DNA of 50,240 nucleotides from Candidatus Nomurabacteria bacterium (GCA_020632135.1 JACKGC010000001.1:1-50240); one strand, 5' to 3'; counted from the first letter of the stretch, positions 1 to 50,240 are shown. The notes: generated from the sequence alone by a model not told the origin. A program made the numbers and translations.

Positions 1-308
1 GCCCGAGGATTCGAAGCCCGATTGAGCTGGATTGTGAGCCTGCGAAACAATCCAGCCAATTGGGGTACTGAAACTGTAAGTTTCGAGTCCTCGTGGACCC
101 GCGAGTACCGAAAAAAGTCCGTCAGGACTTTTTTCGTTTGTACGAGCGAGGTCCACGAGGACGAGAACCGAGTCGCGGCGAAGCCCGCAGCCGGAGCGAA
201 GCGGAGGCGAGGACCGCGACGAGTGGAGGTCAAGGGAGCGAGCTATTTTTGAGTCTGCAAGACGAACAAAATAGCCGCGAGAGTGACCGAGTCCTCGTGG
301 ACCCGCCA
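1..308 (+). mobile_element. Two stacked target-duplicating structured inserts downstream of a tRNA that lies outside the window (left end truncated)
   Basis: The tRNA-like 3' end CGAGTCCTCGTGGACCCGC occurs at 84-102 and 288-306, the second followed by CA to give CCA. An antisense copy GGTCCACGAGGAC sits at 150-162. GAAGCCCGATTGAG (13-26) and CCAATTGGGGTACTGAA (56-72) are identical to 9839-9852 and 9881-9897. Confidence 0.7.
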
Positions 309-310
309 AA

Positions 311-342
311 AAACCGCCGGCAGCTTCGCTGCCGGCGGTTCT
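311..342. terminator. GC-rich palindrome / bidirectional terminator with a 21-bp REP-like core
   Basis: AACCGCCGGCAGC-TTC-GCTGCCGGCGGTT with A/T tails, between the insert and the convergent pilin gene. The core recurs in reverse orientation at 30545-30565. Confidence 0.7.
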
Positions 343-350
343 TGTGCACC

Positions 351-1259
351 CTAATTACAAGTGCAACCAGCCTTCAAGTCGTAGTGGTACGGATCATTAG
401 GATAATTCTTCCACACCAGACAAGAACTGTTAGCGGCTGCCTGCACGTTCGGGCTACCATGATTTATGCCACTGATGTCAACGCCGATGCCTGATGAGTG
501 TGTAGAATTTGTTTGTGCCACCGCTCCACACATAGGCAGACCATGCTTCAACCGATCTGACTCGATCGCAGCTTTGATGTCGTTACAAGCTGGCTCAGAA
601 ATACTGTTGAGCTGACAAGCCTTCGTGCTCACTTCATACAAGTGCGCTTGATATGCGGGCGGCCGATACGCAGAGGTGACCGTACCTCCTACCAAGCCGG
701 TAAACTTAGCTACACATGCCTGCAGCGCACTATTGTTCCAAATCACAGTCTGTCCATTTTCCATCTGCTGTGCCAACGGATCAGTGATTGGTGACAGTGG
801 CGTGACCGGACACACCCCAGGTTGGGTTGATGTTGCTGTAGGTGATTGTCCAGTACCAGTAAACTGCGTCGAGCACTCCACCTTCGACCACACTCCATAG
901 CCACTGATCTCTCCATTACCACCAGCCAGCAGACCCTTCATGACCGTATCTACCAAGAGCCACGCTGCGAGCACGATCACTAGCCCCACCACGGCGTTCG
1001 TCATCTTGCTCTTGGCCGCCGACTTCGCTTCAGTGTTACCACCCGAAGTCACGAGCCCAAAGCCTGCAATGGCTGCCACACCAGCAAACACTACAAACAA
1101 CACCCCAATGAGCCAGACCAAGATCTTATTGGCCATCGAAACGAAGTGGCAGGCCGAACACTCAGCACCACTACATGGCACAAACCCCTGCGCACTTGCC
1201 GCTTCCGGTAAGAACACCACCGCCAACACAGCCAGAGAAAAAAGAATATTCTTGGTCAT
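351..1259 (-). CDS. TrbC/VirB2-like CPR pilin fused to a C-terminal peptidase M15-like (D,D-peptidase fold) Zn domain, about 302 aa
   Basis: Start MTKNILF chosen over the ORF-track start at 1361. It has a signal-like N-terminus, FVPC..C..CH and a two-TM pilin core (AGFGLVTSGGNTEAKSAAKSKMTNAVVGLVIVLAAWL). The C-terminus has TSAYRP, STHSSGIGVD (H-x6-D) and DPYHY, which match the M15 Zn ligands. Confidence 0.75.
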   Translation of the reverse strand: MTKNILFSLAVLAVVFLPEAASAQGFVPCSGAECSACHFVSMANKILVWLIGVLFVVFAGVAAIAGFGLVTSGGNTEAKSAAKSKMTNAVVGLVIVLAAWLLVDTVMKGLLAGGNGEISGYGVWSKVECSTQFTGTGQSPTATSTQPGVCPVTPLSPITDPLAQQMENGQTVIWNNSALQACVAKFTGLVGGTVTSAYRPPAYQAHLYEVSTKACQLNSISEPACNDIKAAIESDRLKHGLPMCGAVAQTNSTHSSGIGVDISGINHGSPNVQAAANSSCLVWKNYPNDPYHYDLKAGCTCN

Positions 1260-1360
1260 AAAATGAATATAATGCGGCATGGCTGGGTAATTATCTCGTA
1301 ATTCCTTTACTGCAGTATAGCACTCACACTTTCTCGCCCACACTGAGTTGTAGACAGGCA

Positions 1361-1756
1361 CTACCCACCTGAGCAGCTAATCGTGTTCCAAAAACCACTT
1401 CCCAGATCATCTGAATCCACCAATGACTTCATCACAAAATCAATGATCAGCCACGCTGCCAGCACGATCGCAAACCCAATAGCAGCATTGACCATCATAC
1501 TTTTTGCAGATTGTTTTGCGGCCGGGTTGCCACCAGAAGTCACTAAGCGCATTCCCGATACGATAAAGAGAATAGCGGTGATCGTTCCCAAAACCGCCAC
1601 CAACCACGTCACAACGTTGTCCATAAGGGACACCACATGACAAAATTCACACGCTGTTTCCCCAGGTCCACCACACGGCACCAAACCAGCTGCGAGCGCC
1701 ATACTCGGCATAAACGATACCACCGCAACCAATAATGGGAGAAACACACGAACCAT
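1361..1756 (-). CDS. TrbC/VirB2-like CPR pilin, 131 aa
   Basis: Start MVRVF. It has GLVPCGGPGETACEFCH, two hydrophobic helices and SGGNPAAKQSAKSMMVNAAIGFAIVLAAWLII, and is a paralogue of the adjacent gene. Confidence 0.85.
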   Translation of the reverse strand: MVRVFLPLLVAVVSFMPSMALAAGLVPCGGPGETACEFCHVVSLMDNVVTWLVAVLGTITAILFIVSGMRLVTSGGNPAAKQSAKSMMVNAAIGFAIVLAAWLIIDFVMKSLVDSDDLGSGFWNTISCSGG

Positions 1757-1849
1757 AGCGCCATCATAGCACAGCCAGGCTTTGAAAAATGCGCAAGGTG
1801 TGATATTTTGGTGCAACTTGCAGACACCCCTGCAACACAATTCATGTAA

Positions 1850-2056
1850 TTGCGTCGGTGGTGGAGTGGATGAGAAATGAATTTGATTCATTTCTCATCT
1901 GTTCTTCGAGCGAAGCGAGAAGATTGACCGTTGTGAGTAAAAACGAACCGGTCAAAGGAGGACACTGTAATTGACCACGCAGATGATCTGCTGGGTCTAC
2001 CAGATTACAGATCTCCTACAACACAACTTAATATCTTTGCGTCGGTGGTGGAGTGG
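1850..2056 (-). mobile_element. Target-duplicating insert on the 5' side of tRNA-Tyr
   Basis: A 20-bp direct repeat TTGCGTCGGTGGTGGAGTGG lies at 1850-1869 and 2037-2056 (the tRNA 5' end). There is a 13-bp hairpin at 1870-1898, and an internal ATTGACCAC is the reverse complement of the tRNA D-arm GTGGTCAAT. Confidence 0.65.
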
Positions 2057-2121
2057 TCAATCACAACAGACTGTAAATCTGTCGGCTTATGCCTTCGCTG
2101 GTTCGAATCCAGCCCGGCGCA
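2039..2121 (+). tRNA. tRNA-Tyr (GTA)
   Basis: Acceptor GCGTCGG/CCGGCGC, anticodon arm ACAGA-CTGTAAA-TCTGT, long variable arm and T-loop GTTCGAATCC. CCA is not encoded in this copy. Confidence 0.95.
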
Positions 2122-2343
2122 CGAGTACAAAAATGAGCATCCTTATTGGATGCCATTTTTGTTCGTGCGGCGGGAGAAAGCAAACTGCTTTGCTTTCGTC
2201 TGGATTCGAAGCTCCGGACGATGTTTTGTGAGCTTTCCAAGCGAACAAAACGAGGAGGAGCCGTCCAAGAAACCGAGTCTCGTTTGCGAGCGGAGCAAAA
2301 CAAACGAGCCGGTATTCGGGGACGAATCCAGCCCGGCGCACCA
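2104..2343 (+). mobile_element. Target-duplicating insert on the 3' side of tRNA-Tyr
   Basis: A 19-bp direct repeat CGAATCCAGCCCGGCGCAC lies at 2104-2122 and 2323-2341, the second followed by CA. The antisense target is split as 2163-2174 plus 2200-2210 around a 25-nt hairpin (2175-2199). The core at 2260-2322 is homologous to 47260-47323. Confidence 0.8.
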
Positions 2344-2375
2344 AAAAGCGGCCCTTGCGGGGGCCGCTTTTCTTT
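2344..2375. terminator. Bidirectional intrinsic terminator between the tRNA-Tyr locus and clpB
   Basis: AAAAGCGGCCC-TTGCG-GGGCCGCTTTT followed by a T-rich run. Confidence 0.8.
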
Positions 2376-2380
2376 TGACT

Positions 2381-5092
<2,712 letters not shown>

Positions 5093-5203
5093 GGTGTTTA
5101 AATTCATTTATACGGTACTCGGTCAAGCGGTTATTTCTCCTGTGGCAAAGCAGGCCGTTATTCAGTAGTACGTACCAGTACTTTGTATATTGCAATGAAA
5201 CGA

Positions 5204-6421
5204 CTAGTGAGTCAAACCCCTCATAAGCGCACAGTGCGCCATAAGCGCTGTAACAAGAGCGTGGAGGTCCTCGTTGGTGGTACCAGGGCCAATGGTGAAG
5301 CGGAGGGTGGAGGCGGCGCGGGCGGCGTCAGCTGAGGTGGCTTTCACCACCGTGCTCTCACCGCCGCCCGCGCCGCTACAGGCTGACTTGGTACTGACCG
5401 CAAACCCCTTGCTGTCGAGCCAGACAGCGGCGTACTCGGTATCAAAGCCAAGGATAGAAATGTTGATATTATTTGCCAAGCGATCTTCTCCCGTTGGGCC
5501 ATTCAAAATCGCGTTAGGAATTGTTTCTAGGAGCCCTTTGATTCCTCCATCTCGCACACTGCGGGCTCGCTTCGCTCGCTCGCACCAATCGCTCTGGGCC
5601 ACTTCTAACGCCACCGCTGCTCCTACGATACCTGCCACGTTCTCTGTGCCTGGCCTAAGTCCAGCTTCTTGGCCGCCGCCGAAGGCGGCGGCCACAAGTT
5701 CCACCCGCCGACTACGCACCAGCACCCCTACCCCTTTCGGTCCACAGAATTTTCCTGCGTCAAGCACCATCACATCAGCACCAGTACTACCAAACTGACA
5801 ATTGAGCCAGAGCGGCGCTTGCGCCGCATCGAGATGAAACATGATCTTCGTGCCATATGTTTCCTCAGCCTCGCGCAGCACTTTCTTAATCCCATGAAGT
5901 TTCTGCACCACACCGATCTCACTGTTGGCATACGCAACCGAGAAAAGTACCGTTTTTTCTGAAAGCAGCTCACGCAAATGTGCGAGCTCAACAACTCCCT
6001 CCTCATCAACATCAACGTACTTCACCACTACCCCACGCCGCTTAAGAGCGCTCATAGTATTCATAACAGACGGATGTTCAATGCGCGTCGTGATCACTTC
6101 CATTTCTGCGGAGGCCTTTCCTTCGCACGTTGTACTTGCGGAGGCCTTTCCTTCGCACATTGCTTCGAGAGAGCCTAAAATAGCCAAATTGTTAGCCTCA
6201 GTGCCGCCAGACGTGAAGGTGATGAACTCTGGGCGGACCTGGAGAACGCGCGCGACTCCGTCGCGCGCGTTCTCCACCGCCCGCCTGGCCACCTGCCCCT
6301 CTTGGTGAATCGCGCTCGCGTTACCAAAGTCACCCTCAAGAAACGGCAACATCGCCACTTTTGCCTCCGGCAAAAGTGGCGTCGCCGCCGCCCAGTCTAG
6401 ATAAATCCTTTTCTCTTGCAT
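5204..6421 (-). CDS. Cysteine desulfurase (IscS/NifS family, class V aminotransferase)
   Basis: IYLDWAATP, FTSGGTEANN, HLDAAQ, the PLP lysine in AGKFCGPKG, RPGTEN and the catalytic Cys in SACSG. Start MQEK chosen. Confidence 0.92.
   Translation of the reverse strand: MQEKRIYLDWAAATPLLPEAKVAMLPFLEGDFGNASAIHQEGQVARRAVENARDGVARVLQVRPEFITFTSGGTEANNLAILGSLEAMCEGKASASTTCEGKASAEMEVITTRIEHPSVMNTMSALKRRGVVVKYVDVDEEGVVELAHLRELLSEKTVLFSVAYANSEIGVVQKLHGIKKVLREAEETYGTKIMFHLDAAQAPLWLNCQFGSTGADVMVLDAGKFCGPKGVGVLVRSRRVELVAAAFGGGQEAGLRPGTENVAGIVGAAVALEVAQSDWCERAKRARSVRDGGIKGLLETIPNAILNGPTGEDRLANNINISILGFDTEYAAVWLDSKGFAVSTKSACSGAGGGESTVVKATSADAARAASTLRFTIGPGTTNEDLHALVTALMAHCALMRGLTH
6107..6158. repeat. 22-bp direct repeat (30-bp period) in frame inside the desulfurase gene
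   Basis: TGCGGAGGCCTTTCCTTCGCAC at 6107-6128 and 6137-6158, translated as CEGKASA twice. Confidence 0.9.
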
Positions 6422-6583
6422 AAATCGCATCATGCCACGCGCGTATGAATATGTAAATAAAATGACCTGTGTACCGCCAGCACTCACAATTACCTAGCCA
6501 CAACCCCCTTTCTCTGCTATACTCCGGCGTAATTATTGGCTAATTTACACACCCATTGGGTGTTTTTAACGTACGGGATACTT

Positions 6584-8095
6584 ATGGCAAAAAAAGTAAA
6601 ACAAGCAGCTCCGAATGTGGTAAAGCGACCACCGGTCGTGGTGGTTATGGGTCATATTGACCACGGCAAGTCAACCCTGCTCGACACGCTCCGCATGAGC
6701 AACATTGTCGACGGCGAAGCTGGAGGTATCACTCAGCACCTCTCCGCCTACGTGGTGCCACACAAGACCAAAGATGGGGCAGAAGAAACTATCACCTTCC
6801 TCGACACTCCAGGCCACGCTGCGTTTCAAAAAATGCGCCTGCGTGGTGCTGACGTTGCTGACGTTGCCATTCTCATGGTCTCTGCTGAGGACGGCGTGAA
6901 GCCGCAGACCCTCGAAGCACTCGAGAGCATAAAAGCAGCCAACATTCCGTATGTCGTAGCCATCAACAAGATCGACAAACCAGGTGCTGACGTCCAGCGC
7001 ACCAAGAATACCCTCATCGAGAATGAGATCTACATCGAAGGCATGGGCGGCGATGTGCCATGGGCAGCTATTTCTGCTAAACAAGGCGAAGGGATCGACG
7101 AGCTACTTGATCTCGTCATCCTCGCTGCTGACCTTGCAGAGCTACGAGGCGACACCAACGCCTCAGCTGTCGGCAAGGTTATTGAGGGTAAGGTGGACCC
7201 GAAACGCGGCAACACCGCGACTCTCATCGTGACCAACGGTACCCTCAAGAGCGGGCAATTTGTCGTAGCTGGTGAAACCTACTCCCCTGTACGAATCATG
7301 GAAGATTTCCAAGGCAAGACAGTGAAGGAAGCAGGACTGTCTGCCCCAGTACGAATCGTTGGCTTTACCGATACCCCTGTAGTAGGGATCGAATTCACTA
7401 CTGTAGCGAACAAGAAAGAGGCGGAAGCAACTGTACTCGAACATAAGGCCGGCAGCGAAGCTGCCAGCCCGACCATCGCCAAAAAGAGCAATCTCCCCGT
7501 GATACCACTCCTCATTAAAGCTGATGTACTTGGTACCCTCGATGCTATTGAACACGAACTCGAGAAATTTGAATCAGACCGTATCACGGTGAAAGTGATC
7601 GACAAGGGAGTAGGTGACGTAACTGTAAATGACGTTCAGAACGTGGCCGCTACTGAAGACGCCATCATTGTTGGTTTTAGTGTAAAAGTGGAGCGCCCTG
7701 CACAAGATCTAGCCGAGCGCCTAGGAGTGGAGATCGATACTTTTGATATCATCTACGAGCTGTCTGAGTGGCTTGAGACTGCCCTGAAGAACCGCACGCC
7801 AAAGAAAGAGGAGCAGGTCGAAACTGGCAGCGTAAAGATCCTTAAGCACTTTAGTATGCAAAAGCATGTCCACGTCATGGGTGGCCGCATCGATGAGGGA
7901 GTGATCAAGCTTGGTCAAGCCGTCAAGATCCTCCGTCGCGATATCGAGATCGGTACTGGCGTGATCAAAAACCTCCAACAAGCCAAGTCAGACGTGCAAC
8001 AGGTCGAAGAAGGAGAGTTTGGTATGCAGCTTGAGACTAAGGCTGAGATCGCTCCAGGCGACTACCTCAAGCCGTATGATACTGTTATTACGTAG
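6584..8095 (+). CDS. infB: Translation initiation factor IF-2, short form lacking the long N-terminal domain
   Basis: RPPVVVVMGHIDHGKSTLLD, GGITQH, DTPGH, NKID and the C-terminal beta-barrel domains. Confidence 0.97.
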   Translation: MAKKVKQAAPNVVKRPPVVVVMGHIDHGKSTLLDTLRMSNIVDGEAGGITQHLSAYVVPHKTKDGAEETITFLDTPGHAAFQKMRLRGADVADVAILMVSAEDGVKPQTLEALESIKAANIPYVVAINKIDKPGADVQRTKNTLIENEIYIEGMGGDVPWAAISAKQGEGIDELLDLVILAADLAELRGDTNASAVGKVIEGKVDPKRGNTATLIVTNGTLKSGQFVVAGETYSPVRIMEDFQGKTVKEAGLSAPVRIVGFTDTPVVGIEFTTVANKKEAEATVLEHKAGSEAASPTIAKKSNLPVIPLLIKADVLGTLDAIEHELEKFESDRITVKVIDKGVGDVTVNDVQNVAATEDAIIVGFSVKVERPAQDLAERLGVEIDTFDIIYELSEWLETALKNRTPKKEEQVETGSVKILKHFSMQKHVHVMGGRIDEGVIKLGQAVKILRRDIEIGTGVIKNLQQAKSDVQQVEEGEFGMQLETKAEIAPGDYLKPYDTVIT

Positions 8096-8137
8096 TATAA
8101 ACCGGCGGCGGCCTTCGGCCGCCGCCAACCAACCACC

Positions 8138-8479
8138 ATGTCCGACCGTAAAATAAAGATCACCGAACTCATCATGGAACTTGCTGCCACTTTTATTCAG
8201 CATGAAGCTAACAGCGATCCGCTTATCACTGTTACAAGCGTTGATGTGTCTCCCGATATGCGACGGGCCATTATTTTTGTTACCACCATTCCTGATGGGC
8301 GTGAGTCAGATGCGCTTATTTTCCTCAAGCGCAACGCTACCAATATGCGAAATTACTTCAAGCAAAAAGCACGCCTGAAATACATACCACACCTTGAATT
8401 CATGGTTGATGCCGGGGAGCGCCACCGCCAACACATGGATGAGCTGGTGCGAGAGATCGAAGCGGGAAAGAAGAAATAA
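8138..8479 (+). CDS. rbfA: Ribosome-binding factor A
   Basis: LITVTSVDVSPDMRRA and LKYIPHLEF, directly downstream of infB as usual. Confidence 0.9.
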   Translation: MSDRKIKITELIMELAATFIQHEANSDPLITVTSVDVSPDMRRAIIFVTTIPDGRESDALIFLKRNATNMRNYFKQKARLKYIPHLEFMVDAGERHRQHMDELVREIEAGKKK

Positions 8480-8488
8480 TTAAGAAAC

Positions 8489-8517
8489 GGGCGGCCCCAA
8501 AGGGGCCGCCCAGTTTT
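8489..8517. terminator. Intrinsic terminator between convergent rbfA and tRNA-Leu
   Basis: GGGCGGCCCC-AAA-GGGGCCGCCC followed by AGTTTT. Confidence 0.8.
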
Positions 8518-8518
8518 G

Positions 8519-8602
8519 TGCCGGGAATGGGACTTGAACCCATATGACCTTGCGGTCACAACATTTTAAGTGTTGCGCGTCTACCGATTTCGCCACCCCG
8601 GC
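8519..8602 (-). tRNA. tRNA-Leu (TAA)
   Basis: The reverse complement reads GCCGGGGTGGCGAAATCGGTAGACGCG, anticodon arm CAACA-CTTAAAA-TGTTG, long variable arm, then GGTTCAAGTCCC. Confidence 0.95.
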
Positions 8603-8606
8603 AATA

Positions 8607-9089
8607 CTACTTTTTTCGCTTCTGATTTTTTCCTCGATGTGTTGACTGTAAACTATGACAGTTTGGACAGAGAATTCGTAAATTTTCTAAACGATTATCA
8701 TACCTGTCACCATTGATATGGTCGAGCTCGACCGGGATTCTACCATCTTCAGCCTGTTCTGCCCACCCACACAGTTCGCACTTAGCCTGTTTAAGCCCCG
8801 CTCGAAATAGTCGATTTTTGAGCTTATAACTCTGATAATCAGTGCCTTTTACAAGAATCTCAGACAATTCCTTCTTTGGCACAAAAGAAAATGTTCTATT
8901 TTTTCGCCAACCCTTACCTGTGAAATGACTTATATCCAAACCTTCCTCGCGGATTATTTTTTTTACCTGCTCATAATTACCCCCCGCTGGCACCAAGCCC
9001 AGCTTCTGGATAACCTCACGTATACTGAACGATTCTGTCACCGCCTTTTTGAGCTTAGAATGATCCCATTTTCGTTTTCTTGGCACCAT
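8607..9089 (-). CDS. Free-standing HNH endonuclease, 160 aa
   Basis: CELCGW...ELDHINGDRYDNRLENLRILCPNCH with a helical N-terminal DNA-binding region. It is more AT-rich than its flanks and stops 4 bp before tRNA-Leu. Confidence 0.9.
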   Translation of the reverse strand: MVPRKRKWDHSKLKKAVTESFSIREVIQKLGLVPAGGNYEQVKKIIREEGLDISHFTGKGWRKNRTFSFVPKKELSEILVKGTDYQSYKLKNRLFRAGLKQAKCELCGWAEQAEDGRIPVELDHINGDRYDNRLENLRILCPNCHSLQSTHRGKNQKRKK

Positions 9090-9171
9090 ACGAGTGTACC
9101 ATATGAATACACGTATTCCACACAAATCTTTTCCTTATCTTGCTAATTAATGCTATAGTGTCACGCATTAC

Positions 9172-9243
9172 GTCCTGGTGGTGAAGTGGAAACACCGAAG
9201 TCTGCAAAACTTCTATGCGCGGGTTCGATTCCCGCCCAGGACT
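9172..9243 (+). tRNA. tRNA-Cys (GCA)
   Basis: Acceptor GTCCTGG/CCAGGAC, anticodon arm GAAGT-CTGCAAA-ACTTC, T arm GCGGGTTCGATTCCCGC and discriminator T. Confidence 0.95.
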
Positions 9244-9317
9244 CAATTTTGTACTGGATATGACCCTTGAATTATCGGTTTGTTTATTGTACACTCAGGC
9301 GCACCAACATTTTTTAT

Positions 9318-9390
9318 CCGCCTTTAGCTCAGTTGGTAGAGCAGCTCGCTCTTAACGAGACGGTCCAAGGTTCGAGTCCTTGAAGGCGGA
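9318..9390 (+). tRNA. tRNA-Lys (CTT)
   Basis: Acceptor CCGCCTT/AAGGCGG, D arm GCTC-AGTTGGTA-GAGC, anticodon loop CTCTTAA and T arm CAAGG-TTCGAGT-CCTTG. Confidence 0.93.
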
Positions 9391-9598
9391 CAGTCGTAAA
9401 ACGCAGAAGTTCCTGTCTTAGGACAGGAACTTCTGCGTTTTAGCAAGCAAACTGCTTTGCTTGCGTGCGACTGTCCGAGGCGCGGCGATGTAATTTGCTC
9501 GTTCCTAGAGCAAATTACGAGCGAGCCGGGGTCGCAGGTACTTACTAGAATTGGAGCGCAGCGAACAATTATAGTTAGTAACCTGTGACGACAGCAGT
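9391..9598 (+). mobile_element. Structured insert downstream of tRNA-Lys (same family)
   Basis: A 20-bp perfect inverted repeat is followed by the 25-nt hairpin (9442-9466) and then GCGACTGTCCG, which is antisense to the tRNA end and trailer. The core at 9521-9589 is homologous to 29353-29419. Only a short GACAG duplication is visible. Confidence 0.7.
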
Positions 9599-9684
9599 AG
9601 TCTGCGTCACTCACGGCGTTAGTCCGGGCCGCAGGCATGTTTTCGAGGACAAGCCATATATTTTCTGCTATACTCACCCCCGAC

Positions 9685-9766
9685 GCGCAGGTGGCGAAAT
9701 TGGTATACGCGCTAGTTTTAGGCACTAGTGGAGCAATCCGTGGAGGTTCAAGTCCTCTCCTGCGCA
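9685..9766 (+). tRNA. tRNA-Leu (TAG)
   Basis: Acceptor GCGCAGG/CCTGCGC, anticodon arm CTAGT-TTTAGGC-ACTAG, long variable arm and GGTTCAAGTCC. Confidence 0.95.
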
Positions 9767-10064
9767 CAAAGCAAGTCCGCGTGTAGCGGGCTTTTTGTGT
9801 GCAGGAAGCAAAGTCTGGGAGACTGTGCATGAGGGCTTGAAGCCCGATTGAGACACGATCCGACCAGCGGGAGGATCTGTCCAATTGGGGTACTGAACGT
9901 GTAGCGTTCAAGTCCTCTCCTGCGCACAAAGCAAGTCCGCGTGTAGCGGGCTTTTTGTGTGCAGGAAGCAAAGTCTGGGAGACTGTGCATGAGGGCTTGA
10001 AGCCCGATTGAGACACGATCCGACCAGCGGGAGGATCTGTCCAATTGGGGTACTGAACGTGTAG
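9746..10064 (+). repeat. Two identical tandem copies (160-bp period) of a tRNA-Leu-targeted insert
   Basis: 9746-9904 equals 9906-10064. Each unit is the tRNA-Leu 3' end, a hairpin, the split antisense target and a core shared with 13-72. Confidence 0.9.
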
Positions 10065-10089
10065 GGTTCAATTCCCGCTCCCGGCACCA
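10065..10089 (+). pseudogene. Orphan 3' fragment of a different tRNA-Leu-like gene, ending in CCA
   Basis: GGTTCAATTCCCGCTCCCGGCACCA does not match tRNA-Leu(TAG). It is 3 mismatches from the 3' end of tRNA-Leu(TAA). Confidence 0.7.
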
Positions 10090-10091
10090 AG

Positions 10092-10130
10092 AAAAAACCA
10101 GCCGGGCGCTTCGCGCCCGGCTGGTTTTTT
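10092..10130. terminator. Bidirectional terminator
   Basis: AAAAAACCAGCCGGGCGC-TTC-GCGCCCGGCTGGTTTTTT, an 18-bp perfect stem. Confidence 0.8.
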
Positions 10131-10136
10131 TCTTCT

Positions 10137-11180
10137 TTATGAAACCTTCACCTTCGTCTTCGTAAACGGCTGTCGCTTACGTACATACTGGTTGTACCAA
10201 CGTGCCAGGGGCTTCTTGTATTTCTGAGGAATCTTATCAACTTGAGCACACTTCCACGAACAATACCCACCCCGTTTCTCCACACACTGATCACACCCAA
10301 TAAAGAGCGCGTGGCAGATCTGATTTTTGCAGTGGTGATGCGAGTCACTCTTCGTTTCTTTGCAAAGGTGGCAGTTCGAAATTACCTCATCACCGATCCG
10401 TTCGCCTAGACGCTCATCAAATACAAAATTCTTCCCTCTAAACTTATTTTTGAGCCCTTGTTGCTTTACCTGGTGCGCGTAATCAATAATGCCACCCTTG
10501 AGGTGTTTCACATCCTTAAAACCGTTGTGCTTCAGCCACGCACTCGCTTTCTCGCAGCGGATCCCGCCAGTGCAATAGATCGCTACCTTCTTGTCCTTGT
10601 GTTCTTTGAGAAGCTCCGGAGTACGCTTCAACTCATCGCGGAAGGTCACAAAATCATCGGGTGTGATCGCCCCTTCGAAATGCCCCACTTCCGCTTCATA
10701 GTTGTTGCGCATATCAAACACCACGGCGTTTGGGTCTTCAACATACTCATTCATTTGGGCCGCAGTGAGATATTCACCGGTATTAGTAACATCAAAGGTG
10801 TCGTCATCGAGCCCATCGGCTACGATCTTATCACGCACCTTAATGGTAAGTTTAAAAAATGAGGGGATCTGACCTTCTTCCACTGCGATCTTATACGGAA
10901 CACCCTTCAGTTCTGGCTGATTCTGTACCCAGGCATCAAACTGATCCCAGTACATTTTTGGCACGTTCATCTGGGCATTAATGCCTTCAGACGCGACGTA
11001 TATCCGACCCATACAATCGAGCGCCGACCATTTCGCGTAGAGTTTGTCACGGAAGGCCTGTGGATCAGCGATCCGCACATAGCGATAGAACGACACGGTC
11101 GTTCGTGGACGGGTGTCAGCCACGGCGTCACGGCGCTTTTGCTCGCGGCTGCGAAGGTCTCTGACTGTAGTAGTTTGCAT
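10137..11180 (-). CDS. trhO: Rhodanese-domain tRNA U34 hydroxylase TrhO (YceA/UPF0176 family)
   Basis: SFYRY, GRIYVASEGINAQ, DMRNNYEAEVGHF, YCTGGIRCEKAS, HLKGGIIDY, FVFDERL and a C-terminal Cys cluster. Confidence 0.88.
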   Translation of the reverse strand: MQTTTVRDLRSREQKRRDAVADTRPRTTVSFYRYVRIADPQAFRDKLYAKWSALDCMGRIYVASEGINAQMNVPKMYWDQFDAWVQNQPELKGVPYKIAVEEGQIPSFFKLTIKVRDKIVADGLDDDTFDVTNTGEYLTAAQMNEYVEDPNAVVFDMRNNYEAEVGHFEGAITPDDFVTFRDELKRTPELLKEHKDKKVAIYCTGGIRCEKASAWLKHNGFKDVKHLKGGIIDYAHQVKQQGLKNKFRGKNFVFDERLGERIGDEVISNCHLCKETKSDSHHHCKNQICHALFIGCDQCVEKRGGYCSWKCAQVDKIPQKYKKPLARWYNQYVRKRQPFTKTKVKVS

Positions 11181-11301
11181 GGCGAAAATCATACCGTATG
11201 GGCGGCTTGCTACGCAAGCCGCCCGCACCCCCAATCACCCCACACACCACCTCAACCCCAAAATACCTCACAAAATAAGGCCCGCTTCCCTACCTTCTAC
11301 C

Positions 11302-11330
11302 TTGACTTTTCACTTTATTTATGCTATTAT
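11302..11330 (+). promoter_or_regulatory. Sigma70-type promoter
   Basis: TTGACT-17 bp-TATTAT with an extended -10 TG, upstream of 11414. Confidence 0.7.
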
Positions 11331-11413
11331 TTAAACAGGTTCGGACGGGGTCCTCCCCTTCCAAAAAATTGTCCGCGGCGTAACAGTCGCTTTGAAAATA
11401 TAGGAGTTACATC

Positions 11414-12589
11414 ATGAACGCCATGATAAGGACTGGACTTGCACTGATATCTATTGCACTTAGTGCGATGATTCTCTATTTTGCATACACCAGCGATACT
11501 GTAGCCCTGATTGCTCAGTCGTTTGGTGCAGCTGTGGTCGCAATACTGATTGCTATCACAGCCTTCCTGCTCATCTCACCACTACTCAAGGACCGGCTCT
11601 TGCACGACCCTAACGATCCGGATAAGATCGGCATGTTCGTGAAAGTTGGCACCGGACGTAGTGTAGCGATAGATTTTGGTGGTAACTACTACTATGACAT
11701 CGATGGGGACCAAGATGGTCCTAAAGTAAGCAGTGCACTCTTTGGGCTTTGGATGCTGTACAAGCAGTACATCTGGAACACTTTGCATCTGCATGTCTAC
11801 GTCCCCTACTTCACCGTACCCAAGACCTATGATCTTCCGCGGTACAGAGTGAGGGAAGAAGACGGCAAACGCATCTACAAGGTAGTCAGTGAGACTGATG
11901 AGGGTTACTACTCAAATCACGTCCGCACTGCACCATTCACCTGGAACTTCGAGTTTGCTGGCGCTGATATCGAAACCATTCCGTACACAGTCAAAGGTTC
12001 AGCGCAGGTGATGATCGATAAGGAAAAGGTGCGTGAGGCACTGTATCTGACTGAGTCGTGGAATGTCCTTCTGGACCAAGCACTCAACTCAGTGACCAGG
12101 ACCGTAGTACGCAGCAAAGTCACCATCGACGAGGTGGTTGGTGCGATCCAGAAAACCCTCTGGGCCAAACCAAAACCAAAGGAAACCACCGCTGAGGAAA
12201 TCGCAAGCTTGGTGGCCAACCTCATTTTTGAGGGCGTCAAAGGCTACAAGTTCGACGAATCAGCTCCTGGTGAATTCGCTGGCAAGAAGCTGGCTGACCT
12301 GGGCATTATTGTACTTCGGGTTGATATTACTGACTTCGAAGACGAACTCTCTGAGAAAGAACGCGAACAACTTCGCGCTTCTGCTCTCGGTCGCCAAGAA
12401 GGTCGTGCCCGCGACCTGGCGGGTCAGGGTATTGCCAAAGAGCAGGCCCACATGGCAACCGTCCTCAAGAAGCTCGAACCCGATCTTCGCGAGGCTATCC
12501 TCAGCAATCGTGCTTTGGTAGATGCGGTAGACAAAGGCGGTTCAGTGGAAACGCTGATTACTGCCCTCATCGGAAACATGAGAAAGTAA
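11414..12589 (+). CDS. Membrane protein with a probable SPFH/band-7 domain, 391 aa
   Basis: Two N-terminal TM helices, a beta-rich core, LGIIVLRVDITDF and an Ala/Glu-rich helical tail, typical of SPFH proteins. AGGAG SD. Confidence 0.55.
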   Translation: MNAMIRTGLALISIALSAMILYFAYTSDTVALIAQSFGAAVVAILIAITAFLLISPLLKDRLLHDPNDPDKIGMFVKVGTGRSVAIDFGGNYYYDIDGDQDGPKVSSALFGLWMLYKQYIWNTLHLHVYVPYFTVPKTYDLPRYRVREEDGKRIYKVVSETDEGYYSNHVRTAPFTWNFEFAGADIETIPYTVKGSAQVMIDKEKVREALYLTESWNVLLDQALNSVTRTVVRSKVTIDEVVGAIQKTLWAKPKPKETTAEEIASLVANLIFEGVKGYKFDESAPGEFAGKKLADLGIIVLRVDITDFEDELSEKEREQLRASALGRQEGRARDLAGQGIAKEQAHMATVLKKLEPDLREAILSNRALVDAVDKGGSVETLITALIGNMRK

Positions 12590-12598
12590 GGAGATATC

Positions 12599-13390
12599 AT
12601 GATACCTTTCATAGTCTTTATTACCACACTCGTGGTAGTGCTTGCGGTGATACTAAACATATTCCGCAGCAAAAAACAGGCTACTGGAGGGGTCGTAACT
12701 GGTCTCTCTGGTGGTTTCAGCAAACTCATGAGTGCGTTACCTGGCGGGAACGGAGCACAACTCGCGTTCGCGGTTGCGCTCGCTGCGGCAGTCTTCCTGT
12801 CGTGGGACTGGATCCAAGAGTTGGTAGTGAACTGGCTTCCGGACAGCAACGGCGGCCGGATGCTCGGCATCACGAAAGAGCTGGTCAACGACTGGCTGTG
12901 GGTAGTGCCGATGGCGGCGATCGTGTGGTTCCTCACCCGCAATATTGCGGGTGAGACCGCCAAACGATTCGTCAGCGGCACGATCATGGCCCTGGCCCTG
13001 CTCGGGATCAGTATGTCAGTGCTCACTGGTGAAACCGTGCACAACATAAAAACCGGTAACACCAAGGCGGCTATCGCAATGAGGGCGCCTCTCACAGAGT
13101 GCAAGCTGGCCAAGGATCTCGACCAATACACCCGTAACGTTCGAGCTGACAAAGGTATGTGTATCTACGTCAGCGCCAGCGACCAACGCTTTGGCTTGTA
13201 TAGCAAAGCCGGCAAGAAGCTCACGGTGAGCTTCAAAGACAACACTGGCCCTCTGGCGAGTGAAGACGCTAACGACTTCTTCACTCAGAACGTTCGTGGT
13301 GTCGGCTGGAACGAGTTCCATGTCAATCAGCGACTATTCGCTGACATGGGGCTGGCTGGCACTGAATTTTGGTTCAGTACACCCCAGTGA
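12599..13390 (+). CDS. Hypothetical multi-pass membrane protein with a soluble C-terminal domain, 263 aa
   Basis: About four hydrophobic segments and an AAGGAG SD. It sits 9 bp after the SPFH-like gene, with a hairpin terminator near 13410-13445. Confidence 0.75.
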   Translation: MIPFIVFITTLVVVLAVILNIFRSKKQATGGVVTGLSGGFSKLMSALPGGNGAQLAFAVALAAAVFLSWDWIQELVVNWLPDSNGGRMLGITKELVNDWLWVVPMAAIVWFLTRNIAGETAKRFVSGTIMALALLGISMSVLTGETVHNIKTGNTKAAIAMRAPLTECKLAKDLDQYTRNVRADKGMCIYVSASDQRFGLYSKAGKKLTVSFKDNTGPLASEDANDFFTQNVRGVGWNEFHVNQRLFADMGLAGTEFWFSTPQ

Positions 13391-13468
13391 CGGACTCCTA
13401 TTGTTCTTTAACCCAAAACCCCTACGCAATGTAGGGGTTTTTCTTTTGTGTTTTGCTAGCGAGCAGAA

Positions 13469-13798
13469 CTAAGGTGCAAACACCGTGTCGCAACCAGCGT
13501 CAGTTGGGTTGTTCGCACAGCGGACCTCGTCGCTAAGCCCAAAGGTGTTAGCGGCAAGGGAAAGAATGGTGAACGCTGAGAGCATGATCACCAGGCCGAT
13601 CACGCCCCACATCATATGCTTAGCACCCTGCGCACGAGCCTGGTCGTTATTGGCATTAATAAAATACTGTGCAACCCCCCATAAAAAAGTGAGGAAGGCT
13701 ACGGCACTTAGAAGCGCAATGGTCGGAAAGAGAATGATCTCATTAAGCTTGGCCACGAAATTTGATGCTTCTTGGGCCGCTTTTTGCTGTGGTGACAT
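13469..13798 (-). CDS. TrbC/VirB2-like CPR pilin, 109 aa
   Basis: IILFPTIALL...FLWGVAQYF...GAKHMMWGVIGLVIMLSAFTI. Confidence 0.85.
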   Translation of the reverse strand: MSPQQKAAQEASNFVAKLNEIILFPTIALLSAVAFLTFLWGVAQYFINANNDQARAQGAKHMMWGVIGLVIMLSAFTILSLAANTFGLSDEVRCANNPTDAGCDTVFAP

Positions 13799-13847
13799 AC
13801 CAAAATTCTAGCACGTACACAGTACACAATACGTCACTTATCCAACA

Positions 13848-13873
13848 CAAAAGCCGCCCCGGGGCGGCTTTTG
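13848..13873. terminator. Perfect 26-bp palindrome between pilin genes
   Basis: CAAAAGCCGCCCCGGGGCGGCTTTTG. Confidence 0.65.
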
Positions 13874-13891
13874 TAAAGGATCTTGTCAGTA

Positions 13892-14272
13892 TTAGAGAGT
13901 TGGTCCGGTTGGAATATTCTCTACAGTGTCACCACCGCCACCGATTGAAGAAACAAGGAGGTTGACGATTCCCCAGAACACAATGATGAGAACGAACCCG
14001 AGAGTAGCGTAAATCATCAGGCTCTTTCCCTTTTCCTTCGCCTCATCATTGGAACCGCCAGCAATGAAGAATTGGAACATACCCCACACGAAGACGAGGA
14101 AGCCAATACCAATAATAAATGGAATAAGGACAGTGTTAGAGAAATCTAGGATGGCAGCGAGCAAACCCCCAAACTCTCCACCACTACCATCGCCCCCAAG
14201 AAAATCCGCTGAGGCCAGCATCGGAAGAGCAAGCATAGTTGCGCTTCCTGTGAAGTATCCGATCTTTTTCAT
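13892..14272 (-). CDS. TrbC/VirB2-like CPR pilin, 126 aa
   Basis: Signal ending ASA, then LIPFIIGIGFLVFVWG and KEKGKSLMIYATLGFVLIIVFWGIVN. Confidence 0.88.
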   Translation of the reverse strand: MKKIGYFTGSATMLALPMLASADFLGGDGSGGEFGGLLAAILDFSNTVLIPFIIGIGFLVFVWGMFQFFIAGGSNDEAKEKGKSLMIYATLGFVLIIVFWGIVNLLVSSIGGGGDTVENIPTGPTL

Positions 14273-14389
14273 ACGTATGTTATGTATAAATATTATTAAC
14301 GTTATAACGCTCCACTAATAGTATCTTTGATTACGGCCACCAGCAAGAAGAGTTATTCACTACTACAGGCAACGGCAATGTGTGAAGAA

Positions 14390-14776
14390 CTATAATTCTG
14401 GAATACGCGGGATATTTTCTAGAGTCTCACCGCCGCCGCCAATACTTGACACGATCATGTTGACCACACCCCAGAAGATGATCATGGCCACAAAACCGAG
14501 TGTGGCATATACGGCCAAACTACGTCCTTTTGCTCGACTCTCTTCGTCGGCGCCACCGAACACAAAATAGCGCACCACACCCCACACAAAGAACACAAAC
14601 CCCAAACCGATAATGAACGGGATCAAAGTCTCGTTAATAAACAGTAGTATATTCTCGAGCACTAGCCGTAGTGGCGCCGCAAAGGGTTGTGTAGGGATCT
14701 GTGCACGCACTAAAACGGGCGCAATCAATGCGACGATGAAAATCTGTTTGAAAAGCACCTGGCTACCCCGCACCAT
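14390..14776 (-). CDS. TrbC/VirB2-like CPR pilin, about 128 aa, paralogue of 13892-14272
   Basis: LIPFIIGLGFVFFVWG, RAKGRSLAVYATLGFV and a shared SSIGGGG-x-T-x-ENIP tail. The start is uncertain. Confidence 0.85.
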   Translation of the reverse strand: MVRGSQVLFKQIFIVALIAPVLVRAQIPTQPFAAPLRLVLENILLFINETLIPFIIGLGFVFFVWGVVRYFVFGGADEESRAKGRSLAVYATLGFVAMIIFWGVVNMIVSSIGGGGETLENIPRIPEL

Positions 14777-14817
14777 ATGTGTACATACAGTACGCACTTG
14801 ACGCAGTTTGTAAAGGG

Positions 14818-15069
14818 TTAACTCCCAAAAAGTGAATTCTTTACCATCGAAACAATGCCCCAAGCGGTAATCATGACCACAAAGGCAATAATAGCCGCAA
14901 GTGCGTACTGCTTCCCTTCTTCGCGGCCGCTTTGGTCGCCCGCGCGCAGCACCCAGGCATCGATCATCTTCCAGATGAAGTACACAAACACCACTCCAAA
15001 GAGAGCTGGGATCATGAGGTTGATGATGTCAATGATGTGTATGACAAGTCCGCTGTAGGTGGTTGGCAT
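14818..15069 (-). CDS. TrbC/VirB2-like CPR pilin, 83 aa
   Basis: Two TM helices flanking GDQSGREEGKQY, then AWGIVSMV. Confidence 0.8.
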   Translation of the reverse strand: MPTTYSGLVIHIIDIINLMIPALFGVVFVYFIWKMIDAWVLRAGDQSGREEGKQYALAAIIAFVVMITAWGIVSMVKNSLFGS

Positions 15070-15084
15070 GATAGTAGTATAAGC

Positions 15085-15354
15085 TTAAAAGGCTTCGACA
15101 GTATTCTTGATAATAGTTGCAATACCGGCTGAACCAAGGATGATCACCCCACCAATGATACCGTACATTAGGGCCTGTGAGGCAACTCTGATCTTTTCTG
15201 GGTTACCTTGGGCGGTGACGTACATAAAGCCGGCGTAAATGAGAAAAAACACCACAATCGGAGTCGCGATGGTCATAAACACGTACAAGAGCGCGACGAG
15301 AAGTTCTTGAATGGAAGTGAAGGCGATAGGATTAGCGAGTATTTCTTCTCCCAT
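15085..15354 (-). CDS. TrbC/VirB2-like CPR pilin, 89 aa
   Basis: NPIAFTSIQELL, IYAGFMYVTAQGNPEKI and ALMYGIIGGVIILGS. Confidence 0.88.
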   Translation of the reverse strand: MGEEILANPIAFTSIQELLVALLYVFMTIATPIVVFFLIYAGFMYVTAQGNPEKIRVASQALMYGIIGGVIILGSAGIATIIKNTVEAF

Positions 15355-15357
15355 ACA

Positions 15358-15741
15358 TTAACTCTTAAACGCCTCAACCGTTCCTTTAATGACTTCAGAG
15401 AGTGCGACAGCGCCGAGCACCAGCACACCACCGATGACGGCGTACGTAAGGGCGCGGGTGGCCTGCTGTGTCTGCTGCGCGTTGCCGCGCGCAGTGACAT
15501 ACAAGAAACCAGCGTAGATAATAAACATGATGATGATCGGGGTCGCAATGGTAATGAAGATTCTGAGAATTGCAACCAGCAAACCTTCGATGCTGCTGAA
15601 CGGTGTGTGGTTCGTGACACTCACATTGATACCATCCTGCGCCAGCACCAGCGATGGTAAGGCACACATCACCCAAATAATGGCTACAACACAAGCTGGT
15701 TTGATGGTTCGGGCTAAAGTAGCAAAATGAGTCATGATCAA
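15358..15741 (-). CDS. TrbC/VirB2-like CPR pilin, 127 aa, paralogue of 15085-15354
   Basis: FSSIEGLLVAIL, IIYAGFLYVTARGN and ALTYAVIGGVLVLGA. Confidence 0.88.
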   Translation of the reverse strand: MIMTHFATLARTIKPACVVAIIWVMCALPSLVLAQDGINVSVTNHTPFSSIEGLLVAILRIFITIATPIIIMFIIYAGFLYVTARGNAQQTQQATRALTYAVIGGVLVLGAVALSEVIKGTVEAFKS

Positions 15742-15747
15742 AAGTAA

Positions 15748-17058
15748 TTAGTACACATCAGCCAAGCGACGTGACGCGTCACCAACAGCGGCGTTAAGGT
15801 CACGACGGTTTTCATTTATATCACTGGTCAAAGTACTGAATATCTTGTCTGCTTCGGCTCGGTCAGGGTTGAGCCATCCGAGCGCGACAGCGGTAGACTT
15901 GTACGTGAGTCGGCCATACTTGTCATTACTACCTTGACTGACCAAACTGCGGCGGGCCGGGACCATACCACTAGCCACTGCTATCATCTCTGAATTTTCA
16001 GTGGTTGAGAGTGCACGCATGACAATGGTCGCCCCTTGTGTGTTATCGCTCTTCTCCAGGAGAGAAAGACCATAGAATTTGCCATAAGTGCGCCGAAGTG
16101 TGGCAGTTTCGCCTTGTGGGATTTCAGCAATGTCAAAATTTAGGTTCGGATTGATCCGCTCAAGCTGCGGACCCTCGCTGCCATACCCAAAGTACATAGC
16201 TAGATCTTCAGAAACAAACTTCATACGATCATCCTGGAAAGCACGGTTCCAAGAGTAAAGGGTGTTGCTAGGTCGGGCAAAACGAGTGTAGAAATCAGCT
16301 GCGGAGCGAAGCGGGTCTCCTTGGCCACTGATGCTGGTCTGTAGCCGGACTAAGTATTTGTTACTACCTTCCTCGAGTACGCCCTGCATACCGCCCTGGA
16401 TCAATAAGGCAGAGAGAATACCAAAGGCGTTGCGGACATTCTGGTATTCCCCCATTGCTACGGCGCTGCGAGTGATCGTACGGTCGAAGTCACGCTGGAC
16501 CAAGCTCGCGAACATGGTATTGACCAATGACTCCCAGGTCGCAGGAGCTTGCAAAAAACCCTCGGTGGCAAAAATATCTCGATTCCAGTAGAGCATGAGC
16601 GGATCAACTGCCACTGGGTACGCATAGATACCATCTGAAAGTGTAAATATCTCTGCACCATCCACATACAGATTTTTAAAGTCTCGCAGCGGGTACGAAT
16701 CATATGAAATAGGTTGTATACGCTTACGCATCTCAATGAGCTTCTCGTGTGAAGTCAGGATTATATCAGGCCCTTCACCATCGGCTAACGCGTTCACTAG
16801 CTGCGTATCGAAATCGTCTGGATGGTAGTAGCGATACGAAACGTTGTTATAGCCCTCATTGTTCTTTCGTACCGCAAGCAGTACTTGCTCCACCGACTCT
16901 GCTGGCAACGTACCCCAGATCTGTACTGAACCAATCAGTGCAGCTTCAGTTTCCTCAGGCGATCTTTCAGGCTTGAAACTCTTTAATACAACCAAGCTCA
17001 CAATCGCCATAACGATAAAGATGATCACCAGCGCAAGTTCAAATGGTCTTAGTTTCAT
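15748..17058 (-). CDS. Extracellular solute-binding protein (ABC sugar-binding family 1-like), N-terminally anchored
   Basis: N-terminal TM, QIWGTLP, GEGPDII, DPLMLYWNRDIF and FDIAEIPQ. No permease or ATPase gene is adjacent. Confidence 0.8.
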   Translation of the reverse strand: MKLRPFELALVIIFIVMAIVSLVVLKSFKPERSPEETEAALIGSVQIWGTLPAESVEQVLLAVRKNNEGYNNVSYRYYHPDDFDTQLVNALADGEGPDIILTSHEKLIEMRKRIQPISYDSYPLRDFKNLYVDGAEIFTLSDGIYAYPVAVDPLMLYWNRDIFATEGFLQAPATWESLVNTMFASLVQRDFDRTITRSAVAMGEYQNVRNAFGILSALLIQGGMQGVLEEGSNKYLVRLQTSISGQGDPLRSAADFYTRFARPSNTLYSWNRAFQDDRMKFVSEDLAMYFGYGSEGPQLERINPNLNFDIAEIPQGETATLRRTYGKFYGLSLLEKSDNTQGATIVMRALSTTENSEMIAVASGMVPARRSLVSQGSNDKYGRLTYKSTAVALGWLNPDRAEADKIFSTLTSDINENRRDLNAAVGDASRRLADVY

Positions 17059-17603
17059 ACTTTTCGAAAGGCTAGCCCGTAATGATGATCTCCGGCTGGA
17101 AAGTCACGCTCAAACACAAAGCCATGCGACTCCATGAGGTCAGTGGCCTGTTGAGCATAAATAACATGCGCGCCATCTGGACCCATACCCGCAAATGACT
17201 CAGTCCAATCAACGACAAAGAACTTGCCACCAGAACGGATCGTACGACTCATTTCTTCGATCGCGGCATCTTTATTTTCCATCATAAAAAGCGTGTTCAC
17301 CAAGATGGCAGCGTCGAGCTCGCCAGTGCCGATCTTGATGCCATTAGGCTCCTCAAGGTCGCACCACAGTGGATGGACATTACTGAGACCTTGCTGACGA
17401 GCGATATCACCGAGCTTCTCGACGAGACCACGCTGGATCTCGCAGGCATACACTCTCCCTGAAGCACCCACTGCACTAGCGAGCACCTTAAGGAAGAAGC
17501 CGCTACCGGCGCCAAAGTCGGCAACCAAGTCCCCTTCTCGGAGATGAAAATGTGTAGCCACCACATCCGGTATTACAAAGCGGCCGCCACTTTTCACTAT
17601 CAT
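17055..17603 (-). CDS. Class I SAM-dependent methyltransferase
   Basis: VADFGAGSG motif I, VYACEIQ and TIRSGGKFFVVDW. Confidence 0.9.
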   Translation of the reverse strand: MIVKSGGRFVIPDVVATHFHLREGDLVADFGAGSGFFLKVLASAVGASGRVYACEIQRGLVEKLGDIARQQGLSNVHPLWCDLEEPNGIKIGTGELDAAILVNTLFMMENKDAAIEEMSRTIRSGGKFFVVDWTESFAGMGPDGAHVIYAQQATDLMESHGFVFERDFPAGDHHYGLAFRKV

Positions 17604-17612
17604 TGGTCCTGA

Positions 17613-20078
17613 CTACACAAACACCACGCTTGCAATACTATCTCCAGCGCGCATCTTCATAACTCGCACCCCTTGAGTATCACGACCGAGGGTTGGTACG
17701 TCTTTAAGCGGCAGCTTGATCACCTGTCCCTTCTTGCTCATGATCACCAGTTCGCCCTCAGTTCGTTCTTCACCCGTCAGCACCAGACCGCGTACCACCA
17801 CACCTGTCTTAGCTGTCACTTTTACAGTCTTGATACCTGAGCCACCGCGGTTTTGCACTTTATATTCCTTTGCCGGTGTGGTCTTGCCATAGCCATGTTC
17901 GGTCACCACGAGCACTTCACGGTCTTTTTCATCACCGGTTAGCACGTCGGCTGAGACGATCCGGTCACCCTTGCCAAGCTTCATAGCAGTAACGCCAGCC
18001 GCCGTGCGGCCCATCTGACGCACATCATTTTCCTTAAAGCGGATCGATTGTCCCTTCTCGGTAATAAGCGACACTTCATCCTTTGCCCCCACAAACATTG
18101 CCTCGATCAACGAGTCATCGTCTCTCAACGTAATCGCAATGAGACCACTACGGCGCACGTCTTTAAAGGCCGCTGCGTCGCTCTTCTTAGCCACACCATT
18201 CTTGGTGACCATCATCAGTGACCAGTCACCTTCCCAGTCTTCCTTCCGTACTGCGAGCACAGACGTGATCCGTTCATCAGCCGCCAGCGAGAGGAAATTC
18301 ATGATCGACTTACCCTTAGTGGCCCGTCGCCCTTCAGGAATTTCAAACATCTTACACTGATACACCTTACCAAAGTCAGTGAAGAACAGCAGATCGCTGT
18401 GCGCTGAAGTGGTGAGGAGTGTAGTGACCACATCCTCCTCCTTGGTGTTCAGATCTACCACACCAATGCCGCCACGCTTTTGCGTGCGATATTCAGATGG
18501 ATTGGTACGCTTCACGTACCCACCCTTCGTCAGCACCAAGACCGACTCCTCGTCAGGGACAAGGTCCTCTTGCGAAAGCTGCTTCACGCCACCTTTTACG
18601 ATCTTGGTGCGACGATCATCGCCATACTTCTCCGCAACTTCGAGAAGATCGGTCTTTACAATATTCATCATCTTGACCTTGCTCTTAAGGATAGCCTCAA
18701 GCTCCTTAATGAGCTTCTGGATCGCCTTGAGTTCATCCTCGATCTTCTTGCGCTCAAGACCAGCCAATTTCTGCAAGCGCATATCGAGAATAGCCTGCGC
18801 TTGAATGGCCGAGAATTTAAACTTCTTCATCAAGGCAGCGTGCGCGGTTGGTACGTCGGCGGAAGCACGGATCAGTTTGATGATCGCATCGATGTGATCA
18901 AGTGCCTTTTTGAGACCAAGCAAAATATGCTCGCGGTCCTTTGCTTTATTTAAATCATACTGTGTACGACGGCGGATCACCTCAGCGCGGTGCTTCACGT
19001 ACTCTTCAAGAATGACCTTGAGTGAGAGTGTCTGCGGCACACCATCAACGAGCGCCACCATATTGTAATGGAAGGTATCCTCCAATTGCGTGTGTTTGTA
19101 GAGTTTGTTGAGGACCGTCTGTGGCTGCGCACCGGTCTTCAGGTCTATCACCACACGGATATCATTGGTGGATTCGTCGCGCATTTCCTTAATACCCTCG
19201 ATCTTCTTTTCACGCACCAAGGTGGCGATCTTTTCCTGCATATCAGCCTTGTTGACCCGGAACGGAATGGAGGTGATGACGATTGAGAAGGCACCGCGCT
19301 TATCTTCAACGATCTCTGCCTCACCACGCACCACGACACCACCACGACCGTTGGCATAGGCCTGGGTAATGGCTTTTTTATCAAAGGCGATTGCACCGGT
19401 CGGGAAGTCAGGACCTTGAATAAACTTCAGAAGGTCTTCAGTGGAAGCTTTTGGATTATCGATCAGGTGCGCGGTGGCATCGGCTACTTCACGGAGGTTG
19501 TGGGGCGGAATGTTTGTCGCCATACCAACGGCAATGCCGAGCGAACCTAGCAGGAGGAGGTTTGGCGCCGCGGCCGGCAAAACGATCGGCTCTTTCTTAG
19601 TACCATCAAAGTTTGGTCGCCAATCGACCGTGTCTTTCTCCAGGTCACGAAGCATTTCTTCTGCTATTTTCGACATTTTCGCCTCGGTGTAACGATACGC
19701 CGCAGCTGAATCGCCATCAATCGAACCGAAGTTTCCCTGACCGATCACAAGCGGGTAACGCGTTGAGAATGGTTGCGCCAGCTTCACCATCGCCTCGTAC
19801 ACCGCAGCGTCACCATGCGGGTGAAAACTACCGAGCACATCTCCCACCACCGTCGCTGACTTGCGGAATTTTGCTGTGGAGGTAAGACCATTGAGTCGCA
19901 TGGAGTAGAGGATGCGGCGGTGCACCGGCTTGAGGCCATCACGTACATCTGGCAGCGCTCGAGAAGTAATTACCGACATCGCGTAGTCGAGATACGCCGT
20001 TTCCATCTCACTCGTGATACTTTGAGTGATGATACCTTTTTGCGCTTCTGGCTCTGTGGCTTCGGTCTTTTTCGGCAT
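17613..20078 (-). CDS. gyrA: DNA gyrase subunit A
   Basis: [30 protein letters not shown], catalytic [11 protein letters not shown], GyrA box QKRGGIG and C-terminal beta-pinwheel repeats. Confidence 0.98.
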
Positions 20079-20127
20079 ACGTAGTTAGTTCGGAAAACGA
20101 ATAATTGGGGCCTAGTATAGCATAGTT

Positions 20128-20646
20128 TTACGGGTTTTCTGAGGATTCTGTGGGCTCACTTGAACTACTTGTGGTGACAATACGCACGGTTCTCGGTGCG
20201 CCACTCGCCGCTTCCACCGCCTTTGTGTCGATGGTGGCAGAAGCTGATTCTTCGGCAGTTTCTGGAGCTGGTTCAAGCTCGTTAGCTGATCTGATTTGTG
20301 CTGTGCTACTACCTGACATTGACTGAGCATTATGCTCTGTGAGTGCTCGATCGATCTGCGCTTGAAGTGGGTTACTCGGAATTGGTTCTTCCGGCGACGC
20401 TTCGGTAGCAGCTGAGACACTTTCTTTTACATTAGCTACCTGCTCCTGAAGAGTATCAAATATTTGCGTAAATCCAGCAGTACCATCATCACGCGACAGT
20501 GATGCTTCTGAGGTGAAACGTGATGGCGCATGATAGAGCCACACGGTAAAAACAAGAAACGTGAATACCCCCGCCGTTCCAAGTGCTATGTTGTCACGAA
20601 CACCCTTTGGTTTCTGGCGAATTTGCCTAATCAGTCGCTTAAGCAT
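20128..20646 (-). CDS. Hypothetical single-TM protein with a low-complexity tail, 172 aa
   Basis: KPKGVRDNIAL followed by a TM helix, tightly packed between the MBL gene and gyrA. Confidence 0.7.
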   Translation of the reverse strand: MLKRLIRQIRQKPKGVRDNIALGTAGVFTFLVFTVWLYHAPSRFTSEASLSRDDGTAGFTQIFDTLQEQVANVKESVSAATEASPEEPIPSNPLQAQIDRALTEHNAQSMSGSSTAQIRSANELEPAPETAEESASATIDTKAVEAASGAPRTVRIVTTSSSSEPTESSENP

Positions 20647-20652
20647 GTATTT

Positions 20653-21273
20653 CTAGGCTTTTAGGACCGCCACCTCACCCGACATAGCATGTACATCTTT
20701 CCGCTTCAGCGTGAGTTTGTCGACTGGTTTAAGTGCATCTTTTCCTTCTTCCTTCAGGAACGCTTTGAGGGCGACGGCGTCGTAGGACATTGGAATAATG
20801 AGCCTTGCCTCGAGCTTGACGGCCAACTTTGACGCCTGTGGCACTTCAAGCACATCGCCGCCACCGATCGGTACAAAAAGGATATCGATATCGCCTAGCT
20901 CACTGAGAATTTTCGGGTCAATCTCTGGGTTGCTGAGCGCACCCAAGAAGACCATATTCATCTCCTCAAGCTTCACCTGATAGAGTGTGTTATACGTTTC
21001 TTCTTTGTCGTAGGTAGTCTTGATGCCAAAACCATGCGCCACTACCTGACCGATCTCGTATTCACCCGGCCCGTCGACCACAAAAGGTTGTTTAGAGCCA
21101 TGAGCTACTTGGTCGACACCATTGAAATCTGGGTGCCAAAGCGTAACGAACGCTGCGTCGGAGCCGAATTTGACTGCATCGAGCTTCGATTTTTTAGAGA
21201 TTGGATTGAAAGCAATGGTCGTGTCGCCAAAGGAAACCTTAAAGCACTGACCGCCGTGATACGTGATTACCAT
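20653..21273 (-). CDS. Metallo-beta-lactamase-fold protein (CPR type, Zn motif degenerate)
   Basis: MVITYHGGQCFK, GPGEYEIG, DIDILFVPIGG and IIPMSY. Confidence 0.8.
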   Translation of the reverse strand: MVITYHGGQCFKVSFGDTTIAFNPISKKSKLDAVKFGSDAAFVTLWHPDFNGVDQVAHGSKQPFVVDGPGEYEIGQVVAHGFGIKTTYDKEETYNTLYQVKLEEMNMVFLGALSNPEIDPKILSELGDIDILFVPIGGGDVLEVPQASKLAVKLEARLIIPMSYDAVALKAFLKEEGKDALKPVDKLTLKRKDVHAMSGEVAVLKA

Positions 21274-21290
21274 AGTGCGGTAAGTATACG

Positions 21291-21331
21291 GTATCAGGGC
21301 GCGGATGCCAAAGGCATCCGCGCCCTGATAC
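21291..21331. repeat. Perfect 19-bp inverted repeat between divergent promoters
   Basis: GTATCAGGGCGCGGATGCC-AAA-GGCATCCGCGCCCTGATAC. Confidence 0.9.
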
Positions 21332-21336
21332 TAAAC

Positions 21337-21364
21337 TTGACAAAATAACTATGTGTGCTAATAT
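21337..21364 (+). promoter_or_regulatory. Sigma70-type promoter
   Basis: TTGACA-16 bp-TAATAT. Confidence 0.6.
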
Positions 21365-21370
21365 ATTCAT

Positions 21371-21608
21371 GTTCGCATATCGTTAGCGTCCGTTGGCGCA
21401 TACGGCGAACACTGCCGCGGGCGCGTCCGCCCCTCCCCAAGAAGCCTTATCCACTACTAAGTGCGTGAAAGGTTAGGACGCGCCCAGCGGCACCTTCGAC
21501 CCCTGTTCATAACAAGATCACCGGAGGCTCTGCCATGTGCTGGCCGTAGGTACGATATTTCATCCCCTAGTAACCGGTAAGCCCCTTACACTTCTGTAAG
21601 GGGCTTTT
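21371..21608 (+). ncRNA. Candidate structured non-coding RNA of unknown class
   Basis: Starts just after the promoter, contains a long GC stem (21413-21428 with 21477-21493) and ends in the terminator AAGCCCCTTACA-CTTC-TGTAAGGGGCTTTT (21579-21608). No ORF of 60 aa or more. Confidence 0.4.
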
Positions 21609-21857
21609 ACATACCACCTTCTTTTAATCTGATAACGGCCGTCGATCACAACTGAAAACCTCGACAATTTCCCTTTTCTATATTATATTGCTCCGACCGT
21701 AAGGTAATTAATAGCTTCTAGCGGCACACGTTTAACCCTCTGCATATGGGTATGGCCGGTGTAGAAGGGGCACGAAAATCTTCGATTTTTGTGCCACCTC
21801 CCCACCTCGAGCAATGGTTGCAGAGACGCGTGTCGTCGGAATAATAAAAGAATAAAA

Positions 21858-22967
21858 ATGTTTGGATTTGGAAAATCCAGCGACAGCGAAACTGCTGTTG
21901 CTACCGGTGTCATGGACAAGTACTTGGCCGAAACACCAGTTGCTCCTCAAGATGGAGAGATCGTATCAGGTGTCGTATCAGCTATCGGACGCGCTCGCGT
22001 GTATATCGATATCGCACCTTTTGGTACTGGCCTTATCTATGGTCGTGAGTACATGAACGCGCGCGATATCCTGCGTAAGGTCAACATCGGTGACAACATC
22101 GACGCCAAGGTGGTAACCACCGATAATGAAGATGGTTACATCGAACTATCACTTAAGGAAGCTCGCCAAGCGCTTATTTGGGCTGATGCAGAAGCAACAG
22201 TTAAGAACGGCACCATCCTCAGTCTCGAAGTGAAGGAGGCAAACAAAGGCGGTCTTATACTCGACTGGCAAGGTATCCAAGGCTTCTTACCTGCCTCCCA
22301 GCTGTCAGCTGAGAATTATCCTCGTGTCTCAGACGGCGACAAGGAGAAGATCCTCTCGGCGCTCAACGAACTCGTTGGAAAGCACCTCTCCGTGGTAATG
22401 ATCACTGCTGATCCTAAGGAGCACAAGCTCATCTTCTCTGAGAAGGGTCTGCAAGACAAGGAAGAGAAAGAAGAAAAAGTAAATAAGTACGAAGTTGGTA
22501 ACGTCATCGAAGGTGAAGTGACCGGCGCTGTAGATTTCGGTGTATTCGTAAAGCTTGAACCAGGTCTTGAAGGTCTTGTACATATCTCTGAGCTTGACTG
22601 GGGGCTGGTTGAAGATACTAAGGCGCTCTACAAAGTCGGCGATAAGGTGAACGTAAAGGTGATAGAGGTCAAGGACGACAAGATCTCACTCTCAATCAAG
22701 CAACTCAAAGAAAACCCATGGGTTGAAGCTGGTAAGAAATACAAAAAAGATCAAGTGGTTGACGGCGTGGTCATCAAGTACAACAAACACGGTGCGCTTG
22801 CCTCGATCGAGGAAGGTGTTGCTGGTTTGGTACACGTGTCAGAATTTGAGACCGAAGAGAAGCTCAAGGCAGCTCTCTCGCTCGGTAATGTCTACAAGTT
22901 CAAGATCACTCTCTTTGAACCGACCGAGCAGAAGATGACGCTTTCATTTAAGGATGCAAACAGCTAG
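21858..22967 (+). CDS. rpsA: 30S ribosomal protein S1 (four S1 domains)
   Basis: Repeated S1 motifs (QGFLPASQL, EGLVHISEL, AGLVHVSEF). Start MFGFG chosen. Confidence 0.9.
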   Translation: MFGFGKSSDSETAVATGVMDKYLAETPVAPQDGEIVSGVVSAIGRARVYIDIAPFGTGLIYGREYMNARDILRKVNIGDNIDAKVVTTDNEDGYIELSLKEARQALIWADAEATVKNGTILSLEVKEANKGGLILDWQGIQGFLPASQLSAENYPRVSDGDKEKILSALNELVGKHLSVVMITADPKEHKLIFSEKGLQDKEEKEEKVNKYEVGNVIEGEVTGAVDFGVFVKLEPGLEGLVHISELDWGLVEDTKALYKVGDKVNVKVIEVKDDKISLSIKQLKENPWVEAGKKYKKDQVVDGVVIKYNKHGALASIEEGVAGLVHVSEFETEEKLKAALSLGNVYKFKITLFEPTEQKMTLSFKDANS

Positions 22968-22985
22968 TCATTAGTGCGAATAAAT

Positions 22986-23025
22986 GGCGCGAAAAAGCCG
23001 GGCAGATGCCCGGCTTTTTCGCGCC
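22986..23025. terminator. Long perfect hairpin after rpsA
   Basis: GGCGCGAAAAAGCCGGGCA-GA-TGCCCGGCTTTTTCGCGCC. Confidence 0.75.
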
Positions 23026-23041
23026 CACAACCCCATCCACA

Positions 23042-23070
23042 TTGACAAATCACTAAAAATGGTATATGAT
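23042..23070 (+). promoter_or_regulatory. Sigma70-type promoter
   Basis: TTGACA-17 bp-TATGAT. Confidence 0.7.
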
Positions 23071-23103
23071 TTTAATAGTTTTAAAAACCTATGGAGAACC
23101 GCC

Positions 23104-23316
23104 ATGAGACAGGTGGCACGAGATGAGAGAGGCAGCTTCAGCCTGCCGATGTCGCTGGTATGGGTGCTTGGCATCGCCACACCAATCTTCATTTACTTGT
23201 CAATATTCACTGACAAGAATTTGTGGCTCTGGGCACTTGCGGCATCTATCGGCATGATTCTGATGTTCGGGTTCGAGGTCTTTCGCCAGAAACGGCCGGA
23301 GGGACCGCAGCAATAG
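23104..23316 (+). CDS. Small two-TM membrane protein, 70 aa
   Basis: It has its own promoter, a GGAG SD, two hydrophobic helices and a terminator hairpin ACCCCACGATC..GATCGTGGGGT after the stop. Confidence 0.65.
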   Translation: MRQVARDERGSFSLPMSLVWVLGIATPIFIYLSIFTDKNLWLWALAASIGMILMFGFEVFRQKRPEGPQQ

Positions 23317-23443
23317 GTCAACCACCCCACGATCGACAGATCGTGGGGTTTTATTTATAACTCATAATTTTATTGCCCAATCAGACCGAACTATCGGAGG
23401 GCCAGTGACTCGAATCCCAGCGCGCGAAGTGCGCGGGGACTCT

Positions 23444-24031
23444 TTAGTTATACTGATTCATGGCAACAGCAACGCCGTCAGAGATCACTGTCTCGATCGC
23501 GTGTTGCACCTGCTGAAAGACTTCGGGCAGCTGTTTCACTTCGCTCTTCGTGAAAGGTTTGAGTACGAAGCGCTCGAGCGGCCCGCCTCCGGCGGGCCGC
23601 TTCGTCTTCCCTGTCCAAAAACTCTTCGGTGCAATTCCCACTCGCACCCGCACAAACTCCTTTGAACCCAGCTTTTGGATGATTGACGCGACACCATTAT
23701 TACCGCCAGCCCCCTTCCCTTGCCCGATCTTTATTTCCCCAAACGGAAGGTCGATGTCATCATGTACCACAATGAGTTGCTCGGTTTCTTCTTTTGGCAC
23801 CAACTTCACCACCGCGCTACCGGAATTATTCATAAACGTAGTCGGATAGAGCACTGTCACCTCACTCCCCACCACCATTCCTTCGGTCAACCTACCTGAG
23901 AGGCCACCAGACTCGACCAAGCCTGGCAACTGCCATGCAGTAAGACAATGATCAATCGCAAGCCAACCTACGTTATGGCGAGTATCTTGGTATTTTTCAC
24001 CTGGGTTACCGAGAGCGACGATGTAAAACAT
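23444..24031 (-). CDS. pth: Peptidyl-tRNA hydrolase
   Basis: ALGNPGEKYQDTRHNVG, PTTFMNNSG, VVHDDIDL, GGNNG and RVRVGI. Confidence 0.95.
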   Translation of the reverse strand: MFYIVALGNPGEKYQDTRHNVGWLAIDHCLTAWQLPGLVESGGLSGRLTEGMVVGSEVTVLYPTTFMNNSGSAVVKLVPKEETEQLIVVHDDIDLPFGEIKIGQGKGAGGNNGVASIIQKLGSKEFVRVRVGIAPKSFWTGKTKRPAGGGPLERFVLKPFTKSEVKQLPEVFQQVQHAIETVISDGVAVAMNQYN

Positions 24032-24144
24032 GCACACCATTGTACACGAAATGCACCGGTTGACCGAAGGTCAACCGGTGCATTTTTGAAAAGTTTGTGT
24101 GCCCCACTTTTTTTTCGTATACTAGTGTCTAACGTAGTAACTTT

Positions 24145-24789
24145 ATGTCAGCTTTCTCACACCAAGAACCTTCTTCTCTCTCTACTCACGATGAGAATAC
24201 GCTTGACACACCAAAAGAACACCCGCTCACTGAGATCGTCCGCTTCTCCATCATTGCGATCCTGATCGTTATCCCGATCCGCATGTTCATCGCTCAGCCG
24301 TTTATTGTCTCGGGCGCGTCAATGGAAAACACCTTCCACAACGGTCAGTATCTCATCGTCGATCAAGTGAGCTATTACTTCAATTCGCCCGACCGTGGTG
24401 ATGTTGTCATCTTCCGCTACCCGAAAGACCCTTCCAAGTTCTTCATTAAGCGCGTTATTGGTGTACCTGGCGACACTGTAACCATTGAAAATAGTATTGT
24501 CACCGTCACTAATGCTGAGCATCCTGATGGTTTTGTGCTCGACGAGCCTTACATCAGGTCCATGGCACCTGAACCCAAACTGACTGAGACTCTCGGCGAG
24601 CGAGAGTACTTCGTGATGGGCGATAATCGAGACCAAAGCTCCGACTCCCGAAGCTGGGGTGTCTTACAAGAAGAACGGATCGTCGGACGCGCTCTGATCA
24701 GGCTCTTTCCGCCTGGTGAACTCGATTATCTACCTGGCGCCGTCACGATCACCGAGGAGCTACTTACACCCAAGACCTACTTACAATAA
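24145..24789 (+). CDS. lepB: Signal peptidase I
   Basis: Catalytic Ser in VSGASM, catalytic Lys in FIKRVIG, and GDNRDQSSDSRSWG. Confidence 0.95.
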   Translation: MSAFSHQEPSSLSTHDENTLDTPKEHPLTEIVRFSIIAILIVIPIRMFIAQPFIVSGASMENTFHNGQYLIVDQVSYYFNSPDRGDVVIFRYPKDPSKFFIKRVIGVPGDTVTIENSIVTVTNAEHPDGFVLDEPYIRSMAPEPKLTETLGEREYFVMGDNRDQSSDSRSWGVLQEERIVGRALIRLFPPGELDYLPGAVTITEELLTPKTYLQ

Positions 24790-24802
24790 GTCACTACAAC
24801 GT

Positions 24803-25972
24803 ATGCCACCTACACCAACAGAATTTCTCAAAGTCGCAAATCACACAGCTGAACATTTCGGCTTTCAGACACTCGACCAGCTGCGCAAGGCTCCTGAGTG
24901 CAAACACTGTGACAAGGTGATGCCACACACAGTCACCGCGAGTAACAAGCGCGTTGACGCCCACCAAGGTCTCTTAAGTTCTGCCATCGCCACATACTGC
25001 GATGAAAAGCTCCATGCACTTGAGCGCCCAGTCCTCCTCTACTCCTTTGAGCAAGTACCGCGCACTGGTGAGACTGCAGTCACCTTTCATATATTCAATG
25101 TCGAACGTAGTATCGCAGAGGCAATTTTGATCCACGCTACGCGCGCACTTGTGAGCGATCTGGGCTTCACCGATCATACCGTCCGCATTAACTCCCTCGG
25201 CGACACCGACTCGCTCACTCGCTACAGTCGTGAACTAGCCAATTTCCTCAAAAAACGTCTCGATACGATGCCACCAGCCGCGCGTGAACTGATGAAGGAT
25301 CATCCACTCTCAGCCCTGACCAACTTGGTTGAACAAAACCACGAACTCGCCTACCGCAGTCCGAACCCACTCGAATACCTCAGCGACCCGAGCCGCAAGC
25401 ACTTCCGTGAGATCATCGAATACCTCGACATGAGTGAAACACCCTATGAGATCGACCCGAAGATGCTCGGTCACCACGAGTGCTACTCCGATGCCATCTT
25501 CTCACTCGACATCCAAACTGAAGACCCAACACTGCACGCACCCATTACTGCGCGCGGTGGACGTTTCGATGAGTTTGTCTACCGCACCACCCGTACTCGC
25601 ACACCAGCTGTGGGTGCAGTAGTCATACTCAAAGACAGCAAAGCCCCTGCTCGCGCACCACGTCCCAAGCTCCAACACCCTTCAGTTTATGTAGTGCAGC
25701 TGGGCTTTGGCCCCAAGATCAAGAGCCTACTCCTGATCGACTCTCTGCGCCGCGCAGGTATCCCCGTATTTCATAATCTCGCGAGCGACTCACTCTCGAC
25801 ACAACTTCGCGAAGCTGAGTCGCGCGGCGTTAAGTACACACTTATCATTGGCCAAAAGGAATTCGTTGAGAATACCGTCATCTTCCGCGACATGAGCCTT
25901 CGCAACCAGGAGTATATCGACCAAGACACACTCATTCGCCGACTCAAGCGTGTAGCCGCAGTGGCCAGCTAA
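24803..25972 (+). CDS. Degenerate HisRS-like paralogue with an anticodon-binding domain
   Basis: Retains VRINSLGD, GGRFD and the class IIa C-terminal domain (KYTLIIGQKE) but lacks a recognisable motif 2. Confidence 0.7.
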   Translation: MPPTPTEFLKVANHTAEHFGFQTLDQLRKAPECKHCDKVMPHTVTASNKRVDAHQGLLSSAIATYCDEKLHALERPVLLYSFEQVPRTGETAVTFHIFNVERSIAEAILIHATRALVSDLGFTDHTVRINSLGDTDSLTRYSRELANFLKKRLDTMPPAARELMKDHPLSALTNLVEQNHELAYRSPNPLEYLSDPSRKHFREIIEYLDMSETPYEIDPKMLGHHECYSDAIFSLDIQTEDPTLHAPITARGGRFDEFVYRTTRTRTPAVGAVVILKDSKAPARAPRPKLQHPSVYVVQLGFGPKIKSLLLIDSLRRAGIPVFHNLASDSLSTQLREAESRGVKYTLIIGQKEFVENTVIFRDMSLRNQEYIDQDTLIRRLKRVAAVAS

Positions 25973-26016
25973 AACGCTTGCACGCGGTGCAGGAAGGTGG
26001 TATGCTCATGGCCACT

Positions 26017-26262
26017 ATGGCAACCAACGTTGAAGTAGAAAAGAACAATAACGAAAGTAGTGCAAACGTGATTCGCCGTTTCACCAAGCGTGTACAAGGC
26101 GCCGGCATCGTACCAAAGGTACGTGGTGGTCGCTATTTTACTCGCACCAAGAGTCGTAACGTGCAGCGCACCGCTAAGCTGAAGAAGCTTCTCAAGCGCG
26201 AAAATTACGAAAAGCTCGTGAAGCTCGGTAAGGTTCAGGAGTTCCGCGGCCGTCGTCGCTAA
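26017..26262 (+). CDS. rpsU: 30S ribosomal protein S21 (CPR type)
   Basis: Small basic protein with VEVEKNNNESSANVIRRFTKRVQ. Confidence 0.8.
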   Translation: MATNVEVEKNNNESSANVIRRFTKRVQGAGIVPKVRGGRYFTRTKSRNVQRTAKLKKLLKRENYEKLVKLGKVQEFRGRRR

Positions 26263-26343
26263 GTGCTACACATCGAAAAAAACAGTCGGTACACAATACC
26301 CGGCTGTTTTTCGTTCTTAAGCATGTATAATGGCAATTACCAA

Positions 26344-26727
26344 ATGGATACATTTACCATCAACAGCACCGTGCAGAAGTACTCCTCCCAACCCTCATAT
26401 CGGGTAATAAAAGAGCGTATCTTGTATGCCCAACACACCCTTTCACGCATGTTCAACGGTACAACACCCGCCCCGAAGCTAGGCCAAGCATACCGGAATA
26501 ATTCATACACCCCGGACATCCTCTCCTTTCTCCTTGAGGAACACACTGGTGAAGTGTTCACGTACCCGGAAGTGGCTAAGAAAGAAGTTATAAAATTCGA
26601 TCTCTCAGAGACCGGCCACAGCGCCTTTCCTTTTATCCACGGGTGCCTCCATTTGAAAGGGCCTGGTCATGGCGATACAATGGATAGATTGGAGCGCAAG
26701 TACCTTAAGGCGTTTAAGATTACGTAG
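26344..26727 (+). CDS. ybeY: rRNA maturation endoribonuclease YbeY, apparently degenerate
   Basis: HGCLHLKGPGH keeps H-x3-H-x5-H, but TPDILSFL and GEVFTY deviate from the family DVLSFP and GDI motifs. Confidence 0.75.
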   Translation: MDTFTINSTVQKYSSQPSYRVIKERILYAQHTLSRMFNGTTPAPKLGQAYRNNSYTPDILSFLLEEHTGEVFTYPEVAKKEVIKFDLSETGHSAFPFIHGCLHLKGPGHGDTMDRLERKYLKAFKIT

Positions 26728-26729
26728 TC

Positions 26730-27896
26730 ATGGCAGAGCATATTATCACCGGTATCGACGTCGGCACCTACCACGTAAAGGTGGCGGTTGCGCGCATGCC
26801 GCAAAAAGGCAGCTCCGCCAAGCCAGAGATCATCGGCACCGGCCTATCAGAGAGCCGGGGGCTTAAGAGCGGCTACATCATCCACGAAGCCGATGTAGCA
26901 CGTAGTATTAAGAGCGCCATCGCCCAAGCCGAGAAAAATGCCGGCATGGCCATCAAGCGCGCGCATATTGGTATTGGTAGTATCGGACTGGAAGAGATCT
27001 ATTCACATGGCGAGATCATTCCGTCACGAGCTGACTCAGAGATCACCAGTAGCGACCTGGAGAAAGTGATGCAAGATAGTGAAGAACGCGTGTTAGACCA
27101 CATTCCGAACCGCCGAATCCTGCATAGCATCCCTCTTCGATACATGATCGATGGCACCGAAGTGCTCGGCCGGGCACAAGGACTCAAGGGGACTAAGCTT
27201 GAGGTCGATAGCCTTTTCATTACTACCTACGAGCAGCACGTCAACGACCTCATCAGCACCATCGAAAAACTTGGTGTGTACGTTGAGGATGTCATCGCCT
27301 CACCACTTGCCGCAAGCTTTGTAATGCTCTCAAAAGCACAAAAGCGTGCTGGCTGTGTGTTGACCAACATCGGTGCCGAAACCACTTCAATCGTGGTGTT
27401 TGAGGACTCTACTCCCCTCTCCCTCAAGATCTTTCCAACTGGCTCAAGCGACATTACCAACGACATCGCACTCGGCCTGCGTGTACCACTAGAAGATGCC
27501 GAGAAGATCAAGCGCGGTGCCATGACCAGTGCCACTTACTCAAAGAAGCGACTCGACGAGATCATCAGGGAGCGTTTACAATCGATCTTCACACTCATCG
27601 ATGCACATCTGCAAAAGATAAAACGTGACGGACTCCTTCCTGCTGGCGCAATTCTTACGGGCGGCGGCGCTAATGTTGCGGGTGTGGTTGAGGTCGCAAA
27701 GTCCGCACTCGAACTGCCTGCCCGTCTCGCCACCCTGGAGATGGGCAAGAGCACCAAGGTCCGCGATGCTTCCTGGGCAGTCGCGTATGGCCTGTGTATG
27801 TGGGGCGCAAGCGACACGGAAGAAACTTCGGCTATTGGCATGGTCAAACACACGCGTCGCAATATTCTCTCGTGGTTGAGCCAGTTTTTGCCGTAG
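26730..27896 (+). CDS. ftsA: Cell division protein FtsA
   Basis: ITGIDVGTYHVKV, TNIGAETT, ITNDIALGLR, AEKIKR and ILTGGGA, upstream of ftsZ. Confidence 0.95.
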   Translation: MAEHIITGIDVGTYHVKVAVARMPQKGSSAKPEIIGTGLSESRGLKSGYIIHEADVARSIKSAIAQAEKNAGMAIKRAHIGIGSIGLEEIYSHGEIIPSRADSEITSSDLEKVMQDSEERVLDHIPNRRILHSIPLRYMIDGTEVLGRAQGLKGTKLEVDSLFITTYEQHVNDLISTIEKLGVYVEDVIASPLAASFVMLSKAQKRAGCVLTNIGAETTSIVVFEDSTPLSLKIFPTGSSDITNDIALGLRVPLEDAEKIKRGAMTSATYSKKRLDEIIRERLQSIFTLIDAHLQKIKRDGLLPAGAILTGGGANVAGVVEVAKSALELPARLATLEMGKSTKVRDASWAVAYGLCMWGASDTEETSAIGMVKHTRRNILSWLSQFLP

Positions 27897-28038
27897 TATT
27901 TTAACTACTGTCAATTACACGATTCTCGCTTCTGTCAATATAGTGACAGGATTTTTTTACCCATGTATTATATGTCAGTTACTCAAGTACTCGTACTCAG
28001 GGGTGGGTGCGTGAACTAAACGATAAGAAGCATTTATT

Positions 28039-29271
28039 ATGGAACAGATACGATCAGACGTGGAGTCATTTGCACGGATCCGAGTGGTTGGTGTTGGTGG
28101 TTCTGGTAAGAACGCGGTGAACCACATGGTCTCTTCAAAGGTGAAGGGGGTGGAATTTATTGCCATCAACAGTGACGCGCAAGACCTGCACCACTCACTC
28201 GCAAAACGAAAGATCCACATTGGTAAGAACCTTACCCGCGGCCTCGGCGCTGGCGGTAACCCTGACATGGGCCGACGCGCTGCAGAAGAAACTCGAGAAG
28301 AGATCGCGAACGCGATCAAAGGATCCGACATGATCTTCATCACTGGTGGTATGGGTGGTGGCACCGGTACTGGCTCAGCACCAGTCGTGGCTAAGATCGC
28401 TCGCGAGAGCGGCGCCCTCACAGTGGGAGTCGTCACCAAGCCATTTCTCTTTGAGGGTCAGGAGCGCATGCGCTTAGCTTTACAAGGCATTGAAGAGTTG
28501 AAGCAAGAAGTAGATGCACTCATTACCATTCCTAACGACCGCCTGCTCGCGATCGTCGATAAGGAAACCACGGTGAGCAGCGCCTTTGAGCAATGTGACA
28601 ATATTCTCCGCCAGGCAGTTGAAGGTATTTCTGATCTCATCACCATGCCCGGTATAATCAACGTTGACTTCGCCGACATTCGAAGCGTTATGGAGAATGC
28701 TGGATCTGCTCTGATGGGCGTGGGTATCTCTTCTGGAGAAAAGCGTGCTGAAGAAGCGGCCCAAGCTGCTATCAATTCACCACTACTTGAAGTGTCTATC
28801 ACTGGTGCGAAGGGTGTACTCTTTGCGATTGCGGGAGGCGACGACCTCGGTATGCTCGAGATCCAAGATGCAGCACGTGTGATTACTGAATCAATCGACC
28901 CACAAGCGCGTGTGATCTTTGGTGCAATCCGTGACGAAAAGCTGAAGAAGAACGAACTCAAGGTCACAGTGATCGCCACCGGTTTCCCTGAAGAATCAGG
29001 CCATGGCAGCAACTACAGCATTGCGCGCCGCGCACCGGTGGCCGCAGAGACGCGTGAGCGCGAAGTGGAAGAAGACAAAGAGCCAGTGCGTGGCAAGATC
29101 TTCAATTCCCTACCAAAAAAACCTGAAGTAACGAAGCCAACTGAACCAATAAAGCCCACCCCAACCGAGCCGCCCAAGCGCGACCCGAAGCCAATCGATG
29201 CTGCTGACGACACCGACGATGATGACTGGGGCGCGGTTCCTGCATTCTTGCGTCGGAGTAAGCTGAAGTAA
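28039..29271 (+). CDS. ftsZ: Cell division protein FtsZ
   Basis: [15 protein letters not shown], tubulin signature GGGTGTG, NVDFAD and C-terminal VPAFLRR. Confidence 0.98.
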
Positions 29272-29457
29272 GCCACTTGCGCTGTTCGCAAGTATGCGGA
29301 ACCGCGAAGCGCAACAATGTGAGGAGCGGCTTTAGCCCGCCGCGACGAACCAGCGAGCTGGGGTCGCGAACACTTAGTAGATTTAAGCGAAGCGAAGGAT
29401 ATACTTAGTGATTCGTGACCGGTTCCTGCATTCTTGCGTCGGAGTAAGTTGAAATAA
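29234..29457 (+). mobile_element. Target-duplicating insert at the ftsZ 3' end (same family as the tRNA inserts)
   Basis: A 38-bp direct repeat lies at 29234-29271 and 29420-29457 with 2 mismatches. An internal ATGCGGAACCGCG is antisense to the target. The core is homologous to the tRNA-Lys insert. Confidence 0.8.
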
Positions 29458-29601
29458 TAGGCTCCGTTGTTGAATTATCGATAATAAATGGCCGGCGTCA
29501 AAGGCGCCGGCCATTTATTCTGCACGGCCCACCTGGGTATCTCGTATACTTCATGGTATCCTACGGGCACTATTTGTTTTAAGTTCAGAATGTAAATCCG
29601 T

Positions 29602-30525
29602 ATGTACGATCTTTTGATCATTGGTGGTGGACCAGCTGGCACCTCAGCTGGCGTTTACGCCTCACGCAAACAACTCAAGACCCTCTTTGTCACCAAGGAA
29701 TGGGGCGGCCAGAGCACAGTCTCAACCGACATCCAAAACTGGATCGGCACCCCATCGATCAGCGGTAACGACCTCGCGAAAAGTTTGCGTTCTCACTTAG
29801 AAACGTACGCAGGCAATCATGTCACCATCATCGGTGACCAGATCGTCACTAGCCTGACTAAGCTCGATGAGGGCTATGAGGCGACTCTTTCCGATGGGTC
29901 AACCCATGTTGCTAAGGCCATTCTGATCTGTGCCGGCTCACAACGACGCAAACTTGACGTACCCGGCGCTGACAGGTTCGAACACAAAGGCCTCACTTAC
30001 TGCGCTAGCTGTGATGGCCCGGTCTTTGCCGGCCAGGATGTTGCAGTGATCGGCGGCGGTAACGCTGGCTTCGAGACCGCTGCGCAGCTCCTTGCATATT
30101 GTAAGAGTGTGACACTGCTGCAATACGGTGATGCATACAAAGCAGATCCAGTAACTGTTGAAAGGGTGCTTGCACACGAGAACATGACCGGCATCCTCAA
30201 CGCAGAAACAAAATCAGTCGAGGGTGAGAATTTTGTATCCGGCCTTGCCTACAAAGACATGTCCACCGAGGAAATCAAGACCATTCCCGTCACTGGGGTT
30301 TTTGTTGAGATCGGTATGATGCCAAACACTGACTTTGCTGCTAACATCGTAGAACGTGATGACTATCGTCGTGTGGTCATCGACCCTTGGACCCAAAAGA
30401 CCTCCGCTGAAAATATTTGGGCGGCTGGCGATTGCACCAACGTGCGTTACCACCAAAACAACATCGCTTCAGGCGATGCTGTACGAGCCCTAGAAGATAT
30501 CTACGTAACCTTGAAGGCTAAATAG
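29602..30525 (+). CDS. Thioredoxin reductase / AhpF-like FAD-dependent disulfide reductase
   Basis: GGGPAG, CASCDG redox motif, GGGNAG NADPH motif and WAAGDC. Confidence 0.92.
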   Translation: MYDLLIIGGGPAGTSAGVYASRKQLKTLFVTKEWGGQSTVSTDIQNWIGTPSISGNDLAKSLRSHLETYAGNHVTIIGDQIVTSLTKLDEGYEATLSDGSTHVAKAILICAGSQRRKLDVPGADRFEHKGLTYCASCDGPVFAGQDVAVIGGGNAGFETAAQLLAYCKSVTLLQYGDAYKADPVTVERVLAHENMTGILNAETKSVEGENFVSGLAYKDMSTEEIKTIPVTGVFVEIGMMPNTDFAANIVERDDYRRVVIDPWTQKTSAENIWAAGDCTNVRYHQNNIASGDAVRALEDIYVTLKAK

Positions 30526-30544
30526 ACTCCATGAAGATCAAAAA

Positions 30545-30565
30545 GCCGGCAGCGAAGCTGCCGGC
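30545..30565. terminator. 21-bp REP-like palindrome acting as a terminator after the trxB-like gene
   Basis: GCCGGCAGCGAAGCTGCCGGC with A/T tails, the exact reverse complement of 316-336. Confidence 0.75.
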
Positions 30566-30816
30566 TTTTTACTTTGCCACACACTAAAAATGTGGGTGCA
30601 CTCAAGACATACACCAAATCCTGTATCCAGACAACGAGAAAGCGCCCCCTCCAGGGCGCTTTCTCTTGTACAACGTAGAGCTTCGGCTTGCGGGCTTTGC
30701 TCGTAGCCTCGAGCGTAAGTATAAAGATACTTCACCACCCCGCAAACCTATGTATAGTTTCTCATCGCAGCAAAATATGTCAATACTACACGAAAAACCC
30801 TTATTCAAGGGGTTTC

Positions 30817-30858
30817 TGTGTATAACTTGTGTATAAGTGTGTATATAACTGTGAGTAA
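30817..30858 (-). promoter_or_regulatory. Cluster of DnaA-box-like 9-mers in helical phase
   Basis: TGTGTATAA (= TTATACACA) at 30817 and 30828, TGTGTATAT at 30838 and TGTGAGTAA at 30850. Confidence 0.55.
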
Positions 30859-30888
30859 AACTGGGTGTAAAAGTGGCGTTTTCATCGC

Positions 30889-30916
30889 TTGACAAAAGTC
30901 AGTACAGGTTTAGCAT
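30889..30916 (+). promoter_or_regulatory. Sigma70-type promoter
   Basis: TTGACA-16 bp-TAGCAT. Confidence 0.5.
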
Positions 30917-31045
30917 TAAAGAGTCGTATAGCGAACCGTCACCCGACTGCACGAAGTAGCTACCGGAATCTCACGATTCATCATACGCCATGAGCAGAGT
31001 CACAACGTTGAGCGAATTATCAGCGTTAATACGCAAAACTGCGCA

Positions 31046-31480
31046 ATGCCTATGATTCGTTTCTACTCACTTTTCGTCACTGATGACGATCTATTAGCAA
31101 GTCCATATGTTCGACGTTTCAATGTCTTCCACGATCTCACCCTCCATCGTGGCGTCACTGAGACAGTGAACTTCCTCTTGCAAGCTCCGCTCACTCCCGA
31201 GCAGTATGACAAACTTAATATCATCTTTGATCCGCACGCACTCACTGTGCAGAAGGTTGAGATGAAGTCATACAAGCATCAAAGCTTACTCACAGTAACT
31301 TTGATCCCGAAGGAGCTCGGCTCTCTGCGGATCGGCTTCGCCTTTCCACAGACCGAATACCTTCATCGCGACCGCATGAAGAAGATCCCGTCGCCACTCA
31401 CGGCTGTTTCATGTAAGCAGCTCACTGAAGCTGCAGAAGCACCGAAACAACCTGCACCACAGCAACACGTTATGGCGTGA
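31046..31480 (+). CDS. Hypothetical protein, 144 aa
   Basis: Longest ORF in the gap, with host-like codon style and an upstream promoter. No family recognised. Confidence 0.6.
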   Translation: MPMIRFYSLFVTDDDLLASPYVRRFNVFHDLTLHRGVTETVNFLLQAPLTPEQYDKLNIIFDPHALTVQKVEMKSYKHQSLLTVTLIPKELGSLRIGFAFPQTEYLHRDRMKKIPSPLTAVSCKQLTEAAEAPKQPAPQQHVMA

Positions 31481-31892
31481 TCAGGTACAAGCCGGTCTCA
31501 TCATCATAGCGACGCTCCAAAGCTGTATCGCATACGGTCAGTATCACTTCCAGCGTGACCGCAACACGCATTTCTTCAACATGCCCACCAAACGCTTCAT
31601 TGTCTTCATTGGTGAAGACAGCGTGAAGATGAATAAATGGTTCACCTTCCTTAAGCATTATGTTGCCAGTGGCACTGACCACTTCAAAAACGCCCTCGGG
31701 GTAGTTTTTGAATTTGTATGTCCGAGTTTGGAGATCATAGTACCCACATGTAATCTGCTCAACTGCCCCAATAGCATTGAACGAGGCGTTGCTGATCCCC
31801 ATTTCTTTTGCGTACGCAGTGAGCGCTTCAATGACTCGTTGACCACGTTTTAAGACTACAATTTCTGTACGCGATGTCGTGCGTGCCCCCAT
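31470..31892 (-). CDS. PPC-domain (DUF296) protein
   Basis: LKRGQRVIEAL, AIGAV, EVVSATGNI, HLHAVF, GGHV and VTLEVIL. Confidence 0.9.
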   Translation of the reverse strand: MGARTTSRTEIVVLKRGQRVIEALTAYAKEMGISNASFNAIGAVEQITCGYYDLQTRTYKFKNYPEGVFEVVSATGNIMLKEGEPFIHLHAVFTNEDNEAFGGHVEEMRVAVTLEVILTVCDTALERRYDDETGLYLITP

Positions 31893-31899
31893 ATCTTCC

Positions 31900-32625
31900 T
31901 TAGAGCGCAAAGAATGTTCCAACAATATACGCCAGCACTGCGGCTGTACCACCCACCAACACCACCTCAACGAGCGATGAAGCTAACCGACCCCCGATCA
32001 CTCGCCACTTCAACAGACCAAGGAGGATGAGTGCAATAAACGTACCAATACAAGAATAGATGAACGTAGTCGCCGCATCGCCGCTTTGTTCTACGATGAA
32101 TGGCAATAGCGGGATGGACCCGAACACAATAAATGAGGAGAAGGTGGCTAGGCCAGTAAGCACCTCATTATCGCCCCGCGGGTCTGAGAGTTCTCGTTTG
32201 TGATGCATCATAAAATCAAGCCAGTACTCTTCGTTGCTGCGATACGTATCAGCCAGCTTGGCAGCATCTTCAGACGAGAAACCCTTCTCTTCCAAGATAC
32301 GGATCGTTTCAACCCGCTCATTGGCTGGGTTGGCGGTCAGACCTACACGCTCATTTTCACGATGGACTAAATACAAGTCCTTGTCGGACCGCACTGACAG
32401 AAAGTTACCCAGACCCATTGACGCAGCATCAGCAAAAAGATTCGCTAAGCCAAAGAGCAGCACAATCAAAAACGTGAACTGGGTGGTGTCGTCACTTGAA
32501 AGCGCGGCGCCAGCAAAACCAGCCACCACCGCAAAGGTAGTGACAATGCCGTCGATCCCACCGTAAATTACTTCCTTAAAATAGTCCTTGAAGGCTCCAG
32601 TGAGCCGAATAGCGATACCATACAT
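31900..32625 (-). CDS. VIT1/CCC1 family metal transporter
   Basis: KEVIYGGIDGIVTTFAVVAG, FGLANLFADAASMGLGNFLS and FGSIPLLPF. Confidence 0.92.
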   Translation of the reverse strand: MYGIAIRLTGAFKDYFKEVIYGGIDGIVTTFAVVAGFAGAALSSDDTTQFTFLIVLLFGLANLFADAASMGLGNFLSVRSDKDLYLVHRENERVGLTANPANERVETIRILEEKGFSSEDAAKLADTYRSNEEYWLDFMMHHKRELSDPRGDNEVLTGLATFSSFIVFGSIPLLPFIVEQSGDAATTFIYSCIGTFIALILLGLLKWRVIGGRLASSLVEVVLVGGTAAVLAYIVGTFFAL

Positions 32626-32765
32626 ATGCTGCCATAATATCACAATTACCCCCGACAGTGGCCACGCAGCCCTAGATTTTTTTGCATAATTTGCTATGAT
32701 GTGGCGCACGTTTTCGCTTGTGGCGAGCACCGAGAGACTCGGGGCCGGACTCGCGAAGCGAGTCC

Positions 32766-32840
32766 GGCCCCATCGTCTAACGGCTAGGACGCCAGGTTTT
32801 CATTCTGGAAATCGGAGTTCGATTCTCCGTGGGGTCACCA
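32766..32840 (+). tRNA. tRNA-Glu (TTC), CCA encoded
   Basis: Acceptor GGCCCCA/TGGGGTC, anticodon arm CCAGG-TTTTCAT-TCTGG and GTTCGATTC. Confidence 0.95.
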
Positions 32841-34335
32841 ACGAAGATTTATCACGTTTATACTCCTCAGATAGTGAGTAAATAGGCGACAAAACAGCGG
32901 TTCCAAAACCGTTGTTTTGTGTATAAGGAATACTGCCCTCGAAAATAAAATTTTGGAACCGTAGCCTTTTTTCAGGCTGTTTTACCAATCGCTTCCAAGT
33001 ATCAGGAGTATCAATAATGAAACTTATGCAGTAATCAAGAGCGGCTTCAAAGTCTAATTCGCCACCCCGCACTTCAATCAAGTTACTTTGAGCGGCATAT
33101 AGCTGTCGTTCCACTTCTCGTTTTCGTTCTAAGAAGTCAGTCTTGGTATAGATACCCTCTTCAAAATTGTTAAAGATGGCTTTCTTTTTCTCATACAGGC
33201 TAGCGACCTGCTGTCTAACCGTCTCGTTTTGTTTTTCAGCATTGGTGTTATCTTCTCGATAAATTTCCATACACGCCTCTTTGAAAGCGTTGGCAAATTC
33301 AAAGGTAGGATTTATCTCCTCTAGAAAAGAGACAAATGATTCTTCAAGGTCTTTCTTTTTGATTGATTTAGCGTGCGGACAACCTTGTTTGTGATGATGA
33401 TAATAACCGTGCTTCTTGCCACCACGTCCAGTCGAAAAGCTACCTGTTAATGGATCATCACACCACTCGCAAGAAACCAGTCTGCGAAGTGGAAAATTAG
33501 GATTCTTTTCTTGTTTCTTTGTTCCCTTATGTGACCGTCCGGCACCTTGGCATTTATAAAATAGTGACTCAGTGACAATAGGTTCATGTTGTCCTTTGAC
33601 TTCGATGCCCCATTCATCCTTTTTCACGATACCAGCATACAGAGGGTTATGGATCATTTTTTGAATAGTTTGAAACTCAATCTTTTTGCCAGATTTTGAG
33701 CGTAGACCTTTTTCAAATAAGAGAGTGGCTAGAGTTTTGTATGTATGAGTCCCTTTCACATACTCATTGAAAGCGAGGCGGACATACTGAGCGTCGTTAT
33801 CAGGCACCATAACGCCGCCTTTTTCTAGACGTTGATAACCTGTAGGAGCCGGCCAGACCCAGATTCCTTGCTTAAGGCGTTCTCGCATACCAGTCGAGCT
33901 ACGTTCAGAGCGGATACTGTTATCAAATTCAGCTGAAGCAGACAATGTGCCCATTAAGAATTTTCCGATTGGTGATTCATCAACCGGTTCAGTAGCAGAG
34001 CGAATAGTGACACCATATTTATTAAGACTGTTTTGAACAGCGAAGTGATCGGTCTGACTACGAGAAAAGCGGTCTAATTTATATACTATGAAAAAATCAA
34101 TCTGGTTTTTCTTTTGACCACAAAATGAAATTGCTTTAAGAAACTGAGGACGATCGGCAGTTTTAGCAGATTCGCCTCGATCAACAAACACATCAGCAAC
34201 TTCTATACCTTCACGTTCGGCATATTCACGACAAATCCGCTCCTGTGATTCAAGACTAGTTCCATCCACCTGTTCGAGCGAAGACACGCGACAATAGATA
34301 ATCCCTCGCTTTCCTGTCATATCAGTATCATACAT
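32800..34335 (-). CDS. Large serine recombinase (resolvase + recombinase + Zn-ribbon domains), 511 aa
   Basis: Catalytic Ser in IYCRVSS, DRGESAKTADRPQF, VYKLDRFSR, GIWVWPAPTGY, HEPIV and CEWC...HHKQGC. The C-terminus runs into the antisense strand of tRNA-Glu. Confidence 0.95.
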   Translation of the reverse strand: MYDTDMTGKRGIIYCRVSSLEQVDGTSLESQERICREYAEREGIEVADVFVDRGESAKTADRPQFLKAISFCGQKKNQIDFFIVYKLDRFSRSQTDHFAVQNSLNKYGVTIRSATEPVDESPIGKFLMGTLSASAEFDNSIRSERSSTGMRERLKQGIWVWPAPTGYQRLEKGGVMVPDNDAQYVRLAFNEYVKGTHTYKTLATLLFEKGLRSKSGKKIEFQTIQKMIHNPLYAGIVKKDEWGIEVKGQHEPIVTESLFYKCQGAGRSHKGTKKQEKNPNFPLRRLVSCEWCDDPLTGSFSTGRGGKKHGYYHHHKQGCPHAKSIKKKDLEESFVSFLEEINPTFEFANAFKEACMEIYREDNTNAEKQNETVRQQVASLYEKKKAIFNNFEEGIYTKTDFLERKREVERQLYAAQSNLIEVRGGELDFEAALDYCISFIIDTPDTWKRLVKQPEKRLRFQNFIFEGSIPYTQNNGFGTAVLSPIYSLSEEYKRDKSSLVTPRRIELRFPE

Positions 34336-34337
34336 AG

Positions 34338-34517
34338 CTATTTTTCATCGTCCACTTCCGCTGACCCCACGGCGAATTTGGAATCACGGTCTTCTTTATA
34401 AGAATCGTATGCAAGGTGCGCCACTTCATAGATTTTTTCACGAATAAGAGCCACTTCTTCATCAGAAGCATTAGCGAGTTTAGGTTCTATTTCTCTAAGA
34501 TGCTTAAGGCTCATCAT
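34338..34517 (-). CDS. Small helical protein (59 aa) coupled to the recombinase; possible directionality factor
   Basis: MMSLKHLREIEPKLANASDEEVALIREKIYEVAHLAY. It overlaps the Rep stop and ends 2 bp before the recombinase start. The function is inferred. Confidence 0.55.
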   Translation of the reverse strand: MMSLKHLREIEPKLANASDEEVALIREKIYEVAHLAYDSYKEDRDSKFAVGSAEVDDEK

Positions 34518-35289
34518 GGTTAATCTTGTATTTGCGATAGGTGGCACGACCAAACCACTTTGTGTTGTATTCGCGTGAGACTTCAGGCTCAGAATCAACC
34601 CCTAATTCAAAGAGAATGCGATCGGCACTGAAGTTCCCCGTAAACACTTCAGGACGAATGATATTGCGAGAAGCGGTGTATGCTTTTTGATTCTTGAGAC
34701 GCGGGTCTTCATAGGCTTTGGTTAGATATTTAGCTAGGTACCCAGCCAACGCCCCTGCTCCATCTGTTCTTTTGAGATCGACAAAACCATGGCTCCAGAT
34801 TTGTGCCACGGTACGATTTTCCCTCTCCAGAAGAAAAAGTTCTTCGGGTAACCCCCAGAGGAAAGCGTGGAAATGTACGGCGCCACGTTCTTGAAATTCT
34901 GGGACGCATAGGTACTTAAAGTCATGCCCGAACTTGCGTCTGAGAGATTGCGCAAAAGCTGAGTAGTGTTTATACGCCGCACTAAGGTCGGTGAAATTGC
35001 TCCCGTAGGTAAGTGTAGCCAGTAGAGGTGGTGCAGATCCTCTCCCGAGGTTAGCTGAAACAAGCCTTCGGAAAGCCATGCTAGCGCGCCACGCGTTATC
35101 GGATCGGCGCCCCACTTTTTCTTCACTGTCCCCGGTCTGAAGTGAATCCTCTCTGCTAGTTCCCAAATTATCATTGCTAATAGCTGACGACCGCCGGCCT
35201 GCGCGTCCGTCATGGTTTCGTATAAGATCATGTTCGTATTCATTTATTTCGACATAATCGCCGTATGTAGTTACTTTGATGTATGACAT
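34504..35289 (-). CDS. Rolling-circle replication initiator (HUH endonuclease, two-tyrosine type), 261 aa
   Basis: Motif I ATLTY, motif II EFQERGAVHFH and motif III YLAKY (Y-x3-Y). Confidence 0.88.
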   Translation of the reverse strand: MSYIKVTTYGDYVEINEYEHDLIRNHDGRAGRRSSAISNDNLGTSREDSLQTGDSEEKVGRRSDNAWRASMAFRRLVSANLGRGSAPPLLATLTYGSNFTDLSAAYKHYSAFAQSLRRKFGHDFKYLCVPEFQERGAVHFHAFLWGLPEELFLLERENRTVAQIWSHGFVDLKRTDGAGALAGYLAKYLTKAYEDPRLKNQKAYTASRNIIRPEVFTGNFSADRILFELGVDSEPEVSREYNTKWFGRATYRKYKINHDEP

Positions 35290-35319
35290 TTAATTTAAGT
35301 TGTTAATTAGTTAAGTGAG

Positions 35320-35337
35320 GGATTAATCAAGTCCCCC
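35320..35337 (-). other. Candidate double-strand origin (nick site)
   Basis: The minus strand reads GGGGGACTTGATTAATCC, resembling the phiX174/pC194 CTTG^AT nick consensus, about 30 bp upstream of rep and beside GC hairpins. Confidence 0.45.
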
Positions 35338-35632
35338 TCCGGGGTCCATCCCTGCCCCGCGAAACCGCTGGTGCAGGGACTGGAACCCCGTTTTGAAGCA
35401 CAAGAAAAGCCCGCTGTTATGCGGGCACAAAAAACTCCTTAAACTATTTTAAAGCTTAAGGATTCTAGACTTCTTTTATCCTTTTTAGCTCTCAGTTAGC
35501 TTTTTTATATTTAAGCTTGCTTTAGAGCTTGTGCTTTAAAACTCTTGTTTAGCTGAAAAAGTTACGGGACAAAAGAAAAGAAGTATGTTGTAAAGAAGAA
35601 AATTATAAATCATGTTGTATTTTAAATAGGAA

Positions 35633-36250
35633 ATGAAAAAGTTGATTACAAAAGCAGATGTTCTAATGTTTGTCATTGGACTACTTCTGGGAGCCATTAT
35701 CTCAGGTATTTTTTTCGCACCTGAAAAAACACAAGTTATATTAAGTAGTTTTCAAGCTATGGCAGTAACTTTAGTAACTATTTTTACGGCTTGGTGGACA
35801 TCTAAAACGTTCGGTCATGAACTTAGATCAAGGGAAGCAAAAGAAATTCTAGGCGTGCTGCTTTCCATGAGAAATTGTGTTAACGAAATTACAAACCCCA
35901 TTGCCTCTATGCCAATTATTGGCAAAGAAGCAACTATGGATAATTTTATGGAGAAATGGGAAGAAAACAAGGAAAAGGTCAGTGAAGAGGCTTGGTATAG
36001 ATATCTGGGCCACAAAGGAGTATTAAAGGAAATAACTGAAAAGTCTGTTGCACTAAAACCATTTACACGTATGCAACTACTTATGATTGGTGACTTCAAA
36101 GATGACATGAAAAATATTAAAGAAGACAATGGCCAAAAACTGACGAAGGACATAATTGCCTTGCAAGCAAAGATTGCTAGAGAGGCACACTTTGATGTTG
36201 GCATAGAGGTTACAAGAATCAGGAACAAATTGGGTCTTTGGTTTTCTTAG
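35633..36250 (+). CDS. Hypothetical cargo protein with two N-terminal TM helices, 205 aa
   Basis: AT-rich ORF with two hydrophobic helices followed by a charged helical domain. Confidence 0.75.
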   Translation: MKKLITKADVLMFVIGLLLGAIISGIFFAPEKTQVILSSFQAMAVTLVTIFTAWWTSKTFGHELRSREAKEILGVLLSMRNCVNEITNPIASMPIIGKEATMDNFMEKWEENKEKVSEEAWYRYLGHKGVLKEITEKSVALKPFTRMQLLMIGDFKDDMKNIKEDNGQKLTKDIIALQAKIAREAHFDVGIEVTRIRNKLGLWFS

Positions 36251-36371
36251 CCGCCCTTACCCCGCCCTTCACACCGCTCACAAGCTCGCGGCGCGAAGCT
36301 CCGCAGGCGGGCGCGACTAGTGCGGGCGGCTTTAGTCAAGTGCAACTGCTGCGTCGACAAAAAATGTATAT

Positions 36372-37235
36372 ATGATAAAATCACAGGCAATGCATCAAAC
36401 AACTAACAAAAACAAGGTCGTAAGCCAACCAAAGCAAGAAAAATTGATAGGACAAGAGGAAAAGTTACCAATTAATGATTTTGTTGTTGGTAATGCAGTA
36501 GAGGTAATGAAAAGTTTCCCTGAAGGATCTATAGACCTTGTTGTGACATCACCGCCGTACGATGAATTAAGAGATTACAAGGGTTATCATTTTGATTTTG
36601 AAGGGATGGCAAAAAGCCTTTACGCAGTCATGAAAAAAGGTGGGGTTGTTATTTGGGTTGTTGGAGACAAAATTAAAAATGGTAACAAAAGCTTAACCAG
36701 CTTTAAGCAAGCACTGCTTTTTCAACAGGTCGGATTCAATGTGCATGATGTGATGATATACAAGAAAAAGAACACACCATTTATGCGATCAAACGCATAC
36801 ACAAATTGTTATGAGTTCATGTTTGTTTTCACAAAGTCATCACCAAAAACCTTTAATCCATTAAAAACAAAAACTGTAAGACAAGGTATTGAGCCACTTC
36901 CACATAACAAAGGAGCAGATGGTGTAAATAAAAAAATTAAGAAAGAGCTCAAGCCAGAAAAAACTTTAACAAATATATGGGAATATGCGGTTGGACTACA
37001 TGGATCAACCAGCGATAGAATTGCTTTTGAACACCCCGCAATCTTCCCAGAGAAACTTGCTGAAGACCATATACTCTCGTGGTCGGAAGAAGGAGATGTT
37101 GTATTTGACCCAATGTGTGGATCGGGAACAACATGTAAGATGGCTATGTTGAACAATAGAAACTACATTGGCTGTGATATTTCTGAAGAATACGTTGAAA
37201 TAGCTAAAAAACGTCTACACGAGCACAAAGACTAG
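36372..37235 (+). CDS. Beta-class amino (probably N4-cytosine) DNA methyltransferase
   Basis: Catalytic DLVVTSPPY near the N-terminus, HPAIFP, and SAM-binding FDPMCGSGTT near the C-terminus. Confidence 0.93.
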   Translation: MIKSQAMHQTTNKNKVVSQPKQEKLIGQEEKLPINDFVVGNAVEVMKSFPEGSIDLVVTSPPYDELRDYKGYHFDFEGMAKSLYAVMKKGGVVIWVVGDKIKNGNKSLTSFKQALLFQQVGFNVHDVMIYKKKNTPFMRSNAYTNCYEFMFVFTKSSPKTFNPLKTKTVRQGIEPLPHNKGADGVNKKIKKELKPEKTLTNIWEYAVGLHGSTSDRIAFEHPAIFPEKLAEDHILSWSEEGDVVFDPMCGSGTTCKMAMLNNRNYIGCDISEEYVEIAKKRLHEHKD

Positions 37236-37810
37236 CTTCCACTAATAAATCTAATTGCTCTGTTAAGGATTCCGACATCATCCTTAAATCTACCCAGACC
37301 TGTATTACAACTATCACAAACCCAACCTCTAATCTCACCATTTTTATGATCATGTTCTAAAACGACCTTACTGGTTACACCAGCAATGGTTCTTTTACCA
37401 CAAATAGGACATTCGAAAGGAACTCGGTTTGGTTTTGTTTTTTGCCACTCTTTCCAATCAGACTTATCCATCTTCTTTCCGTCTATATGTTTTCGACAGT
37501 AAGAACATGAGGGTCTCCTTACGACCCTATTATTAACACCAGTCTGATTTGGTTCAAAATCGCTTGTATTTTTAAGCTTGTGGCAAACATTGCAAATCTT
37601 CTTTGAAAACCCATCTCCTGTTTTGGTTTCATCAAATATCTCTACCGATGAACATGGGACAACAATATCCTTCCAGGCAGTAATAAAAAAGACTGTACAG
37701 CTATCGCCATCTGAACTCTTTAATAATCCGACGTCATGAACCCCTACAAACTCTCCGTTTGAAGTAGATATATCATGTTTTGCATATAAAAAATCTTCAT
37801 CACCATTCAT
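37232..37810 (-). CDS. Hpy99I-like type II restriction endonuclease (beta-beta-alpha-Me), 192 aa
   Basis: TGDGFSKKICNVCHKLK, NQT..RPSCSYCRKHIDG, CPICGKRTIAGVT, HDH and WVCDSCNTGLGRFKDD follow the Hpy99I architecture as I recall it. It is convergent with the MTase and overlaps it by 4 bp. Confidence 0.85.
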   Translation of the reverse strand: MNGDEDFLYAKHDISTSNGEFVGVHDVGLLKSSDGDSCTVFFITAWKDIVVPCSSVEIFDETKTGDGFSKKICNVCHKLKNTSDFEPNQTGVNNRVVRRPSCSYCRKHIDGKKMDKSDWKEWQKTKPNRVPFECPICGKRTIAGVTSKVVLEHDHKNGEIRGWVCDSCNTGLGRFKDDVGILNRAIRFISGS

Positions 37811-37985
37811 GTAATGATTCTACCATCTTATTAAAAATTTACTGTGTGTACTTGTTTAACAATACGGTTCCAAATCGCTCCCCGTAGGATCACACTACTT
37901 GCTTTTTGTACAAAAGCGTGCTTTTATCCTACTGGCTGAAAATCAGAGTGTTTCTGATTAGCACTTTTACAGGAGACAGTTCATT

Positions 37986-38231
37986 GTGGACAAAGCAAAT
38001 CTGCGAAACCCGCACGAGCCCGACGGCTTCAAAACCTCCAGTATTACCCGCAAAGGTGCCATCAAAGTCTGTGTGGCCGTCAAGATCGGCGACGACTCAG
38101 TCGAGGTTCGCGACACCAAGGGCGTGAACAGTCCGACACTGTCCTTCACCCATCCGGAGTGGGAGGCCTTCATCGGCGGCGTGAAGCTCGGGGAGTTCGA
38201 CCTCTCCGCCAAGGCAACCAAGGCCGCATAA
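37986..38231 (+). CDS. DUF397-family small protein, 81 aa
   Basis: FKTSS...CVAV...VEVRDTK...LSFTHPEWEAFIGGVKLGEFD matches the DUF397 pattern. Confidence 0.8.
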   Translation: MDKANLRNPHEPDGFKTSSITRKGAIKVCVAVKIGDDSVEVRDTKGVNSPTLSFTHPEWEAFIGGVKLGEFDLSAKATKAA

Positions 38232-38304
38232 CCTAGCGGTTCGTCATCCTCTCTAGTGGAGAATCTGAAATATGATTCTCCACTTTTTTGTATATAATTC
38301 AACC

Positions 38305-38850
38305 ATGAAACTTTATTTAATCCCGGCGTATCAAGAAACAATTCGTAATCAAGGATATCGTCGTATCATCACTGCAGCAGAAAAAGCTGGCTACGGGGTT
38401 GAGATTTTGAATTTACAGATTCAAAACCGGAAATTTAATGAGGTGATTGCTGAGGGAATTGAAATGATCAACCGGAGCACTAGTGAGCCAAAAGCAATTC
38501 TAGGCTTTTCAACGGGAGCGCTAATCGCTTATCAAATTGCCACTAAAATTAGGTTTGAGAAAGCCTTTTTTTGTTCCCTGTCTCCTCTGCTAGAGGATGA
38601 CATCCCTAAAACTATCACTCCATACGTTAGGTACTTTGGTAAAGAAACCGTCCTAGATCTCAAGAAACAAAAATATGGGACTTCATTAGCAAATGAAACC
38701 TTCTTTTTTACCGGCGATCATGAGGGTAGAAAGCTGATTAGCAGAACAAAAACACTGGCAGTAAAAAATGATGGGAATTTAATTGTAATTAAAGACAACG
38801 ACCACGAGCTGAACAGAGATTACACTAAAGAGATATCACTAAAGTTGTAA
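38305..38850 (+). CDS. Small alpha/beta-hydrolase-fold protein
   Basis: Nucleophile elbow GFSTG and a C-terminal DH (candidate catalytic His). Confidence 0.65.
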   Translation: MKLYLIPAYQETIRNQGYRRIITAAEKAGYGVEILNLQIQNRKFNEVIAEGIEMINRSTSEPKAILGFSTGALIAYQIATKIRFEKAFFCSLSPLLEDDIPKTITPYVRYFGKETVLDLKKQKYGTSLANETFFFTGDHEGRKLISRTKTLAVKNDGNLIVIKDNDHELNRDYTKEISLKL

Positions 38851-38968
38851 ATGGGTGTTATAACCCGGTTCCAAAACGTACTACTTAGGGTCCCATAGAT
38901 TCAAAAAGCCTGGGACACGAAGTGTCCCAGGCTTTTTGTTACATGCTGACTATTCGGGTTGTTTGTCA

Positions 38969-39883
38969 TTACCTTGAATCATAATAGACCTCCTTTGTAA
39001 CCACATCTACCACCCAAAATCGCTCAATAGGGTCGCAGTATGCAATAACACCCTTAGCGTCAGTGTACGCTTCTACAGTATCGCCAGCAAAGTTTGAAGT
39101 GCCTGAACCGTAATAGCCACTTAGCTTAAGCAAAGCGCCCGACAAAGGATATCCTTCGGTATCCTCTGTAATCACTTCCGTACAACCCTCATCGTCTATC
39201 TCTCCAAATCGAACAACATACTCCCGGGGTGCTTGAAATTTTCCAAAGTAACTATCTTCCACTGCTCCAATCTTAGCAACTATTTCATAATTGTACTTCT
39301 TGCTTTCAGACAAAGCGTTGATGATAACAAAATGCTCAGTGGAATCTGAATTATTAGAATTGAATACTTCTTTCTCATCTAGAATCAAACGGGAATCAGA
39401 CGCCAGGGTTGTCTCCCAATCTATGCGAATGAGGTTTTCTTCTTCATCAATAACGTGCTCAACATTGATTACCTTTAAATCTGTATTCTCTGTCACTAAC
39501 GTGTCGGGCTCATTTTGTGCCTCATTGGCAGCCGCTACTTCTGGCTGAGTACTGACTGGTGCCTGGGGCACATACACTACTCTCTCTTGCACGACCGTCT
39601 CTACTTTAGGTGCAGATGCAACAACAGAATTTTCTACAAGACTCACGGACACATCCGCTTCAGAATCGCGTCCATCAAGAGTATCGCTTTGCTTCATCGC
39701 CTCTAACTCTGCTTCCAAACGGTCGATCTTTTCATTTCTCTCAAACTCGAGCTGTGTCAACAACTGATGATTCTCCGAACTGATCTGATTGTATTTGTAA
39801 ACGCCATATCCGGCTCCACCAATCACAAAGACCGACACAATAACTGCCGCAACGACCTTCAGTAAAATAGCGTGTCTGCTCAT
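38969..39883 (-). CDS. Membrane-anchored surface protein with a coiled coil, low-complexity linker and FN3-like domain
   Basis: N-terminal TM helix, then IDWETTLASDSRL...TEHFVIINALSESKKYNYEI, which is FN3/PAP-N-like. Confidence 0.65.
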   Translation of the reverse strand: MSRHAILLKVVAAVIVSVFVIGGAGYGVYKYNQISSENHQLLTQLEFERNEKIDRLEAELEAMKQSDTLDGRDSEADVSVSLVENSVVASAPKVETVVQERVVYVPQAPVSTQPEVAAANEAQNEPDTLVTENTDLKVINVEHVIDEEENLIRIDWETTLASDSRLILDEKEVFNSNNSDSTEHFVIINALSESKKYNYEIVAKIGAVEDSYFGKFQAPREYVVRFGEIDDEGCTEVITEDTEGYPLSGALLKLSGYYGSGTSNFAGDTVEAYTDAKGVIAYCDPIERFWVVDVVTKEVYYDSR

Positions 39884-39998
39884 CACCCACACAATACAAT
39901 TAATTACTTTTTAATCAAGCGTCCAAAACACACACCTGTTTAGTAGTGGTTACTCCACATGCCATAACACCATCTCGCAAACCTGCTATACTCTCTCC

Positions 39999-40499
39999 AT
40001 GAGATCAGAGTGGCGGGAGCGGTTATTCCTCACTGGCATGTGGTGGCGGATCGGGTATGGCGTGTTACGTATTCTCTTTGGGGTTGCGCTCTTGAAGGTA
40101 GTCGGGGCGCCGCTCCTTGATGTGGTCACTTCCCTCCTCAATTACGAACTCACCGAAGACCCGAGCGACATTCTCTACCGTGTCATTTCCAGCATCCTGA
40201 CAGAACATCCGTTCTATGTCTCGTACTTCCTAGCTGGCTACTTTATCTTCTGGGGCGTCATTGACGTGGTACTTTCATACAACCTCATTAAACACAAAAC
40301 CTGGGCCTTTCCGGTCAGCATGGTCTTGATCGTGCTCTTCATTCTCTACGGCTCCATTCGCTTCTGCTACACCCACTCGCTCGTACTCCTTAGTGTACTG
40401 GTTGTTGACGCGATCATTCTGTGGCTCATTTGGAAGGAGTACGTAAGCTTGAAGGAGGACGCGACACGCACAACCCCCTCGACCAACCTTTCTATCTAA
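39999..40499 (+). CDS. DUF2127-like membrane protein, 166 aa
   Basis: Four TM helices, KTWAFP and VVDAIILWLIWKEY. Confidence 0.75.
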   Translation: MRSEWRERLFLTGMWWRIGYGVLRILFGVALLKVVGAPLLDVVTSLLNYELTEDPSDILYRVISSILTEHPFYVSYFLAGYFIFWGVIDVVLSYNLIKHKTWAFPVSMVLIVLFILYGSIRFCYTHSLVLLSVLVVDAIILWLIWKEYVSLKEDATRTTPSTNLSI

Positions 40500-40619
40500 A
40501 GTGTATAAACCAGCATGTCCCTAATGAACGGTCTATACTGCAGCCTAATCAATATTGCCTACTATTGTGGGAGCTGTTAGGATACGAGCAGAACTGCACT
40601 TCGTACAAGGAGACCTGCC

Positions 40620-40943
40620 ATGACGTCACATACGCGCACCAGCGCATTTCTGATTACTGGTATCTACCTCACCACCTCCCTTTCGCCAGTGATGGCGCGG
40701 GATACCATGGAGCACCCCGACGCTTCCTCCTACAACAGTTACACGCAAAGCGAGATGCGTCGCCTTGAGCAGGTCGATCCTCCGATCAGACCAGACCCGG
40801 TTGGCAATGCCATCATCGGCGGTGTCGTCGCCGGGACCGTCAAAGGATCGGCTGCGGCGGTCGGAGCGGAAGTAGTAAAGAAAGTCGGTACTGCCATCGG
40901 TATCGAACACGGGAAAGACCTGTACAAAGATCGTGATGACTGA
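40620..40943 (+). CDS. Small secreted protein with a glycine-zipper-like C-terminal helix, 107 aa
   Basis: Signal-peptide-like N-terminus, GNAIIGGVVAGTVKGSAAAVGA and an AAGGAG SD. Confidence 0.6.
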   Translation: MTSHTRTSAFLITGIYLTTSLSPVMARDTMEHPDASSYNSYTQSEMRRLEQVDPPIRPDPVGNAIIGGVVAGTVKGSAAAVGAEVVKKVGTAIGIEHGKDLYKDRDD

Positions 40944-40984
40944 ATGCTGAAAATGAAACCGCTCAATTTGAGCGGTTTTCTTTT

Positions 40985-41974
40985 TCACCAGCCAACCTTC
41001 GACCAGCGCTGCAGGGTATGTTTGCGAATATACGCTTGCTGGCGCTCACGCATCTCTTGGCGCAGTTTCACTAAGACAGGATACTCATTGAAAAAATTGA
41101 CCTTCTCATGAGCAATCGTATCGCCCTCGACTGAGCTCGCGAGTACAAAGACCGTGAAGGACTCCGCCAAGTCTTCAAGTGGGTTGGTGGCTGCGTAGGT
41201 AGACACAAACGAATTAGGATGCTGGTCATAGTAAGCCTCGATAAATGCCTGTTGTTCGTAATATTCATCAAACGCGCGAGTGTTGCTGGCATATGCGAGC
41301 GCATCATCATCCCAAAAGGCTGTAATAAAATCATAGAGGTAGGCGTCTCGATGCAGACACACATACTCCGCAAAAAATGTCCGGCAGCGGGACGGATCGT
41401 AGGTTAGATCAGCCTCATCCTCCCCGAGTGAGTGCAAATGCGCGGTTTCGTGAGTAAAGGTATCCATTACATAATAAAGATCAGCTTCATGACGTAGATC
41501 GATATCTTCCACGTTGATCGCCACGACCCAGCTCGGTGCCTCTCGCCACCGCGGTGCCACAAAAGCAGCAAGGCTCGACAGCTCACTTTCAAAGAGCCAC
41601 AATTCTCTCACGTTTTTTAGTGCGAATTCTTCCCCGGCGACTGTGCGAAAGAGTTGCCAGAGTTCAGCATCCTGCCGATCTTTGACACCGCTCATGAGTG
41701 ATAACTCACCTCCACGCTCCACCTCATACTGTGCGCGGTATGAACCTTCATATCCCAACTCGATCTCAACAGCTGACTGCGTGTGAACGGCGTCAGTCGT
41801 TGTGTTCTGCAGTGTAGCCAGCTGCGCCTGTAGCTCGGCGATCAATTTGAGTAATACTGCGATCTGTTGTTCTAGTTCGGCTCTGTGTACTGGATCATCT
41901 ACTGCGTGAGCTTGGACCGGGCTCACCGCAACAAAAAGCATCCATACCAGACCGATCAATACATAACGATTCAT
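40985..41974 (-). CDS. Secreted putative zinc metallopeptidase (HExxH), 329 aa
   Basis: Signal peptide, CPR-type IAVLLKLIAELQAQL coil, THETAH and YAATNPLEDLAESF. Confidence 0.75.
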   Translation of the reverse strand: MNRYVLIGLVWMLFVAVSPVQAHAVDDPVHRAELEQQIAVLLKLIAELQAQLATLQNTTTDAVHTQSAVEIELGYEGSYRAQYEVERGGELSLMSGVKDRQDAELWQLFRTVAGEEFALKNVRELWLFESELSSLAAFVAPRWREAPSWVVAINVEDIDLRHEADLYYVMDTFTHETAHLHSLGEDEADLTYDPSRCRTFFAEYVCLHRDAYLYDFITAFWDDDALAYASNTRAFDEYYEQQAFIEAYYDQHPNSFVSTYAATNPLEDLAESFTVFVLASSVEGDTIAHEKVNFFNEYPVLVKLRQEMRERQQAYIRKHTLQRWSKVGW

Positions 41975-42088
41975 AGCGTCATGATAGCAAGTCGCTCGAC
42001 ATGGTCAATTGCACAGCGAGATATGAGCAATGTGGCAGATCCAGACAAATATGCTACTTTAAGACCATAATGACCATAATATACAATC

Positions 42089-43363
42089 ATGCATAAATTA
42101 CTTTCTACGATTGGTGCGTTGGCCCTTGTCGTCAGCGTGGCACTCCCAACACCAGCGGCCGCACAGAGTCACACAATGACCAACGCTGAAACACAAGCAC
42201 TCATCGCCAGCCTCCTTGAGCAGATCGAAGCTCTCACTACCCTGCTAGCACAGAAGCAGGCTGACCAAGCTTTCACCCATACCCTGACACTCGGCTCAAC
42301 CGATGCCACCACCAATGGTGAAGTAACAAGACTGCAAAAACTCTTAGTCAGCGAGGGCGTCTATGCTTCTGGGATCATCAGTGGTTATTTTGGTAATCTC
42401 ACCGGCACTGCAGTGATCGCACTAAAAACAAAGTATGGTATATCTCCCGCTACTGCTACTTTTGATCAGAGCGTGTACGATGCGATCCAAGCCACCAAGC
42501 AACCAACCACTCCCGTCAGTAGCTCAGATTTCTTTGAAGACATCGTGTCTGCCTACGAAGCAAACTACGGCTACCAAGAACTGCTCGTGGACATGAACAC
42601 GTTTGACTATACCCCAGACCACGAACTCATTATGAGCACCATCACTGAGACGGTTGGTGACTACGTGGTCGGAGAAGGTCTAGTCGGTGAAATGTATGTT
42701 ACGGACTTGATCGAAAATGAGCACGGTGCCTTTGGTTTCAGCTCAAACTTTGACGTCATTGGTACGGAAAGTAAGACCAAAGACTATGTCTATACTCGCC
42801 TGCTCGACTTCGATGAAGAACATCCATTCTACACGGAAGATGAAATTGAGGCGCTTGAAGACATTCAAAATGACTGGCTGCGCACCGACGTCAGTGAGAT
42901 CGAGACCATCAACCTCATCTCCTCACTTGAAACCGAACACCTGCATCAGCTGTTTGCTGATGGTACGTATCAGTTTGACTTTGACAGTAAAGCCTTTGAT
43001 GTTGAGCTTAGTACCGAATTCGACACTGAGGTGTATAGCTACGATGTCGTGATCGATTTCTCTGCCCTAGAGGAATTCTTTGAATCGATCGACGTACTGG
43101 ATGAACTGGAAGAAAACATTGAGTGGCTGACCGGTTACCGCACCTACCACCAAGCATTACAAAATACATCTGAGCCGAGCCTTGTGTTCTATGTTGCGGA
43201 CGGACGTATGTTCGGCCTAGAAACCTCATACCGTATTAACTTCATCGACGAAGATGATGACGAAGTGGTCTTTAGCCGAAAGATCACTTGGCTCACAGTG
43301 ACTGAACTCGCGACTGACTCGGTCAGGATCGCCGCGCCGCGCGAGTACATCAAGGTGAATTAA
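42089..43363 (+). CDS. Secreted protein with a peptidoglycan-binding domain and an acidic C-terminal region, 424 aa
   Basis: Signal peptide and GEVTRLQKLL...GYFGNLTGTAVIALK (PG_binding_1-like). Confidence 0.75.
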   Translation: MHKLLSTIGALALVVSVALPTPAAAQSHTMTNAETQALIASLLEQIEALTTLLAQKQADQAFTHTLTLGSTDATTNGEVTRLQKLLVSEGVYASGIISGYFGNLTGTAVIALKTKYGISPATATFDQSVYDAIQATKQPTTPVSSSDFFEDIVSAYEANYGYQELLVDMNTFDYTPDHELIMSTITETVGDYVVGEGLVGEMYVTDLIENEHGAFGFSSNFDVIGTESKTKDYVYTRLLDFDEEHPFYTEDEIEALEDIQNDWLRTDVSEIETINLISSLETEHLHQLFADGTYQFDFDSKAFDVELSTEFDTEVYSYDVVIDFSALEEFFESIDVLDELEENIEWLTGYRTYHQALQNTSEPSLVFYVADGRMFGLETSYRINFIDEDDDEVVFSRKITWLTVTELATDSVRIAAPREYIKVN

Positions 43364-43439
43364 TGTCACGATCACAGAGCGCACTTCCGGTTGGAAGTGC
43401 GTTTTGTTTTGTGTCACAAGATTCTGCTACACTACCCTC

Positions 43440-43988
43440 ATGAAACACATCGCGCTGCTACGTGGCATAAACGTGGGCGGTAACAATATCATCAAGATGA
43501 CTGACTTGCGTGCGTGCGTGGAGGCGGCTGGTTTTATGGATGTATCAACCTATATCCAGAGCGGCAACATTATTTTCACAAACCCGCGCACTAGCACTGC
43601 CGCACTAGAAACCACACTCGAACAAACACTCAAAGATGCGTTCGGTTACAACGGAAAAGTAGTGGTGGTGACCGCCGCTGAGCTGGCGCGCATCGTCGCC
43701 GATGCGCCGCGCGATTTTGGAAAAAACCCTGAGGCATTTCGGTATGATGTGATCTTTCTCAAACGGCCGCTGACTTCGTCAGCGGCCGCTACAGACATCC
43801 CCACCCACCCCGAAGCCGACACTATCTACGCCGGACCCCACGCAGTGTACTTCTCCCGCCGTATTGCCCTTGCTTCCAAGAGTCGACTGTCTAAGATCAC
43901 CGCGCTGCCCGTGTACCAGTACGTCACCATCCGCAACTGGAACACTACCACTAAGCTCCTGGCGCTTGCACAAGCGGCAGAGGTGTAG
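43440..43988 (+). CDS. DUF1697 family protein
   Basis: ALLRGINVGG, TYIQSGNIIF and TIRNWNT. Confidence 0.92.
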   Translation: MKHIALLRGINVGGNNIIKMTDLRACVEAAGFMDVSTYIQSGNIIFTNPRTSTAALETTLEQTLKDAFGYNGKVVVVTAAELARIVADAPRDFGKNPEAFRYDVIFLKRPLTSSAAATDIPTHPEADTIYAGPHAVYFSRRIALASKSRLSKITALPVYQYVTIRNWNTTTKLLALAQAAEV

Positions 43989-44042
43989 TAAGAACAAGAA
44001 TGGTATAGATCATTTTCATCCCCACAGAGCGAGGTGTTCACA

Positions 44043-44405
44043 ATGAGCGCACAAGCACATGAATTTGCTGACAACCAACCCCTCTACCTCAATGGACCCC
44101 AAAACCTAGGTGAGCGGCTGCGGTTTCAGCGGCGACGTCAGCGTCTGACTCAAGAGCAACTGGCCATACTCGCAGGCACCAACCAAGCGGTCATTCAAAA
44201 GATCGAGAACGGCAAAAGTCTGCGGCCACGCAAGATCAACGAACTCGCCGCAGCACTTGAGGTCAACGTGGCCTGGTTGCAGTGCGGTATCGGCGACAGC
44301 ACTCCACTCTCAGACGAGGCAATAGAAGTCGCCAAGTCCTGGATGAAGCTGTATGAGCACGAACGCGCTCAGGTACGCGACTTGCTCCAGCAGCTGGCAA
44401 GGTGA
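44043..44405 (+). CDS. XRE/Cro-C1 helix-turn-helix transcriptional regulator
   Basis: LGERLR...LTQEQLA..AGTNQAVIQKIENGKSLRPRKINELAAALEVNVAWL. Confidence 0.9.
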   Translation: MSAQAHEFADNQPLYLNGPQNLGERLRFQRRRQRLTQEQLAILAGTNQAVIQKIENGKSLRPRKINELAAALEVNVAWLQCGIGDSTPLSDEAIEVAKSWMKLYEHERAQVRDLLQQLAR

Positions 44406-44470
44406 ACCAGTGGATCAAAAAGGCCTCGACGCTTCGCGTCGAGGCCTTTTTTAATCACAACACCTCTAAC

Positions 44471-44986
44471 CTACCCAGGAAAGACACCCAGCGCATCATT
44501 GAAGCGGTTGATGTAGTTGAATAGTCCAATCACCGCGGTGAGCTCTACTAGTTCCTCATCATTGAAGTGTTCTTTGGCAGCAGCCGTCACCGCAGGATCG
44601 ATCTCATATGCTTTCTCGGTCACCGCTCGAGCAAATGCGATGGCTACCTTTTCACGTTCATCTGCTTCCTCCTCGATCCTTTCGATTGCAGTGTCATCGA
44701 GACCAAACTGTCGCAGCTTTGCATTTGCAACGTCGATACAGAACTCACACTTATTGATCTTTGAAACTTCGTTGGCCACCTTCCATTTCAAGACACTCGG
44801 CAGCGGCGCATCATCCATGGTCGCTTTAAACATAGCAAAAAAACCGACCAGAATATCATCACAATTAGCCATCACTTGCATCCATTTTGGCACTGGTTTG
44901 TCATGGCTGGTAAATTGTTCGTAGAGCTTACGAGCCTCACCAGATAATTCAGTCGCAGCGACTCGAGCGACGATTGGTTCAGACAT
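44471..44986 (-). CDS. Carboxymuconolactone decarboxylase / AhpD-like protein
   Basis: VSKINKCEFC (CxxC), ELVELTAVIGLFNYINRFNDAL. Confidence 0.88.
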   Translation of the reverse strand: MSEPIVARVAATELSGEARKLYEQFTSHDKPVPKWMQVMANCDDILVGFFAMFKATMDDAPLPSVLKWKVANEVSKINKCEFCIDVANAKLRQFGLDDTAIERIEEEADEREKVAIAFARAVTEKAYEIDPAVTAAAKEHFNDEELVELTAVIGLFNYINRFNDALGVFPG

Positions 44987-45151
44987 GATTATGAAATATT
45001 ACACAGATTAATATTCCTAAGCGTACCATACGAAGGCTACTCAAAACGATAAAAAGGACAGTCGGGTGTTCATGCACAAACATGCCTTGCGCACCACCCA
45101 CACATCAGGCATAGTGTCAGCAAAATTGTTCTTTACACCAAAGGAGGAAAC

Positions 45152-45658
45152 ATGTTTCCTGGTGACATTTGCATCAATGGTGACGCTGCTCACCCGTTGG
45201 CGCTAGCGCTCGCTCATATGCACCAGCGCTCATTCCATTTCCATGGCGTTCGCTACAGCAACCTACAGACCTTTCTGCAGGCCATCACGTATCCGCGTGC
45301 CAGTGACCAAGCTGCGGTCTCCGGCCTACCAGCCAAGGAAATAAGGCGGCACTTAGCGGCAACCCACCACCTCGAACCACCTTTTAGTTTTTTACTCTTT
45401 AAAAACCAGTGGTTCAGACGGCACGGCACAGAGTACCAAGCGCTGCTGCAGCAAGCGTACGACGAACTCTTTGCTCAAGACCTCGAAGTGCGCCACCAGT
45501 TCTTACTTTGCGACCCAGCCGAAACAACCATCACGCTGCGGCCACACAAGCTTAAGCGTATACCGCTGCGAGCGAGCGAGCTGCTCGATCAGTGCACTCG
45601 CTTGCACCGACGAGCTCGCGCCGAAGCCAGCCATGGAGAACCTACCGGCACCTCATGA
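45152..45658 (+). CDS. T4 gp30.3-like (NADAR superfamily) protein, divergent
   Basis: SFHFHGVRYSNLQTFLQAI and RRHGTEYQALLQQAYDELF resemble phage 30.3 proteins. AGGAGG SD. Confidence 0.55.
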   Translation: MFPGDICINGDAAHPLALALAHMHQRSFHFHGVRYSNLQTFLQAITYPRASDQAAVSGLPAKEIRRHLAATHHLEPPFSFLLFKNQWFRRHGTEYQALLQQAYDELFAQDLEVRHQFLLCDPAETTITLRPHKLKRIPLRASELLDQCTRLHRRARAEASHGEPTGTS

Positions 45659-45754
45659 ATTCACACCCCGCTCTAGCGGGGTGTTCTTTTTCAATTTGAC
45701 AACACCATACAACACACGTACAGTGCCTAGCGGCCTTCGATCTTTGGAGCAGTA

Positions 45755-45994
45755 ATGCACGCACTTATTTCGGCATTCCCTTTTCATTTCTTGCGGTTAC
45801 TAGGAGTCAGCATACTCATTGGCGGCGTGCTACTCGGCGCTTGGCAGGTGTTGGCCGGCACCAGCGTATTCGGACAAGCAAACGATATTATCGTAAGCGT
45901 AATCTTTATCCTTGGTGGCGGACTGGTCCTCGTACTGACCAGATGCATCTCTATCGATCATCACCGCACACGCCGCAACCGCAGCCGCACATAA
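45755..45994 (+). CDS. Small two-TM membrane protein, 79 aa
   Basis: Two hydrophobic helices and a basic tail, followed by a terminator hairpin. Confidence 0.6.
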   Translation: MHALISAFPFHFLRLLGVSILIGGVLLGAWQVLAGTSVFGQANDIIVSVIFILGGGLVLVLTRCISIDHHRTRRNRSRT

Positions 45995-46027
45995 ACCCAC
46001 ACACCCCGCCTTCGGCGGGGTTTTGTT

Positions 46028-46969
46028 TTATTCATCAGTGCTAATATTCACAATTCCACTACTACCAACCTGCAAGTATCGCCCATCATCTTCACCAAGC
46101 CAGATAGTCGAACCTTCCCGCACGACGACAGAACCATTGAACACATATGCGCTTTGGGTTGGGTCATACATGTAATACGGTGTTTCTGCAGAGGGATTCA
46201 CGTGTGCACCCACGAGCTCAGCAACACGCTGCAGTGTCTCCTCCCTCTCTTCCCCGAGCAGCTCTCGATACTGCGTAGGCGCAGCTCTGAATTCTTCAGA
46301 CTCCCTATCGATCAGATATTCTTCTGGATGAGTCACACCTGGACCGCATTCATGATCAAATTGACTAATACTACTTGAAGCTATACTCGCTGCATTGCCG
46401 AGATAGTCAACACACCAGAAACTGTCTCCGTCTTGCATCCACACTTCCGCCGCCCAACTCTCCGGTGCGTCATAACACGATCCGGACGAAACATCATCAT
46501 CAGAAGCGGTGACTGCACTGTGAAACAGCATTGAGACTTGCTCATCGGCACACACTCCCACATAGCTAAATTCATTCTGATTATAGTAGATCTCACACTG
46601 ACTTCTCATGTTACCCAAGCTTTGTTTTGTGGCAGCGGAGTTTGAAACGTCACGCTCCTGCCCCACCGACATAAGCACAAACAGCAGGAGCAATATCGCA
46701 CCCAAAAATGTATAAGCGCCGATGAGCCAGGCACGTCGCAACCAGCGACCACACTGCTTCAAGTAACTGAGTACATTCAGATTTAGAATCACCACACCAG
46801 CCAAGAGTAGCAGGCCAGAGATCCAGAAACCATACGGCACAATTGAATGTGTCCACGCGAGGAATTTCAGGAATAAAAATAACGCGGCAGCTTGGAATAT
46901 GAAACTGACACAAGCCAACCCTAGGGCACTAATTAGCCTTACGATCCAATTGGAGCGCCAAGTTTCCAT
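46028..46969 (-). CDS. Three-TM membrane protein carrying a type IV pilin-like globular domain, 313 aa
   Basis: TKQSLGNMRSQCEIYY..SYVGVC..C...WAAEV...FWCVDYLG is the CPR type IV pilin head pattern. There is no GFTLIE prepilin leader. Confidence 0.65.
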   Translation of the reverse strand: METWRSNWIVRLISALGLACVSFIFQAAALFLFLKFLAWTHSIVPYGFWISGLLLLAGVVILNLNVLSYLKQCGRWLRRAWLIGAYTFLGAILLLLFVLMSVGQERDVSNSAATKQSLGNMRSQCEIYYNQNEFSYVGVCADEQVSMLFHSAVTASDDDVSSGSCYDAPESWAAEVWMQDGDSFWCVDYLGNAASIASSSISQFDHECGPGVTHPEEYLIDRESEEFRAAPTQYRELLGEEREETLQRVAELVGAHVNPSAETPYYMYDPTQSAYVFNGSVVVREGSTIWLGEDDGRYLQVGSSGIVNISTDE

Positions 46970-47043
46970 ACGTACTCATACGTGTAACATGTGCTTGTTG
47001 GGCATTTTCTCTTCACCACATTCTTTGTTACACTCTCCTCGAC

Positions 47044-47132
47044 GGAAACGTGCCAGAGTGGTCGAATGGGGCGCTCTCGAAAAGCGTTGTATCCTTTATC
47101 GGGTACCGAGGGTTCGAATCCCTCCGCTTCCG
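47044..47132 (+). tRNA. tRNA-Ser (CGA)
   Basis: GGAAACG...CGCTTCC-G acceptor with one mismatch, anticodon arm GCGCT-CTCGAAA-AGCGT, long variable arm and GAGGG-TTCGAAT-CCCTC. Confidence 0.93.
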
Positions 47133-47515
47133 CAAAGACAAAATAGCGTCCCGCAAGGGCGCATATTTTGTTTGCGGAAGCGAGCAAGCCAACTACTTGG
47201 CTTGCGTGAGGGATTCGAAGCTGCGGAGCATGTGCTGAGCTTGCGAAGCACAGCGAGCAGCCGTCCAAGAACACGAGCTGTTTTCGAGCACAGAGTGTGA
47301 GAAAAACAGCCGTGATTCTGGGACGAATCCCTCCGCCTGTTGAAAATACCGCCGTGAGGCGGTTATTTTCTTAGGCGGAAGCGGAGCAAAGTGCCCTGCG
47401 GCACTTTGCGTAGGGATAAGAAAGCCGGAGCGATGTCGCGCGGAGCGGAGCGAGCACGACACGCGAGGCGGGGTCGCGAAAAATTTTTACAGAAAATTTA
47501 TCAGTGACCGAATCC
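47115..47515 (+). mobile_element. Two stacked target-duplicating inserts downstream of tRNA-Ser
   Basis: CGAATCCCTCCGC lies at 47115-47127 and 47324-47336. A perfect 22-nt antisense of the tRNA end is split by a 25-nt hairpin (47183-47207). The second unit has a 27-nt hairpin (47385-47411) and ends GTGACC-GAATCC. Confidence 0.8.
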
Positions 47516-47658
47516 TTACAGGATCAGTACACCTTGTCGATATTTTCTTTCCCTACGTCAGAAAGTATCTGACAAGGCCTTGCGAAGGTCTCCCAGACCT
47601 TCTCACCCTCCGCTTCCGCAATAAAAAACCAAGCTGCCTAGGCAGCTTGGTGAAGTGG

Positions 47659-47985
47659 TTACCCTGACATGGCCTCGGGTTCAAAACGCGCAAGCAGGGC
47701 GCGTGCCAGCCGGCGCACCTGCTCGTCCACCGACCGGCTCTTGATAGTGAGCAATGAACGATCAAGGTCACCTTTCGGAAGTTCCATGAGTGCACTCCCG
47801 TAGAGCTCAAACGCCTCGGGCGATATATTGCCACCAGACCACTCGATGACCGTATCAAGGTCGATTGGCCGGCCCAGACGGTGGTTGTGTTTGATACGAC
47901 TGCGCACTAATTCAAAGCTGGTGTTCGTGCCATTGGGATCAGCAGCTCGCACTTTTCGCTCAATGAGCACGGTCAAGTTACGCAT
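47659..47985 (-). CDS. Hypothetical protein, 108 aa
   Basis: GGAGG SD before the ATG and a palindromic terminator AACCAAGCTGCCTAGGCAGCTTGGT after the stop. No family recognised. Confidence 0.6.
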   Translation of the reverse strand: MRNLTVLIERKVRAADPNGTNTSFELVRSRIKHNHRLGRPIDLDTVIEWSGGNISPEAFELYGSALMELPKGDLDRSLLTIKSRSVDEQVRRLARALLARFEPEAMSG

Positions 47986-48093
47986 ACCCCCTCCTCGCTC
48001 CTGAGAGCACCTTGTGTAACTATGGACAACCTCTCATGAGTCTATATGTTTGTCAAACACTTCTCTCACGCATGTCATAATGTACCCATGCCC

Positions 48094-48606
48094 ATGAGCG
48101 CAATTCTAAAGCTACTGTTTGCTCTACTGCTCGCACTTAGTGCGCTGCAGCAACTACTCCACCACCAAACTTGGTGGTTCATTCAAAATGTAAATCTCAT
48201 TTTTCACGAAGCCGGACATCTTATTTTTGGTATATTCGGCAGCTTCATTGGACTTATTGGTGGCAGCCTAATGGAGATACTCGTCCCCACCATCGCGACC
48301 ATTCATTTCTACCTGCAACGACACTACGCCAGCGCTGCCTTTGGCGTCTGGTGGCTTTCTACCGCCTGTTTGAGTGTCAGCATCTATGCCAGTGATGCAC
48401 AAGAGCGCCTACTACCCCTCCTTGGTGGCGATGCGGTACTACACGATTGGTTTCACATCCTACTACAGCTCAATCTCCTCCAGCACGATGACCTAGTTGG
48501 ATATTTCTTTTGGCTCGCTGGAATTCTATGTGTTGGACTGCTTGTGTTTTGTATCAACAAAGACACAGATGTTCGCACCCTATTCCACCGTAACACTCTT
48601 AGCTAA
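48094..48606 (+). CDS. Membrane protein with an HExxH motif (M50-like intramembrane metalloprotease family)
   Basis: NLIFHEAGHLIFG, GGSL..ILVP, HDW and multiple TM helices. Confidence 0.7.
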   Translation: MSAILKLLFALLLALSALQQLLHHQTWWFIQNVNLIFHEAGHLIFGIFGSFIGLIGGSLMEILVPTIATIHFYLQRHYASAAFGVWWLSTACLSVSIYASDAQERLLPLLGGDAVLHDWFHILLQLNLLQHDDLVGYFFWLAGILCVGLLVFCINKDTDVRTLFHRNTLS

Positions 48607-50240
48607 ATTGCGCGGACGGTCGACGTTAAGCCCCTTTTCTACACCAATGTAGTACGCCAAAAGTTGCAGCGGAATGGTAGTGACGATCGGCTGCAGGATC
48701 GGGTGCATTTTCGGAATAAAGAGCACATCATCAGCAACGGCCTTGATATGCATATCACCCTCTGTCGCAATGGCAAGTACTGGTGCTTTACGCGCTCGCA
48801 CCTCTTCGATATTGGACACCATCTTCTCATACACATCATCTTTGGGAACCAACGCAATAACTGGAAATTGCTCATCGAGCATCGCGATCGAGCCATGCTT
48901 GAGTTCACCGCCCGCGTACGCTTCGGCGTGAGTGTACGTGACTTCTTTGAGTTTGAGCGAGCCTTCGTACGCGATCGGGGTATGGAACTTCCGCCCGATA
49001 AACATCGCATCTCGATATGCTGCATATTTTTTAGCGACAGTCGCGATATTGTCGGTGTTTTTGAGATATTGCTCCAGAACACCCGGCAAAGCGGCAAGTT
49101 CAGCTGCTATCCGCTTCCCCTCTTCAGCCGAAAGTCCTTTCTCGCGGCCGATGAGTAGTGTCAAAAGGACAAAGACAGTTAGTTGAGAAATGAAGGCTTT
49201 GGTCGAGGCCACCGCGACTTCGGGGCCGGCGTGGTTGTACACGCCAGCATCGGTCTCGCGGGCAATGGTCGAGCCCACCACGTTCACCACTCCAAGAGTC
49301 AGGAGCCCCAGCGACTTCGCCTCCCGGACCGATGCCAGCGTGTCGGCAGTCTCACCCGACTGAGTCACAGCAATGACCGCGCTGTTTTTATCCGGCAGAT
49401 TGCGTTTGTAGCGATACTCACTCCCCAACTCCACCTCAGTCGGCAAGCCAGCGTATTCCTCAAACATATACCGACCCACCTGCCCCGCGTAGTACGCCGA
49501 GCCACAGCCGACAATGGTCAGGCGATCAAGGTCAACCAGTGTATCAAGGACCCGCTCGACCCCCCCAAGCTTCGCTCGACCTTTCTCCGGCATCAGCCGA
49601 CCGCGGATAGTGTTCTCGATCACACTCGGCGCTTCAAATATCTCTTTCAGCATGAAGTGCTCATAGCCTTGCTTTTGGACCGACTCCACATCCCACTCGA
49701 CCGTTTCGGGTGATTTGTTGAGCTTCTTGCCACTGATCGTCATGACTTCGTAACTATCTTTAGTGACCACAGCACACTCTCCATCTTCGAGGTAGATCAC
49801 ATCCTTGGTGTGGGCCAACAACGCCGACGGGTCAGAGGAGATCAAGTTGCCATCCGCAGCAATTCCGATGACGATCGGACTACCCATGCGTGCCGTAACG
49901 ATCTCACCTGGTCGGCGCTCGCTCATCGCCACCAAACCGTACGTACCACGCACAAATGAAAGTGCCTCGCGCACTGCAGCTAGAAGATCGCCCCGATACA
50001 CCGAACCAATGAGTTTCGCCAACACCTCGGTGTCAGTATCTGAGGTGCAGGTAATGCCTTGCATAATAAGCCCTTCTTTCAGCTCACGGTAGTTCTCAAT
50101 GATGCCATTGTGCACAATAGCGACCGTGCCAGACATATCGAGATGGGGATGAGCATTAAGTTCTGTGGGTGCGCCGTGGGTCGCCCAGCGAGTGTGCGCA
50201 ATGCCAGCTGAGCCCGGCAGTGGTGCAGTGAGCTTGGCGG
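48580..50240 (-). CDS. glmS: Glutamine--fructose-6-phosphate transaminase (5' end outside the window)
   Basis: AHTRWATHG, HNGIIEN, TQSGET, EVAVASTKAF, GELKHG and VDRPRNLAKSVTVE. Confidence 0.97.
   Translation of the reverse strand, partial: AKLTAPLPGSAGIAHTRWATHGAPTELNAHPHLDMSGTVAIVHNGIIENYRELKEGLIMQGITCTSDTDTEVLAKLIGSVYRGDLLAAVREALSFVRGTYGLVAMSERRPGEIVTARMGSPIVIGIAADGNLISSDPSALLAHTKDVIYLEDGECAVVTKDSYEVMTISGKKLNKSPETVEWDVESVQKQGYEHFMLKEIFEAPSVIENTIRGRLMPEKGRAKLGGVERVLDTLVDLDRLTIVGCGSAYYAGQVGRYMFEEYAGLPTEVELGSEYRYKRNLPDKNSAVIAVTQSGETADTLASVREAKSLGLLTLGVVNVVGSTIARETDAGVYNHAGPEVAVASTKAFISQLTVFVLLTLLIGREKGLSAEEGKRIAAELAALPGVLEQYLKNTDNIATVAKKYAAYRDAMFIGRKFHTPIAYEGSLKLKEVTYTHAEAYAGGELKHGSIAMLDEQFPVIALVPKDDVYEKMVSNIEEVRARKAPVLAIATEGDMHIKAVADDVLFIPKMHPILQPIVTTIPLQLLAYYIGVEKGLNVDRPRNLAKSVTVE

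What the first reader, a model, noticed from the sequence alone, without database searches (positions are those of the whole stretch)
32800..32920. The recombinase C-terminus runs through a symmetric att-like site and into the antisense of tRNA-Glu
SEEN: the last 13 codons (VTPRRIELRFPE-stop) are the reverse complement of the tRNA 3' half. Inside the gene, ACAAAACAGCGGT-TCCAAA-ACCGTTGTTTTGT (32889-32920) is a 12/13 inverted repeat. Its centre CGGTTCCAAA recurs at 37865-37874 and, as 12 bp, at 38866-38877. The 37865 copy is followed by a degenerate tRNA-Glu-like end (about 15/20) and a hairpin. INFERENCE: the crossover lies within the recombinase gene, so integration and excision swap the enzyme's C-terminal tail, which could act as a built-in directionality switch. 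The third copy marks an older nested module (DUF397 + hydrolase).
Basis: partly seen in the sequence, partly recalled or inferred. Interest (0 to 1): 0.6.

Follow-up and report, generated by a model that had tools for sequence, protein, structure and literature searches.

The report
Serine integrase gene spanning its attachment site

Summary
The observations hold. The 511-aa large serine recombinase (LSR, 32800-34335, minus strand) ends antisense in tRNA-Glu. The 12/13 palindrome is real. CGGTTCCAAA occurs 4 times within 6 kb against 0.11 expected.

- **Crossover position.** It is not at the palindrome. It lies about 60 nt away in the tRNA acceptor end, most likely T71-C72 (32835-32836).
- **Far-end sites.** The copies at 37866 and 38867 are the far-end arms (attR type). 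Each carries a T-loop mimic, GGTTCCAA, placed exactly 5 bp further from the core than the real T-loop is in the tRNA. This is the attP/attB zinc-ribbon-motif shift known for serine integrases.
- **Joined reading frame.** Joining those arms to the LSR 3' end keeps the frame open in 14 of 14 sites from 10 loci and reads a conserved WN(Q/R)-helix tail.
- **Real genes with that tail.** Public proteins at 30-54% identity carry this tail uninterrupted, about 28 of 140. About 96 of 140 carry antisense-tRNA tails.
- **Where relatives diverge.** Relatives 68-85% identical diverge exactly after SSLV.

So the tail swap is real, much as in phage Mx8 IntP/IntX. A directionality-switch role remains untested. 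This scan has already noted the family on other DNA. My literature searches found no description of it.

The parts
32766..32840 (+). tRNA-Glu(UUC), which is attL. The B arm is the tRNA body, with the T-loop GTTCGATTC at 32817-32825. The encoded CCA (32838-32840) is supplied by the element.
   Evidence: ARAGORN. Only 4 of 33 tRNA genes in this genome encode CCA, and 2 of those abut LSR genes. Native tRNA-Glu genes in relatives without the LSR end ACAG, ACAC, ACGC or ACAA.
32835..32836 (+). Predicted crossover dinucleotide T71-C72 in attL (possible range 32832-32838).
   Evidence: This is the intersection of the tRNA/attR identity blocks over 10 elements. It places GTTC(C/G)A at half-site positions 11-19 in the tRNA and 16-24 in the P arm, as for LI integrase. 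Inferred, not shown.
32800..34335 (-). Large serine recombinase gene, integrated form (P0001, 511 aa). Residues 501-511 (TPRRIELRFPE, 32803-32835) are encoded by antisense tRNA.
   Evidence: Pfam Resolvase 1.9e-31 and Recombinase 1.2e-15. The homologue model matches SPbeta, Bxb1, phiC31 and LI integrase structures.
32837..32898 (.). P' arm plus spacer. It encodes the conserved ...LSPIYS...SSLV end of the LSR.
   Evidence: Its length is constant at 57-58 nt, and it is homologous in elements on four tRNA types.
32889..32920 (.). Palindrome 'd' (codes TQNNGFGTAVLS). It is not the crossover. It is invariant at the DNA level in close relatives. Role unknown.
32952..32961 (-). Inverted fourth copy 'e' of CGGTTCCAAA (codes RFQN). 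Its codons are also invariant.
34338..34598 (-). Small ORF (86 aa) between Rep and the LSR, conserved in the element core. It is a candidate directionality factor. At 34362-34377 it holds an inverted 15/16 copy of the tRNA 3' end.
   Evidence: tblastn finds it in five related elements. Inverted repeat I9. Its C-terminal motif DSKFAVGS is conserved as protein. No Pfam or PHROG match.
34504..35289 (-). Rolling-circle replication initiator (RepSA / G2P-like).
   Evidence: Pfam PF23343 1.9e-20 and PF20199 3.1e-10. phrog_3419 2.3e-29.
35633..37810 (.). Cargo: an unknown 205-aa ORF (35633-36250, +), an N6/N4 DNA methylase (36372-37235, +) and a His-Me / endonuclease VII nuclease (37232-37810, -).
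37831..37893 (-). attR-type site 'b'. The P arm has the T-loop mimic GGTTCCAA at 37866-37873 and the core TC at 37890-37891. Read on the minus strand after joining to the LSR 3' end, it encodes the alternative tail ILRGAIWNRIVKQVHTVNF*.
37986..38850 (+). Distal module: a GC-rich DUF397 gene (37986-38231) and an alpha/beta-hydrolase-like gene (38272-38850).
   Evidence: Pfam. Atlas neighbours are mostly from Actinomycetota.
38820..38894 (-). attR-type site 'c'. GGTTCCAA lies at 38867-38874 and the core TC at 38891-38892. The alternative tail reads TLSSTFWNRVITPIYNFSDISLV*. A native-like tRNA flank and a strong terminator (38902-38938) follow.
   Evidence: Its flank resembles the native tRNA-Glu flank of G003.

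Best explanation
**The element.** This is a small integrative rolling-circle element. It carries an LSR, an 86-aa ORF, a Rep gene, a methylase with a nuclease, and possibly the DUF397/hydrolase module. It is inserted at the very end of tRNA-Glu.

**The sites.**
- attL is the tRNA itself. The exchange most likely occurs at T71-C72 (32835-32836). The element supplies the last bases and the CCA.
- attR is the site at 37866-37893 and/or the site at 38867-38894.

**How the sites are probably recognised (inferred).** The integrase is proposed to read the universal T-loop (GTTCGA) as the zinc-ribbon-domain motif of attB. It is proposed to read a mimic, GGTTCCAA, placed 5 bp further out, as the same motif in attP.

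**Consequence for the gene.** attP lies inside the LSR gene.
- The free circular form encodes a longer enzyme whose last 20-30 residues (x6-WN(Q/R)-helix) are encoded at the element's far end.
- Integration replaces them with 11 residues of antisense tRNA.

**Shown versus inferred.**
- Shown: the layout, the constant spacing, the open joined frames, real genes carrying either tail, and divergence of close relatives after SSLV.
- Inferred: the exact dinucleotide, T-loop reading by the zinc-ribbon domain, and any effect of the tail on activity.
For: 1. In 10 of 10 related loci with a detected tRNA, the LSR 3' end overlaps a tRNA in antisense (Glu, Arg, Met, Ala). Two further loci without a called tRNA also end in antisense-T-arm-like tails.
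2. The spacer from the CCA to GGTTCCAA is 57-58 nt and homologous in all of them, so it is element DNA.
3. CCA is encoded in only 4 of 33 tRNA genes in this genome. It is absent from most native tRNA-Glu genes of relatives.
4. Fourteen distal sites from 10 loci read GGTTCCAA (two of them with one mismatch). Exactly 22 nt then follow, ending in a tRNA-specific acceptor end (Glu, Arg or Met). The corresponding distance in the real tRNA is 17 nt.
5. A 5-bp shift of the zinc-ribbon motif between attP (positions 16-24) and attB (positions 11-19) is the published rule (PMC3783163).
6. Joined frames stay open in 14 of 14 sites and give WN(Q/R)(L/I/V)... tails. In one clade L, E, L, W, F and G are conserved while their codons vary (CTA/TTG/CTG/TTA; GGT/GGC/GGG/GGA).
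7. Of 140 full-length representatives, about 96 have antisense-tRNA tails. Sixteen match strictly, and about 12 more loosely, an uninterrupted ...LV-x6-WNxIIxEL tail. P0027 is 54% identical to the integrated L051 LSR up to the junction, and it then carries the tail I predicted for L051.
8. P0004, P0008, P0010 and P0011 (68-85% identical) diverge right after SSLV.
9. The AlphaFold2 model of P0027 has mean pLDDT 92.6. Its tail forms helices 497-506 and 508-522 at pLDDT about 94.
Against: - No empty site or circular junction of this element itself was recovered.
- The nearest relatives are too diverged or hold other inserts.
- The right-hand arms (P', B') show no mirrored GGTTCCAA, so the sites are asymmetric.
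- The acceptor-like parts of sites b and c (TAGGATC, TAGGGTC) do not match the local tRNA (TGGGGTC).
- Site b differs from attL at position 70, and site c differs at position 73. It is therefore unclear which site is the active partner, or whether this copy can still excise.
- In this element's own subclade the tail is less conserved, and some close relatives have 3-residue tails (MNC*, MKY*).
- Extra invariant GGTTCCAA copies inside the gene (d, e) are unexplained.
Confidence: 0.75

Rival explanations
1. First reader's model. The crossover is at the centre of the palindrome (32898-32907), paired with 37865 or 38866. About 35 C-terminal codons, together with the tRNA-proximal 57 nt, would then be host DNA.
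For: The 10-12 nt identity among the three sites is far above chance. The palindrome looks like an attP.
Against: The 57-58 nt spacer is homologous LSR coding sequence at four different tRNA types. Uninterrupted homologues carry FGT...SSLV before the alternative tail. Close homologues diverge after SSLV, not after FGT. Joining at this point gives ...NGFGTVLLNKYTQ*, which deletes a conserved segment.
Confidence: 0.04
2. The junction is as in the best explanation, but the tail swap has no function. The enzyme effectively ends near SSLV, and the ORF simply runs on to the next stop in either state.
For: Some close relatives have 3-residue tails (MNC*, MKY*). The tail in this subclade is only loosely conserved. 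The WN residues can be explained by the DNA motif alone.
Against: In the sister clade, tail residues beyond the DNA motif are kept while their codons vary. Tails with this motif persist down to about 30% identity. The tail helices are modelled with high confidence.
Confidence: 0.3
3. Sites b and c are ordinary displaced tRNA 3' ends, that is, direct repeats left by islands that cross over in the T-loop. They would not be integrase arms.
For: Their tails resemble tRNA-Glu ends. True displaced ends of this kind do exist nearby in relatives (G006 L005, G022 L043:7069, G086 L053).
Against: All 14 sites carry the same 5-nt longer spacing and the non-tRNA motif GGTTCCAA. Identity to the local tRNA is often only 7-10 nt at the acceptor end. 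The joined frame is coding.
Confidence: 0.05

Closest known systems
Large serine integrases of phages and islands (Listeria A118/LI, Bxb1, phiC31, SPbeta SprA)
   Same: Resolvase, recombinase and zinc-ribbon/coiled-coil architecture. Short asymmetric att sites. The outer recognition motif lies 5 bp closer to the centre in attB than in attP (PMC3783163). The homologue model matches PDB entries 9dxh, 9iu2, 9rah and 4kis.
   Different: The target is the acceptor end of tRNA genes, with the T-loop as the apparent outer motif. attP lies inside the integrase gene. The element is a 5-6 kb rolling-circle replicon, not a phage. The post-coiled-coil region extends about 100 residues to the C-terminus.
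Myxococcus phage Mx8 IntP/IntX
   Same: attP lies within the integrase coding sequence. Integration next to a tRNA gene creates a gene with a new 3' end and an altered enzyme (PMC6070905, citing PMC178153, PMC93896 and PMC93897).
   Different: Mx8 Int is a tyrosine recombinase on a 49-kb phage. Here the enzyme is a serine recombinase, and no effect on activity has been measured.
SSV1-type fusellovirus integrases (own knowledge)
   Same: attP lies inside the int gene, so integration into a tRNA gene partitions the gene.
   Different: These are archaeal tyrosine recombinases, and the gene is split into two large parts rather than losing a short tail.
pSAM2-type actinomycete integrative elements and streptococcal integrative mobilisable elements
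   Same: Small elements that combine a rolling-circle Rep with a site-specific integrase and a tRNA target.
   Different: pSAM2 uses a tyrosine integrase and carries transfer genes. No transfer gene was found here.
Tycheposons of Prochlorococcus
   Same: tRNA-targeting cargo elements with replication genes. 27 of 937 carry a large serine recombinase (10.1101/2020.12.28.424599).
   Different: They are mostly tyrosine-recombinase elements. The text I read reports no integrase gene spanning attP.

Membership tests
Large serine recombinase (serine integrase) | N-terminal resolvase catalytic domain with a serine nucleophile | tested here: met
   PF00239 at 1.9e-31 over residues 12-158, with the motif YCRVSS. 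Y, R, V and S are invariant in alignment A1.
Large serine recombinase (serine integrase) | Recombinase domain followed by a zinc ribbon with an inserted coiled coil | tested here: met
   PF07508 at 1.2e-15. PF13408 is recorded on close homologues. The model of homologue P0027 shows zinc-ribbon strands followed by long paired helices 347-423, and it matches full-length SPbeta, Bxb1 and phiC31 integrases at E 1e-11 to 1e-18.
Large serine recombinase (serine integrase) | Outer (zinc-ribbon) DNA motif shifted 5 bp between attP and attB half-sites | tested here: met
   GGTTCCAA lies 22 nt from the acceptor end in 14 far-end sites. GGTTCGAT lies 17 nt from it in the tRNA. The rule comes from PMC3783163. 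Binding itself was not tested.
Large serine recombinase (serine integrase) | 2-bp staggered crossover at a central dinucleotide shared by the sites | not testable with these tools
   I could only narrow it to T71-C74 from the shared cores.
Mx8-like integrase whose gene spans attP | attP lies inside the integrase ORF, so the prophage form has a different C-terminus | tested here: met
   Joined frames, homologues with either tail, and divergence after SSLV.
Mx8-like integrase whose gene spans attP | Tyrosine recombinase chemistry | tested here: not met
   The enzyme is a serine recombinase. It works like Mx8 in layout only.
Mx8-like integrase whose gene spans attP | The two forms differ in activity or specificity | not testable with these tools
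   This needs biochemistry.
AICE (pSAM2-type) | FtsK/Tra-type transfer gene and a tyrosine integrase | tested here: not met
   Only a RepSA-like Rep is shared. No Tra gene was found, and the integrase is a serine recombinase.

The most novel reading that the evidence does not exclude
The integrase's zinc-ribbon domain reads the universal tRNA T-loop as its attB motif and a 5-bp-shifted mimic as its attP motif. This would let the family hop between tRNA species by retuning only the acceptor-proximal bases. The C-terminal helix, encoded across attP, would act as a state sensor. Only the free circle makes the full enzyme, and the integrated copy makes a helix-less form with different directionality or stability. 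That would be a serine-integrase directionality control built into the DNA layout rather than into a separate factor.
Probability: 0.25. Interest if true: 0.8.

Novelty: new variant of a known kind. Interest (0 to 1): 0.55.

Why it matters
Serine integrases are widely used genome-engineering tools, and their one-way behaviour is thought to depend on coiled-coil contacts plus a separate directionality factor. Three points would make this family useful if the model holds:
- An enzyme whose own C-terminus changes with its integration state is a natural test of whether directionality or stability can be encoded in the site layout itself.
- A T-loop-reading zinc-ribbon domain would explain how these elements retarget among tRNA genes.
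- It would add to what little is known of how gene cargo, here a methylase/nuclease pair and an Actinomycetota-like gene, moves in ultra-small CPR bacteria.

Tried and rejected
- I could not fetch the DNA of the 5.5-kb contig that encodes P0010, a possible free circle, or strain-level empty sites.
- **Collection scans.** The single metagenome scan gave only 4 loci, all integrated. The viral-contig scan gave none.
- **Empty sites in relatives.** G019 and G014 hold decayed elements. The LSR is deleted, a relic of the small ORF abuts the tRNA, and the far-end sites are kept. G086 holds two unrelated ~190-nt mini-elements.
- **Mirrored motif.** I looked for a mirrored TTGGAACC in the P' or B' arm at the expected distance and found none.
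- **Motif pair d/e as a full site.** Their 46-bp gap does not fit attP (30 bp) or attB (20 bp).
- **Inverted tRNA-like copy at 34362-34377 as an internal spare attP.** Earlier notes of this scan describe such copies. Its spacing fits neither arm type. It stays Glu-like in the tRNA-Arg element and lies in a conserved peptide, so I do not claim it.
- **Crossover in the T-loop.** Rejected, because the joined frame and the constant 22-nt spacing require the exchange to lie on the acceptor side of the 5-nt difference.
- **Mis-specified pattern.** The pattern had the wrong spacing and found nothing.

Full report
**Observation.** The window holds tRNA-Glu(UUC) at 32766-32840. A 511-aa ORF lies on the opposite strand at 32800-34335 and ends ...SSLVTPRRIELRFPE*. 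Its last 13 codons are antisense to the tRNA 3' half. Pfam finds Resolvase (1.9e-31) and Recombinase (1.2e-15) domains, so this is a large serine recombinase (LSR).

The 12/13 palindrome at 32889-32920 is real. It folds far better than shuffled sequence (z = -4.85). CGGTTCCAAA occurs four times, at 32898, 37865 and 38866 on the plus strand and at 32952-32961 on the minus strand. Only 0.11 are expected. The region from 32.8 to about 39.9 kb is low in G+C, 0.37-0.45 against about 0.50 outside.

It encodes the following genes:
- the LSR;
- an 86-aa ORF;
- a rolling-circle Rep;
- an unknown 205-aa ORF;
- a DNA methylase;
- a His-Me/endonuclease VII nuclease;
- a GC-rich DUF397 gene and a hydrolase-like gene.

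**The overlap is a family trait.** The genome is about 0.74 Mb and 67% complete. Its relatives are 0.6-1.2 Mb, which fits an ultra-small Patescibacteria lineage. In the genus, 64 of 127 genomes hold LSR relatives. In 10 of 10 loci with a detected tRNA, the LSR 3' end runs antisense into a tRNA: Glu-CUC or Glu-UUC, Arg-UCU, Met, Ala. Two further loci without a called tRNA also end in antisense-T-arm-like tails.

**Where the left junction is.**
- The stretch between the tRNA CCA and the first GGTTCCAA is 57-58 nt in every case. It is homologous coding sequence whichever tRNA is the target. It therefore belongs to the element, and the left junction cannot be at the palindrome.
- Every tRNA-Glu and tRNA-Arg next to one of these LSRs encodes CCA. 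Native tRNA-Glu genes in relatives without the LSR mostly end ACAG, ACAC, ACGC or ACAA.
- In this genome only 4 of 33 tRNA genes encode CCA, and two of them abut LSR genes.
- So the exchange lies within the tRNA, 5' of C75.

**The far-end sites.** Fourteen far-end sites come from 10 loci: this window (two sites), G006, G121, G120, G066, G022, L049 (two), L050 and L051, plus relic sites in G019 and G013.
- All read GGTTCCAA, with one mismatch in two of them. Exactly 22 nt then follow, ending in an acceptor end specific to the local tRNA type (Glu GGGTCA, Arg GGGGCACCA, Met CCGCAACAATA).
- In a real tRNA the T-loop GGTTCGAT is 17 nt from the same point. The motif is therefore always 5 bp further out at the far-end site.
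- This is the published difference between attP and attB half-sites of serine integrases, where the zinc-ribbon motif sits at positions 16-24 and 11-19 respectively (PMC3783163).
- The identity blocks between each tRNA and its far-end site intersect at T71-C74. A crossover at T71-C72 puts GTTC(C/G)A exactly at those published positions.
- In this window that is 32835-32836 (attL), 37890-37891 (site b) and 38891-38892 (site c). The dinucleotide is inferred, not shown.

**The integrase gene spans attP.**
- I joined each far-end arm to the LSR 3' end. In 14 of 14 sites the frame stays open for 12-45 codons and reads x6-WN(Q/R)(L/I/V).... WN is GGTTCCA read in antisense.
- In the G120/G066/L049/L050/L051 clade the tail reads WNQLVxELxxWxxFG. 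Leu, Glu, Leu, Trp, Phe and Gly are kept while their codons vary, which is the mark of protein-level selection. That selection can only act when the two ends are joined.
- Public proteins confirm both states. Of 140 full-length representatives at 30-46% identity, about 96 end in antisense-tRNA tails (LVxPxG(I/F)EP...). Sixteen match strictly, and about 12 more loosely, an uninterrupted LV-x6-WNxIIxEL... tail.
- P0027 is 54% identical to the integrated L051 enzyme up to the junction. It then carries almost the tail I predicted for L051.
- Four proteins 68-85% identical to this window's enzyme or its nearest relative diverge immediately after SSLV.
- An AlphaFold2 model of P0027 has mean pLDDT 92.6. 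It places the tail as two helices (497-506 and 508-522) at pLDDT about 94. The model matches solved SPbeta, Bxb1, phiC31 and LI integrases.

**What this means for the window.**
- The integrated enzyme ends V500-TPRRIELRFPE.
- The free form would end V-ILRGAIWNRIVKQVHTVNF if site b is the partner, giving a circle of about 5.06 kb.
- It would end V-TLSSTFWNRVITPIYNFSDISLV if site c is the partner, giving a circle of about 6.06 kb that includes DUF397 and the hydrolase.
- Site c shares GGGTC with attL and is followed by a flank and terminator that resemble the native tRNA-Glu flank of G003. Site b shares TCAC.
- I cannot say which site is active, or whether this copy still moves.

**What remains unexplained.**
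- The palindrome and the inverted copy at 32952 lie in coding sequence (FGTA and RFQN). Their codons are invariant in five genes whose other conserved residues use 2-3 codons. This points to a DNA- or RNA-level role. It could be extra integrase binding or a hairpin that stops read-through from the tRNA; I have no test for either.
- The right-hand arms lack a mirrored motif.
- An inverted 15/16 copy of the tRNA end sits in the small ORF. Its spacing fits neither arm type.

**Comparison and novelty.**
- The layout works like phage Mx8, where attP lies in intP and integration makes a gene with a new 3' end (PMC6070905). The enzyme here is a serine recombinase, not a tyrosine recombinase.
- tRNA-targeting elements with LSRs have been reported among tycheposons, without this feature in the text I read.
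- Six literature searches found no description of the family.
- Earlier notes of this same scan describe the family on other DNA, including the tail swap and the T-arm imitation. I used them as leads and tested the claims here independently.

**Limits.** No circle junction or empty site of this element itself was seen.

Noticed in passing
window 37986-38231: The DUF397 gene is much richer in G+C than the surrounding element. Its nearest protein-atlas clusters are mostly from Actinomycetota. It may be a recent transfer into a CPR element.
   Followed up: partly
proteins P0029, P0031, P0037, P0040, P0042, P0070, P0076, P0079, P0098: Many uninterrupted (free-form) integrase tails end in -AA (IAA, VAA, MAA, LAA, NAA). 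This recalls an ssrA-type C-terminal degradation tag. The tails in this window's clade do not.
   Followed up: no
whole genome G000: Only 4 of 33 tRNA genes encode CCA: Glu-UUC at 32766, Arg-CCU at 79237, Arg-GCG at 375402 and His at 419183. The first two abut serine recombinase genes. The other two were not examined.
   Followed up: partly
L053 (G086:C19), about 3900-4330; also L005 (G006:C3) and L043:6880-7090: Protein-less inserts of about 190 nt lie behind tRNA-Arg, Glu and Met. Each ends in a displaced tRNA end that starts in the T-loop, and each holds an antisense copy of that end. G086 has two in tandem. This is a different system from the LSR element.
   Followed up: partly
L016/L044 (G019:C2) and L003 (G014:C4): These relatives have lost the LSR gene. 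A relic of the small ORF's 3' end lies about 40 nt from tRNA-Glu. One or two small membrane-protein cassettes follow, each ending in a far-end site with the WNRIVKQV-coding arm.
   Followed up: partly
window 34362-34377: An inverted 15/16 copy of the tRNA-Glu 3' end lies inside the 86-aa ORF, just upstream of the LSR start. It is conserved as the peptide DSKFAVGS in relatives, including the tRNA-Arg element.
   Followed up: partly
window 37810-37833: In the joined (circular) form, the integrase stop would lie about 20 nt upstream of the nuclease gene start on the same strand. Integration therefore also separates the nuclease gene from transcription coming out of the integrase gene.
   Followed up: no
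L039 (G120:C19), oriented 6967-7656: The gene that lies upstream of tRNA-Glu in this window has its G120 homologue on the other side of the element and in the opposite orientation. This suggests a local inversion.
   Followed up: no
window 38969-39950: A 307-aa ORF with no family match and low G+C lies outside site c, before the conserved DUF2127 gene. It may be an older island remnant.
   Followed up: no
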